This document shows positions 1 through 64,000 of a stretch of DNA of 64,000 nucleotides, piece by piece. Source of the stretch: Promethearchaeota archaeon (lineage in GTDB: Archaea; Asgardarchaeota; Lokiarchaeia; Sigyniarchaeales; SOKP01); the NCBI GenBank assembly GCA_048937405.1, contig JBHLNF010000009.1:32001-96000 (forward strand). The letters run 5' to 3'. How positions within the stretch are numbered: the stretch's first letter is position 1; every line of letters begins with the position of its first letter. The position numbers and the translations under genes were made by a program. The notes below the pieces were generated by a model. The model made no database searches. It was not told the origin of the DNA and worked only from the letters and a program-made list of their open reading frames with translations.

Positions 1-174
1 CAATTAAAAATTGAATATTTATCCTTAAATTTCTTAAACTAGAAAAGATATTATTATAAAATAATTATTTAATCTTTCTTTAAATTGCATTTTTTTTAAT
101 CAAATCTAAGCCTATCAGATAGTAGCAAACAAAAATGAAATTAAAAAAATAATAATTCCTAATGTTATAATTAT

Positions 175-1914
175 ATGTTAAAAAAAAAAATAATTTGGAA
201 ACATCATTGGTTTTTAATATCTTCAATTATATTTTTTATAATTTCTGTAAGTTCTTTATTTGCTTTAAGATCTGAAAGTTATATATTTTATGAGAGAATA
301 GATTTTAAATCATATAATAACACTCTTTATGCAAATCTTTACCATCCGACCAAAAAATTGCATTTTCAGCAAAAATCCCCATTGATAATCTTTGCTCATG
401 GATTAGGTGGTCAAAGAGACTTAGATCCGAGAGTAACCAATGAATTTACTAAAAGGGGATTTTATGTTGCAAGTATTGACTATAGAGGCGAGGGAGAAAG
501 TGGGGGTCACATTTTGGATATAAATCCAAATCCTTACATGAACCATACGAATATTCCTGCTATAGCTCAAGATTGTTCTAGATTATTAGATAAGTTATCA
601 CAAATGTCTTTTTTTTCAAAGATAAATATATCTCAAATTGGATTAATTGGACATTCATTAGGGGGTATGGTGGCTTTAATGAATAGCGCATTGGATGATA
701 GGTTTAAGGCAACCGTTACTTGGGCAGGTCTGGTTAATTTTTCTGCTTCTTTTTTTGGAATTACTGAAGATCATCTATTTATGAATTTTATACCCGTTAA
801 AATCATTAATGAAAGTAATCCAACTAATTTATTGGTTATTCAATCCATTTATGATACCACAGTTCCCTTTGAAAATAATGCTTTAGTTGCGAAAAACTTA
901 ACAAATTGTAAATTATTAGAAATTAAAAAACATTTGTTTGGAGGCCCCCATTATTTGTTTTCAGATGAGGTTATTCGTGAAACAATAAAATGGTTTGAAT
1001 TAACCTTTTTCCATTCTGAAACGATTAATGGACCCATTCGCTTAACTTATCTTATAAATTACATTTTACTCGGTTTCAGCTTTATAGGATTATTTTTAAC
1101 AACCTTATCTATCATAAAGTTTTCATTTAAATATTTTTCAATTAAAGATTATTCCAAAAGTGATATTAAAGTAAAGAACAGAGATAAATCAAAAAAATAT
1201 TCAAATAGAAAGGATATTATTAAAGTGTGTTTATGCTTTATAGGTTTTCTAACTCTTTGGATAACAATGTTAAAAATTATAGGAGTAATTGGTCTACTTA
1301 TTTCTCCTATGATTATCCTCTTATTGTATTTTCTATATATAATAATGAAATATATAATTACTGCTGAAATTAAGGGAGAAAAAATAACTACTTACATAGA
1401 ATTAAGATTGAAAGATGAAATTAAATCACAGTTTCATAAAAATGTTATTTTTTATTCATTATTTACCTCTTCTGTATTTTTATTACTTTATCTTGCTCTT
1501 TCATTTTCCTATCCTTTTGCCTTTTTTTCTCCAAGAAATTTTTTGTCATATATTTTAACTTTTAGTATTTACCCCTTTTATTTATCCATGGAAATCTTTT
1601 ATAGAAAGATTATATATCCAAATCTCAAATTCATAAAATCTGCATCGAATAGAACAATAATCACATCTTTAATGGAACTGATTAATGTTGTTGTTTTAAT
1701 ATATTTTTCTAATACTTTATTTCTTATCAGCGGGATGCTTGTTACTTATTTAATGTTTTTAGCAGTTATGGTTATGAACTCAATTATTTATGAAAGAACT
1801 AATAAATTTAGTTCTGTTCTGATAAGTTCTTTTATAATTATTCAAATATTTTTTGGCTCAGTAGTCTCAACGATATTAGGATTTGGCTCTATTGTACGTT
1901 TACTTCATATTTAA
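175..1914 (+). CDS. Alpha/beta hydrolase with C-terminal multi-pass membrane region
   Basis: HGLGG oxyanion motif, GHSLGG nucleophile elbow, DTTVP Asp and PH His; N-terminal TM and about 8 C-terminal hydrophobic helices. Confidence 0.8.
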   Translation: MLKKKIIWKHHWFLISSIIFFIISVSSLFALRSESYIFYERIDFKSYNNTLYANLYHPTKKLHFQQKSPLIIFAHGLGGQRDLDPRVTNEFTKRGFYVASIDYRGEGESGGHILDINPNPYMNHTNIPAIAQDCSRLLDKLSQMSFFSKINISQIGLIGHSLGGMVALMNSALDDRFKATVTWAGLVNFSASFFGITEDHLFMNFIPVKIINESNPTNLLVIQSIYDTTVPFENNALVAKNLTNCKLLEIKKHLFGGPHYLFSDEVIRETIKWFELTFFHSETINGPIRLTYLINYILLGFSFIGLFLTTLSIIKFSFKYFSIKDYSKSDIKVKNRDKSKKYSNRKDIIKVCLCFIGFLTLWITMLKIIGVIGLLISPMIILLLYFLYIIMKYIITAEIKGEKITTYIELRLKDEIKSQFHKNVIFYSLFTSSVFLLLYLALSFSYPFAFFSPRNFLSYILTFSIYPFYLSMEIFYRKIIYPNLKFIKSASNRTIITSLMELINVVVLIYFSNTLFLISGMLVTYLMFLAVMVMNSIIYERTNKFSSVLISSFIIIQIFFGSVVSTILGFGSIVRLLHI

Positions 1915-1936
1915 AGAAAATTTAAAGTATATAGGG

Positions 1937-3217
1937 TCATTTAATCAATTTATTATAGTCTTTATCAAGTGATTGTATCAATAATCGAATAACCTTATAA
2001 GCATCCAAAAGTATTTGGGGATCTACTTTATCTGGTGTATCTTCAGCACTATGAGTATATTTTGCTGCAGCTCTAGTAGTGATATCAATAGAATCAAATT
2101 TTCGTAAATGGAATGGTATTGAATCTGTATGAGCGCCAAGAGAAACATGAAATCCATGATAATTCACTCTTTTAATTTCAGCTGAATTAATAAAATATTG
2201 ACTTAATATTGGTGAAATTTTTTTCCTTGGAACAATACCATAGGATTTGATATATTCTATAAAATTTCTCTTATTATTGGTTATTGAAACCATATCAAAA
2301 TTAATTTGATAAGTATATTTTTTCGTAAATTTTTTGTCAAACATATCTAAAAATTGTCTAGATCCCATTGTTCCTATCTCTTCTCCTGAAAATTGACAAA
2401 ACCATAAATTAAAATTATGAAGTGGAGATTTTTTAAAAAGCGAACTTAACTCAAATACAATTGACATTCCGGTAGCGTTATCCAAGGCACCTGGGGAATC
2501 ATTTTCTATATTAAGAAATAATAAAAAGGCATTTGAAACAACTGTTAGGATAGTTCCAGTAATAATAAAAATTTCCCATAAAATTTCTACAATTCTATTT
2601 ATTTGCTCATAGAAATGGTAATCTACTAAAAAGAAGATATAAAACAAAAATAAGAATATTTCACTATATAGCCATATCCTAATTATAATAACCCTCCATA
2701 TAGTTTTAAAAGATTGAGATTTCGAGTCTAAATGAGCTGAAACTATTATATCTCCCACTTTTTGAGATAAATCATTAGTAGCGGGAATTTTTACAAAAAC
2801 ATTTGTAGCTTTTATGAAATTTCCAAAATGCTTTTCCCAAAATCCCCTAAGTTCAGGATGCCTCAATACTTTAAGCATTGAAAGAAAAATTAATAATAAA
2901 ATCAAGATAGAAAAAAAAGTTAGAAAGGGATACAAATATTTTATGAGAAAAATAGTTGCTATAAAGATTAAATTCATTAGAATAATTATTTTCATCATAG
3001 TTATTGAATAAAATGTTGAGAATTCAAAATTTTGTGTAAATATTTCGTTTTCATTGAAATCTTTTTCTCTGAAAGTTTTTATTGTTAAATTAACAGCTTT
3101 TTCTTCTCCTTCAGTTCCAGCTAATCTGGGAAAGCTAAACTTATTTATATAATCGAGAAATCTTTCTTTGTTTAGACCAGAGTTCTCTTGAGATTCTTTA
3201 TTATTAATCATGATCAA
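1937..3217 (-). CDS. Membrane-embedded M28 family metallopeptidase
   Basis: PRLAGTEGE, SAHLDS, GALDNATG, SGEEIG, INFDMV, TDS and YTHSAEDT motifs; internal TM helices. Confidence 0.8.
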   Translation of the reverse strand: MIMINNKESQENSGLNKERFLDYINKFSFPRLAGTEGEEKAVNLTIKTFREKDFNENEIFTQNFEFSTFYSITMMKIIILMNLIFIATIFLIKYLYPFLTFFSILILLLIFLSMLKVLRHPELRGFWEKHFGNFIKATNVFVKIPATNDLSQKVGDIIVSAHLDSKSQSFKTIWRVIIIRIWLYSEIFLFLFYIFFLVDYHFYEQINRIVEILWEIFIITGTILTVVSNAFLLFLNIENDSPGALDNATGMSIVFELSSLFKKSPLHNFNLWFCQFSGEEIGTMGSRQFLDMFDKKFTKKYTYQINFDMVSITNNKRNFIEYIKSYGIVPRKKISPILSQYFINSAEIKRVNYHGFHVSLGAHTDSIPFHLRKFDSIDITTRAAAKYTHSAEDTPDKVDPQILLDAYKVIRLLIQSLDKDYNKLIK

Positions 3218-3335
3218 TTTATTCCATTCCTATAATACTTAATATTTATTATTTTTTTTTAAAAAATTATAAACAATATTCTTTAATAGATGTTTATTTG
3301 GTTTTAGTAATAAAAGTTCAATAAGGTGATCTATT

Positions 3336-3809
3336 ATCTATAAAAAAATATTAATTGGTATTGATGGATCAGAACATTCTTATAAAGCTTTATTAAAGTC
3401 AATGGATATTCAAAAATCAAGTAATTGTGAAGTGATTGTATTTCATTCAGTAGAACATCATGCAGAACCTAGTGGAATGTTTATGTCACCATCATTTAGC
3501 ATACCTCATATCCACAGTATTTCAGATCCTGATATACAAAGAATAAAAGAAGTTTATGAATTAAATGCTCAAGCTATTATAGATAGAGCTAAAGAAATCT
3601 TTATAGAAGAAGGAATACAAATTGAAGGTAGGTTAATTTTTTCAGATGGACCAGTATCCTACATTAAAAAAATGGTAAAGGAAGAAAATATTGATCTCGT
3701 TATTATTGGGAGCAAAGGTACTCATTCCCTTCTAGAAGAACTATTACTTGGTTCTGTTACAGAGAAAGTCTTAAGATATATTCCTTGTGATATCCTAATT
3801 GTTAGATGA
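3336..3809 (+). CDS. Universal stress protein (UspA family); start re-assigned to near-cognate ATC (or ATT 3333)
   Basis: The frame upstream of ATG 3402 encodes YKKILIGIDGSEHSYKAL (USP strand beta1/helix 1). There is an in-frame TGA at 3327 and SD AAGGTGA at 3323-3329. C-terminus has GSKG..LLLGSVTEKVL..PCDILIVR. Confidence 0.85.
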   Translation: MYKKILIGIDGSEHSYKALLKSMDIQKSSNCEVIVFHSVEHHAEPSGMFMSPSFSIPHIHSISDPDIQRIKEVYELNAQAIIDRAKEIFIEEGIQIEGRLIFSDGPVSYIKKMVKEENIDLVIIGSKGTHSLLEELLLGSVTEKVLRYIPCDILIVR

Positions 3810-3977
3810 TTTTCTTTATTTAGACAAAATTTCTTCTGAGATCCTTTATCAGTCATGTTCAATTTATTTCATTCTTGTATTACTATATACTTATCTTTTT
3901 TTTTAAAATTATTAACAATATATTTATATAGATAATTATTAGGTTTTAATAATATAGGTTCAATTAGGTGGTTTATT

Positions 3978-4454
3978 ATATATAATAAAATAATAATTGG
4001 TGTTGATGGTTCGGAACATTCGTATAAAGCTTTATTAAAAGCAAAAGATCTTCAAAAATTAAAAAAAAGTGAAGTAATTGTGTTTCATTCAATAGAACAT
4101 TATGCTGAACTGACAGGTGGTATCTCTTACGCACCACCGTATGGAATTCATCAAGGTAATAGTGTTTCAAATCCAGAATTAGAAAGAATTAAAGAAACCT
4201 ATGAAAAAACTGCCCAAAAAATTATGAATAAAGCTAGAGAAATTTTCTTGGAAGTAGGAATAGAAGTAGAAACACGAATAGTTTATGATTATGATCCCGT
4301 TTCTTATATTAAAGAGATGGTAAAGAAAGAACATGTTGATCTTGTTATAATTGGTAGTAAAGGTACCCATTCTCTTCTTACAGGAATTTTACTTGGTTCT
4401 GTTGCAGAGAAGGTTTTAAGACACGTTCCTTGTGATATCCTAATTATTAGATAA
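3978..4454 (+). CDS. Universal stress protein, tandem paralog; start re-assigned to ATA (or ATT 3975)
   Basis: The frame upstream of GTG 4080 encodes YNKIIIGVDGSEHSYKAL. There is an in-frame TAA at 3933, no ATG/GTG/TTG in between, and SD TAGGTGG at 3965-3971. Confidence 0.85.
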   Translation: MYNKIIIGVDGSEHSYKALLKAKDLQKLKKSEVIVFHSIEHYAELTGGISYAPPYGIHQGNSVSNPELERIKETYEKTAQKIMNKAREIFLEVGIEVETRIVYDYDPVSYIKEMVKKEHVDLVIIGSKGTHSLLTGILLGSVAEKVLRHVPCDILIIR

Positions 4455-4548
4455 TCTTTTTTAATCTCTTTTTTACTTTTGATGAAACTTTTTTAGGAGT
4501 TGTTTTAACTAAATGGATTAAAAATTATTAAAAAAAAAAAATATGAAA

Positions 4549-7011
4549 TCATTTTCTTATTTTTGCATCTCGTCTATTTAACAATTTAATCGTTGCAACC
4601 TTTAAAAAATTATTACCAAAAAAAGCAGCAAAAGCAAACACCCAAATAAAACCTGCTAAAGCCCAACCTATTGGTGACATAAAAATTCCTACGGCAGCAA
4701 ATATAGTTGCAACCACTTGAGTTGATTCACAGGCAATTAAGAGGATTTTTGAGGGAAAAGGTCGTTTCCAAAAGTTATCTTCATCTGTTCTAGTTAAGTA
4801 TATTGTCATATGACCCGCTACTGTTAATTTCAAGAATATAAATGTCTGAAGAGTCGCAGTACTAAGTAGAAATACAAATCTTCCAATAATAAAGATAGAA
4901 AAACTAAAAGCAACTCCAGCGAGGCCTAAAACAGATGATAAAATCAAAACTCTTTGCATTCTCCATCTAACTGGTTCTGGAGCTATTCTTGTATTATCAA
5001 AAGCAATAGTCATTATTGGTATATCATTTAATAATGCTAAGATCACGATCATAATGGCTGTAATTGGGTAAAAGGCAAAAATTGTGATAGAAAGAACTAA
5101 AAAAATGAGCACTCGAACAGTTTCTGCGATTCTATATACAGCATAACTTTTCATTCTTTCAAATATCGATCGACTTTCTTTTGTAGCATTTATAATCACT
5201 GAGATACCTGGATCGGTCAATACAATATCGGCTGCAGATTTTGCGGCATCTGTTGCATTAGAGACGGCTATCCCAATATCTGCTTTTTTTAAAGCAGGAG
5301 CATCATTTACCCCATCTCCTGTCATTCCAACAACATGGTCTTTATCTTGTAAAAGCTCTACAATATGGTATTTATGTTCCGGATATACTTCAGCAAATCC
5401 ATCAGCATTCTCAACTAAGCTTATTGTTTTAGGATCATCTTTACCTATAATATCTGAAGATACCACAATATTAGTTCCAATTCCTAGATTTCCTGCTATC
5501 TGTTTTGCAATTTCTATATGATCACCTGTTACCATTTTGACATTTATTCCTAATGATCTTGCCGTTTTTATAGTATCAAATGAATCTTCTCTAGGCGGAT
5601 CATGAAGTGCTACAATTCCAATGTATTCCCATACACTTTGATCTTTAGAGATTGCTACACCTAGGGCTCGATATCCCTCTGATGCAAAATCTTTACCTAG
5701 ATTATTAATTTTGGTTTGAAGGGTTTGATCTGCCTTTATTAAAGATATAATTACTTGAATTGCACCCTTTGAAACTAGAAGTACTTTATCATCTTTATTT
5801 TTTATTTTCGCTTCAGTTCTTTTTGTGACTGGATCGAAAGGTTTGAAAGTCATCAATCGATAATTTGAAAAATTTGAATTAATTTCGGTATTTTCCTTTA
5901 TTTTATTAAAAAATGCATCATCAATTGGATCTCTACTTTCTTCTTTCGATGCTAAACCTCCATAAAGAATTACATCATTTTCTGAATAATTATTAAATGG
6001 TATGATTTCAGCTATAGATATTTCATTCTTTGTAAGAGTCCCCGTTTTATCACTGCATAGAACATCAACACTAGCTGCTTCTTCAATTGAAAGCAATTTA
6101 CTTACAATCGCTTTCTTTTTAGCTAATTCCATAGCTCCTACGGCCATTGAAACCATCATAACGGCAGGTAAGGCCACTGGAATTGCTGCTACTATTAAAA
6201 CTAATGCAAATTGAAGTAAATTTAAAAAACTTTCAGCTCTCACAAGCCCAACAATCATAACTATTGCTACAAGTATAACTGCAATAATTATAAGATAATT
6301 ACCAATCTTAATAATAGCTTGTTGAAAGTGGCTCCCTGTCTTTGCCTCTTCAACTAATTTTGTTGTTTTTCCAAAAAATGTATTTAATCCTGTTCCAACA
6401 ACCACACCATCCATTTCTCCTTGACGAATAATAGCCCCTTGATATCCCATATCTGAAATTTTTTTATTAACTGGCAAAGATTCACCTGTTAAAACAGATT
6501 CATCTACTGTGAGATATTCTCCATCAATTAATTTTACATCTGCAGGTATAATATCACCTAACCTCAGATGTACTATATCCCCTGGCACTAATACTTTTGC
6601 ATCTAGTTCAATCCATTTTCCATCTCGAAGAACTTTAGCTCTAAGAGCAAGCTTTTCTTTTAATAATTCTATGGCATTATCTGCTTTATTTTCTTCCCAA
6701 AAACGTACAATGCTATTAATAAAAAGCATCGCAAGAATTATAGCAAAATCATCCCATTGTTGTATAAAAATAGATAGTAAAGCAGCAACCTCAATCATCC
6801 AGGGAATAGGCCCCCAAAAGTTTTTTATAAATTTAACCCAGGGACGAACTTTTTTCTCAGGAATTTCATTATAGCCATATTCTTCTAATCTAACTTTAAC
6901 CTCATTTTCACCAAGTCCTCTATTATTTGTTGAGAGTTTTGAATATACAACATCTATACTCATATTTTTTGCTTTTTCAGATGTCAATATTTCCATTGTC
7001 ATGTTATTCAT
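4549..7011 (-). CDS. P-type ATPase, P3A (plasma-membrane-type H+-exporting) family
   Basis: TGES, IPVALPAVM, CSDKTGTLT, PFDPVTKRT, KGA, MVTGD, FAEVYPEHK, TGDGVNDAPALKKAD and ILALLND motifs typical of P3A pumps. Confidence 0.9.
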   Translation of the reverse strand: MNNMTMEILTSEKAKNMSIDVVYSKLSTNNRGLGENEVKVRLEEYGYNEIPEKKVRPWVKFIKNFWGPIPWMIEVAALLSIFIQQWDDFAIILAMLFINSIVRFWEENKADNAIELLKEKLALRAKVLRDGKWIELDAKVLVPGDIVHLRLGDIIPADVKLIDGEYLTVDESVLTGESLPVNKKISDMGYQGAIIRQGEMDGVVVGTGLNTFFGKTTKLVEEAKTGSHFQQAIIKIGNYLIIIAVILVAIVMIVGLVRAESFLNLLQFALVLIVAAIPVALPAVMMVSMAVGAMELAKKKAIVSKLLSIEEAASVDVLCSDKTGTLTKNEISIAEIIPFNNYSENDVILYGGLASKEESRDPIDDAFFNKIKENTEINSNFSNYRLMTFKPFDPVTKRTEAKIKNKDDKVLLVSKGAIQVIISLIKADQTLQTKINNLGKDFASEGYRALGVAISKDQSVWEYIGIVALHDPPREDSFDTIKTARSLGINVKMVTGDHIEIAKQIAGNLGIGTNIVVSSDIIGKDDPKTISLVENADGFAEVYPEHKYHIVELLQDKDHVVGMTGDGVNDAPALKKADIGIAVSNATDAAKSAADIVLTDPGISVIINATKESRSIFERMKSYAVYRIAETVRVLIFLVLSITIFAFYPITAIMIVILALLNDIPIMTIAFDNTRIAPEPVRWRMQRVLILSSVLGLAGVAFSFSIFIIGRFVFLLSTATLQTFIFLKLTVAGHMTIYLTRTDEDNFWKRPFPSKILLIACESTQVVATIFAAVGIFMSPIGWALAGFIWVFAFAAFFGNNFLKVATIKLLNRRDAKIRK

Positions 7012-7215
7012 TCTATCGATTTTTGATTATTATTTAATTTTCATTCTTTGTCAAAAAGAAATTCAAAATTTTATTAAATAATAAATAAATTGGATTTTTA
7101 AACATATTATCTTAAATTTATAAATAAAAATTAAATTGAAATGTTTCTTCAGTACTTTTATAATGATTCTGTGTATTTTTCCTTTTAATGCAAAATAAAT
7201 TACTTTTTTAATCAA

Positions 7216-8925
7216 TTAATCAATTTTACTTTTCCATATTGGTTGTTTTATCAAATTATATGATTTCAAGGCATATTCTTCCATCATGCGATTTGTATTA
7301 AAATATGCACCCAACCTAATTGCATATTTCATTCTTTCTTGCCATTCATCTCTCCTATGATAAAATAGAGGTATTATTTCATTTTCTAATTTATTATACA
7401 TATCTTCAACATCTATAGAATCATCTACAATTTGTGCTTTTGGATCAGATGGTTCAGGGCCTATTGCCCATCCGGCTTTCTTATCAGACATAAAATAACC
7501 CTCTATCCACCAACCGTCTAATGTAGAAAAATTAAGTACACCATTAATTGACGCTTTCATACCACTTGTCCCACTTGCCTCTAAATATCTTCTAGGATTA
7601 TTTAACCATAAATCAACTCCACTCACTAATAATTTTGCTAGTGAAATCTCATAATTTTCTAAAAAGATAAGACCTATACCATATGAATTCCATAAATAAT
7701 CACTATATTCATTAATCTTTCTTATATAATCTTTAGATTGCAGATCTGCAGGATGTGCTTTTCCAGCAAAAATTAGTTGTGCTTTTTTCTTGATAATTTT
7801 GGCTAATCGTTCAAGGTCATTAAAAATTAATAGAGGCCGTTTGTATTCAGCTATTCTCCTACAAAAACCAATTGTTAACAAGTCTTTATCAAATAAAATC
7901 CAAGAATGTGAATTCTCATATTCAATAAGACTTCTTTTTGCTTTCTTATGTACTCTCCACAACTCATAGCTATCCAAACTCAAAGCGTTCTCAAAAACAT
8001 TTAAATTATGGTGCCAATCTCGAGTTAATTCTTCATTCAAAAAATCTCTCATATATGGTGATAACCAATACCCTACATGAATTCCATTTGTTATAGGATT
8101 AATTTCATAGTTTGGAAACATTTTTTTTGAGATTTCGGTGTGTTTTTTTGAAACAGCATTAATATAACCACTGGCATTTAAAGCTAGAATAGTCATATTT
8201 AGTTTGTTTTTTCCTCCAAAATCATGGATTTGATCTGGTAAACGATTTCGAAAGACATCATTTACTAGATTATAATCAAATTCCTCGAGTCCCGCCCTAA
8301 CTGGAGTATGAGTTGTAAATACACAATGTTTCTTTAAATCCTCCAGATTTTTATATTTTTTTAGAAGTTCAAAGACTAAAAAAGCAGCATGTCCTTCATT
8401 TAGATGATAGGTTTTTATGTTATGGTATCCTAATTTTTCTAACATTCTGTATCCACAAATGCCAAGAATCATCTCTTGAGCTATTCGTTGAAATGGATTC
8501 GCATCATACAACATATGTGTTAAATTTCTTTGCCATGGTTCATTTTCATTAAGATCAGTGTCCAATAATATAATTGGTATTTTATGCCCATTTCTACCTA
8601 TAACTTCATACTTCCATGCTTCAACCTTAATTAATTTATCTTGTAGTTCGAGAGTTACTTGTTGGTCAATTTTTTTAAAATCATTACTGAAATCCCATTC
8701 CATCTCTTTTTCAATTTGTTCTCCATTTGAACCAATCTGTTGATAGAAGTATCCGGCATCATATGTCAATGTGATAGCGATCATCGGTAACCCCATATCA
8801 GCAGCAGATCGAAGGGTATCTCCTGCTAAAATCCCCAAACCTCCAGAATAGATAGGTAAGCTACTCTCTAAAGCAATTTCCATAGAGAAATAAGCAATCT
8901 CTTGATCTTGATCATCATCATTCAT
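7216..8925 (-). CDS. glgP: Alpha-glucan (glycogen) phosphorylase, GT35
   Basis: AYFSME, YSGGLGILAGD, HLNEGH, FTTHTP, ITNGIH, GKAHP and PLP-lysine motif EASGTSGMK. Confidence 0.92.
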   Translation of the reverse strand: MNDDDQDQEIAYFSMEIALESSLPIYSGGLGILAGDTLRSAADMGLPMIAITLTYDAGYFYQQIGSNGEQIEKEMEWDFSNDFKKIDQQVTLELQDKLIKVEAWKYEVIGRNGHKIPIILLDTDLNENEPWQRNLTHMLYDANPFQRIAQEMILGICGYRMLEKLGYHNIKTYHLNEGHAAFLVFELLKKYKNLEDLKKHCVFTTHTPVRAGLEEFDYNLVNDVFRNRLPDQIHDFGGKNKLNMTILALNASGYINAVSKKHTEISKKMFPNYEINPITNGIHVGYWLSPYMRDFLNEELTRDWHHNLNVFENALSLDSYELWRVHKKAKRSLIEYENSHSWILFDKDLLTIGFCRRIAEYKRPLLIFNDLERLAKIIKKKAQLIFAGKAHPADLQSKDYIRKINEYSDYLWNSYGIGLIFLENYEISLAKLLVSGVDLWLNNPRRYLEASGTSGMKASINGVLNFSTLDGWWIEGYFMSDKKAGWAIGPEPSDPKAQIVDDSIDVEDMYNKLENEIIPLFYHRRDEWQERMKYAIRLGAYFNTNRMMEEYALKSYNLIKQPIWKSKID

Positions 8926-9219
8926 TTTTAAATTACTCCTTAGTAGCAGTTAAAATTATAATGATTATTATTGTTATTAGCGTTATAAGGATATGCCTTA
9001 AAAAAAATTAGTTTTTTGAACTTTTCTTCAGCAGATTTTAAAAATAAGGATTTTAACCTTATTTATTACTATTAATCATTTAGATGCTCTAAAGCGACTT
9101 TTATGTCAAATTACATTATTAATTATTAGAGTAATTTGATTTTATAAAATTTTATACATAGCTTTATAAAGGCAATTATCTGAATGAGAATAAAACTAAA
9201 TTTGAGAATATTGTAAGAG

Positions 9220-11316
9220 ATGACTGTAGACTTTAATGTAAATAATGTGAGTTTCCATTTTCTTTCATTATACTGGATATTTTTTGTTTTAGTAATTATA
9301 TTGTCCATTTTAGGATTATTTTATATAATGTGGCTTATGAAAAAGTTGTCAAATTTAGAAAATGGAACAGAAGAAATGGTAAAAATACACGATTTAATCA
9401 AATTAGGATCTAATGCTTATCTAAAAAGGCAATTTAAAACGATTAGTATAGTCTTAATAATTCTTTCTGGTTTACTTTTTATTTTTAATATACCATTAGC
9501 GATATCATTTATAATTGGGGCAATAACTTCTTTAATAGCAAGTTATATCAGTATGATCGTATCAACTTTATCAAATGTAAAAGTAACACAAGCTTGTAAA
9601 AAGGACTTGAATAGCGCTTTAAAAATAGGTTTTAATGCGGGGATGGTAATTGGAGTTTCAGTAATTTCTATTTCTTTATTAGGAATTAGTATTTTATACC
9701 TATTGTCTAATTTCAATATTCAAAATATTGTTGGTTTTGCTTTTGGAGCCTCTTTTTCGGCTCTCTTTGCTCAATTAGGGGGTGGGATATATACAAAAGG
9801 AGCAGATATTGGAGCTGATTTAGTAGGAAAATTAGAATATGGATTACCCGAGGATGATATACGGAATCCAGCAGCTATAGCCGACAATGTTGGCGATAAT
9901 GTTGGAGATTGTGCAGGTAGAGGGGCAGATCTCTATGAATCTTCTTCAGCAAATAACATTGCAGCAATGATGATTGGGGCAGCTTTAAGTGCAGTTACAA
10001 ACAATCCGTTATTCATTATTTTTTCCTTAATCTCAAGAGCTTTAGGTAATGTTACTGGTATGATAAGTGGATATTTTGTAAAGATTAAAGAAAAAGATAA
10101 ATCTCCGATCGCGGCATTTGCAAGAAGTCTAATTTCTTCAGCCGTATTAAATATATTTATTTTTTTAATATTAACACTGATTTGCTTTCAAACAGGTTGG
10201 CAATATTTATTCATTAGTTCAGTTTTAGGAATAGCATTAGGATTATCAACTTATTTTCTGGTTGATTATTATACATCCTCAAGATATAAACCAGTAAAAC
10301 ATGTTATAAAAAGTTCTGAAACTGGTGCGGCCACAAATGTAATAAGTGGTTTTTCTTTAGGTTTAGAATCTCCGACAATTCCAGTAATCTCATTTGTTAT
10401 AGCAATTATTATAACATTTCTTCTTGGTGAGCAATATGGGATAGTGAACAATTTTAATCAATATTTAGGAGGAGTATTTGGGATAACTGTTGCAACAATG
10501 GGATTATTATCAATTACAACTATAATATTGGCGTTTGATGGTTTTGGACCCGTATCTGATAATGCTGCTGGAATAGCAGAAATGTCACATCAAGGAGAAA
10601 AAGTACGATATAACTTAGATAGATTAGATGCTGTAGGTAATACAACCAAAGCATTAGCAAAAGGATTTGGTATTACATGCGCTGCATTATCTGCTATAAT
10701 ATTATTTGAAGCTTATTTAGAAGAAATTAAAACTATTGATGTTAATATTTATCATCCTGTAATATTATGTGCATTACTAATCGGAGCAGTGATTCCTTTT
10801 ATTTTTTCTGCATTAGCAATTAGGTCAGCAGGGGTGGCAGCATATGGAATGATTAAAGAGATTCAACGACAATTTGAAGAAGAACCAGGAATACTTGAAA
10901 ATAAATCATTACCAGATTATGAGAAATGTATTGATACTGGTACTAAAGTAGCTTTAAAGCAAATGATAGTTCCTGCATTATTACCTACTTTAACTCCTAT
11001 TATTCTTGGTTTTTTATTTGGTCCTGTCGCGTTAGCTGCATTTATAATATCTGGCACTATATCAGGTATAATCTTAGGATTTGTTTTAAATACTGGTGGA
11101 GGAGCTCTTGACAATACTAAAAAAGCAATCGAAGGGGGACTTTTAGGGGGTAAAGGTTCCGTAGCGCATAAAGCTTCAATTGTCGGAGACACATTCGGTG
11201 ATCCTTTAAAAGATACGGCAGGTCCATCCCTACATATTCTTGTCAAAGTAATAAATACGGTTTCAATAGCTTTTGCTCCTATCTTCATTACTTTTGGAGC
11301 ATTAATAATTTTATAA
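9220..11316 (+). CDS. hppA: Membrane-bound H+-translocating pyrophosphatase, K+-independent type
   Basis: GGGIYTKGADIGADLVGK, EDDIRNP, DNVGDNVGD, GNTTKA (Lys at the K+ site) and GDTFGDPLKDTAGPS. Confidence 0.92.
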   Translation: MTVDFNVNNVSFHFLSLYWIFFVLVIILSILGLFYIMWLMKKLSNLENGTEEMVKIHDLIKLGSNAYLKRQFKTISIVLIILSGLLFIFNIPLAISFIIGAITSLIASYISMIVSTLSNVKVTQACKKDLNSALKIGFNAGMVIGVSVISISLLGISILYLLSNFNIQNIVGFAFGASFSALFAQLGGGIYTKGADIGADLVGKLEYGLPEDDIRNPAAIADNVGDNVGDCAGRGADLYESSSANNIAAMMIGAALSAVTNNPLFIIFSLISRALGNVTGMISGYFVKIKEKDKSPIAAFARSLISSAVLNIFIFLILTLICFQTGWQYLFISSVLGIALGLSTYFLVDYYTSSRYKPVKHVIKSSETGAATNVISGFSLGLESPTIPVISFVIAIIITFLLGEQYGIVNNFNQYLGGVFGITVATMGLLSITTIILAFDGFGPVSDNAAGIAEMSHQGEKVRYNLDRLDAVGNTTKALAKGFGITCAALSAIILFEAYLEEIKTIDVNIYHPVILCALLIGAVIPFIFSALAIRSAGVAAYGMIKEIQRQFEEEPGILENKSLPDYEKCIDTGTKVALKQMIVPALLPTLTPIILGFLFGPVALAAFIISGTISGIILGFVLNTGGGALDNTKKAIEGGLLGGKGSVAHKASIVGDTFGDPLKDTAGPSLHILVKVINTVSIAFAPIFITFGALIIL

Positions 11317-11381
11317 AACAATTTTTCTACTAAAAAGATAAAATGAATTTTAACAAAATAAAAGAATAATAAAATAAAAAT

Positions 11382-12017
11382 ATGGAAAAAATTAGATATG
11401 AAATAATCGAAATGCTTGTTAATCACTCAAGAATTATTTATTCGATTATTAGTGATATGGGTGTATTTTATATTGCTTGGGCGAAAAATTTAAAAATTGA
11501 TAAAGAGATTTTAGGAAAAAAGTTAAACAAATTGAAATTTGACATTGAAGAAGCAGTTTCAATAAAAAATCAAACAATTGAGACTTTTTCTGAAGTTGCA
11601 AATCTAAATTCAAGTGAATTTATTACATTAATATTGAAAATGGATAATTTATCGCATTTAGCTTTAAAATTTGTCGATCTATTAATGTACGTAGATGTGA
11701 ATGATGTAACACCTGAAATGAAAGAAATGTATCATAAATCAATTAATACAATTTTGCAAATGGTAGAATTATTAAAAGAATCAATTAAATTGCTTTTAGT
11801 AAACCCCAATAGGGTGAATTACAATATTAATAAGATCCATGAGCTTGCTAACTCAATCGATATAATATTCCATCAATTTTTAAATTATCTTTATAAAGAT
11901 AAGGAGTTAAACATTAGAAATCTGTTTATAATTCGAGATAGTGTTGTTACTTTAGAACAATTTGTTGACAAAATTCATCATATTGCAGAGATTATTAGAG
12001 TTCTACATTATGAATAA
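11382..12017 (+). CDS. DUF47/PhoU-like helical protein
   Basis: Clear paralog of 27411..28049 (MLxxHSRIIYS..SDMGVFY; RDSxxxLEQxxDxIH); two three-helix repeats. Confidence 0.7.
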   Translation: MEKIRYEIIEMLVNHSRIIYSIISDMGVFYIAWAKNLKIDKEILGKKLNKLKFDIEEAVSIKNQTIETFSEVANLNSSEFITLILKMDNLSHLALKFVDLLMYVDVNDVTPEMKEMYHKSINTILQMVELLKESIKLLLVNPNRVNYNINKIHELANSIDIIFHQFLNYLYKDKELNIRNLFIIRDSVVTLEQFVDKIHHIAEIIRVLHYE

Positions 12018-12138
12018 AAAATATATAAAATAAACCTAAATATTTAATAAAAAAAAATATTTCTTAATAAATATTCATACGATATTAGGTTAAAAGATTA
12101 AAATTTTAAAGGTTTCAATCTAAAAATTTACCACTTTT

Positions 12139-12681
12139 TTAATATAAATGAATTTTATCCAAAATTGTATAAATCGTTGTCTTATAAATTTCATGAAAAG
12201 CCTCTGAAGGGAATAATTGTTTTATTCTTTCAATAAGACTATCTATTTTTTCTAAATTTATTTCTGGAACTCTATCAAAAAGATCATGGTCATATTTATG
12301 AAGAAAAATTGTAAATTCTATCTTAATATTAAGCTTTTCTACTTTTTTTATAATTTGCTCTAAAAACTTGCATGTTAATTCATAGCCTTTTAAATCTTGG
12401 ATATCAATAACGTAAAATATTTCTTTTGTATCAATAATATATTCATTAAAATGTTGTAAGAATTCATTTCGATAAATTTCCTTGCCATTAAAATCCCAAA
12501 TACTAAATATTATATTATCCTTTTCAAGTTTGATGCTGCTAGGATTTTGAGTATTTTTTATTGAGTTATAATCAGATAAATTAAATTTACCAATAAAATT
12601 AAAGATAATAGATGTTTTACCACTTTTTTCTAATCCTAATACTAAGATCTTTCTTTTTTCTAATTTATCATTTATAGACAT
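12139..12681 (-). CDS. Small GTPase (Arf/Rag-like, Asgard-type)
   Basis: G1 GLEKSGKTS, G3 WDFNG, YVID strand, G4 HKYD, G5 KTTI. Confidence 0.8.
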   Translation of the reverse strand: MSINDKLEKRKILVLGLEKSGKTSIIFNFIGKFNLSDYNSIKNTQNPSSIKLEKDNIIFSIWDFNGKEIYRNEFLQHFNEYIIDTKEIFYVIDIQDLKGYELTCKFLEQIIKKVEKLNIKIEFTIFLHKYDHDLFDRVPEINLEKIDSLIERIKQLFPSEAFHEIYKTTIYTILDKIHLY

Positions 12682-12721
12682 AATCGAATAATAGAAATTG
12701 GAGATGTTAAAGTTCCTTTGG

Positions 12722-13063
12722 TTATTTTAATTTTTCAATATTATCTGAATCAATTAATCTTTGAATCTTATTTTTATGTAACTCAATAACAATTGAGTTA
12801 ATAGCAGAAATTACTCTGAAAATATTAAATGTCTTTATAAAATAATATTTTATACTTCCATCACGTTTATGGGATATAATATTTGCTTTTCCTAATTGAT
12901 TTAATAGTTGAGATACATAAGATTGACTTATGTTTAAAGCATCTTCGATTTCTTTTGAGGTTTTCTCCCCATTTTTTAGAAATTTTATAATTTCTAATTT
13001 ATAAGGATCGCTTAATAGTTTTAAAAATTCTGATGTAGCTTGAGTTAATTCATTCATTCCCAA
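12722..13063 (-). CDS. ArsR/SmtB family wHTH transcriptional regulator
   Basis: LKLLSDPYKLEII..L..GEKT..EI...LNISQSYVSQLL..L....II...RDG. Confidence 0.85.
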   Translation of the reverse strand: MGMNELTQATSEFLKLLSDPYKLEIIKFLKNGEKTSKEIEDALNISQSYVSQLLNQLGKANIISHKRDGSIKYYFIKTFNIFRVISAINSIVIELHKNKIQRLIDSDNIEKLK

Positions 13064-13293
13064 TATTCCTCATGTAAAAATTTTTCTCTGTTTTAATGAT
13101 TTAAATGAGGCTCAAATATAGACAGAGTATTATCAATATAAATAAGATGCTTAAGAAATTTAAATATGATGAATTCATAATATTATAATATTTTGAAATA
13201 ACAATATTTAAATATCATAATATCATTACTTTATAATAAATTTGAAGTTAGAATTTACAAAAAAGAATGTAATCTTAACAAAAAGAAGAATAG

Positions 13294-13815
13294 TTGAGCA
13301 TTATGGTTAACGAAGCATATATTTTAGATGATATTGACAAAAGAATTGTTGATTATATCCAAAGAGATCCTACATCTACTCATACACAAATTGCGCAAAA
13401 AATAAAGAGAAGTCAACCAACTGTAGGAATGAGAATAAAAAAGCTTGAAAAATTGGGAATATTGCAGTTTCAAGCAGGTTTAAATTTAAAAAACTCAGGA
13501 TATTCTTTAGCAAAAGTAAGTCTTCAATCGTCAGATTCTATTAGCATCATAAAAATGATTAAATCCTGTCCATATATGATTCAAGGATTTAGATTAAGTG
13601 GAATTTCAGATTTTATTATAATTATTGCGTATCCTACATTGAAAGGTATAGATAAAATTGTAAACTTTCATTTTAGAAAAAACCCTAATGTGAATATAAT
13701 CGAAACAGAGATTATAACAGATGTAATCAATGAAATTGTCATTCCGGTTGATTTCAATTTTAGATCATGTAAATGTATCAAAAGAGGGATTGAGAATGAG
13801 AATATTGACCATTAA
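13294..13815 (+). CDS. Lrp/AsnC family transcriptional regulator
   Basis: LDDIDKRIV..IQRD, SQPTVGMRIKKLEKLGI HTH and C-terminal RAM-like SGISDF; the start may be ATG 13303. Confidence 0.85.
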   Translation: MSIMVNEAYILDDIDKRIVDYIQRDPTSTHTQIAQKIKRSQPTVGMRIKKLEKLGILQFQAGLNLKNSGYSLAKVSLQSSDSISIIKMIKSCPYMIQGFRLSGISDFIIIIAYPTLKGIDKIVNFHFRKNPNVNIIETEIITDVINEIVIPVDFNFRSCKCIKRGIENENIDH

Positions 13816-14011
13816 AGGAGACGCTTTTACATTGAAGACTTTTATAGATTTTGATAAATCAAAATCAAAGATCTATATAAATTACTATATTGAGGATTTT
13901 AAGATTGATATAAAAATTCCAATAAAATTTAAGGAATTTGATGGAGAATCTAATATCATCCTGGAAACATTCGATATTTCGAATAAAACATTTTTAACTA
14001 ATGTAAATTAA
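13796..14011 (+). CDS. Small hypothetical protein
   Basis: Open frame filling the Lrp-TFB gap; GAGGG upstream of TTG 13790/ATG 13796. Confidence 0.45.
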   Translation: MRILTIKGDAFTLKTFIDFDKSKSKIYINYYIEDFKIDIKIPIKFKEFDGESNIILETFDISNKTFLTNVN

Positions 14012-14042
14012 TTTGAATTTAAAAAGGGGTGTATTAAAAATA

Positions 14043-14954
14043 ATGTATTTAAAGACTAAAAATAATTATAACGGAACATATTTAAAAGGTAAAGAGCCAA
14101 AATGTTGTGCAATTCCAAATATAATTTCATCTAATGGATATGAAGTTTGTACTAATTGTGGAACAACCCAATCGAGAATAATTTCTTATTCCCCACCGAC
14201 CAAAATGTTTTTTGAGAGAGAAAAAAATTATATTAATTTTGAACCTGTACGTTCCCCATTTGGGCCTCGTACTTTAATTAAGGGTAATTTAGATGGAAAA
14301 GGAAATTTTTTATCTCCAATTACTTTAAGAAATTATAAAAGATTATCTAAAATAAATAGAGGCTTAGTAAATGGACTTGAAAGGAATTTATGGATTGCAA
14401 TATCGAAATTGGATCAGATCAGGACTAATTTAAATCTACCAAATTATATAATAGAAAATACTTTTAGGATCTATCTTATTGCAGCAAAAGCAAAACTAAC
14501 AAGAGGAAGAACAATTTATGGAATACTTAGTGTATCTCTTTATTTTGCGCTAAAAAGAAACAAAATTCCAATAATTATTGAAGACCTTCTTTCTGCTTTT
14601 CAAATTTCTAAAAAAAAATTTGTATCTTGTTATAGAGCACTTTTTACTGAGATTGCTCCTATCTTAAATTTAAGCCTTTACAACTTTACACCTCAAGACT
14701 ATATAGATAAATTTTATGACGAACTAGCTTTATCTTTAAATAGTCGGAATAATGCAATAAAAATTATTGAAGCGAGTAAAATGAAAGGATTAATAACATC
14801 GGGAAAAGATCCTAAAGGAATTGCTGCTGCATCTTTGTATTATGTTTCAAAAAAAAATGGTGAATTTCGAACCCAGAAACAAATATGTAAAATAGCGAAT
14901 ATTTCTGAAATTACTCTAAGGACAAGATTAAAAGAAATAAATAGTTTAATTTGA
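14043..14954 (+). CDS. tfb: Transcription factor B (TFIIB) paralog
   Basis: Zn ribbon CC..VCTNCG, ERNL, cyclin repeats LTRGRT and TSGKDPKGIAAASLY, RTQKQIC..ANISEITLRTRLKE; SD GGGGTG at 14026-14031. Confidence 0.88.
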   Translation: MYLKTKNNYNGTYLKGKEPKCCAIPNIISSNGYEVCTNCGTTQSRIISYSPPTKMFFEREKNYINFEPVRSPFGPRTLIKGNLDGKGNFLSPITLRNYKRLSKINRGLVNGLERNLWIAISKLDQIRTNLNLPNYIIENTFRIYLIAAKAKLTRGRTIYGILSVSLYFALKRNKIPIIIEDLLSAFQISKKKFVSCYRALFTEIAPILNLSLYNFTPQDYIDKFYDELALSLNSRNNAIKIIEASKMKGLITSGKDPKGIAAASLYYVSKKNGEFRTQKQICKIANISEITLRTRLKEINSLI

Positions 14955-15182
14955 AATATTAATAATGAAGGTTATAGATCTTTAAAACTTAGATGAAATT
15001 GTTCAAATCAATTTTATAAATAAAATACTAAAAAATTACTTTTTTCTAATATTAATAATCTCTATATCTTAAGCTTTATACATATTATGTATATAAGAAT
15101 ATAATTCATTTGAGATGTAAATAAAGCAGGAAAATTATCCTTTCATTACTAAAGTTAAATTTGAAGGGTATTTTTTATTAAT

Positions 15183-15458
15183 TCAATTAATAAATTTATT
15201 ATAGACTAATTTTCTTATTTCATCCAATAATTTATCAATTTGTTCTGGTGCTATCTTTAAATCCTTATTGTCATTATTATCTTTTTTTACCATTTCAATT
15301 TCATATTTTATTATAATCTCCTCATCAAGTTTATATTCTTTAAAAGCTTCATCAATAGCATCAAAAACTGAAAATCCTTTTTTAATAAGCTTATTAATTT
15401 TATTTGAAAGTTCAATTTCGCATTTTTTTATAATTGTATCTTTTATTTCCGTTTCCAT
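15183..15458 (-). CDS. Hypothetical protein
   Basis: 91-aa ORF directly downstream of SPFH on the same strand; AAGGGA upstream of ATG. Confidence 0.6.
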   Translation of the reverse strand: METEIKDTIIKKCEIELSNKINKLIKKGFSVFDAIDEAFKEYKLDEEIIIKYEIEMVKKDNNDNKDLKIAPEQIDKLLDEIRKLVYNKFIN

Positions 15459-15476
15459 ATTCCCTTTTTAAAATTA

Positions 15477-16403
15477 TTAATCTGTTTTAAAATCTTTGAG
15501 ATGTTTGAATCTTCCCCCTAATATGTTAACCATATCTGAGGGAACAACAATCCATCCTCCTTTTTCTTTCATAGATTCATAAAGAATGTTCATTGCTCTT
15601 AAATTTAAGGCAGTTTCATCACTTTCATAAACATGAGCGGCATTAAGAAATTTATTCGCAATTTGTTCCTCAGAACCAGCTAATATAACCCTTGCTTGAC
15701 GTTCTCTTTCTGCTTGTGCTTGCCTACTCATTGCATCTTGTAATGCCGTTGGAATAATAACATCTCGTATTTCTACTGAGATAGATTTAACACCCCATTC
15801 TTCAGTTCGCTCATCAATTACACTTTCAAGATCATGCGATATTTCTTCCCTTCCCGCAAGCATCTGACTCAGTTCCGTTTTTCCAATCACATCTCTTAAT
15901 GAAGTTTGAGCAGCCCACGCAATTGCAGTTCTATAATCTTGAACACGTAGAGAAGCCTTATACGCATCTACAACTTTCCAAAACAACACAGCATCAACAT
16001 TAACAGGTACATTATCCTTTGTTAATGTTTGCTCAGCAGAGAATGTAGTTGTAATTATTCTCATATCGAGAGAAAATGGAATTCGATAAACAAATGGAAA
16101 TAACCACATAACCCCTGGACCTCGCATTTTTTTAAATTTACCTAATAATAATGTAGGTATTCTAATCCACTCTGGGATAATATATAAACCCATAAAAATG
16201 AATCCTATAATAGCCATAATGCTCATTCCAATAAACACCAGTAGATTAAACGGAATTCCATAAAAATTCCAGGCAATTACAAAGCCTATCAATATTATAA
16301 TACCTAGAATTAAGAGAAAATAACCTATTCCTCGTATTACATTTCCACCAACTAAACTTGCTCTATTATCTGAAATCATTTTTATCAACTCAAATGAAAG
16401 CAA
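15477..16403 (-). CDS. SPFH/band-7 (stomatin/slipin) family membrane protein
   Basis: LTKDNVPVNVDAV, AQTSLRDVIG, WGVK..SVEIRDV, AMSRQAQAERERQAR; start may be ATG 16379. Confidence 0.9.
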   Translation of the reverse strand: MLSFELIKMISDNRASLVGGNVIRGIGYFLLILGIIILIGFVIAWNFYGIPFNLLVFIGMSIMAIIGFIFMGLYIIPEWIRIPTLLLGKFKKMRGPGVMWLFPFVYRIPFSLDMRIITTTFSAEQTLTKDNVPVNVDAVLFWKVVDAYKASLRVQDYRTAIAWAAQTSLRDVIGKTELSQMLAGREEISHDLESVIDERTEEWGVKSISVEIRDVIIPTALQDAMSRQAQAERERQARVILAGSEEQIANKFLNAAHVYESDETALNLRAMNILYESMKEKGGWIVVPSDMVNILGGRFKHLKDFKTD

Positions 16404-16573
16404 TTATATTTAAATAACTTATGGCTAAAAATTATAATTAAATAGAGAAGAGTACCTAAAAAAAATCTATGATTAAATCATTTGGAGATAATTTATTCAG
16501 TAGTGATTAATATTTTTGCTTAAAAGTCTAAATATTGAAATTTAACAGATTTTCAACATCCATGTATTATAAT

Positions 16574-17194
16574 CTATTTCACCAATATCTGGGAAAATTT
16601 TGTTGTTAAAATAGCTATAGTGTCTTGAAGTTCTTTAACTTCTTTTTCTTTCTCTTTCACATCTCTCAAATGATGATTTAAATCAACTTGTTTTCGTTTA
16701 TATAATGATTTTAATATTAGTGCTTTTTTATGTGAGTTTTTTTGAATCATTTTTATATATTTTAATTGTAACTTTCCTAATTTGATTCGCACATTTGCAA
16801 GATGTTTTTTTGAATTTGCTAATATTAATTTATGTTTAGCTAACTTTTCTTCAACCTTTGCTATTTCTTCATGATGTTCTGCTAGTTCTAATTGATTTTC
16901 AGCAACCCTCTCATGATAATTAATAAAATCCCTTTCGTTGTTTATTACTTCTTCTGGAAACTTTAATAATTCCTTAGATTTAATTCTGTTTTGTAATAAT
17001 TTTTCATTTTTTTCGATTAATTGTTTTCTTATTTGAGCTAACTTTATTTCTTTTTCAACAAACTTCTTTCTTGATTTTACTTTTTTTAAGAGATTATTGG
17101 CTAAATTTTTTAATTCTAAGGCAACTAATTTTTCTTTTTTAGCGATAATTATATTTTCATGAGCTTTTAGATTAAGATTAAAAATCTTTTCCAT
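16574..17194 (-). CDS. Lys/Glu-rich coiled-coil hypothetical protein
   Basis: 206-aa ORF with heptad-like composition and almost no Pro/Gly. Confidence 0.65.
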   Translation of the reverse strand: MEKIFNLNLKAHENIIIAKKEKLVALELKNLANNLLKKVKSRKKFVEKEIKLAQIRKQLIEKNEKLLQNRIKSKELLKFPEEVINNERDFINYHERVAENQLELAEHHEEIAKVEEKLAKHKLILANSKKHLANVRIKLGKLQLKYIKMIQKNSHKKALILKSLYKRKQVDLNHHLRDVKEKEKEVKELQDTIAILTTKFSQILVK

Positions 17195-17638
17195 TTGGAA
17201 TTCACTTAAATTTTTTGATGTTAAATAATTGAGGTATCCAAATTAATTTAATAAGTTAAACAATCCTATACTTATATTAAAACTCAGGATACATAATTTT
17301 TTAAATTTTAATTTTAACATCCAATCAGATTATCTTATTTTTAAAGTTATAGATATTAATTTATAAGAAGAAAACTTTAGATTTTTTCAAAAATAAGAAG
17401 ATATTCTATTGTATTCTGCTGGAACATTGAAGAGAACTTTTAATTTAGAAATCTTTTAATTATTGTTTTTTGAGTATCTGTGATTATTAAAATTAAAAGC
17501 ATATTCTATTAATTATTATATAAAATGGTTTTGTTAAAAGCCATATTGTAAAATATAATTTTATTATTTAATACTATAGAAGATCATTAAATATAATAAT
17601 TGAAGATCGTATAAAATTTAAATAATGAGTAGATCAGG

Positions 17639-18136
17639 ATGAAATCCAAAAAAAAATTGCCTAATATTGAATGGAAAGAAAGTGTTATTAAAAGTATAAT
17701 ATATAGATCAATAACTTTAGTTCTTGGCTTTCTTACCGCATATATATTTACAGGGAGTATTGCCATTGCTACCGGAACTGCCATTTTAACAGAGACGGTG
17801 CAGAGTATAAATTATTTTGTATATGAAATAACATGGACTAACATTTCAAGAAGAAGATTTGAGAAAAAAATAATTGAAAAAATAAAACTAAAAGAAATCA
17901 ATTTAAAATTAGATTATTCTTCAGTTATTGAATTAGCTTATCAATTATCTCAAATAGATACATTTGTTCCAAAATTATATTTATCTGTAAAAGGAATATT
18001 TAGAAATATGTTGAAAAATGAAGAATTAGCAGATGTTCATGAAGAAATTAGAAAATATAAAGAATTCTTTGAAGCAGTTCATTCAGGTAGAAAATTATTT
18101 TTTCCCAAAAAAGAAAGTGTAAATGAAGAATTATAA
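17639..18136 (+). CDS. DUF2061-like membrane protein with C-terminal extension
   Basis: ESVIKSIIYR...AYIFTGS...YFVYEITW pattern. Confidence 0.65.
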   Translation: MKSKKKLPNIEWKESVIKSIIYRSITLVLGFLTAYIFTGSIAIATGTAILTETVQSINYFVYEITWTNISRRRFEKKIIEKIKLKEINLKLDYSSVIELAYQLSQIDTFVPKLYLSVKGIFRNMLKNEELADVHEEIRKYKEFFEAVHSGRKLFFPKKESVNEEL

Positions 18137-18219
18137 TATTTGCATAAAGATTGATAAACTTAAATTAGAAGAATAAAAAGTGCTATTTTTGGAATTTCTG
18201 AACCTTTATTATTATGAAT

Positions 18220-18960
18220 TTAATGGTTTTTCTGGTAAGAACACATCCATATGAAGTTTTCAATAATTTTTTCTCCAGTAATTCTTGTTTTTTCTGCGAT
18301 CCTCTCATTAAATAAACCTGGATGAAAATAATAAGGATTATGAGTTTCTGGATGAAATTGAAGAGCAAAAATTGGTTTTTCATGATGTTTCATGTATTGA
18401 ATCATTCTATAACCCATTGTACGAGAAGTACTAATTATTTCGAATTTATTTTGAATTTTACAATCATTCGGAGAAACGAAATCAAGATGATGAACATTTA
18501 CAGGTATATTTTTTTGAGTTATCAATTCATCTGTTTTTTTGAGTATTATAAAAATAATTCTTCCTCCTAAACCAGGTAATCTCATTCTAGATATTTGAGC
18601 ATCATATGCATAAGCGGTTAAATGAAATCCGAAGCAAAGTGCTAAAATTGGTGTTTGATTTGAATGACAAATTAATTCTAATTGAGGTCTAAATTTTTTT
18701 TTTAATCTCTCATCATAATAAAATCTAGAGACGTTCAATTCAGATCCAGAAAGAATAATGCCTATATAATCTTCTACCAACTCTGGTTTAAATTGCGTAT
18801 AATGAATCGTTTTTAATCCTACATTTGCTATACAGTCATTGATAATTGTTTCAATTCGAGTTATTCTATCTGTTGGAAAACCTCTAGAATAATTATCTAT
18901 AAGAAGGATTTGATGTTCTTCTTGAATCTCTAAAATATTCTCTTTATCCATTAATATCAT
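18220..18960 (-). CDS. Class I glutamine amidotransferase / gamma-glutamyl hydrolase-like protein
   Basis: LLIDNY, GIILSGS, PILALCFG (Cys nucleophile), QFHPE (His-Glu). Confidence 0.85.
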   Translation of the reverse strand: MILMDKENILEIQEEHQILLIDNYSRGFPTDRITRIETIINDCIANVGLKTIHYTQFKPELVEDYIGIILSGSELNVSRFYYDERLKKKFRPQLELICHSNQTPILALCFGFHLTAYAYDAQISRMRLPGLGGRIIFIILKKTDELITQKNIPVNVHHLDFVSPNDCKIQNKFEIISTSRTMGYRMIQYMKHHEKPIFALQFHPETHNPYYFHPGLFNERIAEKTRITGEKIIENFIWMCSYQKNH

Positions 18961-18968
18961 CTAATAAT

Positions 18969-19307
18969 TTATGTATAATTTTTGATTAACGTTTCCGAGG
19001 GATAATATGTATAAGCTTCTAAGCTCTTTCCATCTTCTAAATTCACTTTTACTAAAATTCTATGATATAATTGCCCTTCTCCCTCAATAAGATCAATTTG
19101 ATTAATGATTGATCGACTTAAACCAAAGTATATCTCACCTTTGACATTTGAAGAATCATCACGAATAATGAATGGAAACCCTAGAGTTGGAGGTATTATC
19201 TTTTTATAGTTGAATAAAATTGCTTTTTTATATTTTAATCCACTAAGAACGTAATTACGACTTTGACCATGTTGTAAAGTTCCATAAACAAAAAGTCTAT
19301 CAATCAT
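18969..19307 (-). CDS. Gamma-glutamylcyclotransferase (AIG2-like/GGACT)
   Basis: LFVYGTL, GFP, VKGEIY, DLIEG..LYHR, AYTY; SD AGGTG favours ATG 19307 over 19334. Confidence 0.85.
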   Translation of the reverse strand: MIDRLFVYGTLQHGQSRNYVLSGLKYKKAILFNYKKIIPPTLGFPFIIRDDSSNVKGEIYFGLSRSIINQIDLIEGEGQLYHRILVKVNLEDGKSLEAYTYYPSETLIKNYT

Positions 19308-19360
19308 TATAGGCCCACACCTTTTTTTTTCCATTCTTTATAGGGTTTTTTGGTTTTTAA

Positions 19361-20824
19361 TTAAAAGAATAGATCACCAAATAATCTATCTATCAAAGAT
19401 TCGGATTCAGATTGCACACTTAATATACGATCATTTTCCGTTAAAGGTATTTTCAAATTTTGAACGACAAGATTGTTTACCACTCTTATATTTTTAAAAT
19501 TAGTGGCCATTCCATCTTTTTCATTGTATTTAAAATTATATTTTGCTGATAATGTTCCCCTAACTTGAGTACCACTGGTAATTTTGTATTTATTTCCCCT
19601 CCTATCAGATACAACTCTCGGCTCTACTAATTCAACAACAACATAGTTTTTGCCTTGTTGTCTTAATTTTTCGATCTTTCTCGTTTGATATTCAACATTA
19701 AGTTCATTTTGATAAGGTTCCTTTTTGAGTCCTATATTTGATAAATTTTGAATTTTAACACCTAGGTAATCTTGGTATTTATTAGTTTCATCATTCCATC
19801 TTGAAATACTGGTTTCTAAGGATTCTTTTACCCCATTTCCTCTTAAGAATACTGATCTTCTTCCATTTGCTATTGCATTTTCTACATTAATTTTATGATA
19901 AGGATCCTGTGTAATTTCACCAAACGATTGAAGATTAATTGCATGAAGTGCAGAAATACAACAAAGATACGCTATATCAAGTAAATCAGCAATGTTATAT
20001 TGTACATCAACAATACGAACTTCAATCCGATTTCTGGAAGGTAATTCATCATTATCATCACTTATATTTGTAAAAGGACCTCTCGGGGTAATATCTACAA
20101 GACGATCTCCTCTGTTATTGGAAATAATTTTTTTAGAAAATTCATCTTCCTCAAAACCTATTTTAAGCTTATATCTCATACGACCGTAATAACGCATTGG
20201 AATTAAAGCAGGACGATTTTCAGGAATTTGTATTGTCGCAAAATTATTCGGTTTAAGTACAGTACTGTTTGCACACCTATTACTAGCTATATTATTTATA
20301 TTGCCTCGGTATATAGGTGAGTTTGCTGAGACACCAATTATTTCTGGTAAGAAATTCCATAAATAATTATATACTGCTTTCATTTCTTCAGGTGTCATTA
20401 AATTACCTTTTTTTTGAACTGAAACATTAACATGTGTTCCTGCAATTGGATTAGGATCACTCTGAATAGGGTGTAAACTTTGAGAGAGTATAGTTACCCC
20501 AATTTGCTTTGCTGCTTCTGTTACTAATTTTCTTCCTTCAAATACAGCTTCCTGTAAAGATTCTGGAGGTAATGGTAATGTAACATATTCAATTTGTGAA
20601 GGAGATGGTTCTGCATCTAACCCTCGTATTTTCACTTGAAGTGAATTCAGAAAATTTTGATCTCTTTCAAGAATCTCAGCAGATTTTACCATAAGATCAT
20701 CTGCAACTTTAGCTAAAGTACCATTTTTATTAATAATAAGGAATTCTTCCTCTATTCCACATAAAACTTTATAATCCTTATAATGGTCCTCATTGAGTAT
20801 TTCTTTTTTTTCATGAAATAACAT
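19361..20824 (-). CDS. Glutamate-cysteine ligase family 2 (GCS2)-like carboxylate-amine ligase with C-terminal extension
   Basis: GIEEEFL, QIEYVT, GTHVNVS, SANSP and RIEVRIVD motifs of the GS/GCS2 fold. Confidence 0.8.
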   Translation of the reverse strand: MLFHEKKEILNEDHYKDYKVLCGIEEEFLIINKNGTLAKVADDLMVKSAEILERDQNFLNSLQVKIRGLDAEPSPSQIEYVTLPLPPESLQEAVFEGRKLVTEAAKQIGVTILSQSLHPIQSDPNPIAGTHVNVSVQKKGNLMTPEEMKAVYNYLWNFLPEIIGVSANSPIYRGNINNIASNRCANSTVLKPNNFATIQIPENRPALIPMRYYGRMRYKLKIGFEEDEFSKKIISNNRGDRLVDITPRGPFTNISDDNDELPSRNRIEVRIVDVQYNIADLLDIAYLCCISALHAINLQSFGEITQDPYHKINVENAIANGRRSVFLRGNGVKESLETSISRWNDETNKYQDYLGVKIQNLSNIGLKKEPYQNELNVEYQTRKIEKLRQQGKNYVVVELVEPRVVSDRRGNKYKITSGTQVRGTLSAKYNFKYNEKDGMATNFKNIRVVNNLVVQNLKIPLTENDRILSVQSESESLIDRLFGDLFF

Positions 20825-20923
20825 GAAATCTTCTTACTCTTTTATTTTTGATCTTTAGTAATATTAAAAGAAATTATTATTAAAAAATTCTTAAATTGTT
20901 AACTTCTAAGGAGAAATACCTTA

Positions 20924-22282
20924 TTATCTAAACATCTCCATAAAAGCTCCTAAACGTGTTTTTACTTGTTCAACGTTCTCCCCTATTTTGTTAAATGTGA
21001 GTGCAATACTAGGTATTTCTAATTCTCGACGAATCTTTTCCTTTAACATTGGGTAAGAGTTGGATATTGAGTGACATCCAAAAAGTTGGATAAATATAAG
21101 ACCATCAGCATTTAATTTTTTTGCAATTCGTAAATATGAATCTGTTAATGTGTCATTATCACATCCAATTCCGTTTGTGGTAGCCTTCATTAGATAATGA
21201 GCATACGCTTCAACCGGATCAGATATTTTTTTAATTGGAATATCTTCTAAAAGTAATAAAACATCCCAATCGGCATATAATGCTCTACCTCCAAGTTCAT
21301 AAATTATTTCATGGGTTTTTGGTTCCCATCCACCAAACATAGGAGTAATTAAAATTCGTGGCATATTACTGACATCCATACCGATTTTATTTCGTATTCT
21401 CTCTTTTATTTCATGCACTAATGAGTTCATATTATCTCGATATCGAATTGCATTAGAATTATAGTCCTGAAAACTATTATTTAGTATAACTAATATTTCG
21501 CTAAATGTGGCAGGATTACAAGGATAAAAATCAGATGTGCTTAAATCATATAGGATAGATTTGTAGGCTCTTCTAATTTCATTGGCAACTTTAAAATGAT
21601 TTCGTAAAATGTCCCTGTCATAGGTATTCCCACTAATTTTTTCTAGTTCACTTATTCCCTCATAGAGGTTATTTACCAATAATTCTAATGCATCACCGAC
21701 ATTTCTAGGGGGTATATCTATCCAGATTTGCTTTGAGGTACTATTAATCGTTTTTAATGACTCATGATATTTATTCCATGCACTACATCGTATCGTATAA
21801 TTTAAAATAGCATCATAATTTTTGCCTTTTGAAACATGCATTCCATAAAGGCTTTTTATTCCATAACAAAAATCAGTAGGAATTCCATTTTCAATTCCTA
21901 TATCGTACATTTCATTGTATTTTTCATTAACAGCATCTATAACATTATCTATAATTTCATCAATAATTTTATTTATATCACCAATACCAAGGTTTTTTAC
22001 AAAACCTAAAAAATTTGATATATTTTTCCAACCAAAAATGTTTGCTCCTGAACCTAAATATTGTAGATATTTATGCATTTTAAAAGCATGCGTTCGAATT
22101 GGAAAAACAGGCACTAAATTTGGAAATCCATATACTATATCAGAAAAAGGTAATGCCACTGAGATTAACTTTTTTTTTTCTCTAAATTTCTTTCTCTTTA
22201 AATAATCTCTTCCAGTTAAAAGATTAAAAGCGATTCTTAACAAAGAACTAAATCTTACAATTTCATCGGCCATAAGACTCAT
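20924..22282 (-). CDS. 2-hydroxyacyl-CoA dehydratase subunit (HgdA/FldB/BcrB family)
   Basis: TDFCYGIK, IRCSAWNK, IDIP, PRILIT, ADGLI..GCHS, QVKTRLGAFMEM. Confidence 0.85.
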   Translation of the reverse strand: MSLMADEIVRFSSLLRIAFNLLTGRDYLKRKKFREKKKLISVALPFSDIVYGFPNLVPVFPIRTHAFKMHKYLQYLGSGANIFGWKNISNFLGFVKNLGIGDINKIIDEIIDNVIDAVNEKYNEMYDIGIENGIPTDFCYGIKSLYGMHVSKGKNYDAILNYTIRCSAWNKYHESLKTINSTSKQIWIDIPPRNVGDALELLVNNLYEGISELEKISGNTYDRDILRNHFKVANEIRRAYKSILYDLSTSDFYPCNPATFSEILVILNNSFQDYNSNAIRYRDNMNSLVHEIKERIRNKIGMDVSNMPRILITPMFGGWEPKTHEIIYELGGRALYADWDVLLLLEDIPIKKISDPVEAYAHYLMKATTNGIGCDNDTLTDSYLRIAKKLNADGLIFIQLFGCHSISNSYPMLKEKIRRELEIPSIALTFNKIGENVEQVKTRLGAFMEMFR

Positions 22283-22285
22283 TTT

Positions 22286-23422
22286 TCATTCCATCTCCAA
22301 AAAAGCTTCAATTCTAGTAGATAATTGCCCTCTATTGGCTTTTGAATAGTCTCTCTCAAGGTTTAAAACAGAAAATCCTTTTTCTTGTAGTTGATTTTTT
22401 AAATATGCTGACATAAGAGAAATATGATCACAGAATTTTATTATATGATTTATAATTCTTATTTTTTTTCCAGTTTGTTCTAAATAATTTTGGCAAATTT
22501 TCTCAATTTGAGATACTTTATTCTCTAAAAAATTGGGAACAGAATGATCTCCATAGATATTTTTATCAAAACGTCTCACTAACAAATCAAACGGATTTTT
22601 TGAGGTGTTTAAGATGTTTTCCTCAAAAACTTGATAATAATAATTATTTCCAATCCATGTATCAAAAAAAACAACATTTCCCCCTGCTTCTTCGATTAAT
22701 TCAATTAGATAATCATTTAAAAAAACAGAACAACCTGTAATTATAACATCCTTTAAGTCTTTCGAATTTTGAATTTGATTTTCGCTGAATTTCAAGGTAT
22801 AAGATTCTAATTCAGGTAAAAACGTAGGACCATATAATATTGCTTTTTGAAGAATTCTTAATTTTTCTGAACCTCTAATATTTAAATTGTTAAATTCTAA
22901 TAATTTTTTTTTAAAATTATTATACTTTTTAATGCTATCCATTAAATTTTCATTCTTAATATCGATACCACTTATTTCTTCTAATTGATCTTTAAAATCT
23001 AATAATTCTAATTTAAAGTATTTCAAACTATTTTCATTTTTAGTATATGAAAGATAAAAATTCAATCGAGGAATATTGAAATATTTAGAAATAATCTCAG
23101 AAGCACATATATCACTTACACAATGATTTGAAACAATAAAATAATCTATTAAATCTAAAAATCTAAAATGACTCGGTTTGGTTGAAAATAAACCAATACA
23201 TGACTGTGCAAAAGCACAAGTAGAAGGAGATAAATAATCATGGCTTGCATCCATTAATTCATCATTTCCTGCAAACATTAATCTTAAAGGAATGAATCCA
23301 ATGGCATCTAATAATTCTTCTGGGATGTTATCATGAGAAATAAACGCTATAACCTTTTTTCCTTCTTGTTTTTTTTCTTTCAAGAATAGTGTATATTCAG
23401 ATAGAAGCTCCAAATTATCCAT
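22286..23422 (-). CDS. 2-hydroxyacyl-CoA dehydratase subunit (HgdB/FldC family)
   Basis: GKKVIA..NIPEELL.A.G..P, TCAFAQSC, NHC, KFCD, GQLSTRIEAFLEM. Confidence 0.85.
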   Translation of the reverse strand: MDNLELLSEYTLFLKEKKQEGKKVIAFISHDNIPEELLDAIGFIPLRLMFAGNDELMDASHDYLSPSTCAFAQSCIGLFSTKPSHFRFLDLIDYFIVSNHCVSDICASEIISKYFNIPRLNFYLSYTKNENSLKYFKLELLDFKDQLEEISGIDIKNENLMDSIKKYNNFKKKLLEFNNLNIRGSEKLRILQKAILYGPTFLPELESYTLKFSENQIQNSKDLKDVIITGCSVFLNDYLIELIEEAGGNVVFFDTWIGNNYYYQVFEENILNTSKNPFDLLVRRFDKNIYGDHSVPNFLENKVSQIEKICQNYLEQTGKKIRIINHIIKFCDHISLMSAYLKNQLQEKGFSVLNLERDYSKANRGQLSTRIEAFLEME

Positions 23423-23479
23423 TTTACTGTAGGTTTTAACTTTGAATTATTTATCGAAAAAGAGTAAATTACACTTAAA

Positions 23480-24877
23480 ATTTATTATACTTTACTAGGT
23501 ATAGTAAATATTTTTTGTAAAAACTATATTTTTTGTATTCATTTGATACTATTATTGGAAAGATTAGTTAGTTTGAACACTGTGTTTTATTAAATAGTAA
23601 AAATTTGTAATAATAACAACGTGAAATTAACTGAAGTTATCCAAGTAAACTATTCATCAGAATTATCACACTTATGTCATTTAGCTAAGAATCTTTACAA
23701 TTTAGCGAATTGGTATGTGAGACAACATTTCTTTAATCTCAATACTCTCCTATCGTATTATGATTTAGATTTCATTCTTAAAAATAAAGATGCATATCGA
23801 AATTTACCCTCTCAAACATCACAACAAATTATCAAATATGTGAAGAGAGATTGGAAGTCTTATTTCAGAGGATTAGAAGAATATAAAAGAAATTTCAAGA
23901 AATTTAAGAAAAAACCCAAAATTCCACGATATAAAAAGAAAAGTGGAGAATCTATAGCAATTTTTACCAATCAGCAATGTAAAATTAAGAATGGATATTT
24001 ATATTTTCCAAGAAGGGTAAATCTTGAACCAATTAAAACAAGAATTACAGAAAGATTAAAAGAAGTTAGGATAGTCCCTTTAGGAGTAAAGTATAAAGTT
24101 GAGATTGTATACGAAAAGGAAGAGAAAGGTTTAGGATTAGATAAAGAGCACATATTAAGTATTGATTTAGGATTGAATAATCTCATAACTGCGGTAAATA
24201 ATAATGGATGTAGACCATTTATTATTAAAGGTGGGATGATAAAATCTATAAATCAATATTATAACAAGCAATTAGCATACTTTAGGGGTATTGAAAATAA
24301 AAAAGGTAATTTTACTGATATCAAACGGATTCAAAGACTCCATTTAATTCGAAATAATAAAATTACTACAGTTTTTCATCGAATCTCTAAGAACGTAATT
24401 GAGTACTGTATTTTACATAATATTGGGACAATCGTAATAGGATATAATAAGGGATGGAAGCAAAAAATAAATATTGGAAAAAAAAATAATCAGAAATTTG
24501 TACAAATCCCTTTCCTAAAATTAATAAAGCAATTTGAATATAAAGCGAAATTGAAAGGAATTCAAGTTTTAACTGTTAATGAAAGTCATACTTCTAAATG
24601 TTCTTTCTTAGATGATGAATCAATTGAAAAACATGAAAAATATGCAGGAAAAAGAATTTCCAGAGGGCTGTTCAAAACCTCCAAAGGTATTCTACTCAAT
24701 GCAGATGTAAATGGAGCATATAATATTATGAGAAAAGCATTCCCAAATGCCATTTCGGAGGATGGGATAGAGGCATTCGGACTAATGCCACAGATACTAC
24801 AACAGATTATCGTTGATATTGGTATTTGAAATAAGATGAGTATAATTTTACTCGTTTTAATGGTCTTAATCATTAGG
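23480..24877 (+). mobile_element. Solo tnpB element (IS1341-like, no tnpA), inserted antisense between the dehydratase activator and dehydratase genes; ends approximate
   Basis: tnpB ORF; upstream hairpin TTTACTA-ggta-TAGTAAA (23491-23508); downstream hairpins to 24875; interrupts a same-strand gene run. Confidence 0.6.
23621..24829 (+). CDS. tnpB: TnpB RNA-guided endonuclease (IS200/IS605/IS607 OrfB) with rearranged RuvC-II
   Basis: AKNLYNLAN, LPSQTSQQ, SIDLGLNN (RuvC-I), IVIGYNKGWKQ, VNESHTSKCS, NADVNGAYNI (RuvC-III). Confidence 0.92.
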   Translation: MKLTEVIQVNYSSELSHLCHLAKNLYNLANWYVRQHFFNLNTLLSYYDLDFILKNKDAYRNLPSQTSQQIIKYVKRDWKSYFRGLEEYKRNFKKFKKKPKIPRYKKKSGESIAIFTNQQCKIKNGYLYFPRRVNLEPIKTRITERLKEVRIVPLGVKYKVEIVYEKEEKGLGLDKEHILSIDLGLNNLITAVNNNGCRPFIIKGGMIKSINQYYNKQLAYFRGIENKKGNFTDIKRIQRLHLIRNNKITTVFHRISKNVIEYCILHNIGTIVIGYNKGWKQKINIGKKNNQKFVQIPFLKLIKQFEYKAKLKGIQVLTVNESHTSKCSFLDDESIEKHEKYAGKRISRGLFKTSKGILLNADVNGAYNIMRKAFPNAISEDGIEAFGLMPQILQQIIVDIGI

Positions 24878-24895
24878 ATAAAATTATAAAAAAAT
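24737..24895 (+). ncRNA. Putative TnpB omega/re-RNA scaffold overlapping the tnpB 3' end
   Basis: Stem-loops GCATT-ccca-AATGC (24737-50), GGCATT-cggact-AATGCC (24772-89), an 11-bp stem with two G-U pairs (24832-59) and a 7-bp stem with one G-U (24858-75); position typical of omegaRNA. Confidence 0.5.
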
Positions 24896-25701
24896 TAACC
24901 TTGGCTTTGATCTGAAGCGATTAAAGCAGCTCCTATGGCTCCCGTCAATTGTGCATTACTTTTTCCATTTGATATGGGAGACATAATTTCAAATCCTAAT
25001 TCTTCCTCTAAAAATTTCTTAACTGCAATGTTTTTTGCAACACCACCACAAAAAACTAAGAGGGGAGCAACACCTATACGTTTGGCCATTCCACCAACCC
25101 TTCTTGCGATTGATTTATGAATTCCCGCTGCGATGTCTTCCTTTTTTGTGCCCTTAGCAAAAAGAGATATTACTTCTGATTCAGCAAAAACAGTACATGT
25201 TGAACTGATTGATGCTGGATTATTAGATTTAAGAGCTAATTCTCCAATATTCTGAATGGGAACTTCTAACGCACCAGCCATTACTTCAATAAAACGACCT
25301 GTTCCTGCAGCACACTTATCATTCATCTGAAAATCAATTACATTCCCACTTTTCTTTGAGATTACTATAGCTTTACTATCTTGACCCCCAATATCTATTA
25401 CAGAATTTACGTCTGGAAAAAAATATTGTGCTCCACGTGCATGAGCTGTAATTTCAGTAATACGATCATCAGCAATATCAATGCTATTCCTTCCGTATCC
25501 TGTTGACATAACATAAACATCACTTTTTTTTAAATTATTTTTTTCCAGAAGGTCATTAAACATCTCGTTTCCTACACGCTTGAAATCAAATGTGGATCGA
25601 TTAACTCGAAAATCTAATAATTCAGAATTTTGTAATAACACTACCTTAGTTTCAAGTGATCCAATATCAATACCAACAAATACATTCAAATTTATTCCCA
25701 A
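24895..25701 (-). CDS. 2-hydroxyacyl-CoA dehydratase activator (HgdC/FldI, ASKHA ATPase, 4Fe-4S)
   Basis: GIDIGS..TK, TGYGR, EITAHARGA, IDIGGQDSK, MNDKCAAGTGRF, STCTVFAESE, GGVAKN; start TTG 25701 or 25689. Confidence 0.92.
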   Translation of the reverse strand: MGINLNVFVGIDIGSLETKVVLLQNSELLDFRVNRSTFDFKRVGNEMFNDLLEKNNLKKSDVYVMSTGYGRNSIDIADDRITEITAHARGAQYFFPDVNSVIDIGGQDSKAIVISKKSGNVIDFQMNDKCAAGTGRFIEVMAGALEVPIQNIGELALKSNNPASISSTCTVFAESEVISLFAKGTKKEDIAAGIHKSIARRVGGMAKRIGVAPLLVFCGGVAKNIAVKKFLEEELGFEIMSPISNGKSNAQLTGAIGAALIASDQSQG

Positions 25702-25755
25702 GAAATTTGGTTGTTATAAAGAAAAATGAAAATAAAAAATTAAATTTAATCATAT

Positions 25756-26466
25756 TTACGAGAGTAAAAATATGGAAATTAGAAGGGTTATAAAAAATGC
25801 AAAAAACATTTGACAAATATTTTTGACAATAGATTCCTTTGAGATAATTCCCAAAAAGACTCCAAGTAATACTATACAAAAGAGGATAATAAAAAAGGAT
25901 ATAATAAAAGTTGTTATTCCGGCGTTAGAAACAAGAAAAAAGGGAATTAGAGGGACAATACCCCCTAAAAATGGAGATCCCCCATTTATAATCGAGACAA
26001 TTATACTTGCAAAGCTCTCTGCTTTTTCTTGTAAGTTTTTTATTTTTTTCTTCTTCTTTCTTAATCTACTTTTAACTCTTAGAATAATATCATGATTAAT
26101 TTTTGTTAACATTGCCTTTTCAATCTCTTTTACGTCAGAAGAATCTTTTATTGCTTCCTCTTCGGCGTTTTTATCTATTACCATTGCTTTATATAATTCC
26201 TCTTTCATTTTTTTTTGTTCCGCCTTTTCTGAAAGATATGAACCAGACATCCCTGATATTAACATTGATATTGAACTTCCTATACCAGTTAGAATAACAA
26301 GATGACTATCAATTGAACTTTGATCCTCCTTTAGAATTAAAACAAAAAATCCCAAAAGTATACCCAGAACTGTTAGCATACCATCATAGAAGTTATTTAC
26401 AAAATAACGTCTAGCAATTCCCCATAAATCCGTAATTTTTGCGTATGTTTTGGCTCTTTCAAACAT
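25756..26466 (-). CDS. VIT1/CCC1-like membrane protein (archaeal type)
   Basis: ARRYFVNNFYDGMLTVLG, SGSYLSEKAE, PLIPFF; 5 TMs. Confidence 0.7.
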   Translation of the reverse strand: MFERAKTYAKITDLWGIARRYFVNNFYDGMLTVLGILLGFFVLILKEDQSSIDSHLVILTGIGSSISMLISGMSGSYLSEKAEQKKMKEELYKAMVIDKNAEEEAIKDSSDVKEIEKAMLTKINHDIILRVKSRLRKKKKKIKNLQEKAESFASIIVSIINGGSPFLGGIVPLIPFFLVSNAGITTFIISFFIILFCIVLLGVFLGIISKESIVKNICQMFFAFFITLLISIFLLS

Positions 26467-26554
26467 TTTTGATAGTATATCAGTATTATTGTTAAGAAAA
26501 ACCTAACTCTATTTTCTTCACAATTTTTATTGAAATTGATTATCCTCCAAGACT

Positions 26555-27199
26555 TTAAATACCAAGTAATATTGAGATTAAAAGGGTTACGATTCCGGCA
26601 GTAACTAAATGTATAGCATATTTAGCTCTCCCACCGCCTGATATTTTTCCTAGAAAAATACCTAAATAGATTAATAAACTAGAAAGTATAATATAAGAGA
26701 TTATAAAATGAATAAATGATAATGAAAAACCAAAGAAAAACGGAATTAACGGAAGAGAACTTCCTAATACTGGTGCTCCTCCATCCACCAAAGAAGCAAT
26801 AATCGTGGCAAAATTTTCAGCTTTTTCTAATAATGGTGTCTCTTTTTTCTGTTTCTTATCAGATTTTTCCGCTTTTACATCTTCTTCATCTTCAATAATA
26901 GCCATTTCTTTTTTCATATCCATCATTTTTTTATGTCTTTCAGCTTCTTCAGAGAGAAATGCACCCCATAAACCAGAAATTCCAATTGCTAAAGCAGTAG
27001 CAAATCCAGTAATAAGAACATCTTTTGGGTCAAAATTAGTGGAATGTGCGATAAATAAAATAAAAATACCACTTACTATACCTGCACATGTTAATGCGCC
27101 ATCAAAACAGTTATTAAAGAATTTCCGTCTAGCAATTTCCGCAAGATCAGACATTTTTGAATACTGCTTCCATAGTTGGATTGTCTTCTTTATTTTCAT
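26555..27199 (-). CDS. VIT1/CCC1-like membrane protein, tandem paralog
   Basis: ARRKFFNNCFDGALT, GAFLSEEAE, PLIPFF. Confidence 0.7.
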   Translation of the reverse strand: MKIKKTIQLWKQYSKMSDLAEIARRKFFNNCFDGALTCAGIVSGIFILFIAHSTNFDPKDVLITGFATALAIGISGLWGAFLSEEAERHKKMMDMKKEMAIIEDEEDVKAEKSDKKQKKETPLLEKAENFATIIASLVDGGAPVLGSSLPLIPFFFGFSLSFIHFIISYIILSSLLIYLGIFLGKISGGGRAKYAIHLVTAGIVTLLISILLGI

Positions 27200-27410
27200 T
27201 TAATTCTTTTCCTACCTTTAGTTTAAATGTTATTTAAAAGTTGTAATACTTTCACTTTATTTTTCTAAATCTTGAGATTTTTCAAAATGTTTCAGATTTT
27301 ATTTATAAATTAAAATTTAGAATATATTAAAATTTCTCTAAATACTATATTTTTTATTAGTCAAATTTTTATATTTATAACAGTAAAATAACTATTTAAA
27401 TGGAATTTTC

Positions 27411-28049
27411 ATGAGTAAGATTAAAGAAGAAATTATATCAATGCTTATTGAGCATTCTCGAATTATTTATTCTGTCCTTAGTGATATGGGTGTATTTTAC
27501 AGTGGTTGGGCAGAAAACTATGAAAAAAATAAAAACTCACTTGAAAAGAAAAAAAGTAAAATGCAATTATCTGAAGAGGATGCCGATAGCATTAAAATTC
27601 AGTTGATTCAAAATTATTCTGAAGCTGAAACTGCGGGTTTAGGAGATTACATTGCTCTTATCCTAAGAATGGATAATGTTATTAATTACCCATTAGAATT
27701 TGTGGATATGTTACCAAAAATTAAGGTGGATAAAAAAAACGATCAAGAATTAAAGAAAAGATATGAAAAATTGATTAATAAAACAATTGAAATGGCAAAT
27801 GTTCTTAAATCAACAATTAAAAGCCTTAGAGATAAACCAGATGTGGTGTTTAGTAATACAACAAAAATTCATGAGATTGAAAATGAAATTGACGCAATTT
27901 ATAGAGAATTTCTAGAATATATCTATTCAAATGAGAATTTAAATATTAGAGTACTTTTGCGTTTACGAGATAGTATTGTACTGCTAGAGCAGTTAGCAGA
28001 TCGCATCCATGACATAGCTGATTTAATTAGAGTATTGCTGTATCAATAA
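27411..28049 (+). CDS. DUF47/PhoU-like protein
   Basis: SEEDADSIK, IHEIENEIDAIYR and LEQLADRIHD acidic motifs typical of DUF47. Confidence 0.75.
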   Translation: MSKIKEEIISMLIEHSRIIYSVLSDMGVFYSGWAENYEKNKNSLEKKKSKMQLSEEDADSIKIQLIQNYSEAETAGLGDYIALILRMDNVINYPLEFVDMLPKIKVDKKNDQELKKRYEKLINKTIEMANVLKSTIKSLRDKPDVVFSNTTKIHEIENEIDAIYREFLEYIYSNENLNIRVLLRLRDSIVLLEQLADRIHDIADLIRVLLYQ

Positions 28050-28165
28050 TCTTTTCTGACGGATTAATAATTTTTTAGTCTATTTTTAATTTAAAATTGT
28101 ATTACATTATTTAGTATTTAATATAATTGATTTTGAAACAATTATAAAAATCTCAAATTATGTTT

Positions 28166-29641
28166 TTATATTGTTTCTCCAGTAATTCTATTTACTTTAA
28201 GATGTCTAAATTTAGCAGTAGTTCGCGCAATTTCTTCACTGTTGGTTATTTTGGTAACAACTTGTTCTGGAAATAGATATTTTGCAATATGAATAATCAT
28301 TTCTTTAGTTTCTATACAATTGAATAATTTTAAACTTTCACAAGAATAAAATAATTCACTTATTAAATCATAATTTGTATCTGCTGAAAAATCAAGAAGT
28401 GCTAAATTTCTATATATTCGCTGTATAACACTATTTAAAAAATCGTAATCTTTTAACTTTTCAAGGGTATTTCTCATATAATTAATAAAAAGAACATAAT
28501 ATATCGCTTCTGACGTTATGAATCCGTCTCGTTCCTGTTTCACACCTTCAGGAGTAATGCGTGTATCGATTTCCTCCATAATTGAATTGATTTCAAAATC
28601 CTTCCCACTTATTCCTAATTGTCTATACAATTTTAATATTACTACTAATTGTGATGTCTCAAGATTTTGTATATAATTGATATCAACAAATCTCGGATAA
28701 GTAATCATAAGGTTATTAATTTGCATATGATTTAACCATAATTTCATTAATTCAGTTGATTTAAAGAAATAATACACACCATCCGTAGCCTCCATTATTG
28801 GAGATTCATATCGGTTTATCGCTTCTTCATATAAAAGTAATAAAAATCCAGAAATCTTTTTCTTATCAAGTTTTACATTTAAATATTTTGCTAAGTATAA
28901 TCCACAAAAATAAATATCGGGATTTCTTAGTGAGACTAGTGGAATATCAATTAGCCATTCATCTAAATTTTCTTCCAAATATGTTCTGATATGAGAAAAA
29001 TTAAACGTTTTTTGTAAATTAAAGAAATCAATGATTCTATAAATCAAATATATTAATTGAAGTTTATATTGAGGTTCTTCTAAATCTTCTAGACTCTCAA
29101 TTTTTTGCTTATTTTCTCTTAATTTAGAAATTATATTTTCTTGAATATGAACATATTTTCTTAGATTTTCAAGTTTATTTGGAACTCTTTCGAAAAGTGT
29201 TCTTAGGTTTCTTATTTCCATAATTAATTCAATCGGGAGAAATCCTTCATCCTTAAATTTTAACAGAAGAGGGGCTATACTGACGTCAACAAGATAAGCA
29301 ATAATTTTATCTAAAAGAATTTCATATATTAAAGGAGCAATTTTTTTTTTATATAAATCAATCACTACTGAAATTGTCGCTTCATCCCCCATTTCTATTT
29401 CTAAAAATGGATCTAAAAATTTATTCTCAATTTCAGTTTTTTTAAAACCTAATTCTATGAAATAGTTTATGAAAAATGAACGTAACTTTTCTAAAATGGA
29501 TCTAAGATTACTTTTTTCAATTGTATTATTTCCAAATGAATTAATAATTTGCGTCTGGAAATAATCATCTATATGATTATAAAACAGTTCAATATTGTTA
29601 AAATATAAATCTAAAACATTATATAGTCCTTGAAATATCAT
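28166..29641 (-). CDS. Hypothetical all-alpha protein
   Basis: 491-aa ORF with no motif I recognise. Confidence 0.75.
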   Translation of the reverse strand: MIFQGLYNVLDLYFNNIELFYNHIDDYFQTQIINSFGNNTIEKSNLRSILEKLRSFFINYFIELGFKKTEIENKFLDPFLEIEMGDEATISVVIDLYKKKIAPLIYEILLDKIIAYLVDVSIAPLLLKFKDEGFLPIELIMEIRNLRTLFERVPNKLENLRKYVHIQENIISKLRENKQKIESLEDLEEPQYKLQLIYLIYRIIDFFNLQKTFNFSHIRTYLEENLDEWLIDIPLVSLRNPDIYFCGLYLAKYLNVKLDKKKISGFLLLLYEEAINRYESPIMEATDGVYYFFKSTELMKLWLNHMQINNLMITYPRFVDINYIQNLETSQLVVILKLYRQLGISGKDFEINSIMEEIDTRITPEGVKQERDGFITSEAIYYVLFINYMRNTLEKLKDYDFLNSVIQRIYRNLALLDFSADTNYDLISELFYSCESLKLFNCIETKEMIIHIAKYLFPEQVVTKITNSEEIARTTAKFRHLKVNRITGETI

Positions 29642-29990
29642 TTTATAAAGAAACCAACCTTAGATAATTTTTTTTAGTTATTTAAGAGATATAATATAAT
29701 AAAGAAATAATTACTTTTTCATTCTTAATTTAAGTTAAATAATTATAAGAAATGGTTGAATCTCTTATTATTAATCTCTTATTTTACTATCTCAATGGGA
29801 TTCTCTTTCAAATTCTCAAAATTTTTTTATAATAGCTCTAATTTTAATATATCAAAACCGATTATCTATTTAAATTATTTTAATAATTTAAGAAATCTTC
29901 TCTGTTGGATTGAGAATAAAGTATCAGAGGAAAATCATTAAATTATCGAAAAATACTTTTTATAAACTAGTTTTTGTCTATTATTTTAAA

Positions 29991-30200
29991 CAGAATATAG
30001 CTTAAAAGATTAAAATGCCTCTATCTAAGGAACAGGAGTATGTTCTTTGATCTTTATTAGAGAAAAATCGGTTTTTATACAATTTTGCGATAGTTGAATA
30101 AATAAAGAATTGGTATCAGAACAAAAATAAATCAAAGGAAAAAAAGTGTTATTTTATCGTGTATTTAGACCACTAAAGGATCTTATCCTTGTTAAAAACA
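29991..30200 (+). pseudogene. Decayed N-terminal fragment of an IS200/IS605-type tnpB
   Basis: One frame reads A*KIKMPLSKEQEYVL*SLLEKNRFLYNFAIVE*IKNWYQNKNK...YLDH*RILSLLK, resembling the OrfB HTH pattern (KIRxxPxxEQ..L....CRxLYNxAL.ER...W); stops at 30003, 30048, 30099, 30174. Confidence 0.55.
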
Positions 30201-30424
30201 ATATTAAATGACATGCAATTAATTCAGATTGAATATTTATAAATTCATTTTTAATTATAATAGAATGCATTTTTTACTATTAGAGGTATATTTGAAATTG
30301 TTTTTCTATCTAAACAATCGTTTTTAGTTATTCTTTCTATTTACAATAGGAAAATTTATACGCTTAAATTAATATTAATATTTTAAAATTTTAAATTTTA
30401 AAAATTTATTATGATGCGAATAAT

Positions 30425-30793
30425 ATGAATGGAAAGCAGAAATTTATCGTGTTACTTGGTGTATTTCAATTTGTCTTGATTTTTATTGTATTTTTCTCTG
30501 TTAATGGGATTATAACATTTGTTTCCGCACAAGATACCGCAAGTTCTTTTGATTATTATAATACAATAACTGCAGCAGCATTAGCAATTGGAGCATCAAT
30601 CTCAGTTGGAGCGGCATTAGTAGGAAGTGGTATGGCATTAAAAACTGTAGGTACTGCTGCAATTGCTTCCCTATCAGAGAGAGAAGAGACATTTTTTAAA
30701 GCATTTTTGGTTGTCGCTTTATGTGAAGCTTTAGCGATATATGGATTGATTATTGCTATACTTTTATGGACAAAGATTCCTGATATTCCATAA
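30425..30793 (+). CDS. atpK: A/V-type ATP synthase subunit K (c, proteolipid)
   Basis: Gly/Ala-rich hairpin; ion-binding Glu in VALCEALAIYGL; extra N-terminal hydrophobic segment. Confidence 0.92.
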   Translation: MNGKQKFIVLLGVFQFVLIFIVFFSVNGIITFVSAQDTASSFDYYNTITAAALAIGASISVGAALVGSGMALKTVGTAAIASLSEREETFFKAFLVVALCEALAIYGLIIAILLWTKIPDIP

Positions 30794-30848
30794 AATCAGT
30801 TTATTTATATAAATTTTTTTATCCTTTTCAAATTATGGTGATAAATTT

Positions 30849-31907
30849 ACGAGTTCAATCGTCCCATCCTATTCTTACACATTTATAAGAATAGGTTTTT
30901 TAAGAAAGCTAATAATTGATGATTATAATTTACTTAATATTGACAAAATAAATTCTATTGATACGCTTTTAGAATTTATTAATCCTTTCTACCCAGATTT
31001 AGCTATAAAAGAAAAAACTATTGAAAATATTGAAATGGCTCTTTATCATAACTATATTAAGATGGTTGGTAAAATAATGCTTTACTCACCATCAAATATG
31101 AAAACTTTTCTAACATTCTATCTCTTAAAATTTGAAATAATAAATATTAAACAAATTATCATTGGTTCAATTTTAGGCTTAAGAGTTAAAGATAAGAAAA
31201 AAATGGTTAATTTTGTTGTAGAAGAGTATTTAGATAACACAGAGTTCATTGATGATCTGCTTAAAATCTCATCTTTGGATGAAATTCAATATTTTATGAA
31301 AAAAACGAGATATAATATACCTATAAGTGAAGGTATTTCGTATTTTAAAAAATACAGAGAAATATTTGTTTTAGAAGCTTTTTTGGATAAATTTTACTAC
31401 GAAAATATGATAATTCAGTTAAATAATTTGAGAGCTCAAGAAAGAAAAATCATAGAGACATTTGTAAAATATAAGACTGAAATTTATAATTTAAAAATCA
31501 TTTTTCGAGGTTTAAAAAATGGTATTGAAAAAGAGTTATTGTCTCAATTTCTAATTGATTATCATTTATTTTTAGATATGGGTAAGATAAATTATTTATT
31601 AAGTATTGAAGATTTGAATGTTCTAATCTCTCTAATTGAAGAGTATATTAATAGTAATAGGGAATTAAAAAGAGGCTCTGAGCAGAAACTAGTTGATAGA
31701 GAGCATTTAATTAATTCAATTGAAGACTTATATCTTCATTATTATTTTATAAAATTTAAAATTAGTATGGGTGAAATTGATTTAATCACAATATTCAGAA
31801 TTTTAGAATTAATTATAAAGAAAGAAAATGAAATTAGATTTCATATTATTCCAAAAATAGTAAAAATAATTCATGAAAAATTTGAAAAATTACAATCAAT
31901 TGAATAA
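30849..31907 (+). CDS. atpC: A/V-type ATP synthase subunit C (d); start re-assigned to near-cognate ACG (or ATC 30858)
   Basis: The frame is open from TAA 30810. Upstream of ATG 31035 it encodes YSYTFIRIGFLRKLII (subunit C N-terminal Y-x-Y-xx-R motif). Also FEIINIK, LEAFLDKFYY, EIYNLK; 352 aa; SD GGTGA at 30837-41. Confidence 0.75.
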   Translation, partial: TSSIVPSYSYTFIRIGFLRKLIIDDYNLLNIDKINSIDTLLEFINPFYPDLAIKEKTIENIEMALYHNYIKMVGKIMLYSPSNMKTFLTFYLLKFEIINIKQIIIGSILGLRVKDKKKMVNFVVEEYLDNTEFIDDLLKISSLDEIQYFMKKTRYNIPISEGISYFKKYREIFVLEAFLDKFYYENMIIQLNNLRAQERKIIETFVKYKTEIYNLKIIFRGLKNGIEKELLSQFLIDYHLFLDMGKINYLLSIEDLNVLISLIEEYINSNRELKRGSEQKLVDREHLINSIEDLYLHYYFIKFKISMGEIDLITIFRILELIIKKENEIRFHIIPKIVKIIHEKFEKLQSIE

Positions 31908-31937
31908 TAAAAATATGGAAAATAATAGGTTATAACA

Positions 31938-32249
31938 ATGGAAATTTTCGAATGGATTAAAGAGATCGAAAAAGTTTATGAAAATTTGATTGAAAAAGCT
32001 AAAAATGAGAATTTAACTGAATTAGAAAGTTTGAGAGAAGAACAGGAAAATCTAATGGAAAAAAACATTGAAAATTTTCGAAATTCATCTGATTCAGCAT
32101 TGAAAACATTGACTAAAAATTTGGAGGATAAAAATATCTTTATAAAAGAGAAATTAAAAGAATTTAAAAATAAAATGAAAAAAACCTATAACGATAATAA
32201 AAAAAACTTAATAGAATTAATTATAAAAGATATTGGTTTTGATTTTTAA
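31938..32249 (+). CDS. atpH: A/V-type ATP synthase subunit H (G)
   Basis: 103-aa charged coiled coil (IKEIEK..E..IEKAK) in operon position. Confidence 0.65.
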   Translation: MEIFEWIKEIEKVYENLIEKAKNENLTELESLREEQENLMEKNIENFRNSSDSALKTLTKNLEDKNIFIKEKLKEFKNKMKKTYNDNKKNLIELIIKDIGFDF

Positions 32250-32569
32250 TGCCAGATCAGAAAATTCATGTATTAGGTCAAGAAGAATTTGTTTTAACAT
32301 TTGGTCTTTTAGGTATAGATGGTACTATTATTGAAAAAAGTGAAGAGTTTCTTAAGAAATTTGACACATTGATTAAAGATTCCTCAATTGGAATGATAAT
32401 AATTTTTATGGATTTATCAGATGAAATTATAGACTTTATTTTAGACTTTAAAATAAGCAATAAAAGTCCATTTATATTTTTTATACCTAATATTTTCCGA
32501 CTAGATTTTGAGAATCGAGATATATTTTTTAATAAAATTTTTGAATCTATTGAAAAAATTATAACTTAA
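32249..32569 (+). CDS. atpF: A/V-type ATP synthase subunit F
   Basis: KIHVLGQEEFVLTFGLLGI, IGMIII, P..IP; TAATG overlap with the upstream gene. Confidence 0.85.
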   Translation: MPDQKIHVLGQEEFVLTFGLLGIDGTIIEKSEEFLKKFDTLIKDSSIGMIIIFMDLSDEIIDFILDFKISNKSPFIFFIPNIFRLDFENRDIFFNKIFESIEKIIT

Positions 32570-32581
32570 GAGATGTAGATC

Positions 32582-33310
32582 ATATCAGAAATTAATTTAT
32601 TAAAAGAACGATTTGGGAAATTAGGATTATATCTTATTGATAAAGCTAAAACTGAAATTAAAAAGCTTGATCAACAAACCTTATTTCAAATTGCAGAAGT
32701 TAAAAAGAGGTATAGAGAACGAATAGCAGATAGTTCTTTAAAAATTAAAAATAGTTTTATTGATACATATAATAAGCAATTAAATAATTCAATATCTTCG
32801 ACCCTGTTAAAAATTAAGCAGGAAACATTAAGTGTTAAAAATGATTTAATTTCAACTTTAATTAAAGATTTAAATTTACTTTTAGAAAAAAAAATTAATG
32901 ATAATTATTCAAATTATATAAAATTCCTATTATCAACATTAGAAAAAATCAAAAATTTAATAGACAAGCCTCCACAAGTCGTTATAAATTTAAATTCTAA
33001 AGATTATGAATATTTTCTTGGGAAATTTGACAAAATTCAAAGTATTTTCAAAAATAGAGTTACATTAAATCCTACAAAAGATGAATTTATAGGAGGATTT
33101 AGAATTTTGCAGACTGAAATGAACATTTCTTATGATTTTTCCATTGTAAATTTAATAAATAAAAAAAAATCAAGTATCGAAATTAAATTCTCAAAAATCT
33201 TTTCAGATACATATTTAGAACTAAATGAAATAATCGAAAATTATGAAAAATTCATTCAAGATCAAAAATTAGCTATAAAAGAATATTTACAAGATTATGA
33301 CAATTTCTAA
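32582..33310 (+). CDS. atpE: A/V-type ATP synthase subunit E; start at near-cognate ATA (or ATC 32579)
   Basis: Stop-free frame from TAG 32576 to 33310 (242 aa): N-terminal coiled coil, LNSKD, IGGFRI, SYDFS. The first 175 codons contain no ATG/GTG/TTG, so the ORF track shows only the last 67 aa. Confidence 0.85.
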   Translation: MSEINLLKERFGKLGLYLIDKAKTEIKKLDQQTLFQIAEVKKRYRERIADSSLKIKNSFIDTYNKQLNNSISSTLLKIKQETLSVKNDLISTLIKDLNLLLEKKINDNYSNYIKFLLSTLEKIKNLIDKPPQVVINLNSKDYEYFLGKFDKIQSIFKNRVTLNPTKDEFIGGFRILQTEMNISYDFSIVNLINKKKSSIEIKFSKIFSDTYLELNEIIENYEKFIQDQKLAIKEYLQDYDNF

Positions 33311-35147
33311 TAAAAAAGCTTATGAGAAGTTAAATTTTGGGTATATAACCTCAATAAATGGATCCTTAATTGAAATAAAAGGATTTGAAAGTCAAGTTCG
33401 TACTCACGACTTAATAAGAGTATCTGAACAAAATATATTAGGTGAAGTGATTCAAATTTATTCAGATCACGCCACTGCTCAATGTTTCGAGAGTACTAAT
33501 AACTTAAAGTTAGGTGAGAAAGTAACCAATTTAAGAGAACCATTATCAATGGAGTTAGGTCCAGGATTATTAGGTAATGTTTTCGATGGTATTCAAAGAC
33601 CTTTAGATATAACCTTTGAAAATACAAATAAAGGTTTTTTAGAAAGAGGGAATGATTTACCAGCATTATCAAGAGAAAAAAAATGGCATTTCATTCCCAA
33701 AAAAAAATTAAATGACATTGTAAGTAGTGGTGATATTATTGGTACGGTACAGGAAACTCTAGTCATAGAACACAGAATATTGGTTCCAATAGGTATTAAA
33801 GGAAAATTGAGTTTTATAGCTAAAGAGGGAGATTATACGATTAAAGACAAAATATTTTGTGTGAAAGAGAAAAATGTTGAGAAATCTTTTAGTATGTTGC
33901 AAAAATGGCCAATTATCAAAAATAGACCTTATAAGAGGCGTGAATCTCCTATTGAACCATTAATTACAGGTATGCGGGTAATAGACCTATTATTTCCCAT
34001 AGCAAAAGGAGGTACTGTTGCTGTACCTGGAGGTTTTGGTACAGGTAAAACAGTAATTCAACAATCATTAGCTAAATGGTGTAATGCTGATGTTATTGTT
34101 TTTGTAGGATGTGGTGAAAGAGGAAATGAAATTGCAGATGTTTTAAAACAATTTATTGAAATAATTGATCCAAAAAGTGGAACTGCATTGTTGAATCGAA
34201 TAGTTTTAATAGCTAATACATCTAATATGCCAGTTTCAGCTCGAGAAGCTAGTATTTTTTCAGGAGTAACAATTGGAGAGTATTATCGAGATATGGGATA
34301 TGATGTAGCAGTATTAGCAGATAGTACCTCAAGGTGGGCAGAATCACTACGAGAGATCTCAGGATTATTAGAAGAAATGCCAGCTGAAGAGGGATATCCT
34401 GCGTATTTACCATCAAGAATTTCTAGTTTTTACGAGAGAGCTGGAGTTGTAAACCTTTTAGGTGAAGATCCCGCGAATAAAGAAAGATATGGATCTTTAA
34501 CAATAATCGGTTCTGTCTCCCCGCCTTCTGGAGATTTTAGTGAACCTGTTACGGCAACCACCAAACGTTTTGTACAGGCTTTTTGGGCATTAGATGCTAG
34601 TCTAGCATACTCTAAGCATTATCCTGCAATAAATTGGCTCAACTCTTATTCAAATTATCCCGATTATATAGTTGACTGGTGGTCTGATAGGGATATCTTT
34701 TGGCCTGAGATAAATCTCGATTGGTATGAAAGTAGGGATCAAGTGAATAACATTCTTTCTCAAGAAAATGAATTAAGAAATATAATGCAACTAATTGGGG
34801 AAGAAAATCTACCTGATGATCAACAATTAATTCTTTTTATTTCCAAATTAATTAGAAATAGTTTTTTAATTCAAAATGCCTTTGATGATATTGATAATTT
34901 CACTGATACTAAAAAACTACTTGGTCAGATTAAATTAATTCTTCTATTATATAAAGAAGGAATGGAACTATTAAATTCAGGATATTTAATTGAAGATATT
35001 AAGAACCTCGAAGTAATTGATGACATTTTACGAATAAGTTATTCGATTTCTAATGATAATTTTTCAGAAATAGAACAATTAAAGAAAAGGTTAAATAATG
35101 AAATAGAATCATTAAAATTATCATATGGGGTCTCTAAAGAAAAATGA
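33297..35147 (+). CDS. atpA: A/V-type ATP synthase catalytic subunit A
   Basis: PGGFGTGKT Walker [44 protein letters not shown]. Confidence 0.97.
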
Positions 35148-36535
35148 GTATTATCTATGGAAAAATTGAACAAATTGTAGGACCGTTGTTATTCTTAAGT
35201 AATGAACATGATGCACAATATGGGGAGATTGTTAAAATATTAACTAATGGTGGGATAGAACGTACTGGTCAAGTTGTAAAAATAGATGAAGATACTATTG
35301 TTATTGAAGTATTTGAAGATACAAGTGGTTTATCCTCAGAGAATTCTAAAATTCTTTTTACAGAGGATTCTTTTAAAGTTAAAATCTCGAATGATATGTT
35401 TGGTAGAACATTCAATTCACTTGGAAAACCAATTGATATAAATACTAAAAAGGTTTTAGAATCTGAGTTGATAACAGAAGTTGAACGAGATATTAATGGA
35501 GCACCAGTTAACCCATTCGCAAGAGAATACCCAACCGAAGTAATCCAGACAGGTATATCTGTTATTGACGGGCTGTTTACTTTAATAAGAGGACAAAAAC
35601 TTCCTATATTTAGTGGACAAGGAATGCCACATAATGCACTAGCGGCTCAAATTGTTACACAATCTAGAGTTTTAACAGAAGAACCTTTTCTAATTATTTT
35701 TTGTGGTATAGGAATTATCCAGGATGAAGCAATTTATTTTTTAAATAGGTTTCAAGAAAGTGGAAATATCCAAAATATCATTTCATTTATAAATTTTGCA
35801 GATGATCCCATAATGGAGCGTTTAATAATTCCAAGAGTAGCATTAACTACTGCAGAATATTTCGCTTTTGATAAAGATATGCACGTTCTTGTTATTTTAA
35901 TAGATATGACTAATTATGCTGAAGCATTAAGAGAACTTAGCTCAGCAAAAGAAGAGATTCCTAGTAGAAAAGGTTATCCAGGATATCTATATACTGATTT
36001 TGCTTCAATTTATGAGCGAACTGGCAAAATAAAAGGTAAAAAAGGAACAATAACTCAAATACCTATTCTAACAATGCCAAATGATGATATATCTCATCCA
36101 ATTCCAGATACCTCAGGATATATTACTGAGGGGCAATTAGTCCTTAATAGAAATTTGCATAAAAGAGGTATATATCCACCCTTTGAAGTTTTAGCTTCTA
36201 TATCGCGACTTATGAAAGATGCAATTGGTGAAAATACAACAAGAGAGGATCACAAGGATATAAGTTCCCAATTATTAGCTTCGTATTCAAATACTCTTGA
36301 AGTTAGAGATCTTATATCAATTGTTGGTGAAGATGGATTGAACAGTAATCAAAGATCTACGTTAAAGTTTGGAGAAATCTTCGAACATGAATTTTTAAAC
36401 CAAAACGTAAATGAGAATCGAGATTTTACAACAACTTTTAAAATAGCTTGGAAATCTTTATCTGCTTTACCAAAAAATCAATTATATAGAATTCATCAAG
36501 AATTTATTAAAAAATATTATCAAGAGCAGGTGTAA
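35144..36535 (+). CDS. atpB: A/V-type ATP synthase subunit B
   Basis: [47 protein letters not shown]. Confidence 0.97.
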
Positions 36536-36542
36536 TACTACT

Positions 36543-37193
36543 ATTAGTTTTAGAGAATTCAAACCTACAAAAACAAACTTAATGAGTTTACAGAAAAGAT
36601 TAAATTTTGCTGTGAAAGGTAAGAGCTTTTTAGAATTTAAACAAGAACAATTGATATTTGAAATTAAAAAGTTATGGAGTGACTATAAAATACAGCGTAA
36701 AAACTACCTAAATCTATTCATAGAAGTCATGATTTGCTTGCAACAGACTTATATGGAAATGGGAAAGAACAATTTTAAAATAATTAGTAGTTTGAGCAAA
36801 ATCCAATTCACCCCAACTATCAATGTTAACTATGTAAAAAAGATTGGTAATGTAGTACCAGAGATAGAATATGAACTAATAAGAAAAGAAAGACTTCCCG
36901 CTTATTCTTTTGAATATACAAGTCATTATCTAGATGACTTAATAAAAAAATTAACAAATCTTTTCAATATAATGATTCATTTGGCAGAAATCGAAGATGT
37001 AATGTTAAAACATTCGCTAAGTTTTAAAAAAATAACTCGAAGAATCCATGGACTAAATAATATTATTATCCCCTCACTTAGTCAAGAAATTAAAAAAATA
37101 AAAGATATATTAGAAGAAGTTCAACGAGAGAATTTTGTAAGATTAAAAAGTATAAAAGATCTAATTTATGAAAAAAAGTTTATAAAAATGTGA
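36543..37193 (+). CDS. atpD: A/V-type ATP synthase subunit D; start re-assigned to near-cognate ATT
   Basis: The conserved KPTKTNL motif lies upstream of the first ATG (36582). Also ITRRIHGLNNIIIP and RENFVRLK. SD CAGGTG at 36527-32. Confidence 0.85.
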   Translation: MSFREFKPTKTNLMSLQKRLNFAVKGKSFLEFKQEQLIFEIKKLWSDYKIQRKNYLNLFIEVMICLQQTYMEMGKNNFKIISSLSKIQFTPTINVNYVKKIGNVVPEIEYELIRKERLPAYSFEYTSHYLDDLIKKLTNLFNIMIHLAEIEDVMLKHSLSFKKITRRIHGLNNIIIPSLSQEIKKIKDILEEVQRENFVRLKSIKDLIYEKKFIKM

Positions 37194-37198
37194 ATGCG

Positions 37199-39481
37199 AT
37201 GGTAACCAAGACGGTAATGTGCTTATTTGACGTAGCTATACATAATGATTATAAAGATTTTCTATTACAAGAATTAGCTCAAATAAAAGTAGTTCATATT
37301 AGACCAAAAGAAAAAATAATTGAAAATGTCGAAAAAGGAGATCGTTTCTCTGAAAAAATAAAAACATTAAGATCTGAGATAGAAAGATTATTCAAAATGC
37401 TTAATATTACTGATAATGATATACAAAGGTTGAATGTTAAAAAAAAAGAAAGAATAGAGTTTGTTGTTAAAGATATCCTTGAATTAATAAACTATATTTT
37501 AGAAGAGATTAATTTCTATAATAATCGTGTAGCGGAATTAGGAAAATATGTAGCAAAAGTTAATATTGAACAAGATAAAATGAAAATTATTGAAGAAAGT
37601 TATAACTTTCTAAATAATATTGGGGTATCTAGAGATAATTTATCCCAATTAAAACAGTTATCTTTTAGAGTTTTTACCACTTTTTCAAAAAATTTGGTTT
37701 TCATAAAAAATCTTTTTGATTTTTCAAATTTTCCAAATTTTTTTGACACCCAAAAAATTTCAGAAGATCGAATAGTATTTTTCACAATTTATCCTAAAGA
37801 TAAAGAAGAAGATTTAAAAGAAAAACTTCGGGTTATTCAAGTAGAAGAAGTACCCATTTTAAAAAAATATCTACTTATTGATGGTATTAACTTTCCTAGA
37901 ATTAAAAGTGAAATTAATTTTATTACAAATACTTTAATTAAGTATGAAAAAGAATTGGAGCGGCTTAGAGATGATAATATAATATTATTCGCCGCTATGT
38001 ATGAAATTGTTCAAAATATCGAAGATTATGATTGGGCTGAGAATCAATTCAGAGATATATCATCAAATGCTTCAAGCCTTCAATTCTTTATTCCTGTGGG
38101 CCGAAAGGAGGAAGTTCGTAAAAGATTAATTGATGTTTTTAAAGATAAGATAAATATTCATTCTATGGAAATATCAAAAAAAACCATTATAAACGTTAAA
38201 GAAAAAGAACAGGAAGAAGATTTAAAAGAAAAATCATATTCAAAATATAAACTTAAGAATAAAGAGGTTATCTCGAGTAACGTAGAAGCAGATGAAGATT
38301 TAAGAGAAAAAACGCCACGACTTATGAAAAACAATTTTTTTGTAAGACCTTTCGAAACATTAACAAGAATGTATGGTACTCCTTCTTATTCTGAAATTGA
38401 TCCAACACCATTTTTAGCACTTATATTTCCTATTTTGTTTGGGTTAATGTTCGGTGACATTGGTCATGGGATAGTTTTAATTATAGCAGGTTTAATTGGT
38501 GCTGTCATTTTTAGAAATAAAAAAGGAACTGACTTTTTAAATTTTTGTTGGATAATCTTTTATTGTGGCCTGGGAGCTGTTTTATTTGGTTTTTTATATG
38601 GTGAATTTTTTGGAATGCATGACATAGAAATTGGAGGTCAAGTTTTTCTTCATCTAAATCCGGTTACAATTCCTATATTGAATATGACATTACATAATCC
38701 AATTTCGCGTGTAACAACGGTTTTAATATTTGCAATACTGATTGGTGTGATCCATATTAATTTAGGTTGGATAATACAGTTTTTGAATTATTGGAGACAA
38801 GCGAGAAAATATTTGGCAATTACAGATTCATTAGTTAAGATATTTTTATTAATTGGTGGTACAATTTTAATTTTAAATTATAAATTTGACATAAATGCAT
38901 GGGTATCACCACCATTTCCAATATTATTACCCTTGATTCCAGGCATATTACTCCTTATTTTAAAACCTATTGGCAAAATTCTAGGAGTATCGTATATGAA
39001 AGCTGAATCATATAAAGATCTTGTAAGTGAAGGTTCAATGGAAACATTTGAAACATTATTATCCGTAATAAGCAATGTTGCTTCTTATATACGATTATTA
39101 GCACTAGCACTAGCTCATATAGCTTTAATGATTGCCATCCAAGCAATGACAGATTTAATTGAAGGATCGGGATTTTGGGTTGAATTTGCAAAATCTACAG
39201 GTTTAATTTTCGGTAATATAGTGGTTATTCTTATAGAAGGATTATTAGTTTTTTTAAACGCGTTGAGGCTGAATTTTTATGAATTCTTTTTCAAATTTTA
39301 TAGTGGATCTGGAACAAAATTTTATCCCTTTTATTTAGGTGATAATTTTTCAATTATAAACTTTAAATTAAGTGATGAAAAGGATATTGTTTCTGAAGAA
39401 ATAGAAAGAGAAATTGAATCTAAGCAAATTCATGAGGACATTCTTGAAGCAACAAAACAAATTTCTAAAAAATATTTTTAA
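37199..39481 (+). CDS. atpI: A/V-type ATP synthase subunit I (a)
   Basis: YGTPSYSEIDPT, FGLMFGDIGHG, essential Arg in SYIRLLAL, LRLNFYEFF; start ATG 37199 or GTG 37190. Confidence 0.95.
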   Translation: MVTKTVMCLFDVAIHNDYKDFLLQELAQIKVVHIRPKEKIIENVEKGDRFSEKIKTLRSEIERLFKMLNITDNDIQRLNVKKKERIEFVVKDILELINYILEEINFYNNRVAELGKYVAKVNIEQDKMKIIEESYNFLNNIGVSRDNLSQLKQLSFRVFTTFSKNLVFIKNLFDFSNFPNFFDTQKISEDRIVFFTIYPKDKEEDLKEKLRVIQVEEVPILKKYLLIDGINFPRIKSEINFITNTLIKYEKELERLRDDNIILFAAMYEIVQNIEDYDWAENQFRDISSNASSLQFFIPVGRKEEVRKRLIDVFKDKINIHSMEISKKTIINVKEKEQEEDLKEKSYSKYKLKNKEVISSNVEADEDLREKTPRLMKNNFFVRPFETLTRMYGTPSYSEIDPTPFLALIFPILFGLMFGDIGHGIVLIIAGLIGAVIFRNKKGTDFLNFCWIIFYCGLGAVLFGFLYGEFFGMHDIEIGGQVFLHLNPVTIPILNMTLHNPISRVTTVLIFAILIGVIHINLGWIIQFLNYWRQARKYLAITDSLVKIFLLIGGTILILNYKFDINAWVSPPFPILLPLIPGILLLILKPIGKILGVSYMKAESYKDLVSEGSMETFETLLSVISNVASYIRLLALALAHIALMIAIQAMTDLIEGSGFWVEFAKSTGLIFGNIVVILIEGLLVFLNALRLNFYEFFFKFYSGSGTKFYPFYLGDNFSIINFKLSDEKDIVSEEIEREIESKQIHEDILEATKQISKKYF

Positions 39482-39507
39482 CTCACATTTTAATTGATTA
39501 TTGAATT

Positions 39508-39927
39508 ATGGAAAATGATAACAAAAAAGTCTCTCAGAAGGACGTTATTCGTAAAACTATTAGTATGATTTTTCTAATAATATTTCTATTAATTCTTTAT
39601 TATTTTTTAATCAATTTTAAAACAAATCCTATTATTATCATTCTAATTATCAGTTTTATACTCGTAACTTTTCTAGGACTTATATTTAAAAACCGGACAA
39701 AAAACCTTTATTCAAGAATGTTCCCTGATAAAGATAAAAGGAAAAATCAACCTTATCGGAAAAAAGAATTATATAAAATAGAAGGAGAACCTGAAATAAG
39801 AAAATTGTCAGATGTAAGCCTCAATTTTAAATATCGTAAACCTCTCATTAATAGATGTATGAAATGTGGAATGACACTTCCAAGTTATGTCAAAAAATGT
39901 CCTATTTGTGGTACACCAAATAAATAA
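39508..39927 (+). CDS. 2-TM protein with C-terminal Zn ribbon
   Basis: Two hydrophobic helices; CMKC-x10-CPIC. Confidence 0.7.
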   Translation: MENDNKKVSQKDVIRKTISMIFLIIFLLILYYFLINFKTNPIIIILIISFILVTFLGLIFKNRTKNLYSRMFPDKDKRKNQPYRKKELYKIEGEPEIRKLSDVSLNFKYRKPLINRCMKCGMTLPSYVKKCPICGTPNK

Positions 39928-39967
39928 AATAATTAAAAAAATAAAAAAAAAATTTGGATAGTAATTA

Positions 39968-41785
39968 ATGTCAGTTGAAGAACTTCATAAATATGGTGTA
40001 ATTACATCAATTAAAGGTTCAATAATTAAAATAAAAGGATTAGAAAATGAAATAAGACTTCATGACTTAGTCAAAATTTCTAACCATAATATTTTAAGTG
40101 AAGTTATTCAAATTTATCCTAATTACATTGTAGCCCAATCTTATGATGATACAAATAGTTTAAGGTTATATGAAAAAGTCATTAATCTTAAAAAACCATT
40201 ATCCATGGAGTTAGCTCCTGGATTGATGGCAAATGTCTTTGATGGAATTCAAAGGCCTTTAGAAACAATTTTTGAGCATTATAAAGAAGGAAAATTAGAA
40301 AAAGGAATCGATTTTTCACCATTATCAAGAAAAAAAAAATGGCATTTTGTGCCGCTAAGAAAAAAAGGTGATAATGTAAATAGTGGAGACATTATTGGAA
40401 CAGTACAAGAAACTGAAGTAATTACCCATAAAATTATGATTCCACCTACAGTTTTTGGGAAAATAACTTTAATTGCAGAAGAGGGAGATTATAATATAAT
40501 AGATACAATTTATTGTTTAACAGAAAATGGACAAGAAACCTCGTTCTCAATGTTACAAAAATGGCCAATTACTAAAAGGAGACCCTTTGAAAGGAAAATT
40601 AAACCAAATGAACCATTATTGACAGGAACACGAATAATTGATTTACTATTTCCAATAGCAAAAGGAGGGACATCTGCAGTTCCAGGAGGATTTGGTACAG
40701 GGAAAACAGTTATTTTACAAACAATTGCAAAGTATTGTAAAGCCGATATAATTATTTTTATAGGCTGTGGGGAGCCAGGTAATGAAATTGCTAATGTTTT
40801 AAAACAATTTAAAGAGATTTATGATGCTAAAAATGGGAGACCATTATTAGATCGCACAATTATTATTGCAAATACTTCAAATATGCCTGTATCTGCTCGT
40901 GATGCCAGTCTTTTTTCAGGAGTCACTATAGCGGAGTACTATAGAGATATGGGATATGATGTTGCCGTTCTTGCAGATAGTACATCAAGATGGGCAGAAT
41001 CCTTAAGAGAAATATGTGGATTATTGGAAGAAATGCCAGCCGAAGAAGGATACCCTGCATATTTACCAACAAGACTCTCAAGTTTTTATGAAAGAGCGGG
41101 TGTTTTTAGAACCAATGGACGAAATCATTTAGGAAAACAAACTATTGGGTCTTTGACAATTATAGGATCAATATCGCCTCCTGCAGGAGATTTTAATGAG
41201 CCAGTTACTACAGTTACTAAAAGGGTTGTACAATCATTATTAGCTCTAGATAATAAATTAGCATACTTAAAACAATATCCTGCTATAAATTGGATGAAAT
41301 CTTATTCAAATTATCCTGAGCAAATTTCAGAATGGTGGAGAAATAACGATATTTATTGGTCAGAAATTGATCTAGATTGGATAGGGTGTCAAAAACAAGT
41401 AGATGAAATACTATCAAAAGATCATGAGTTAAAATTTATAACACAGTTAATTGGAAAGAAAAATTTACCTGATGATCAAAAACTTGATCTTTTTATGGCA
41501 AAATTAATTCAAAATAGTTTTCTAAGTCAAAATGCATTTGTAGAGATCGACAATTTTACAGAACATAAGAAATTATTGGGATTAATTAAAATAATTCTAT
41601 TATTTTTCAAAGAGGGAAAAATTCTGTTAAAAAAAGGATTTAGATTTGATGAGAATAAGGAAGACGAGGTCATGAATAGTATTATGAGAATTACCCATTC
41701 CATTCCAAATGCAGATTTTGACCAAATAGAACAATTTAAAAATAAGATGCTTAGCGATATTTTAAAATTGGTTTTTGTAAGATAA
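39968..41785 (+). CDS. atpA: Second, divergent A/V-ATPase subunit A paralog (GEPGNE variant)
   Basis: Full-length homolog of 33297..35147; Walker [10 protein letters not shown] intact; GCGEPGNE and SARDAS variants. Confidence 0.93.
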   Translation: MSVEELHKYGVITSIKGSIIKIKGLENEIRLHDLVKISNHNILSEVIQIYPNYIVAQSYDDTNSLRLYEKVINLKKPLSMELAPGLMANVFDGIQRPLETIFEHYKEGKLEKGIDFSPLSRKKKWHFVPLRKKGDNVNSGDIIGTVQETEVITHKIMIPPTVFGKITLIAEEGDYNIIDTIYCLTENGQETSFSMLQKWPITKRRPFERKIKPNEPLLTGTRIIDLLFPIAKGGTSAVPGGFGTGKTVILQTIAKYCKADIIIFIGCGEPGNEIANVLKQFKEIYDAKNGRPLLDRTIIIANTSNMPVSARDASLFSGVTIAEYYRDMGYDVAVLADSTSRWAESLREICGLLEEMPAEEGYPAYLPTRLSSFYERAGVFRTNGRNHLGKQTIGSLTIIGSISPPAGDFNEPVTTVTKRVVQSLLALDNKLAYLKQYPAINWMKSYSNYPEQISEWWRNNDIYWSEIDLDWIGCQKQVDEILSKDHELKFITQLIGKKNLPDDQKLDLFMAKLIQNSFLSQNAFVEIDNFTEHKKLLGLIKIILLFFKEGKILLKKGFRFDENKEDEVMNSIMRITHSIPNADFDQIEQFKNKMLSDILKLVFVR

Positions 41786-42040
41786 TCTAAGAAGTGTAAA
41801 ACTAATGCATCAATTTTTTTATCTGTATTTTTTCTTTATTTTTTTAAATAAACCATTACCTAAAATAAAAATAATTTATTGATATTTAACTGTAAATCTA
41901 ATATATAGCTTAATTATAAAATAGATAATAAAATGTGTTAAAGTAGTAATTTTAATATTTTAAGATAAAAACTATTTAATAGTAAAATTTAGAATAACTT
42001 ATTAATACAATTCAATCAGTAAGTATAGTTAATTTTCATT

Positions 42041-42634
42041 TTACGGCTTAAACCATTCAAAGAAATAATATGATTTTGTTAATGGGTTTGCAATAACAAA
42101 CTTTTTCCTTACTGACGTTGCGAGTCTTCCTGCTCTAACCATATCAATAGCAGTAATTTCAGAATCATGAGGTAAAACGTGAACCATAAAAAGTGAATGT
42201 TCTAAACCTGGTCCTTTTTTATAAACGACATAATCTGCACCAAATTTAAGACCTGGTCTTGGAATATATCCCTTTTCCCTTAAGTCTTTGTATATGATAT
42301 ATTTTTCTTCAAATTTATGATGAATTTTCTTAGCAATCTCATGAAATTCCTTAGAATTTAATAGTTTATTCTCTTTTACATCATGAATTGTTATTTCTTC
42401 CGATTCCAATAAAAAATAAGCCTCTATTAAAGATAATTCACTTGGCTTGGAAAAATATTCTAATCTGGGTTTATTTATACCCAATGGAGAACCAAAAAAT
42501 CCTTTCTTAACATATAAATATGAAGCATATAAAGGATTGAAAACTATAACCCTTGAATTAATAAATTTTGTTGGAATTTTATCTGGTAGTTCAATATCAT
42601 CAAGAGAGATTTGATTGTCATTACTTTGGGTCAT
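42041..42634 (-). CDS. endA: tRNA-splicing endonuclease (tRNA-intron lyase), catalytic subunit
   Basis: LSLIEAYFL, YKDLREKGY, GLKFGADYVVY, GPGLEHS, RLATSVRKK (Tyr/His/Lys triad). Confidence 0.93.
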   Translation of the reverse strand: MTQSNDNQISLDDIELPDKIPTKFINSRVIVFNPLYASYLYVKKGFFGSPLGINKPRLEYFSKPSELSLIEAYFLLESEEITIHDVKENKLLNSKEFHEIAKKIHHKFEEKYIIYKDLREKGYIPRPGLKFGADYVVYKKGPGLEHSLFMVHVLPHDSEITAIDMVRAGRLATSVRKKFVIANPLTKSYYFFEWFKP

Positions 42635-42756
42635 TACTAAAAAATTATTAAATATAATTTAATAAATCTTTCAATTTTACTAAAATCAGATGAAATTATA
42701 TAATTTTTAAAACTAATATTTTTAATATTCAAACTAAAAAAAATTGTGTAAAAAAA

Positions 42757-43641
42757 ATGGTTATAAGAAAGGCTGCTGCAGCGGGCAGCTTTTATCCACG
42801 TTATAAACCAGATTTAATCAGTGTATTAAAAGATTCATTTTTAAATGAAAAGTTCGGACCTGGGGAAGAACCTAAAACTTTGAACCAAGCTCAAAGAACA
42901 ATAATTGGTGGGGTATCTCCTCATGCAGGATATATATATTCTGGATGTTGTAGTGCATTTACCTTTTTAAATCTATTTAAAGAAAGAATTCCAGATACAG
43001 TAATAGTTTTAGGTACAGATCATATTGGTTATGGTAAAGTTGCTTTAATGGATGAAGGCGAATGGGAAACCCCCCTAGGGAATATTAGTATTGATAAAGA
43101 ATTATCCAATAAAATACTAGAACATAGTAAGAATATAAAAAATGATGAATCCGCATTTATGGGTTATCCTTTTGGAAGAGAACATAACATTGAAGTACAA
43201 TTACCCTTTATTAAATTCTGTTCACAGGAGAAAAACGTTAAATTTATACCAATAAAAATTTCCACAAAGAATTTCAACGTCTTAAGTCAAATATCCCTCG
43301 ATATATCTAAAGCAATTAATACTTTTGATAAAGATGTTGTTATTGTTGCATCTTCTGATATGACTCATAAAGAAATCTATGATTCCAAACAATTAGTAGA
43401 ATTTAAAGAGCTAGATCAAAGAGTAATAGATGCGTTTGTTGATCTTAATCCTGAAAAAACACTTGAAATGGCTTCAAAAACAACAGTTTGTGGGCCTCAA
43501 ACAATTACTACTCTCATGATGATTTCTAAAAATTTAAATGCAAGTAAGAGTAAATTATTACAGTACTATACGAGTTCAGAAAAAACAGGAAATATTAGTG
43601 GATATTGCGTAGGATATTTTTCAGGAATATTAATAGAATAA
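42757..43641 (+). CDS. MEMO1 family protein (AmmeMemoRadiSam protein B)
   Basis: AGSFYP, PHAGYIYSG, GTDH, WETPLG, EHNIEVQLPF, SSDMTH, CG, VGY. Confidence 0.92.
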   Translation: MVIRKAAAAGSFYPRYKPDLISVLKDSFLNEKFGPGEEPKTLNQAQRTIIGGVSPHAGYIYSGCCSAFTFLNLFKERIPDTVIVLGTDHIGYGKVALMDEGEWETPLGNISIDKELSNKILEHSKNIKNDESAFMGYPFGREHNIEVQLPFIKFCSQEKNVKFIPIKISTKNFNVLSQISLDISKAINTFDKDVVIVASSDMTHKEIYDSKQLVEFKELDQRVIDAFVDLNPEKTLEMASKTTVCGPQTITTLMMISKNLNASKSKLLQYYTSSEKTGNISGYCVGYFSGILIE

Positions 43642-43689
43642 ATTAATTAAATATATAAAAAATAGGATAAAAAAAAGATTTGAATTAAA

Positions 43690-44796
43690 ATGCCAGAAGA
43701 TAATGAAAAAGTTGAGGATTTTATAAGTCTCTGGAGAAAAAAAATGGAAAGCGACATAAAAACACCAAGTACCATCGGTGATTCAATTGAAAAAATTAAA
43801 GCAATTGAAATTGAAAATGAAGACCTAAGAAATAAAATAAAGGAGAATGTAGAATTAATTACAAAAACGGAAAAAATTGTTAAAAATGTAATTAAAGAAA
43901 ATAAAGATTTAAAGGAACAATTAGAAAAGGTAGGAAAAACTGACGGAGCAAATGAAAGCAAAATTCAAAAAGAAAATATTGAGTTAAAAAGTAAGTTAAA
44001 AGTGTTAGAAAACAATTTAGAAGAAAAAGACGTTATCTTGAAAAATAAAGATAATGAAATTACAGAACTAAAAATAAAGCTGGAAACAGCCACAATGACA
44101 TCAAAATCTATTGAAAAAGCTACTAAGGAGAAAGAATCTGAAGAGACAAATGCTTTAATTGACAATTTAAAATCTGAATTGTCGATGAATAAAAATCAAA
44201 TTGCTGATCAAGAAAAAAGAATTAATAGTTTATTGGAAGAAAATGAGTCTTTAAAACAAGAGTTAATTGAAAAAATGAAAAAAGAACCTGTAGATTATAT
44301 AGCTCCTGTGGAAGAGCAAAAACCATTTCCTACAAAGCCTCAATCAACCCAATCCTCTTCAGAGACATTAGAATTATTATGTCAAGATCTTCAATCTGAT
44401 CTTAATAAATACAAACAAATTGTTCAAAAACTGAATAATGAAAAATCTGATCTCGAACGAACAATTAAAAGTAGAGGATTCCAATTAGAACCTGAAGAGT
44501 TAAAGCAACTTAAAAAAGAGAATGAAGACCTCAAAAACGAACTTTCACAGATACAGGCATCTTTAAAGAAAAAGGAGACGGATAAAGCTCAAATTAATCA
44601 AATTAATGATCTACAAGAAAAATTGAAAGAAAAAGAAGAATTGATTGTCGAATTAAAAAATAAGCAACAATCTCAAGCTGATCTTCAAAAACCATCGATG
44701 CCAGATTTGATTGAGGATTTACAAAATAAAATAAATAAGTTAAAGATAACATTAGAAGAAAAGAATAATATTATTGAACAATTAAAATCCTCATAA
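43690..44796 (+). CDS. Long coiled-coil protein
   Basis: 368 aa of E/K/Q/L-rich heptads with Pro/Ser linkers. Confidence 0.8.
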   Translation: MPEDNEKVEDFISLWRKKMESDIKTPSTIGDSIEKIKAIEIENEDLRNKIKENVELITKTEKIVKNVIKENKDLKEQLEKVGKTDGANESKIQKENIELKSKLKVLENNLEEKDVILKNKDNEITELKIKLETATMTSKSIEKATKEKESEETNALIDNLKSELSMNKNQIADQEKRINSLLEENESLKQELIEKMKKEPVDYIAPVEEQKPFPTKPQSTQSSSETLELLCQDLQSDLNKYKQIVQKLNNEKSDLERTIKSRGFQLEPEELKQLKKENEDLKNELSQIQASLKKKETDKAQINQINDLQEKLKEKEELIVELKNKQQSQADLQKPSMPDLIEDLQNKINKLKITLEEKNNIIEQLKSS

Positions 44797-45795
44797 ATGA
44801 AAAAAATAACCATTGATTATACCTCTATAATTTTTGCAGGTCATTTCGCTATTGATCACATTATTCGTTTTAAACGAATTAATAAACCTAGTTTAGGAGG
44901 AAGTACTACTTTCTGTTCATTAGCCCTAAGTAAATATTCGGATAATGTTAAAATAAGTATAATCTCCCATATAGGGAAATCAAACTTCAATTTGTCTTTA
45001 TTAGATAAAATGAAGAATAAAAATATTGATTTAAGTGGTATTAAATACTCTCAAGTAGATAATACAAATTTTGTTCTCGATTACTTTAATCATCATAGAA
45101 TTTTAACTCTGAAATCTAAAAGTCCTGATCTTGTATTTAATGATATTCCATTAAATTTTTTTAAAAACCCTCCTAAAGTTTTTGTACTGGTCCCACTATG
45201 CAATGAAATATCTTATGAATATATAGCTCAAATTTTAAAGAGATTTCCTAAGACATATATTGGTATAGATTTGCAGGGTTTTATAAGAAATATTGAAGAA
45301 GATGGTAAAGTTACATATATCTATGATACTGAAATCATAGCCAACATGCGGAAAATTATCGATTTAATAGGTGACATGTTGATATTGAAAGGTTCAGAGG
45401 AAGAAATGAAACTTCTTTCAGGAAAATCTAAAAATTATGATGATGTCATGACTCACTGTTATGAATATAATAATAATGGGATATATATTATGACATTGGG
45501 AGAAAAAGGCTCGATGCTCATAAAAAGGGGTGAAAAAATTTTGAAAATTCCCGCTTTTAAACCTAAAAAGGTTGTAGATGAAACTGGTACTGGAGATGTA
45601 TATTTTTCAATATTTTTATATGAATTTATTCATTCCGATAAGACTTGGAAATCAATAGAAAAAGCAGCTTTTTTTGCATCTGCAGCAGCATCTTTTCTCG
45701 TAGAAAAGAAAGGACCTGATGGATTTAAAACTAAAAAAGCAGTTATAAAAAGAATTAAGAAGGAGAAATATATCAATTATTCAATCACTCGATAG
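44797..45795 (+). CDS. PfkB/ribokinase family kinase
   Basis: GHFAID, GGSTTF, DLQG, TLGEKGS, DETGTGDVY. Confidence 0.88.
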   Translation: MKKITIDYTSIIFAGHFAIDHIIRFKRINKPSLGGSTTFCSLALSKYSDNVKISIISHIGKSNFNLSLLDKMKNKNIDLSGIKYSQVDNTNFVLDYFNHHRILTLKSKSPDLVFNDIPLNFFKNPPKVFVLVPLCNEISYEYIAQILKRFPKTYIGIDLQGFIRNIEEDGKVTYIYDTEIIANMRKIIDLIGDMLILKGSEEEMKLLSGKSKNYDDVMTHCYEYNNNGIYIMTLGEKGSMLIKRGEKILKIPAFKPKKVVDETGTGDVYFSIFLYEFIHSDKTWKSIEKAAFFASAAASFLVEKKGPDGFKTKKAVIKRIKKEKYINYSITR

Positions 45796-45807
45796 TAATT
45801 TGTACTT

Positions 45808-46401
45808 ATGCATATAAATAGTCATTTTGCATTAGGAGTTATCATTGCATCATTGTTCAATAGTTATTTCCATTTTAATCTTATCGAGTTCTCAATAATT
45901 GTTTTATTCTCATTTGTTTGCGATTTTGATGTATTTATTTCTAAATTTGCAAAAGATAATAATCACAGGATGTTAATAACCCACTCAATTATTCCAAGCT
46001 TGATTATTCTATTTTTAGGACTTACTTTAAATTGGATTGTTTTGATTATTGCTGGTATTTCTTATTCAATTCATATTTTGTTTGATACTCTTGATTGGGG
46101 TACAAATTTTTTCTACTTTCAAAAAAAGCAGGTAGGATTAAAATTTTTAATCTCTAAAGAGGAGTTTGAAAATCTTTCAAAATATTTATCAAAGTATAAC
46201 AATCCTGCCTCATTTTTTGATGAAAAGTATTATAAAAATAAAATTTGTGTAGGTTTTGAGATTTGCCTTTTTATTCTTATGATGATAATAATAACTATTT
46301 ATGCCATTGAATATATCCTTATTACTCTCCTATATTTTCCATTTATCTGGTTTCATTTAACTAGACATTTTCATTTAAAAAAAATGGAAACGATAAGTTA
46401 A
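45808..46401 (+). CDS. Membrane-bound metal-dependent hydrolase (YdjM-like)
   Basis: SHF, DFD, HRMLITHS, HILFD. Confidence 0.75.
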   Translation: MHINSHFALGVIIASLFNSYFHFNLIEFSIIVLFSFVCDFDVFISKFAKDNNHRMLITHSIIPSLIILFLGLTLNWIVLIIAGISYSIHILFDTLDWGTNFFYFQKKQVGLKFLISKEEFENLSKYLSKYNNPASFFDEKYYKNKICVGFEICLFILMMIIITIYAIEYILITLLYFPFIWFHLTRHFHLKKMETIS

Positions 46402-46521
46402 AGATATTCACAAGATAATAAATAATTTAAATATATTATTAATTTGTGTCAAAATATTTATAAGATCTAATAATAAATTAAAATCATATAACCTTAAAAT
46501 AATATTTATGAGGTGTGAGTT

Positions 46522-46989
46522 ATTTCAGAAGAAATAAAAACTAAAGTCAGATTAAAATTAGATGATTCTGAATCTCAAATGATTTTTAGATGCGATTTAG
46601 GTAATATGAAGGTTAAAGATTGTTATATCGATGAAGAACATCACAAAGAAGTTGATATGTTAGGACCAAATCCCTCAAGGATGGTTGCTTTAGGAGTATT
46701 AGGATGTATGAGTGCTAGCTTTATCTTTTGCTTGAAAAAACGAAATTTTAAAGTTGAGGATTTTAAAGGTGAAGCAGAGGTTACAATAACCAGAAATGAG
46801 AAAGGGTTTTTGAGAATTAGGAAAATAGATGTTAAAATTGAACCCAAAATAGGAAATCCAGAAGCTCTCAAGAGAGCAAAACAATGTTTAAAACAAGTTA
46901 AAGATGGATATAGTTTTTTCGAACAATATTGTATAGTAACACAATCGATAAGATCTGGAATAGAGGTAAATGTAAATATTGATCTTTAA
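46522..46989 (+). CDS. OsmC/Ohr family protein; start re-assigned to near-cognate ATT
   Basis: GPNPSRM..LGCMSAS, EQYCIVTQS. The upstream frame ISEEIKTKVRLKL aligns with paralog MSNEKKSKVELKL; in-frame TGA at 46516; SD GAGGTG at 46510-15. Confidence 0.85.
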   Translation: MSEEIKTKVRLKLDDSESQMIFRCDLGNMKVKDCYIDEEHHKEVDMLGPNPSRMVALGVLGCMSASFIFCLKKRNFKVEDFKGEAEVTITRNEKGFLRIRKIDVKIEPKIGNPEALKRAKQCLKQVKDGYSFFEQYCIVTQSIRSGIEVNVNIDL

Positions 46990-47059
46990 TTTTTTCTTAT
47001 TTAAAACACTATGGAATTTCATTTTATAGATTTAGTTAAAGTATAAAAAAAAAATTCAA

Positions 47060-47497
47060 ATGTCAAATGAAAAAAAGTCAAAAGTAGAGTTAAAGCTAGA
47101 AGAAAAGATGTTATTTAGATGTAATCTTGGAAAATTAAAAATGGATGATTTATATATTGATGAAAGAACAGAAAAAAGAAATGATCGAATTGGCCCCTCT
47201 CCTGTAAAACTACTTGGTTTATCTGTATTATCTTGTTTAGCAGCAAGCTTTGAGTTTTGCATAGAGAAGAAAAATCTCTCTTTATCAGATTTAGAAGGAA
47301 GAGCTGAACTTACAGTTGCAAGAGATAATAATAATTTCTGGAGAATTAAGAAAATAGATATTGAAATGATGCCAAAAATCGATAATCCTGAATTGCTTAA
47401 TAGAGTAAATCAATGTAAAAAGTTATTTGAGCAATACTGTATTATTTCAGAATCATTAAAAAAAGGGATTGAGATTAATGTCAATCTTGAATATTAA
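47060..47497 (+). CDS. OsmC/Ohr family protein, tandem paralog
   Basis: GPSPVKLL..LSCLAAS, EQYCIISES (two-Cys OsmC pattern). Confidence 0.85.
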   Translation: MSNEKKSKVELKLEEKMLFRCNLGKLKMDDLYIDERTEKRNDRIGPSPVKLLGLSVLSCLAASFEFCIEKKNLSLSDLEGRAELTVARDNNNFWRIKKIDIEMMPKIDNPELLNRVNQCKKLFEQYCIISESLKKGIEINVNLEY

Positions 47498-47500
47498 TGA

Positions 47501-48499
47501 CTAATCGGTAATACCATCTTCAGTTATCGAAAAGACAGAGTCACTTTCTGGAATATGTGGAGCATCAACAACTTTAGCAATTCTCTGTTCTCCTTTCCCC
47601 TTTCTTAGAAATATACGTATCGTAGCGCCATGAGCTACTACATGTCCACCAGTATGGATTAATGGATTACCGTAAAATACATCTGGTTTCGCTGAAACTT
47701 GATTTGTAAATATTACCGCTAATTCATTATATGTTTCCGTTAATCTTAGTAAATCATGTATATGAGAATTTATTGTTTGTTGGCGACTTGCTAGTGTCCC
47801 ACGCCCAATATATTCACTACGAAAGTGTCCAATAAGTGAATCAACTACTATTAATTTTATATTTTTTTCTGAAATAATTTTAGGAGATTCTCTAACTAAT
47901 AAGATTTGATGATCACTATTATACGCTCTCCCTACAGTTATATTTTTTAGAATTATATTATGATCTAAATCCTTCGCTATTGCCATTTGGATTATTCTTT
48001 CTGGTCTAAAAGTACCCTCTGTATCAATATATAATGCACTACCTTCAAGTCCTCCTTCCTCGTAAGATAATTGAACATTAACACATAATTGATGAGCCAA
48101 TTGTGTTTTTCCTGTTCTAAATTCGCCAAAAACTTCTGTAACAGCCCCTGGTTCAATACCGCCATATAATAAATCATCTAAATTCTGACTACCTGTGGAT
48201 AATTTGTTTAATACTTTACGTTTTTCCCATATTATATCTGCAGATTTGAACCCCATTTTTTCTATATCTTGGGCAACTTTAATTATTTTCTCAGCTGTTT
48301 TTTCACCTATACCTGCTTCTTCCATTAACTTATTCATTGGATACATAGCAAGAGTTCTTATGGATAGAATTCCTGCGTCTTTTAATTTTTTTACCGTTGC
48401 TTCACCAACTCCGGGTAAATCCTTCAGGGAGTAAGAAGATTCTGATTCAGAAATTCCTTTTTGGTTTGTCTCTTCAGATGTTTCTTTTTTTTTTGCCAT
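47501..48499 (-). CDS. radA: DNA repair and recombination protein RadA
   Basis: N-terminal HhH (LPGVG), FxxA motif GFKSA, GEFRTGKTQ, YIDTEGTFRPER, HFRSEYIGRGTLASRQ. Confidence 0.96.
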   Translation of the reverse strand: MAKKKETSEETNQKGISESESSYSLKDLPGVGEATVKKLKDAGILSIRTLAMYPMNKLMEEAGIGEKTAEKIIKVAQDIEKMGFKSADIIWEKRKVLNKLSTGSQNLDDLLYGGIEPGAVTEVFGEFRTGKTQLAHQLCVNVQLSYEEGGLEGSALYIDTEGTFRPERIIQMAIAKDLDHNIILKNITVGRAYNSDHQILLVRESPKIISEKNIKLIVVDSLIGHFRSEYIGRGTLASRQQTINSHIHDLLRLTETYNELAVIFTNQVSAKPDVFYGNPLIHTGGHVVAHGATIRIFLRKGKGEQRIAKVVDAPHIPESDSVFSITEDGITD

Positions 48500-48612
48500 T
48501 ATACTATATTAAATGCTAACTTTTTATTTGAATTCCTTATAAAATTGATATCGAACTAATTATAAAAATAATAATAAAAAATTAAAAGAAGAATAAAAAA
48601 TTATAATTTATT

Positions 48613-49275
48613 TTATTTTGTTTCCATGCCCGAACGTGTTATAATTAGCAAAATTATGAAGAGTATTACTGAAAACATAAAAGTTAATACACCCATCATT
48701 TCTGGAACCCAGATAAAGCTTAAGTATAGGAAAGGAATAATGAAAATAGCAACAAATATTATAATAATAGGTAAAGGAGCTTCTTCATCTTTGATATCAA
48801 TGATTAAAGGAATTATAATAAGAAATACCAATAATGTAGCAACAAGTTTGAAAACTAAGGCAATTGAATTCTCAAATATTGCTGAATGTACGTTTGGTAA
48901 CCAGAAATATAATATTTGTTCTGTGTTATCTTTCAGGTCTTCATTGACTTCTGGCATGATTGCGCTAACTATCAATTGAATTATGATAGCAAGAAAAAGA
49001 TACATCAGTATTTCATTAATATCCTTGTTCTTCTTAAGTTGTAATCCTATTGTATCACGTAATAATGTAATAATCCATAAAACGAAAAGGATAATATATG
49101 CAATAAGGGGGTCACCACCAGCACCCCAAAAGTAATTAACTGGGAGTAGTGCAACAGCGTATGCAAAGTATCCATATTTCTCATTCCTTTCAAATAAATC
49201 AAATACTAAAAAAACTGCGAAAATAACACCTAAAGTTGCTAGTATTATTATTGAAGTAATATCGTCCACTGCCAT
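48613..49275 (-). CDS. Hypothetical integral membrane protein
   Basis: About 7 hydrophobic segments. Confidence 0.75.
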   Translation of the reverse strand: MAVDDITSIIILATLGVIFAVFLVFDLFERNEKYGYFAYAVALLPVNYFWGAGGDPLIAYIILFVLWIITLLRDTIGLQLKKNKDINEILMYLFLAIIIQLIVSAIMPEVNEDLKDNTEQILYFWLPNVHSAIFENSIALVFKLVATLLVFLIIIPLIIDIKDEEAPLPIIIIFVAIFIIPFLYLSFIWVPEMMGVLTFMFSVILFIILLIITRSGMETK

Positions 49276-49424
49276 GATATAACCAACTTTTTTAATTCTA
49301 ACTTTAAATTATATTATTATATAATTAGTTCTTTTTTTTTATATTTTTAATTCATTTTCATATATCATATATTAAATTTTACTAAAATAAAATTAAAGTA
49401 TAGAATAAATGATTCATAATTATT

Positions 49425-59584: not shown

Positions 59585-59772
59585 TTTTTGAATCTCTGAA
59601 AATTTTCATTTAAAATATAAAAAGTATTAGATTTAAATCTAATTTTAATTGAGATTTAAAATTTATCTATTGGATTTATAATTTTTATATTGAATGGAAT
59701 AGAAACCTTTAGATAGCCATCTTCAAGTAGAAATAGAATTGAAAATCTAAGTTTTTAATAGATAAAATATGG

Positions 59773-60999
59773 CTATTTATTATTCAATGAATCTCTAATT
59801 TCTTTAGCTGCTATGTGAGGTAATTTTCTAGCAACTCGCATATCATCAGCCATCTCAGCACCCCCAATTACTTCATGTGGGATAATATCAGCAAACAAAT
59901 GAAAATCCGCATCATAACCATATGGACAACAATTAAACAAAATATTACGATTTTTTTCAATTTTTAAGTCATCTAATGCTTGAAAAATCATTTTAAGTGA
60001 TACTGCTAAATCTTCAATTTGATTGATTTTTAGCTGAGAAAATCTTCGTAAATGTTCATTTGGATGAAATCTTATGTGATAATTTCTTACTGGGCTTCCT
60101 GTAGTATAAAAAGTCCAAAATTCTGTTTCTAATATGATACGATCAGATCCTCCATGAGTACTTCTACATAAGTGACACTTATCACCCATTTCTTTAAAAG
60201 CTTCTAAATATCCCTCCAACCTGCTTCCATGACCATCCATATTTAAATCAATATAAGTTTGACTATGAATTCGAGGTTGAGAACCCCCAACTTTAGATCC
60301 GATATTAAAAAAGGGCATTACTGGAATATCATAATAATCTCTCTCTATAGCCTCTTCAATGCAATAAAGGATTGCTGCTTTCATAGAAAGAAAGATGCCA
60401 GTTAAGACATCTACAGGTATTAAATTAAAACATAGAGAAGGATAAAAATCTCGAGAAATTGTTACTAAATTAATTCCTATTGACAGTTTTAAATGAGAAG
60501 GAAGGTTTTTTACAATATTATCATAAATATCGGGATCTATTATTCTTACCATTGAAGGATATCTATTGATTAAAGTAAGAGCTTTACAATCATCTGGAAT
60601 CCTTTCTACTTGATGAGGTGTTCCCAAAAAGGGATTATCTCTCCTCATTTCATCTTGAGTTATAATTATAGTATGACCATCACTGAGAGCTTTTCCCCTG
60701 TCATCATGAACAATTTTCCCCTCTATAATAGAACTAAACACATCCTTGCAGTCATTCAAAACCTTATTGGAACAATCTGAGAATTTGTCTTCTCCTTCGT
60801 CAGTCTTAAATCCTCGAGGTCTTTCACTTCGTATAGGGCTGATATAAGAATAGCGACCAAAGTATCTTGGACGTTCTTTTCTAAGACCAAAACCCTCAGT
60901 TTGTATTATTCGAGTTGATAAAGGATCCCATCTTTTAATTGGAACATCATAGGTGGTTTTATTATTAAAATTTTCTTTATTTATTATACCCCATTCCAT
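59773..60999 (-). CDS. GalT/HIT-superfamily nucleotidyltransferase-like protein
   Basis: RWDP, RKERP, NRYP, GGSQPRIHSQ, CHLC and GGAEM, matching the archaeal GalT-like layout. Confidence 0.6.
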   Translation of the reverse strand: MEWGIINKENFNNKTTYDVPIKRWDPLSTRIIQTEGFGLRKERPRYFGRYSYISPIRSERPRGFKTDEGEDKFSDCSNKVLNDCKDVFSSIIEGKIVHDDRGKALSDGHTIIITQDEMRRDNPFLGTPHQVERIPDDCKALTLINRYPSMVRIIDPDIYDNIVKNLPSHLKLSIGINLVTISRDFYPSLCFNLIPVDVLTGIFLSMKAAILYCIEEAIERDYYDIPVMPFFNIGSKVGGSQPRIHSQTYIDLNMDGHGSRLEGYLEAFKEMGDKCHLCRSTHGGSDRIILETEFWTFYTTGSPVRNYHIRFHPNEHLRRFSQLKINQIEDLAVSLKMIFQALDDLKIEKNRNILFNCCPYGYDADFHLFADIIPHEVIGGAEMADDMRVARKLPHIAAKEIRDSLNNK

Positions 61000-61223
61000 A
61001 AATTCAGTATTATAATGGTTAGATTTTTCTTTTTTTTTAGAAATATAAATAACCTCTATTCTTTTTTAGCTTAGATTTTATATATATTACAACAATGCTA
61101 TATATTATTTACTCCCTTTAGAAATTATAAGTATTGCTGATATATAAAAAAAAGAAAAAAAAGGGGTGAACCTTTTTCTATTCAACCTATACTATAACTA
61201 TAAAGAGCTGGAGTTGTAATTTC

Positions 61224-61514
61224 TTAATACTCTAATCTTTTAATAATTTTGTAGGTTTTAAACTCACGAACTGGTTGATCCTTATCATTTAAACGCTCAA
61301 TTGGTACCCTTACAAAATTTTCGTCATCAAAATCTTCGATTTCAGTCTCTTTATATTTCGCCATAGTATCAGCCATCTTCAGCTCTCGAAGTAAGAAATC
61401 TCTAACAGCCACTCGAATCAATTCTGATCTTGAGGGATATAGACCATTTTCTCCAACTAATTTTTCAATACTATCGAGATAAGATTCAGGAATATTAACA
61501 GTTACTATTTTCAT
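61224..61514 (-). CDS. Ribbon-helix-helix (CopG/Arc/MetJ) regulator
   Basis: MKIVTVNIPESYLDSIEKLV..GLYPSRSELIRVAVRDFL. Confidence 0.88.
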   Translation of the reverse strand: MKIVTVNIPESYLDSIEKLVGENGLYPSRSELIRVAVRDFLLRELKMADTMAKYKETEIEDFDDENFVRVPIERLNDKDQPVREFKTYKIIKRLEY

Positions 61515-61993
61515 AATATCACATTATATCAGTTGTTAAATTTACCAAATTTAAAATCCGGCAAAATGACTAAAGCTATTTAAAAAACTACCGCCTTAAA
61601 CCACATTTTTTTTTATAAGTTATTTTATTACACATTAATATATAAAGTTAAGTTTTTATCGGATTAATATATTTAAAGAAAGACATATTAGTCATTTCTT
61701 AAATATTCCAAATATGGTATTAATGTATTAATCTTTAAAATGTTTTTATACTCCTCAAATTTAAAGATATTTTAAGTATTTATTTATTTATTTATTTTGG
61801 TTAAAAAAATTTTATTATCCTTCATATTAAAAATAAAAAATAGTGAAAAAAATAAGGAAATAAATAAATAATGTTCATAAATATTAAAATACTTAAAAAT
61901 TCTTTAGTTTAAATAATTATATATTTAAACAAAATTATAAAATAATCCACAAAGAAAAATAATGTTCTTTTTCCAGGTTTTTAATTGTCTATT

Positions 61994-63046
61994 TTAGTAC
62001 TCTTCTTCTAAATTCACAATATTAAGAAAATCTTGACGATTTTGAGCTGCTCGAGCAATATTCTCGATTAGTTCATTCCATCTTAGTAAATCATTAAATG
62101 GAGAATAACCTCTATGGGGCGAAAGTATAATATTATCTAATGTATGAAAAGGAAAATTATAGGGAAATTTTTTTCCTTCTTTATCACTTTCTGGAGAATA
62201 TTTATACCAAACATCAATAGCAGCTCCTTGAATAACTTTTTCTTTCAATGCATAGAATAAATCTTCCTCATTAATTATTTCACCTCTACTGACATTCACT
62301 AAAATACCATTTATGCCTAAAAGTTCAAGCTCGTTTCTACCAATCATTTTTTTTGTTAAAGAAGTAGCTGGAATAGCTATAATTAAAATATCAATATCTT
62401 TAAGAAACTGATCAAGTTGAGGGAAATCATATCTTTTTGTATTTTTTGGTAATGGCTTTTCTTGTTTTTCCCAATGTTTTCTTAAAATCGAAAATTCAAT
62501 ATCAAATCCACTTAAAAAACAATGTACTTTTTGATTTATAGCACCATATCCAAGTAATCCAACTTTTTTATATCTTAAGGGAATTGAAGCAGCATTTTCA
62601 TCTCCCGTGCGCCATTTGCCTTGACGCATCCATTCATGATGTTGAACTATTTTATTCATTAATGTTAAAAGAAGTGCAACTGTATGTTGAGCAACAAAAT
62701 AAGAATTTCCATGACCATTGATGAGTAGTACACTCCTATTTTTGTTAATTTCTCGAAATATTTCTATAAGATTTTGAATACCAGCACCAGGATTAATAAA
62801 TATCTTTAGATTGGTAGCCCTTAACAATAATTCTTTTGTAGGACGCCAACCTATCAATATATCTGCAATTGATATAATTTCATCCAGATTTTCCTTAAAT
62901 TTATCATTTCTAAAATTTAGATTAATATTATCATAATCTTTCAATTTTTCTATGATATATTCTTTAGTCTGTTCAGGAATATTAGATATAAAACAAACAT
63001 TAATTTTTTTTTTTATACTATTGATTTCTTTAGTTGATTCATTCAT
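61994..63046 (-). CDS. D-isomer-specific 2-hydroxyacid dehydrogenase
   Basis: GLLGYGAIN, VNVSRGEII, AAIDVW, LSPH. Confidence 0.88.
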   Translation of the reverse strand: MNESTKEINSIKKKINVCFISNIPEQTKEYIIEKLKDYDNINLNFRNDKFKENLDEIISIADILIGWRPTKELLLRATNLKIFINPGAGIQNLIEIFREINKNRSVLLINGHGNSYFVAQHTVALLLTLMNKIVQHHEWMRQGKWRTGDENAASIPLRYKKVGLLGYGAINQKVHCFLSGFDIEFSILRKHWEKQEKPLPKNTKRYDFPQLDQFLKDIDILIIAIPATSLTKKMIGRNELELLGINGILVNVSRGEIINEEDLFYALKEKVIQGAAIDVWYKYSPESDKEGKKFPYNFPFHTLDNIILSPHRGYSPFNDLLRWNELIENIARAAQNRQDFLNIVNLEEEY

Positions 63047-63203
63047 AATTCAAGATCATTATAATTTATGCTCTAAAATATATTAGGATTTATTTTATAT
63101 CAAATAGAATATTCTTAATTCAAATAAATTTTTATATACAATTGGTTGTTATAATAACAAATATCTTTAATTCAAAATAATTTAGGTTAGAAAGGTAGAT
63201 GTA

Positions 63204-64000
63204 ATGTCACAACAAAAGCTTTTTAATATTTTTGTGAATAAGTTGGAATTCGATCCCTTGGAATACTTGGTTTCCAGTGAAGAGCAAGAACTTACTGAGT
63301 TTCAGAAGAAAATGATTGAAAATGCAACAACAATCATGAAAGATAATATAATAGGAGAAATCAAAGCATTTGGTGGAAATCTCAAAGTAAATGAGGAAAA
63401 ATTTAAGGAATTTGAAAAAAAGCTTGATGAGGAATTAAAAAATGAAGAATTCGAGGATATCAAGAAAGAATTAAAGAGTTATCCTAAAAAACTACGAGAA
63501 TTAATTGAAAAAACTTGTGTAGCTATAGTTCCTGTAAAGGAAATGCCTTGGGTTGATTTAATATTTCGAACAATACCTCGTATTGTATTTAATGAAAAAT
63601 TAGAATTATTAGATAATATTATTGCTTATTATGGAGAAATTAAATGTGTAATTTCACGTCCAATAATTTTTGGGAAAATGAAGAATGAAAAACCATTATT
63701 TGCTCCAATAATGGGAAATATTGATTTAGGAGGGTATAAATTAGATGATACTCAGAAAGGGTCAAAAGCTCAAATTTTATCTTATATTTCTGCTATAATT
63801 GATTCACTTGATTCTAACATAAATAAAAATCATCTGGCAAAATATCATGAAGGATATCAAAGACATGGAGATCCAATTTGTGATTTTTTAATGAATAATA
63901 ATGAATTGATGAATTCCTTGGAACGGATTAGTTCTGGTATTGAATCAGAAAGAATAGCTTCAGATATTGCAGTATGCTGTATAGCAATTCCTCAAGTTGC
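63204..64000 (+). CDS. Hypothetical protein, truncated by the window end
   Basis: ATG 63204 after AAGGT; open frame MSQQKLFNIFVNKLEFDPLEY... runs to the end without a stop. Confidence 0.75.
   Translation, partial: MSQQKLFNIFVNKLEFDPLEYLVSSEEQELTEFQKKMIENATTIMKDNIIGEIKAFGGNLKVNEEKFKEFEKKLDEELKNEEFEDIKKELKSYPKKLRELIEKTCVAIVPVKEMPWVDLIFRTIPRIVFNEKLELLDNIIAYYGEIKCVISRPIIFGKMKNEKPLFAPIMGNIDLGGYKLDDTQKGSKAQILSYISAIIDSLDSNINKNHLAKYHEGYQRHGDPICDFLMNNNELMNSLERISSGIESERIASDIAVCCIAIPQV

What the first reader, a model, noticed from the sequence alone, without database searches (positions are those of the whole stretch)
32570..33310. Hidden atpE: 175 codons with no canonical start, preceded by an in-frame ATG-TAG start-stop element
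The sequence reads GAG ATG TAG ATC ATA TCA GAA. OsmC1 has the same layout (GAG GTG TGA GTT ATT TCA GAA). The simplest reading is that GAGATG/GAGGTG is the SD and ATA/ATT is the start. An alternative is a minimal start-stop uORF that loads ribosomes for re-initiation two codons later. Either way a core subunit cannot be made from a canonical start.
Basis: partly seen in the sequence, partly recalled or inferred. Interest (0 to 1): 0.7.

Follow-up and report, generated by a model that had tools for sequence, protein, structure and literature searches.

The report
Asgard atpE starts at AUA
The gene for ATP-synthase stalk subunit E in this uncultured Asgard (Loki-type) archaeon really has no ATG/GTG/TTG start and almost certainly begins at an ATA codon behind a ribosome-binding site, as it does (ATT/ATA) in over 70 related genomes; the ATG-TAG in front of it is most likely part of that binding site, not a device of its own.

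Summary
After atpF's TAA the + strand reads GAG ATG TAG ATC ATA TCA GAA. The frame then runs 243 codons to TAA at 33310, and the first in-frame ATG/GTG/TTG is TTG at 33107, 176 codons in. The genome is a Promethearchaeota (Lokiarchaeia-type) MAG and this is its only atpE.

In 91 orthologues the codon aligned with ATA 32582 is ATT (61), ATA (11) or ATC (2), against ATG (7), TTG (2) and GTG (1). Canonical starts appear at exactly this codon in scattered lineages, with at least 6-8 switches on the tree. One example is an ATG relative that is sister to an ATA relative. GAG-to-ATA spacing (12 nt) matches the mode for ATG genes here, and the 18 codons after ATA change mostly synonymously.

The ATG-stop pair occurs in only 10 of 74 ATT/ATA/ATC (ATH)-start orthologues, all in one subclade, and it is not enriched genome-wide. 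It therefore reads as part of the SD (GAGATG for GAGGTG).

Genome-wide, perfect 6-mer SDs are followed by an ATH start as often as by ATG (64 vs 62), and the aIF1 gene also needs ATT. This scan had already noted the habit on other pieces of this same genome. I found no paper describing it. Public gene calls for this gene are truncated or inconsistent.

The parts
32249..32569 (+). atpF (V/A-ATPase subunit F), the upstream gene. Its stop TAA 32567-32569 lies 12 nt before the atpE start and in the same frame.
   Evidence: Pfam PF01990 E 1e-11; sequence
32570..32575 (+). Shine-Dalgarno-like GAGATG, i.e. GAGGTG with one central mismatch. It pairs with the 16S 3' end GGAUCACCUCC; duplex about -5 kcal/mol, a modest SD.
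   Evidence: 16S 3' ends of two genomes of the genus; duplex energy; GAG-N-TG(A) or GGTGA at this place in most orthologues
32573..32578 (+). ATG-TAG 'start-stop' pair. It is read here as SD plus spacer, and the TAG closes the atpE frame one codon before the start region.
   Evidence: Present in only 10 of 74 ATH-start orthologues; not enriched genome-wide
32582..32584 (+). ATA, the inferred initiation codon of atpE, 12 nt from the G of GAG.
   Evidence: Aligned column is ATT 61, ATA 11, ATC 2, ATG 7, TTG 2, GTG 1; spacing mode of ATG genes is -14 to -12
32582..33310 (+). atpE coding sequence, 242 codons plus TAA. The predicted mature N-terminus is SEINLLK after Met removal (inference).
32636..32638 (+). 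ATT used as the start in the public gene call of this very record (224-aa product). It is probably too far downstream.
   Evidence: P0001 begins MDKAKTEIKK; the 18 codons upstream are conserved with mostly synonymous change
33297..35147 (+). atpA, whose ATG start overlaps the atpE 3' end by 14 nt.
46510..46530 (+). OsmC-like gene head with the same layout: GAGGTG, TGAGTT, ATT (46522), TCA GAA. This SD is strong (-9.5 kcal/mol).

Best explanation
atpE of this Lokiarchaeia-type Asgard archaeon is translated from the near-cognate codon AUA at 32582. The small ribosomal subunit is positioned by pairing of the 16S 3' end (GGAUCACCUCC) with the SD-like GAGAUG at 32570-32575. It may also be helped by ribosomes that have just terminated atpF 12 nt upstream. 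An ordinary initiator Met-tRNA (CAU anticodon) then reads AUA with a third-position mismatch. The protein therefore starts Met-Ser-Glu and probably matures to SEINLLK. The ATG-TAG is simply what the SD and spacer look like in this subclade: GAGGTG has become GAGATG and is followed by TAG. It closes the frame but has no separate role. This gene is one case of a lineage-wide habit, in which ATT/ATA behind an SD serves as a start codon about as often as ATG. What is shown: absence of a canonical start, conservation of ATH at the aligned codon, replacement by ATG/TTG/GTG at that same codon in scattered relatives, SD spacing, and coding constraint right after the ATA. What is inferred: that Met-tRNAi is used, that Met is removed, and any regulatory purpose.
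For: Sequence and frame. There is only one atpE in the genome. In the orthologues the aligned codon is ATT 61, ATA 11, ATC 2, ATG 7, TTG 2, GTG 1. The next two codons keep Ser-Glu through TCA/TCT/TCG/AGC/AGT, and the codon before is variable, with an in-frame stop within 4 codons in 44 of 74. All ten replacements in the aligned rows are to start-capable codons (ATG/TTG/GTG), never to the common TTA/GTT/GTA. The tree needs 8 changes, at least 6 of them forced by well-supported branches; for example L179 (ATG TCA GAA) is sister to L087 (ATA TCA GAA). Spacing: GAGGT lies at -14 to -12 in ATG genes. ATA is at 12, whereas ATC 32579 is at 9, a spacing seen in none of 62. Codons 8-19 show Arg CGA/AGA/AGG/CGG/CGC, Leu TTA/CTA/CTG and Gly GGG/GGA/GGT changes, i.e. 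coding constraint. Genome-wide, after perfect 6-mer SDs ATT+ATA+ATC peak at offsets 12-13 (25 and 30 cases) while other AT-only triplets are depleted, giving 64 ATH against 62 ATG starts. aIF1 of this genome has its zinc-knuckle N-terminus upstream of any canonical start and an ATT 6 nt after TGATAA. An initiator-like tRNA with a CAU anticodon and a GGG/CCC stem is present, and no tRNA-like variant with another anticodon was seen. The solved Pyrococcus subunit E aligns from its residue 14 to residue 21 here, so the ATA start gives a full-length N-terminal helix.
Against: There is no protein or ribosome-profiling evidence. The window's own SD is only moderate (-5.0 kcal/mol, about the top quarter of ATG genes and close to the upper quartile of random 20-mers), so SD pairing alone may not explain efficient initiation. 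An adjacent ATC (32579) cannot be excluded biochemically. Orthologues are kin, so the counts overstate independence. Ile to Met/Leu/Val would also be conservative substitutions if the column were internal. The initiator tRNA search was a pattern search only, and most tRNAs of this genome escape the detectors.
Confidence: 0.8

Rival explanations
1. The ATG-TAG is a functional minimal start-stop that captures ribosomes and hands them on to the weak AUA. Ribosomes terminating atpF at TAA would re-initiate 3 nt later at ATG, terminate at once at TAG, and re-initiate 3 nt later at ATA. This relay would bridge the 12-nt gap.
For: GAGATG followed by TAG/TAA is kept in 10 members of the window's subclade even where a 7-nt spacer puts it out of frame with atpE. 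The three subclade relatives with an ATG start have AAG instead of ATG at that place (L179, L180, L185). In Haloferax and E. coli, termination-reinitiation falls steeply with distance and is almost gone at about 20 nt (PMC10666635), so short hops would help. The window's SD is only moderate.
Against: Only 10 of 74 ATH-start orthologues have any start-stop within 18 nt, and all are in one subclade. Within that subclade L086 (ATG TGG), L184 (TTG GTT) and L186 (GTG AAT) have ATA starts without it. The ATG to AAG change in ATG-start relatives is equally explained by a weaker SD being tolerated once the start is ATG. The ATG abuts GAG with no SD of its own. Genome-wide, in-frame start-stops bound 7 of 164 start-less ORFs against 43 of 1297 ordinary ones, and any-frame start-stops are 9.8% against 8.5%.
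Confidence: 0.1
2. Initiation is at the neighbouring ATC (32579), one codon upstream of ATA, giving Met-Ile-Ser-Glu. NCBI's calls for some relatives place the start there (MISE...).
For: ATC is also near-cognate and is the first codon after the TAG. Several relatives have ATT at that position, and PGAP-type calls start there (P0005, P0006, P0011, P0014).
Against: That codon is AAA, ACT, GCA, GCC, GTT, AAG and others in relatives. It lies 9 nt from GAG, a spacing not seen among 62 GAGGT-led ATG genes. Relatives with canonical starts have them at the ATA column.
Confidence: 0.06
3. The protein starts further downstream and the upstream part is untranslated. Candidate starts are the ATT at 32636 used by the public gene call (224 aa) or the TTG at 33107.
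For: The record's own product P0001 begins at ATT 32636, and five relatives are called the same way at 222 aa.
Against: The 18 codons before 32636 (SEINLLKERFGKLGLYL) are conserved across the family with mostly synonymous changes in codons 8-19. Alignment to solved subunit E shows that the shorter form would lack about 11 N-terminal residues of the stalk helix. No SD precedes 32636. A 67-aa product from TTG 33107 would lack most of the Pfam domain.
Confidence: 0.03
4. The gene is broken, or the stops are recoded. TAG might be read as an amino acid so that the ATG at 32573 is the start, or stops might be read through to give an F-E fusion.
For: F and E are in the same frame. One public short contig was called with TAG=Q, giving MQKISE....
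Against: TAA lies two codons before the ATG. Relatives have TGA, TAA or two stops in a row at that place. The frame is otherwise intact over 243 codons in about 90 genomes. The TAG=Q call is a gene-finder choice on a 1.8-kb contig, not evidence of recoding. The ORFs of the window are long and closed under table 11.
Confidence: 0.01

Closest known systems
Bacterial genes with AUU/AUA start codons behind an SD: infC (IF3), pcnB, Enterococcus faecalis ebpA (ATT; PMC4447247)
   Same: A conserved near-cognate start codon at normal SD spacing, read by the ordinary initiator tRNA, in a gene with no usable canonical start. The start-codon proofreading factor's own gene (here aIF1) also has ATT, as infC has AUU (established knowledge).
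   Different: Here the system is archaeal, with eukaryote-type factors (aIF1, aIF1A, aIF2) rather than IF3. The habit is not a rare exception: it covers about half of strongly SD-led genes in this genome. atpE is a structural subunit with no obvious reason for autoregulation.
Near-cognate initiation sites seen by ribosome profiling in Haloferax volcanii (PMC7261190)
   Same: It concerns archaeal ribosomes at near-cognate codons: about 30% of putative alternative initiation sites were near-cognate.
   Different: Those sites were alternative or minor, were set aside by the authors, and were not conserved main starts of essential genes.
Start-stop / minimal uORF elements of eukaryotic 5' UTRs (bioRxiv 10.1101/2021.07.26.453809; PMC13338717)
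   Same: A start codon directly followed by a stop, just upstream of a main ORF.
   Different: Those act on scanning 40S subunits and are mostly repressive. Here the pair sits inside the SD, has no initiation signal of its own, and is neither conserved across orthologues nor enriched genome-wide.
Translational coupling by termination-reinitiation in archaea and bacteria (PMC6728339, PMC10666635)
   Same: The genes are neighbouring subunit genes of one complex on one mRNA with a very short intergenic distance (12 nt), and the SD follows directly on the upstream stop.
   Different: Classic coupled pairs overlap by 4 or 1 nt and use canonical starts. At 12 nt the coupling measured in Haloferax is already much reduced. 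Coupling is untested here.

Membership tests
V/A-type ATPase subunit E (Pfam PF01991) | Sequence match to the family model at or above the curated cut-off | tested here: met
   24.4 bits against a cut-off of 24.2, residues 21-184. This is borderline, but the whole-genome scan gives the same single locus.
V/A-type ATPase subunit E (Pfam PF01991) | Likeness to solved subunit E over the full length | tested here: met
   A profile of 10 relatives hits 4dt0_A and 2dm9_A (V-type ATP synthase subunit E) at E 5e-5 and 9e-5, positions 21-207 to 14-196 of 198 in 2dm9_A.
V/A-type ATPase subunit E (Pfam PF01991) | Position in an A/V-ATPase operon | tested here: met
   The order is K, C, orf103, F, E, A, B, D, I. 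The same F-E-A order is found in relatives.
Genes initiated at AUU/AUA behind an SD (infC/pcnB type) | Conserved coding sequence upstream of the first canonical start, closed by an in-frame stop | tested here: met
   176 codons without a canonical start, with TAG directly upstream; conservation with synonymous change.
Genes initiated at AUU/AUA behind an SD (infC/pcnB type) | Near-cognate codon at the SD spacing used by canonical genes of the same genome | tested here: met
   GAG to ATA is 12 nt, and the mode for GAGGT-led ATG genes is 12-14. The SD strength is only moderate.
Genes initiated at AUU/AUA behind an SD (infC/pcnB type) | The codon is conserved in orthologues and interchanges with canonical starts at the same position | tested here: met
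   ATH in 74 and ATG/TTG/GTG in 10 of the aligned rows; at least 6-8 switches on the tree.
Genes initiated at AUU/AUA behind an SD (infC/pcnB type) | Protein N-terminus or initiating ribosomes mapped to that codon | not testable with these tools
   No proteomic or ribosome-profiling data are available for this uncultured lineage.
Start-stop (minimal uORF) regulatory element | [quoted passage not shown] | tested here: met
   ATG TAG at 32573-32578.
Start-stop (minimal uORF) regulatory element | Conserved wherever the main ORF keeps the same kind of start | tested here: not met
   Found in 10 of 74 ATH-start orthologues, all in one subclade, and missing in L086, L184 and L186 of that subclade.
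Start-stop (minimal uORF) regulatory element | Own initiation signal, and enrichment before the class of genes it is said to serve | tested here: not met
   GAG abuts the ATG with no SD further upstream. Counts are 7/164 against 43/1297 in frame and 9.8% against 8.5% in any frame.
Termination-reinitiation coupled gene pair | Overlap or very short distance between the upstream stop and the downstream start | tested here: inconclusive
   The gap is 12 nt between TAA and ATA. Published assays show a steep loss with distance, almost complete at about 20 nt (PMC10666635). No measurement exists for this lineage.
Stop-codon recoding (TAG as sense / Pyl) | In-frame TAG inside conserved coding sequence, kept as TAG in relatives | tested here: not met
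   TAA lies two codons upstream. Relatives have TGA or TAA, or TGA-TAA together, at that place.

The most novel reading that the evidence does not exclude
In the window's subclade the ATG-TAG/TAA pair is a working relay. Ribosomes finishing atpF would re-initiate on the canonical ATG 3-8 nt downstream, terminate at once, and be delivered 3-4 nt further to the weak AUA/AUU start. Synthesis of stalk subunit E would then be tied to translation of F rather than to free initiation. This would be a prokaryotic start-stop that activates rather than represses, and the loss of the ATG (to AAG) in the relatives that regained an ATG start would be its signature.
Probability: 0.1. Interest if true: 0.75.

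Novelty: new variant of a known kind. Interest (0 to 1): 0.6.

Why it matters
Asgard archaea are the closest known relatives of eukaryotes and use eukaryote-type initiation factors together with bacterial-type SD pairing. Here an essential ATP-synthase subunit keeps an AUU/AUA start across a whole family and swaps it for AUG only sporadically. This is strong comparative evidence that start-codon selection is relaxed in this lineage. It sits beside an aIF1 gene that itself needs AUU.

The practical consequence is immediate. Gene finders cut this protein short or place its start arbitrarily. The record's own call loses 18 conserved residues, Prodigal-type calls start at MKERFG, and one caller even switched to TAG=Q. 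Proteomes, structure predictions and comparative studies of Asgard ATPases inherit these errors.

If confirmed by N-terminal proteomics, atpE would be a convenient abundant marker for studying how aIF1 and aIF2 tolerate third-position mismatches.

Tried and rejected
1. Alternative genetic code or readthrough. This was rejected because TAA lies two codons before the ATG, relatives carry TGA/TAA or double stops, and all window ORFs close under table 11. P0002 looked like a relative with a sense codon at the TAG, but the look-up showed it was simply called with TAG=Q.

2. A second, intact atpE elsewhere in the genome. None was found.

3. A dedicated initiator tRNA reading AUA/AUU. A pattern search found one initiator-like tRNA with CAU and no tRNA-like variant. 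ARAGORN and Rfam find only 14-23 tRNAs in this genome, so the test is weak.

4. The 16S 3' end of the genome itself. No SSU rRNA is present in this assembly, so two genomes of the same genus were used instead.

5. RNA structure or a known RNA family around the start. There was no Rfam match, and the fold z-score is +0.5.

6. A special shared element between atpE and OsmC1. This was rejected because 'SD, 6 nt, ATH, TCA GAA/GAT' recurs at several unrelated genes, and Ser/Thr is the second residue in 32 of 64 ATH-start candidates.

7. Selection against internal canonical starts in atpE. This was not supported, because relatives carry ATG, TTG or GTG within the first 10 codons.

8. Literature. No held paper combines Lokiarchaea with AUU and initiation codon. 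The 2020 review of archaeal initiation does not mention AUU/AUA.

Full report
**What is there.**

The window lies on contig C27 of a 4.47-Mb, 29% G+C assembly. The nearest atpA loci in public genomes carry Promethearchaeota/Promethearchaeia titles, so this is an Asgard archaeon of the Loki type.

The region is an A/V-type ATPase operon in the order K, C, a 103-aa ORF, F, E, A, B, D, I. After the atpF stop (TAA 32567-69) the + strand reads GAG ATG TAG ATC ATA TCA GAA. The frame opened by the TAG runs to TAA 33308-10. Its first in-frame ATG/GTG/TTG is TTG 33107, 176 codons in. In long ORFs of this genome 3.4% of codons are ATG/GTG/TTG, so a run of 176 without one has P about 0.002.

The product is a divergent subunit E:
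- Pfam PF01991 scores just over its cut-off.
- A profile of ten relatives matches the solved subunit E chains 4dt0 and 2dm9 over almost their whole length.
- It is the only atpE found in the genome.

No Rfam family and no unusual RNA fold lie around the start.

**Where translation starts.**

I collected the atpE head from 91 genomes and contigs of the same order. The protein alignment begins abruptly at a conserved Ile-Ser-Glu.
- The codon aligned with ATA 32582 is ATT in 61 rows, ATA in 11, ATC in 2, ATG in 7, TTG in 2 and GTG in 1.
- The following Ser is encoded by both TCN and AGY codons, so it is kept at the protein level.
- The codon before is variable, and an in-frame stop lies within four codons upstream in 44 of 74 ATH rows.
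- Every replacement of the ATH codon in the aligned rows is by a start-capable codon. None is by the Leu/Val codons that are common in this A+T-rich lineage.

On a tree of the proteins the canonical-start rows are scattered. Eight changes are needed, and at least six are forced by well-supported branches. The clearest pair is L087 (…GGAGATGTAAAATT ATA TCA GAA) and its sister L179 (…GGAGAAGTAGAATT ATG TCA GAA).

Families further away in the order start atpE with ATG.

Within the window's subclade, codons 8-19 (KERFGKLGLYLI) change mainly synonymously, through Arg CGA/AGA/AGG/CGG/CGC, Leu TTA/CTA/CTG and Gly GGG/GGA/GGT. The stretch directly after the ATA is therefore translated.

**The ribosome-binding site.**

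This assembly has no 16S rRNA gene. Two genomes of the genus end their 16S in GGATCACCTCC, so the ideal SD is GGAGGTGATCC.

In ATG-led genes of this genome G is enriched at -15 to -8, and GAGGT sits mostly at -14 to -12. ATA 32582 is 12 nt from the G of GAGATG. ATC 32579 would be 9 nt away, a spacing seen in none of 62 GAGGT-led ATG genes.

The window's SD is only moderate, with a duplex of -5.0 kcal/mol. Most orthologues have GAG-N-TGA or GGTGA at the same place. The TGA of the SD itself supplies the in-frame stop when the spacing is 13. This explains why these genes so often look 'closed' right before the start. TGA is the bounding stop for 42% of start-less ORFs (69 of 164), against 16% (225 of 1430) of ORFs whose first canonical start lies 4-14 codons in and 29% (381 of 1297) of those where it lies within 3 codons.

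**The genome-wide setting.**

Among 3,250 open frames of at least 150 codons, 114 have 40 or more start-less head codons, a heavy tail.

I anchored on perfect 6-mers of the SD at the heads of open frames of at least 100 codons. ATT+ATA+ATC peak at offsets 12 and 13 (25 and 30 cases, against 13 and 17 for ATG). Other A/T-only triplets (AAA, AAT, TTA, TAT, TTT) are depleted there. After removing cases with a canonical codon within two codons, 64 ATH and 62 ATG starts remain. Ser or Thr is the second residue in half of the ATH set.

The aIF1 gene of this genome has its Cys-x2-Cys N-terminus upstream of any canonical start, and an ATT 6 nt after TGATAA. An initiator-like tRNA with a CAU anticodon and a GGG/CCC stem is present. 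No tRNA-like variant with another anticodon was seen, though tRNA detection in this genome is poor.

Earlier notes of this scan reported the same habit on other pieces of this same genome. I treated them as leads and re-derived the points used here.

**The ATG-TAG pair.**

The pair is real and is found in independent assemblies (L084, L085, L182). It is limited to the window's subclade. Ten of 74 ATH-start orthologues have a start codon directly followed by a stop within 18 nt of the start, and none of the ten canonical-start orthologues do.

In that subclade the pair is in frame with atpE when the spacer is 6 nt (L083-85) and out of frame when it is 7 nt (L087-90, L183). Three ATA-start members lack it: L086 has ATG TGG, L184 has TTG GTT and L186 has GTG AAT.

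The three subclade members that start with ATG have AAG where the others have ATG (GAGAAG, GAAAAG). This fits a relay idea. It fits equally well the simpler idea that a weaker SD is tolerated once the start is ATG.

The ATG has no SD of its own. Genome-wide, start-stops are no more common before start-less ORFs than before ordinary ones. I therefore read the pair as SD (GAGATG for GAGGTG) plus spacer, and leave about 10% for a lineage-specific role.

Published work shows that termination-reinitiation decays steeply with distance (PMC10666635). The 12-nt gap to atpF leaves coupling possible but unproven.

**Public annotation.**

The record's own product is 224 aa and begins at ATT 32636 (MDKAKTEIKK). 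Other calls vary:
- five relatives are called the same way as the record's own product;
- some are called one codon upstream of the conserved start (MISE…);
- Prodigal-type calls start at an internal MKERFG;
- one short contig was called under TAG=Q.

Non-canonical starts have thus been placed by pipelines, but inconsistently. In the held literature I found no description of AUU/AUA initiation in Asgard archaea. In Haloferax, near-cognate sites were seen by ribosome profiling but were set aside.

**Verdict.**

The finding is one well-conserved case of an apparently undescribed lineage-wide use of AUU/AUA start codons in an archaeon. I file it as a new variant of a known kind, the closest known kind being SD-led near-cognate starts such as bacterial infC and pcnB.

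Noticed in passing
window 30813-31035 (atpC head): Subunit C also lacks a canonical start. 74 codons that include the family-typical N-terminus (YSYTFIRIGFLRKL) precede the first ATG at 31035, and Pfam matches only from model position 60. GGTGA (30837-41) is followed after 7 nt by ACG 30849, a possible near-cognate start with a second-position mismatch.
   Followed up: partly
window 36447-36582 (atpD head): Subunit D's conserved N-terminus (KPTKTNLMSLQKRL) begins upstream of the first ATG at 36582. AGGTG overlaps the atpB stop, and ATT 36543 follows. Three of the nine operon genes (C, E, D) therefore seem to use non-canonical starts.
   Followed up: partly
G000:C29:22004-22219 (-), locus L178: The aIF1 (SUI1) gene has its Cys-x2-Cys N-terminus upstream of any ATG/GTG/TTG (the first is TTG at codon 23), and an ATT 6 nt after TGATAA. 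The start-codon proofreading factor itself needs a near-cognate start.
   Followed up: partly
whole genome G000: ARAGORN finds only 7 tRNAs (14 with introns allowed) and Rfam tRNA finds 23 in a genome scored 100% complete. Many hits are 100-140 nt long, so most tRNA genes probably carry introns. The initiator-like tRNA on C3 (- strand, around position 10368 of the reverse strand) has an insert right after the anticodon loop. No 16S rRNA gene is in the assembly.
   Followed up: partly
L001 (DATKTW010000165.1): The contig with the atpA most similar to the window's (75% identity) carries the public title Candidatus Nanopelagicaceae bacterium (Actinomycetota). Its atpE head is identical to that of locus L099, from the window's own family (same-family genome G048), so this is probably a mis-binned contig.
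   Followed up: no
L182 (Logan SRR14802574 contig): A public gene call on a 1.8-kb contig used TAG=Q, so that the ATG-TAG became the start of atpE (MQKISE...). This shows how the SD-embedded ATG misleads code-guessing gene finders.
   Followed up: yes
window 31938-32249: The 103-aa ORF between atpC and atpF has no family match (only weak, sub-threshold Pfam hits). By position it may be the second stalk subunit (H/G-like).
   Followed up: no

Follow-up and report, generated by a model that had tools for sequence, protein, structure and literature searches.

A second subunit A with proline in place of the phosphate-binding arginine at the end of an A/V-type ATPase operon in one family of Asgard archaea

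The window, that is the whole stretch of 64,000 nucleotides analysed here, carries an A/V-type ATPase operon at 30425-41785 on the + strand, in which the genes follow the order K-C-H-F-E-A1-B-D-I and are succeeded by a gene for a Zn-ribbon membrane protein and by a second gene for catalytic subunit A, A2. The features of the locus, with the basis of each assignment, are:

30425-30793 (+), subunit K; open reading frame (ORF) and PF00137
31035-31907 (+), subunit C; ORF
31938-32249 (+), subunit H; ORF
32249-32569 (+), subunit F; ORF
end at 33310 (+), subunit E; ORF
33297-35147 (+), atpA1, canonical catalytic subunit A, 616 aa, with the motif GCGERGNE; ORF, Pfam and NCBIfam
35144-36535 (+), atpB, the sole non-catalytic subunit B of the genome; Pfam and own-genome search
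36582-37193 (+), atpD, central stalk, the start being the first ATG; PF01813
37190-39481 (+), atpI, membrane stator subunit a/I; PF01496
39508-39927 (+), Zn-ribbon gene, encoding a membrane protein of 139 aa with the Zn ribbon at its C terminus; weak PF13240 match and synteny
39968-41785 (+), atpA2, second subunit A, 605 aa, with the Arg of the GER motif replaced by Pro; ORF/translation, Pfam, NCBIfam and AF2 model
41786-42040, AT-rich spacer with oligo-T runs 3' of A2; sequence
42041-42634 (-), tRNA-intron endonuclease gene, convergent to A2; PF01974

The upstream order K-C-H-F-E is conserved in more than 30 relatives according to tblastn. A2 closes the operon, since the oligo-T spacer and the convergent endonuclease gene come next. 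A conserved promoter was sought between the Zn-ribbon gene and A2 and none was found, the spacers at this position being 20-60 nt long, AT-rich and unconserved; such a short spacer suggests, as the simplest reading, that A2 is co-transcribed with the rest of the operon. Searching the source genome (4.47 Mb, 29 contigs) for members of the ATP-synt_ab family returned three proteins only, A1, A2 and B.

The A2 frame is full length and free of internal stops, in agreement with the initial annotation, which had described an intact subunit A paralog at the operon end. Its product shares 64% identity with A1 over 597 residues and about 26% with B. Pfam assigns PF16886 (7.7e-31), PF00006 (5.9e-68) and PF22919 (9.9e-16), and the complete domain set of the family is present, consisting of the N-terminal barrel, the barrel-sandwich 'bulge', the P-loop nucleotide-binding domain and the C-terminal helical domain. 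A2 exceeds the cut-off of the NCBIfam subfamily model NF003220 (712.7 bits, cut-off 470) and stays below that of the archaeal equivalog TIGR01043 (701, cut-off 972), as does the canonical A1 of the window (772). The best PDB matches are AtpA/NtpA subunits A (P. horikoshii 1VDZ/3M4Y, T. thermophilus 3A5C and E. hirae 3VR2; E from about 1e-162 to 1e-148), with which A2 has in common the four-domain architecture, the length, the Walker A motif, the catalytic Glu, the Walker B motif, the SAR arginine and the setting in an A/V-ATPase operon. Unlike these proteins, which carry the GER arginine (R264 in P. horikoshii, R262 in E. hirae), every A2 has proline; A2 further differs from them in being a second copy beside a canonical A and in a charge reversal in the C-terminal helix-turn-helix.

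Re-reading both codons confirmed the substitution reported before: the A2 motif is GCGEPGNE with Pro270 encoded by CCA at 40775-40777, as compared to GCGERGNE in A1 with Arg275 encoded by AGA at 34119-34121. Likewise, the elements described as kept are all present in the A2 translation, namely Walker A (GFGTGKT, residues 240-247), the catalytic Glu of the GER motif (Glu269, GAG, 40772-40774) and DSTSRWAE with the Walker B Asp; A2 also retains the arginine of SAR, a 17-residue stretch and GDF(S/N)EPVT. All mapped A2 copies keep Walker A (one of them as GKS) and the Glu, and in some the Walker B stretch reads DSISRWAE. As P-loop and Glu are both retained A2 is not B-like. A2 thus passes the family tests for subunit A, i.e. 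Pfam architecture and NF003220, and fails in one defining catalytic feature, the phosphate-binding arginine. The additional difference that had been pointed out, SARDAS for SAREAS, holds for the window. It is, however, no hallmark of A2, as SARDAS is confined to the small subclade of the window (window, P0003, G177/P0004 and P0273) and other A2 copies read SAREAS, and therefore it is not part of the A2 signature.

A search of Asgard genomes for GEPGNE paralogs, as proposed in the initial annotation, was carried out with a degenerate DNA pattern for C-G-E-P-G-N-E on 399 Asgard species genomes. Exactly one match each was obtained in 80 of them, all within the window's own family, f1 (79 of 133 genomes and the source genome), as compared to none in the 265 Asgard genomes outside this family and two matches for the reversed control pattern. 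Among Asgard archaea A2 is hence restricted to a single family of Lokiarchaeia type. All four proline codons, CCA, CCT, CCG and CCC, are used at the position. Among the nearest 120 database proteins 81 carry exact GCGEPGNE, 6 carry GEPGSE and the remainder GER; among those with GEPGSE is KKK41596.1 of Lokiarchaeum sp. GC14_75, annotated just as 'V-type ATP synthase alpha chain', and databases label both A1 and A2 'V-type ATP synthase subunit A'. In a census of diverse A-type catalytic subunits, based on 50%-identity representatives, which were also used for outgroups and which put A1 and A2 in one cluster, the GER position is Arg in 133 of 141 and Pro nowhere except here. A wider search of genome contigs with peptide patterns gave mainly distant A subunits of bacteria and archaea, the patterns being insufficiently specific. 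As 80 genomes share this substitution at an identical place in the operon, the proline is not due to chance.

In an alignment of 104 A2 with 62 A1 sequences only four columns separate the two groups, R to P, I to L, S to L and E to K:

40775-40777 (+), Pro270 (A1 Arg275), codon CCA; R in 62/62 A1 (100%), P in 104/104 A2 (100%)
40910-40912 (+), Leu315 (A1 Ile320), after SAR(E/D)AS; I in 62/62 A1 (100%), L in 103/104 A2 (99%)
41267-41269 (+), Leu434 (A1 Ser439), three residues before the Tyr of YPAINW; S in 56/62 A1 (90%), L in 99/104 A2 (95%)
41459-41461 (+), Lys498 (A1 Glu503), LIGEENLP changed to LIGKKNLP; E in 62/62 A1 (100%), K/R in 95/104 A2 (91%)

Three of the four changes fall in the nucleotide-binding domain, and none of them adds a positive charge there. 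The fourth, Lys498, puts a positive in place of a negative charge at the turn within the C-terminal helix-turn-helix. In the AF2 model of A2, which is confident (pLDDT 92.3), this turn connects helices 471-495 and 502-519, and Pro270 directly precedes helix 271-283, a place where proline is tolerated. From the F1 β sequence, alignments and secondary structure rather than from coordinates, we take the turn of Lys498 to align with the DELSEED loop of F1 β, which touches the rotor, and the other diagnostic residues to lie near the nucleotide pocket; the exchange of E for K would then suggest an altered rotor contact. Helix 271-283 corresponds to the 'arm' helix of the E. hirae enzyme (residues 261-275; PMC5095293).

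Selection on both genes was estimated as dN/dS (NG86) in ten genome pairs, with 0.09-0.28 for A2 as against 0.075-0.12 for A1, values that are rough for several pairs because dS is near saturation (>1) there. A2 is thus under strong purifying selection. Duplicates often decay and A2 has been lost in some lineages, so that one might regard A2 as a decaying or neutral duplicate, or the proline as an artefact of assembly or sequencing. Opposed to this are the 80 genomes with all four proline codons, the dN/dS values together with the conserved motifs, and the reading frames, which are full length in all mapped cases except G180, where a single stop is present; A2 does not behave as a pseudogene. 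Decay or artefact is refuted by dN/dS, the comparison of 104 with 62 sequences and the census of 80 genomes, and we consider it hardly credible. The initial annotation had named a proline private to this assembly, a read error or a dN/dS near 1 as findings that would speak against it, and none of these computational objections applies, the proline being shared by many genomes and genuine, with dN/dS values of only 0.09-0.28.

A tree of 79 sequences, of which 34 are GEP sequences, was calculated with IQ-TREE. All but two of the GEP sequences (32/34) form one clade (SH-aLRT 91) that is nested among the A1 sequences of the family, mirrors the A1 groupings and has branches about 1.5-2 times longer. 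The exception is genus g3 (G040 and G180), where A2 groups with its own A1. The A2 of this genus is 81% identical to its own A1 over the whole length, as compared to about 64% elsewhere, and at 6 of the 13 weaker discriminating sites it resembles A1, yet all four strong ones are retained. This pattern could reflect an independent second origin of GEP in g3, i.e. convergence. However, an AU test is compatible with all GEP sequences forming one clade (p = 0.23), and A2 resides at the same locus, and we therefore prefer gene conversion of A2 with its own A1. Whether by conversion or by second origin, the four strong residues are what selection holds on to, since g3 retains them. A2 is best explained as a long-standing, vertically inherited duplicate of the catalytic subunit of the A/V-type ATPase, and it is almost certainly a genuine, selected paralog defined by the loss of the phosphate-binding arginine.

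The position of both copies is invariant among the mapped cases. In all of them the GEP copy is found 3' of atpI and the Zn-ribbon gene, followed by two flanking genes that are likewise constant, the GER copy sits between E and B, and the order is K-C-H-F-E-A1-B-D-I-Zn-A2. The GER pattern is also present in 75 of the 80 GEP genomes; in the remaining five (G150, G315, G297, G302 and G259) a contig end lies inside the operon, so that no genome is shown to have A2 only. Conversely, A2 is dispensable within the family: at least 10 genomes of good quality clearly have no A2, and five relatives that are 97-100% complete carry only A and B. In G174, G057, G077, G121 and G198, which are without A2, the Zn-ribbon gene directly adjoins the downstream gene, and in G008 and G171 an FBPase-like gene on the opposite strand stands at the place of A2. 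The Zn-ribbon gene, whose place after atpI is conserved across the family, follows atpI in these seven relatives as well as in G144, G147, G138, G019, G030, G186 and G168, all without A2. As it persists where A2 is absent, the gene is not tied to A2, and the special link between A2 and the adjacent membrane protein that had been suggested is not borne out.

To compare constraint along the two proteins we used the mean column entropy in 17 genomes having both copies. The A2/A1 ratio was 1.03 for the N-terminal barrel and 1.00 for the bulge, and 1.41 for the nucleotide-binding domain and 1.38 for the C-terminal domain. In known enzymes the crown is formed by barrel and bulge, which also contact the peripheral stalks. 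The crown and bulge of A2 are therefore constrained like those of A1, and the parts for catalysis and rotor push are somewhat relaxed. This conservation pattern suggests that A2 replaces at least one A1 next to B in the A3B3 head, a placement we consider probable, as crown and bulge are constrained like those of A1, the genome has no B2 and the diagnostic residues number only four.

Alternatively, A2 might act outside the rotary head, as a free nucleotide sensor, an assembly factor of A1AO or part of another complex, merely riding in the operon. The dispensability of A2 in many relatives, its position at the operon end after a non-ATPase gene and the somewhat relaxed nucleotide-binding and C-terminal domains would fit such a role. 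An N-terminal barrel and bulge constrained like those of A1 would not, nor would the small number of systematic differences, four residues, or the homogenisation with A1 that has been tolerated in g3; moreover, no dedicated partner gene travels with A2, the Zn-ribbon gene being independent. We consider a function outside the head improbable.

What the loss of the arginine would entail can be deduced from related enzymes. In E. hirae V1 A-Arg262 touches the γ-phosphate together with the P-loop Lys and the Arg finger of subunit B (PMC5095293). In E. coli F1 the substitutions β-R182Q and β-R182K, which remove the residue of the GER motif that is missing from A2 as well, abolish ATP synthesis and Pi binding and reduce the ATPase activity from 42 U/mg to 0.02 and 0.25 U/mg, respectively, a loss of about 99-99.95%; binding of MgADP is unaffected by both, and binding of the transition-state analogue is lost in β-R182Q (PMC3268026). 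These are, however, laboratory mutants of an F-type β subunit affecting all three sites, whereas A2 is natural, has Pro, belongs to an A/V-type enzyme and is encoded beside a wild-type A1. Both systems agree with the earlier assignment of the missing arginine as a phosphate ligand (PMC5095293, PMC3268026), and the proposal that A2 binds nucleotides and is catalytically crippled is well supported by analogy with β-R182Q/K; we regard crippled catalysis as very probable on these grounds. The exchange of Arg for Pro would remove a ligand of the γ-phosphate, of Pi and of the transition state. As P-loop, Glu, Walker B and SAR arginine are intact A2 would, judging from the homologous enzymes, still bind Mg-nucleotide. 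Lacking Pi binding and transition-state stabilisation it should neither make nor efficiently split ATP. F1 with alanine mutations in other catalytic residues still rotates, 10^3-10^4 times slower, so that 'dead' may mean 'very slow' in the case of A2 (PMC5380711).

Such robustness of rotary catalysis, in which other catalytic residues can be replaced singly by alanine (PMC5380711), would be compatible with A2 being a working alternative catalytic isoform, in which the proline retunes kinetics or affinity (slow, tightly coupled, or with another nucleotide or Pi dependence) and A2-containing or all-A2 heads are formed conditionally. The other catalytic-site motifs of A2 are almost invariant, and three of the four diagnostic changes, those in the nucleotide-binding domain, could be compensatory. 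None of them supplies a positive charge there, however, and even the conservative β-R182K abolishes ATP synthesis and Pi binding (PMC3268026). The arginine is kept in 62 of 62 A1 sequences and in 133 of 141 diverse representatives, and A2 without A1 has never been seen among the 80 GEP genomes, five of which are cut by a contig end. An active isoform is thus unlikely.

With middling confidence, we consider A2 most likely to be a subunit that binds nucleotide without working as a catalyst and that, once incorporated into the motor, would hold it back. A head with A2 would have a site that acts as if permanently product-inhibited or that does not hydrolyse, and ATP-driven rotation would consequently stall or slow down there, A2 being a brake or ratchet against the waste of ATP; this last step we propose only tentatively. 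The swap of A2 into A3B3 and the brake on hydrolysis had both been put forward in the initial annotation, and both are plausible. A model for one impaired subunit in a three-site motor is the hybrid F1 α3β2β(E190D)γ, in which a single slow β causes one long pause per turn at the hydrolysis angle of that subunit (PMC2755722). It is an artificial mixture, and A1/A2 hybrids are hypothetical. By analogy with it, one A2 per head should gate ATP-driven rotation, and ion-driven rotation could still pass the A2 site.

Some observations stand against A2 being a non-working subunit of the motor. A2 is dispensable, at least 10 family members with good genomes doing without it; co-transcribing a poison subunit with its target enzyme has no obvious advantage; and the near-invariant catalytic Glu and site of A2 could mean that chemistry persists.

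If A2 enters the head it might also act as a gear-shift, the replacement of one or two A1 leaving two or one productive sites per turn. Fewer productive sites would raise the ion-per-ATP ratio, allowing ATP to be made at very low ion-motive force, and the enzyme would at the same time be a one-way ratchet unable to burn ATP. We consider this a long shot; if true, it would be an adaptation of energy-starved Lokiarchaeia having no counterpart in known rotary ATPases.

Subunits B and α resemble the non-working subunit proposed here, as they are paralogs of the catalytic subunit that have kept nucleotide binding, lost catalysis and become fixed in the head. Both, however, are without the catalytic Glu, B also without the P-loop, and both are ancient and obligatory, whereas A2, which shares about 64% identity with A1, has both P-loop and Glu, is restricted to one family and is dispensable. 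Hydrolysis by rotary ATP synthases is known to be inhibited by bacterial ε, mitochondrial IF1, alphaproteobacterial ζ and MgADP inhibition. These resemble A2 only in the proposed outcome, the suppression of wasteful ATP-driven rotation; being small add-on proteins or a kinetic state they have no sequence or structural relation to A2. We know of no dedicated inhibitor protein of an archaeal ATP synthase.

Few enzymes are understood as well as the rotary ATPases, and the GER arginine of their catalytic subunit is regarded as essential. Asgard archaea are relatives of the eukaryotic ancestor and live near the thermodynamic limit. One of their families has kept, across species and genera, an extra catalytic-type subunit without exactly this arginine. 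Should A2 enter the head, it would make the first natural mixed-head rotary ATPase and a new regulation of ATP hydrolysis or of the coupling ratio in archaea. No published description of the A2 paralog of Asgard archaea or Loki was found in the literature searched, in which subscription papers are thinly covered. The unnoticed A1/A2 paralogy, together with gene conversion, can disturb ATPase-based trees, and it matters for annotation as well. A survey of transporters reported an A-type ATPase together with a eukaryote-like V-type one for the Loki MAG alone (PMC7997004), and two A-type genes may be behind this reading of two ATPases.

Six residues past the Pro that replaces the phosphate-binding Arg, the second copy of catalytic subunit A (A2) carries a further characteristic residue, located in the arm helix:

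window 40793-40795, Asn276 of A2

This position is Asn in 88% of A2 proteins and invariably Asp in the canonical subunit A (A1), changing GNEIAD to GNEIAN. Asn276 can be counted as the fifth signature residue of A2, softer than the other four.

In the window the A2 gene is preceded by a small gene that immediately follows atpI on its 3' side:

window 39508-39927, + strand, Zn-ribbon protein gene, 139 aa, predicted to have two membrane helices, with a CxxC...CxxC zinc ribbon at the C terminus

This gene is kept immediately after atpI throughout the family, whether A2 is present or not. Its product could have a so far unrecognised role in the A/V-type ATPase, as an accessory or assembly factor. 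The A2 slot itself is filled by an FBPase/IMPase-like gene on the opposite strand in two genomes of the window's genus, G008 (locus L048) and G171 (locus L071):

L048:14329-15336, - strand, FBPase/IMPase-like gene of G008, 335 aa
L071:2323-3327, + strand, FBPase/IMPase-like gene of G171, 335 aa

The A1 gene of G171 is interrupted, an insertion of about 500 aa, presumably an intein, splitting the nucleotide-binding domain:

L071:8169-11639, - strand, A1 open frame of G171, 1155 aa

Variant motifs also occur in A1 of two genomes of genus g6, G144 and G138 (loci L049 and L052), both being without A2, where SARGAS and DSTSRYAE are found instead of the usual SAREAS and DSTSRWAE. An altered catalytic motif was found in G183, a 97%-complete genome from the same family as the window (genus g8), which has neither A2 nor a Zn-ribbon match after atpI:

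L063:8100-10000, - strand, subunit A gene of G183, its sole A subunit

Here the motif reads GCGIRGNE, with Ile in place of the catalytic Glu, and the P-loop is GAVGTGKT; a single catalytic subunit lacking this Glu is unusual. For G281, a 98%-complete genome of the window's genus, neither the subunit A search at E <= 1e-30 nor the GER and GEP patterns gave a match; its ATPase operon either escaped assembly or binning, or is missing.

In other lineages, the Arg of the GER motif is also missing from a small number of divergent A-like proteins (P0178, P0183, P0198, P0225, P0232, P0236 and P0245, all 50%-identity representatives), which have GLSGNE, GICGNK, CEKSNE, AESGNE and other motifs at this position. 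Elsewhere, there may be further non-canonical A-type paralogs. A different arrangement from that of A1 and A2 was observed in genus g35 of Asgard family f5, where genomes (e.g. G127, G133, G166 and G187) contain two distinct subunit A genes on separate contigs, probably representing two complete ATPase operons. Both genes are approximately 43-45% identical to A2, and neither contains the GEP pattern.
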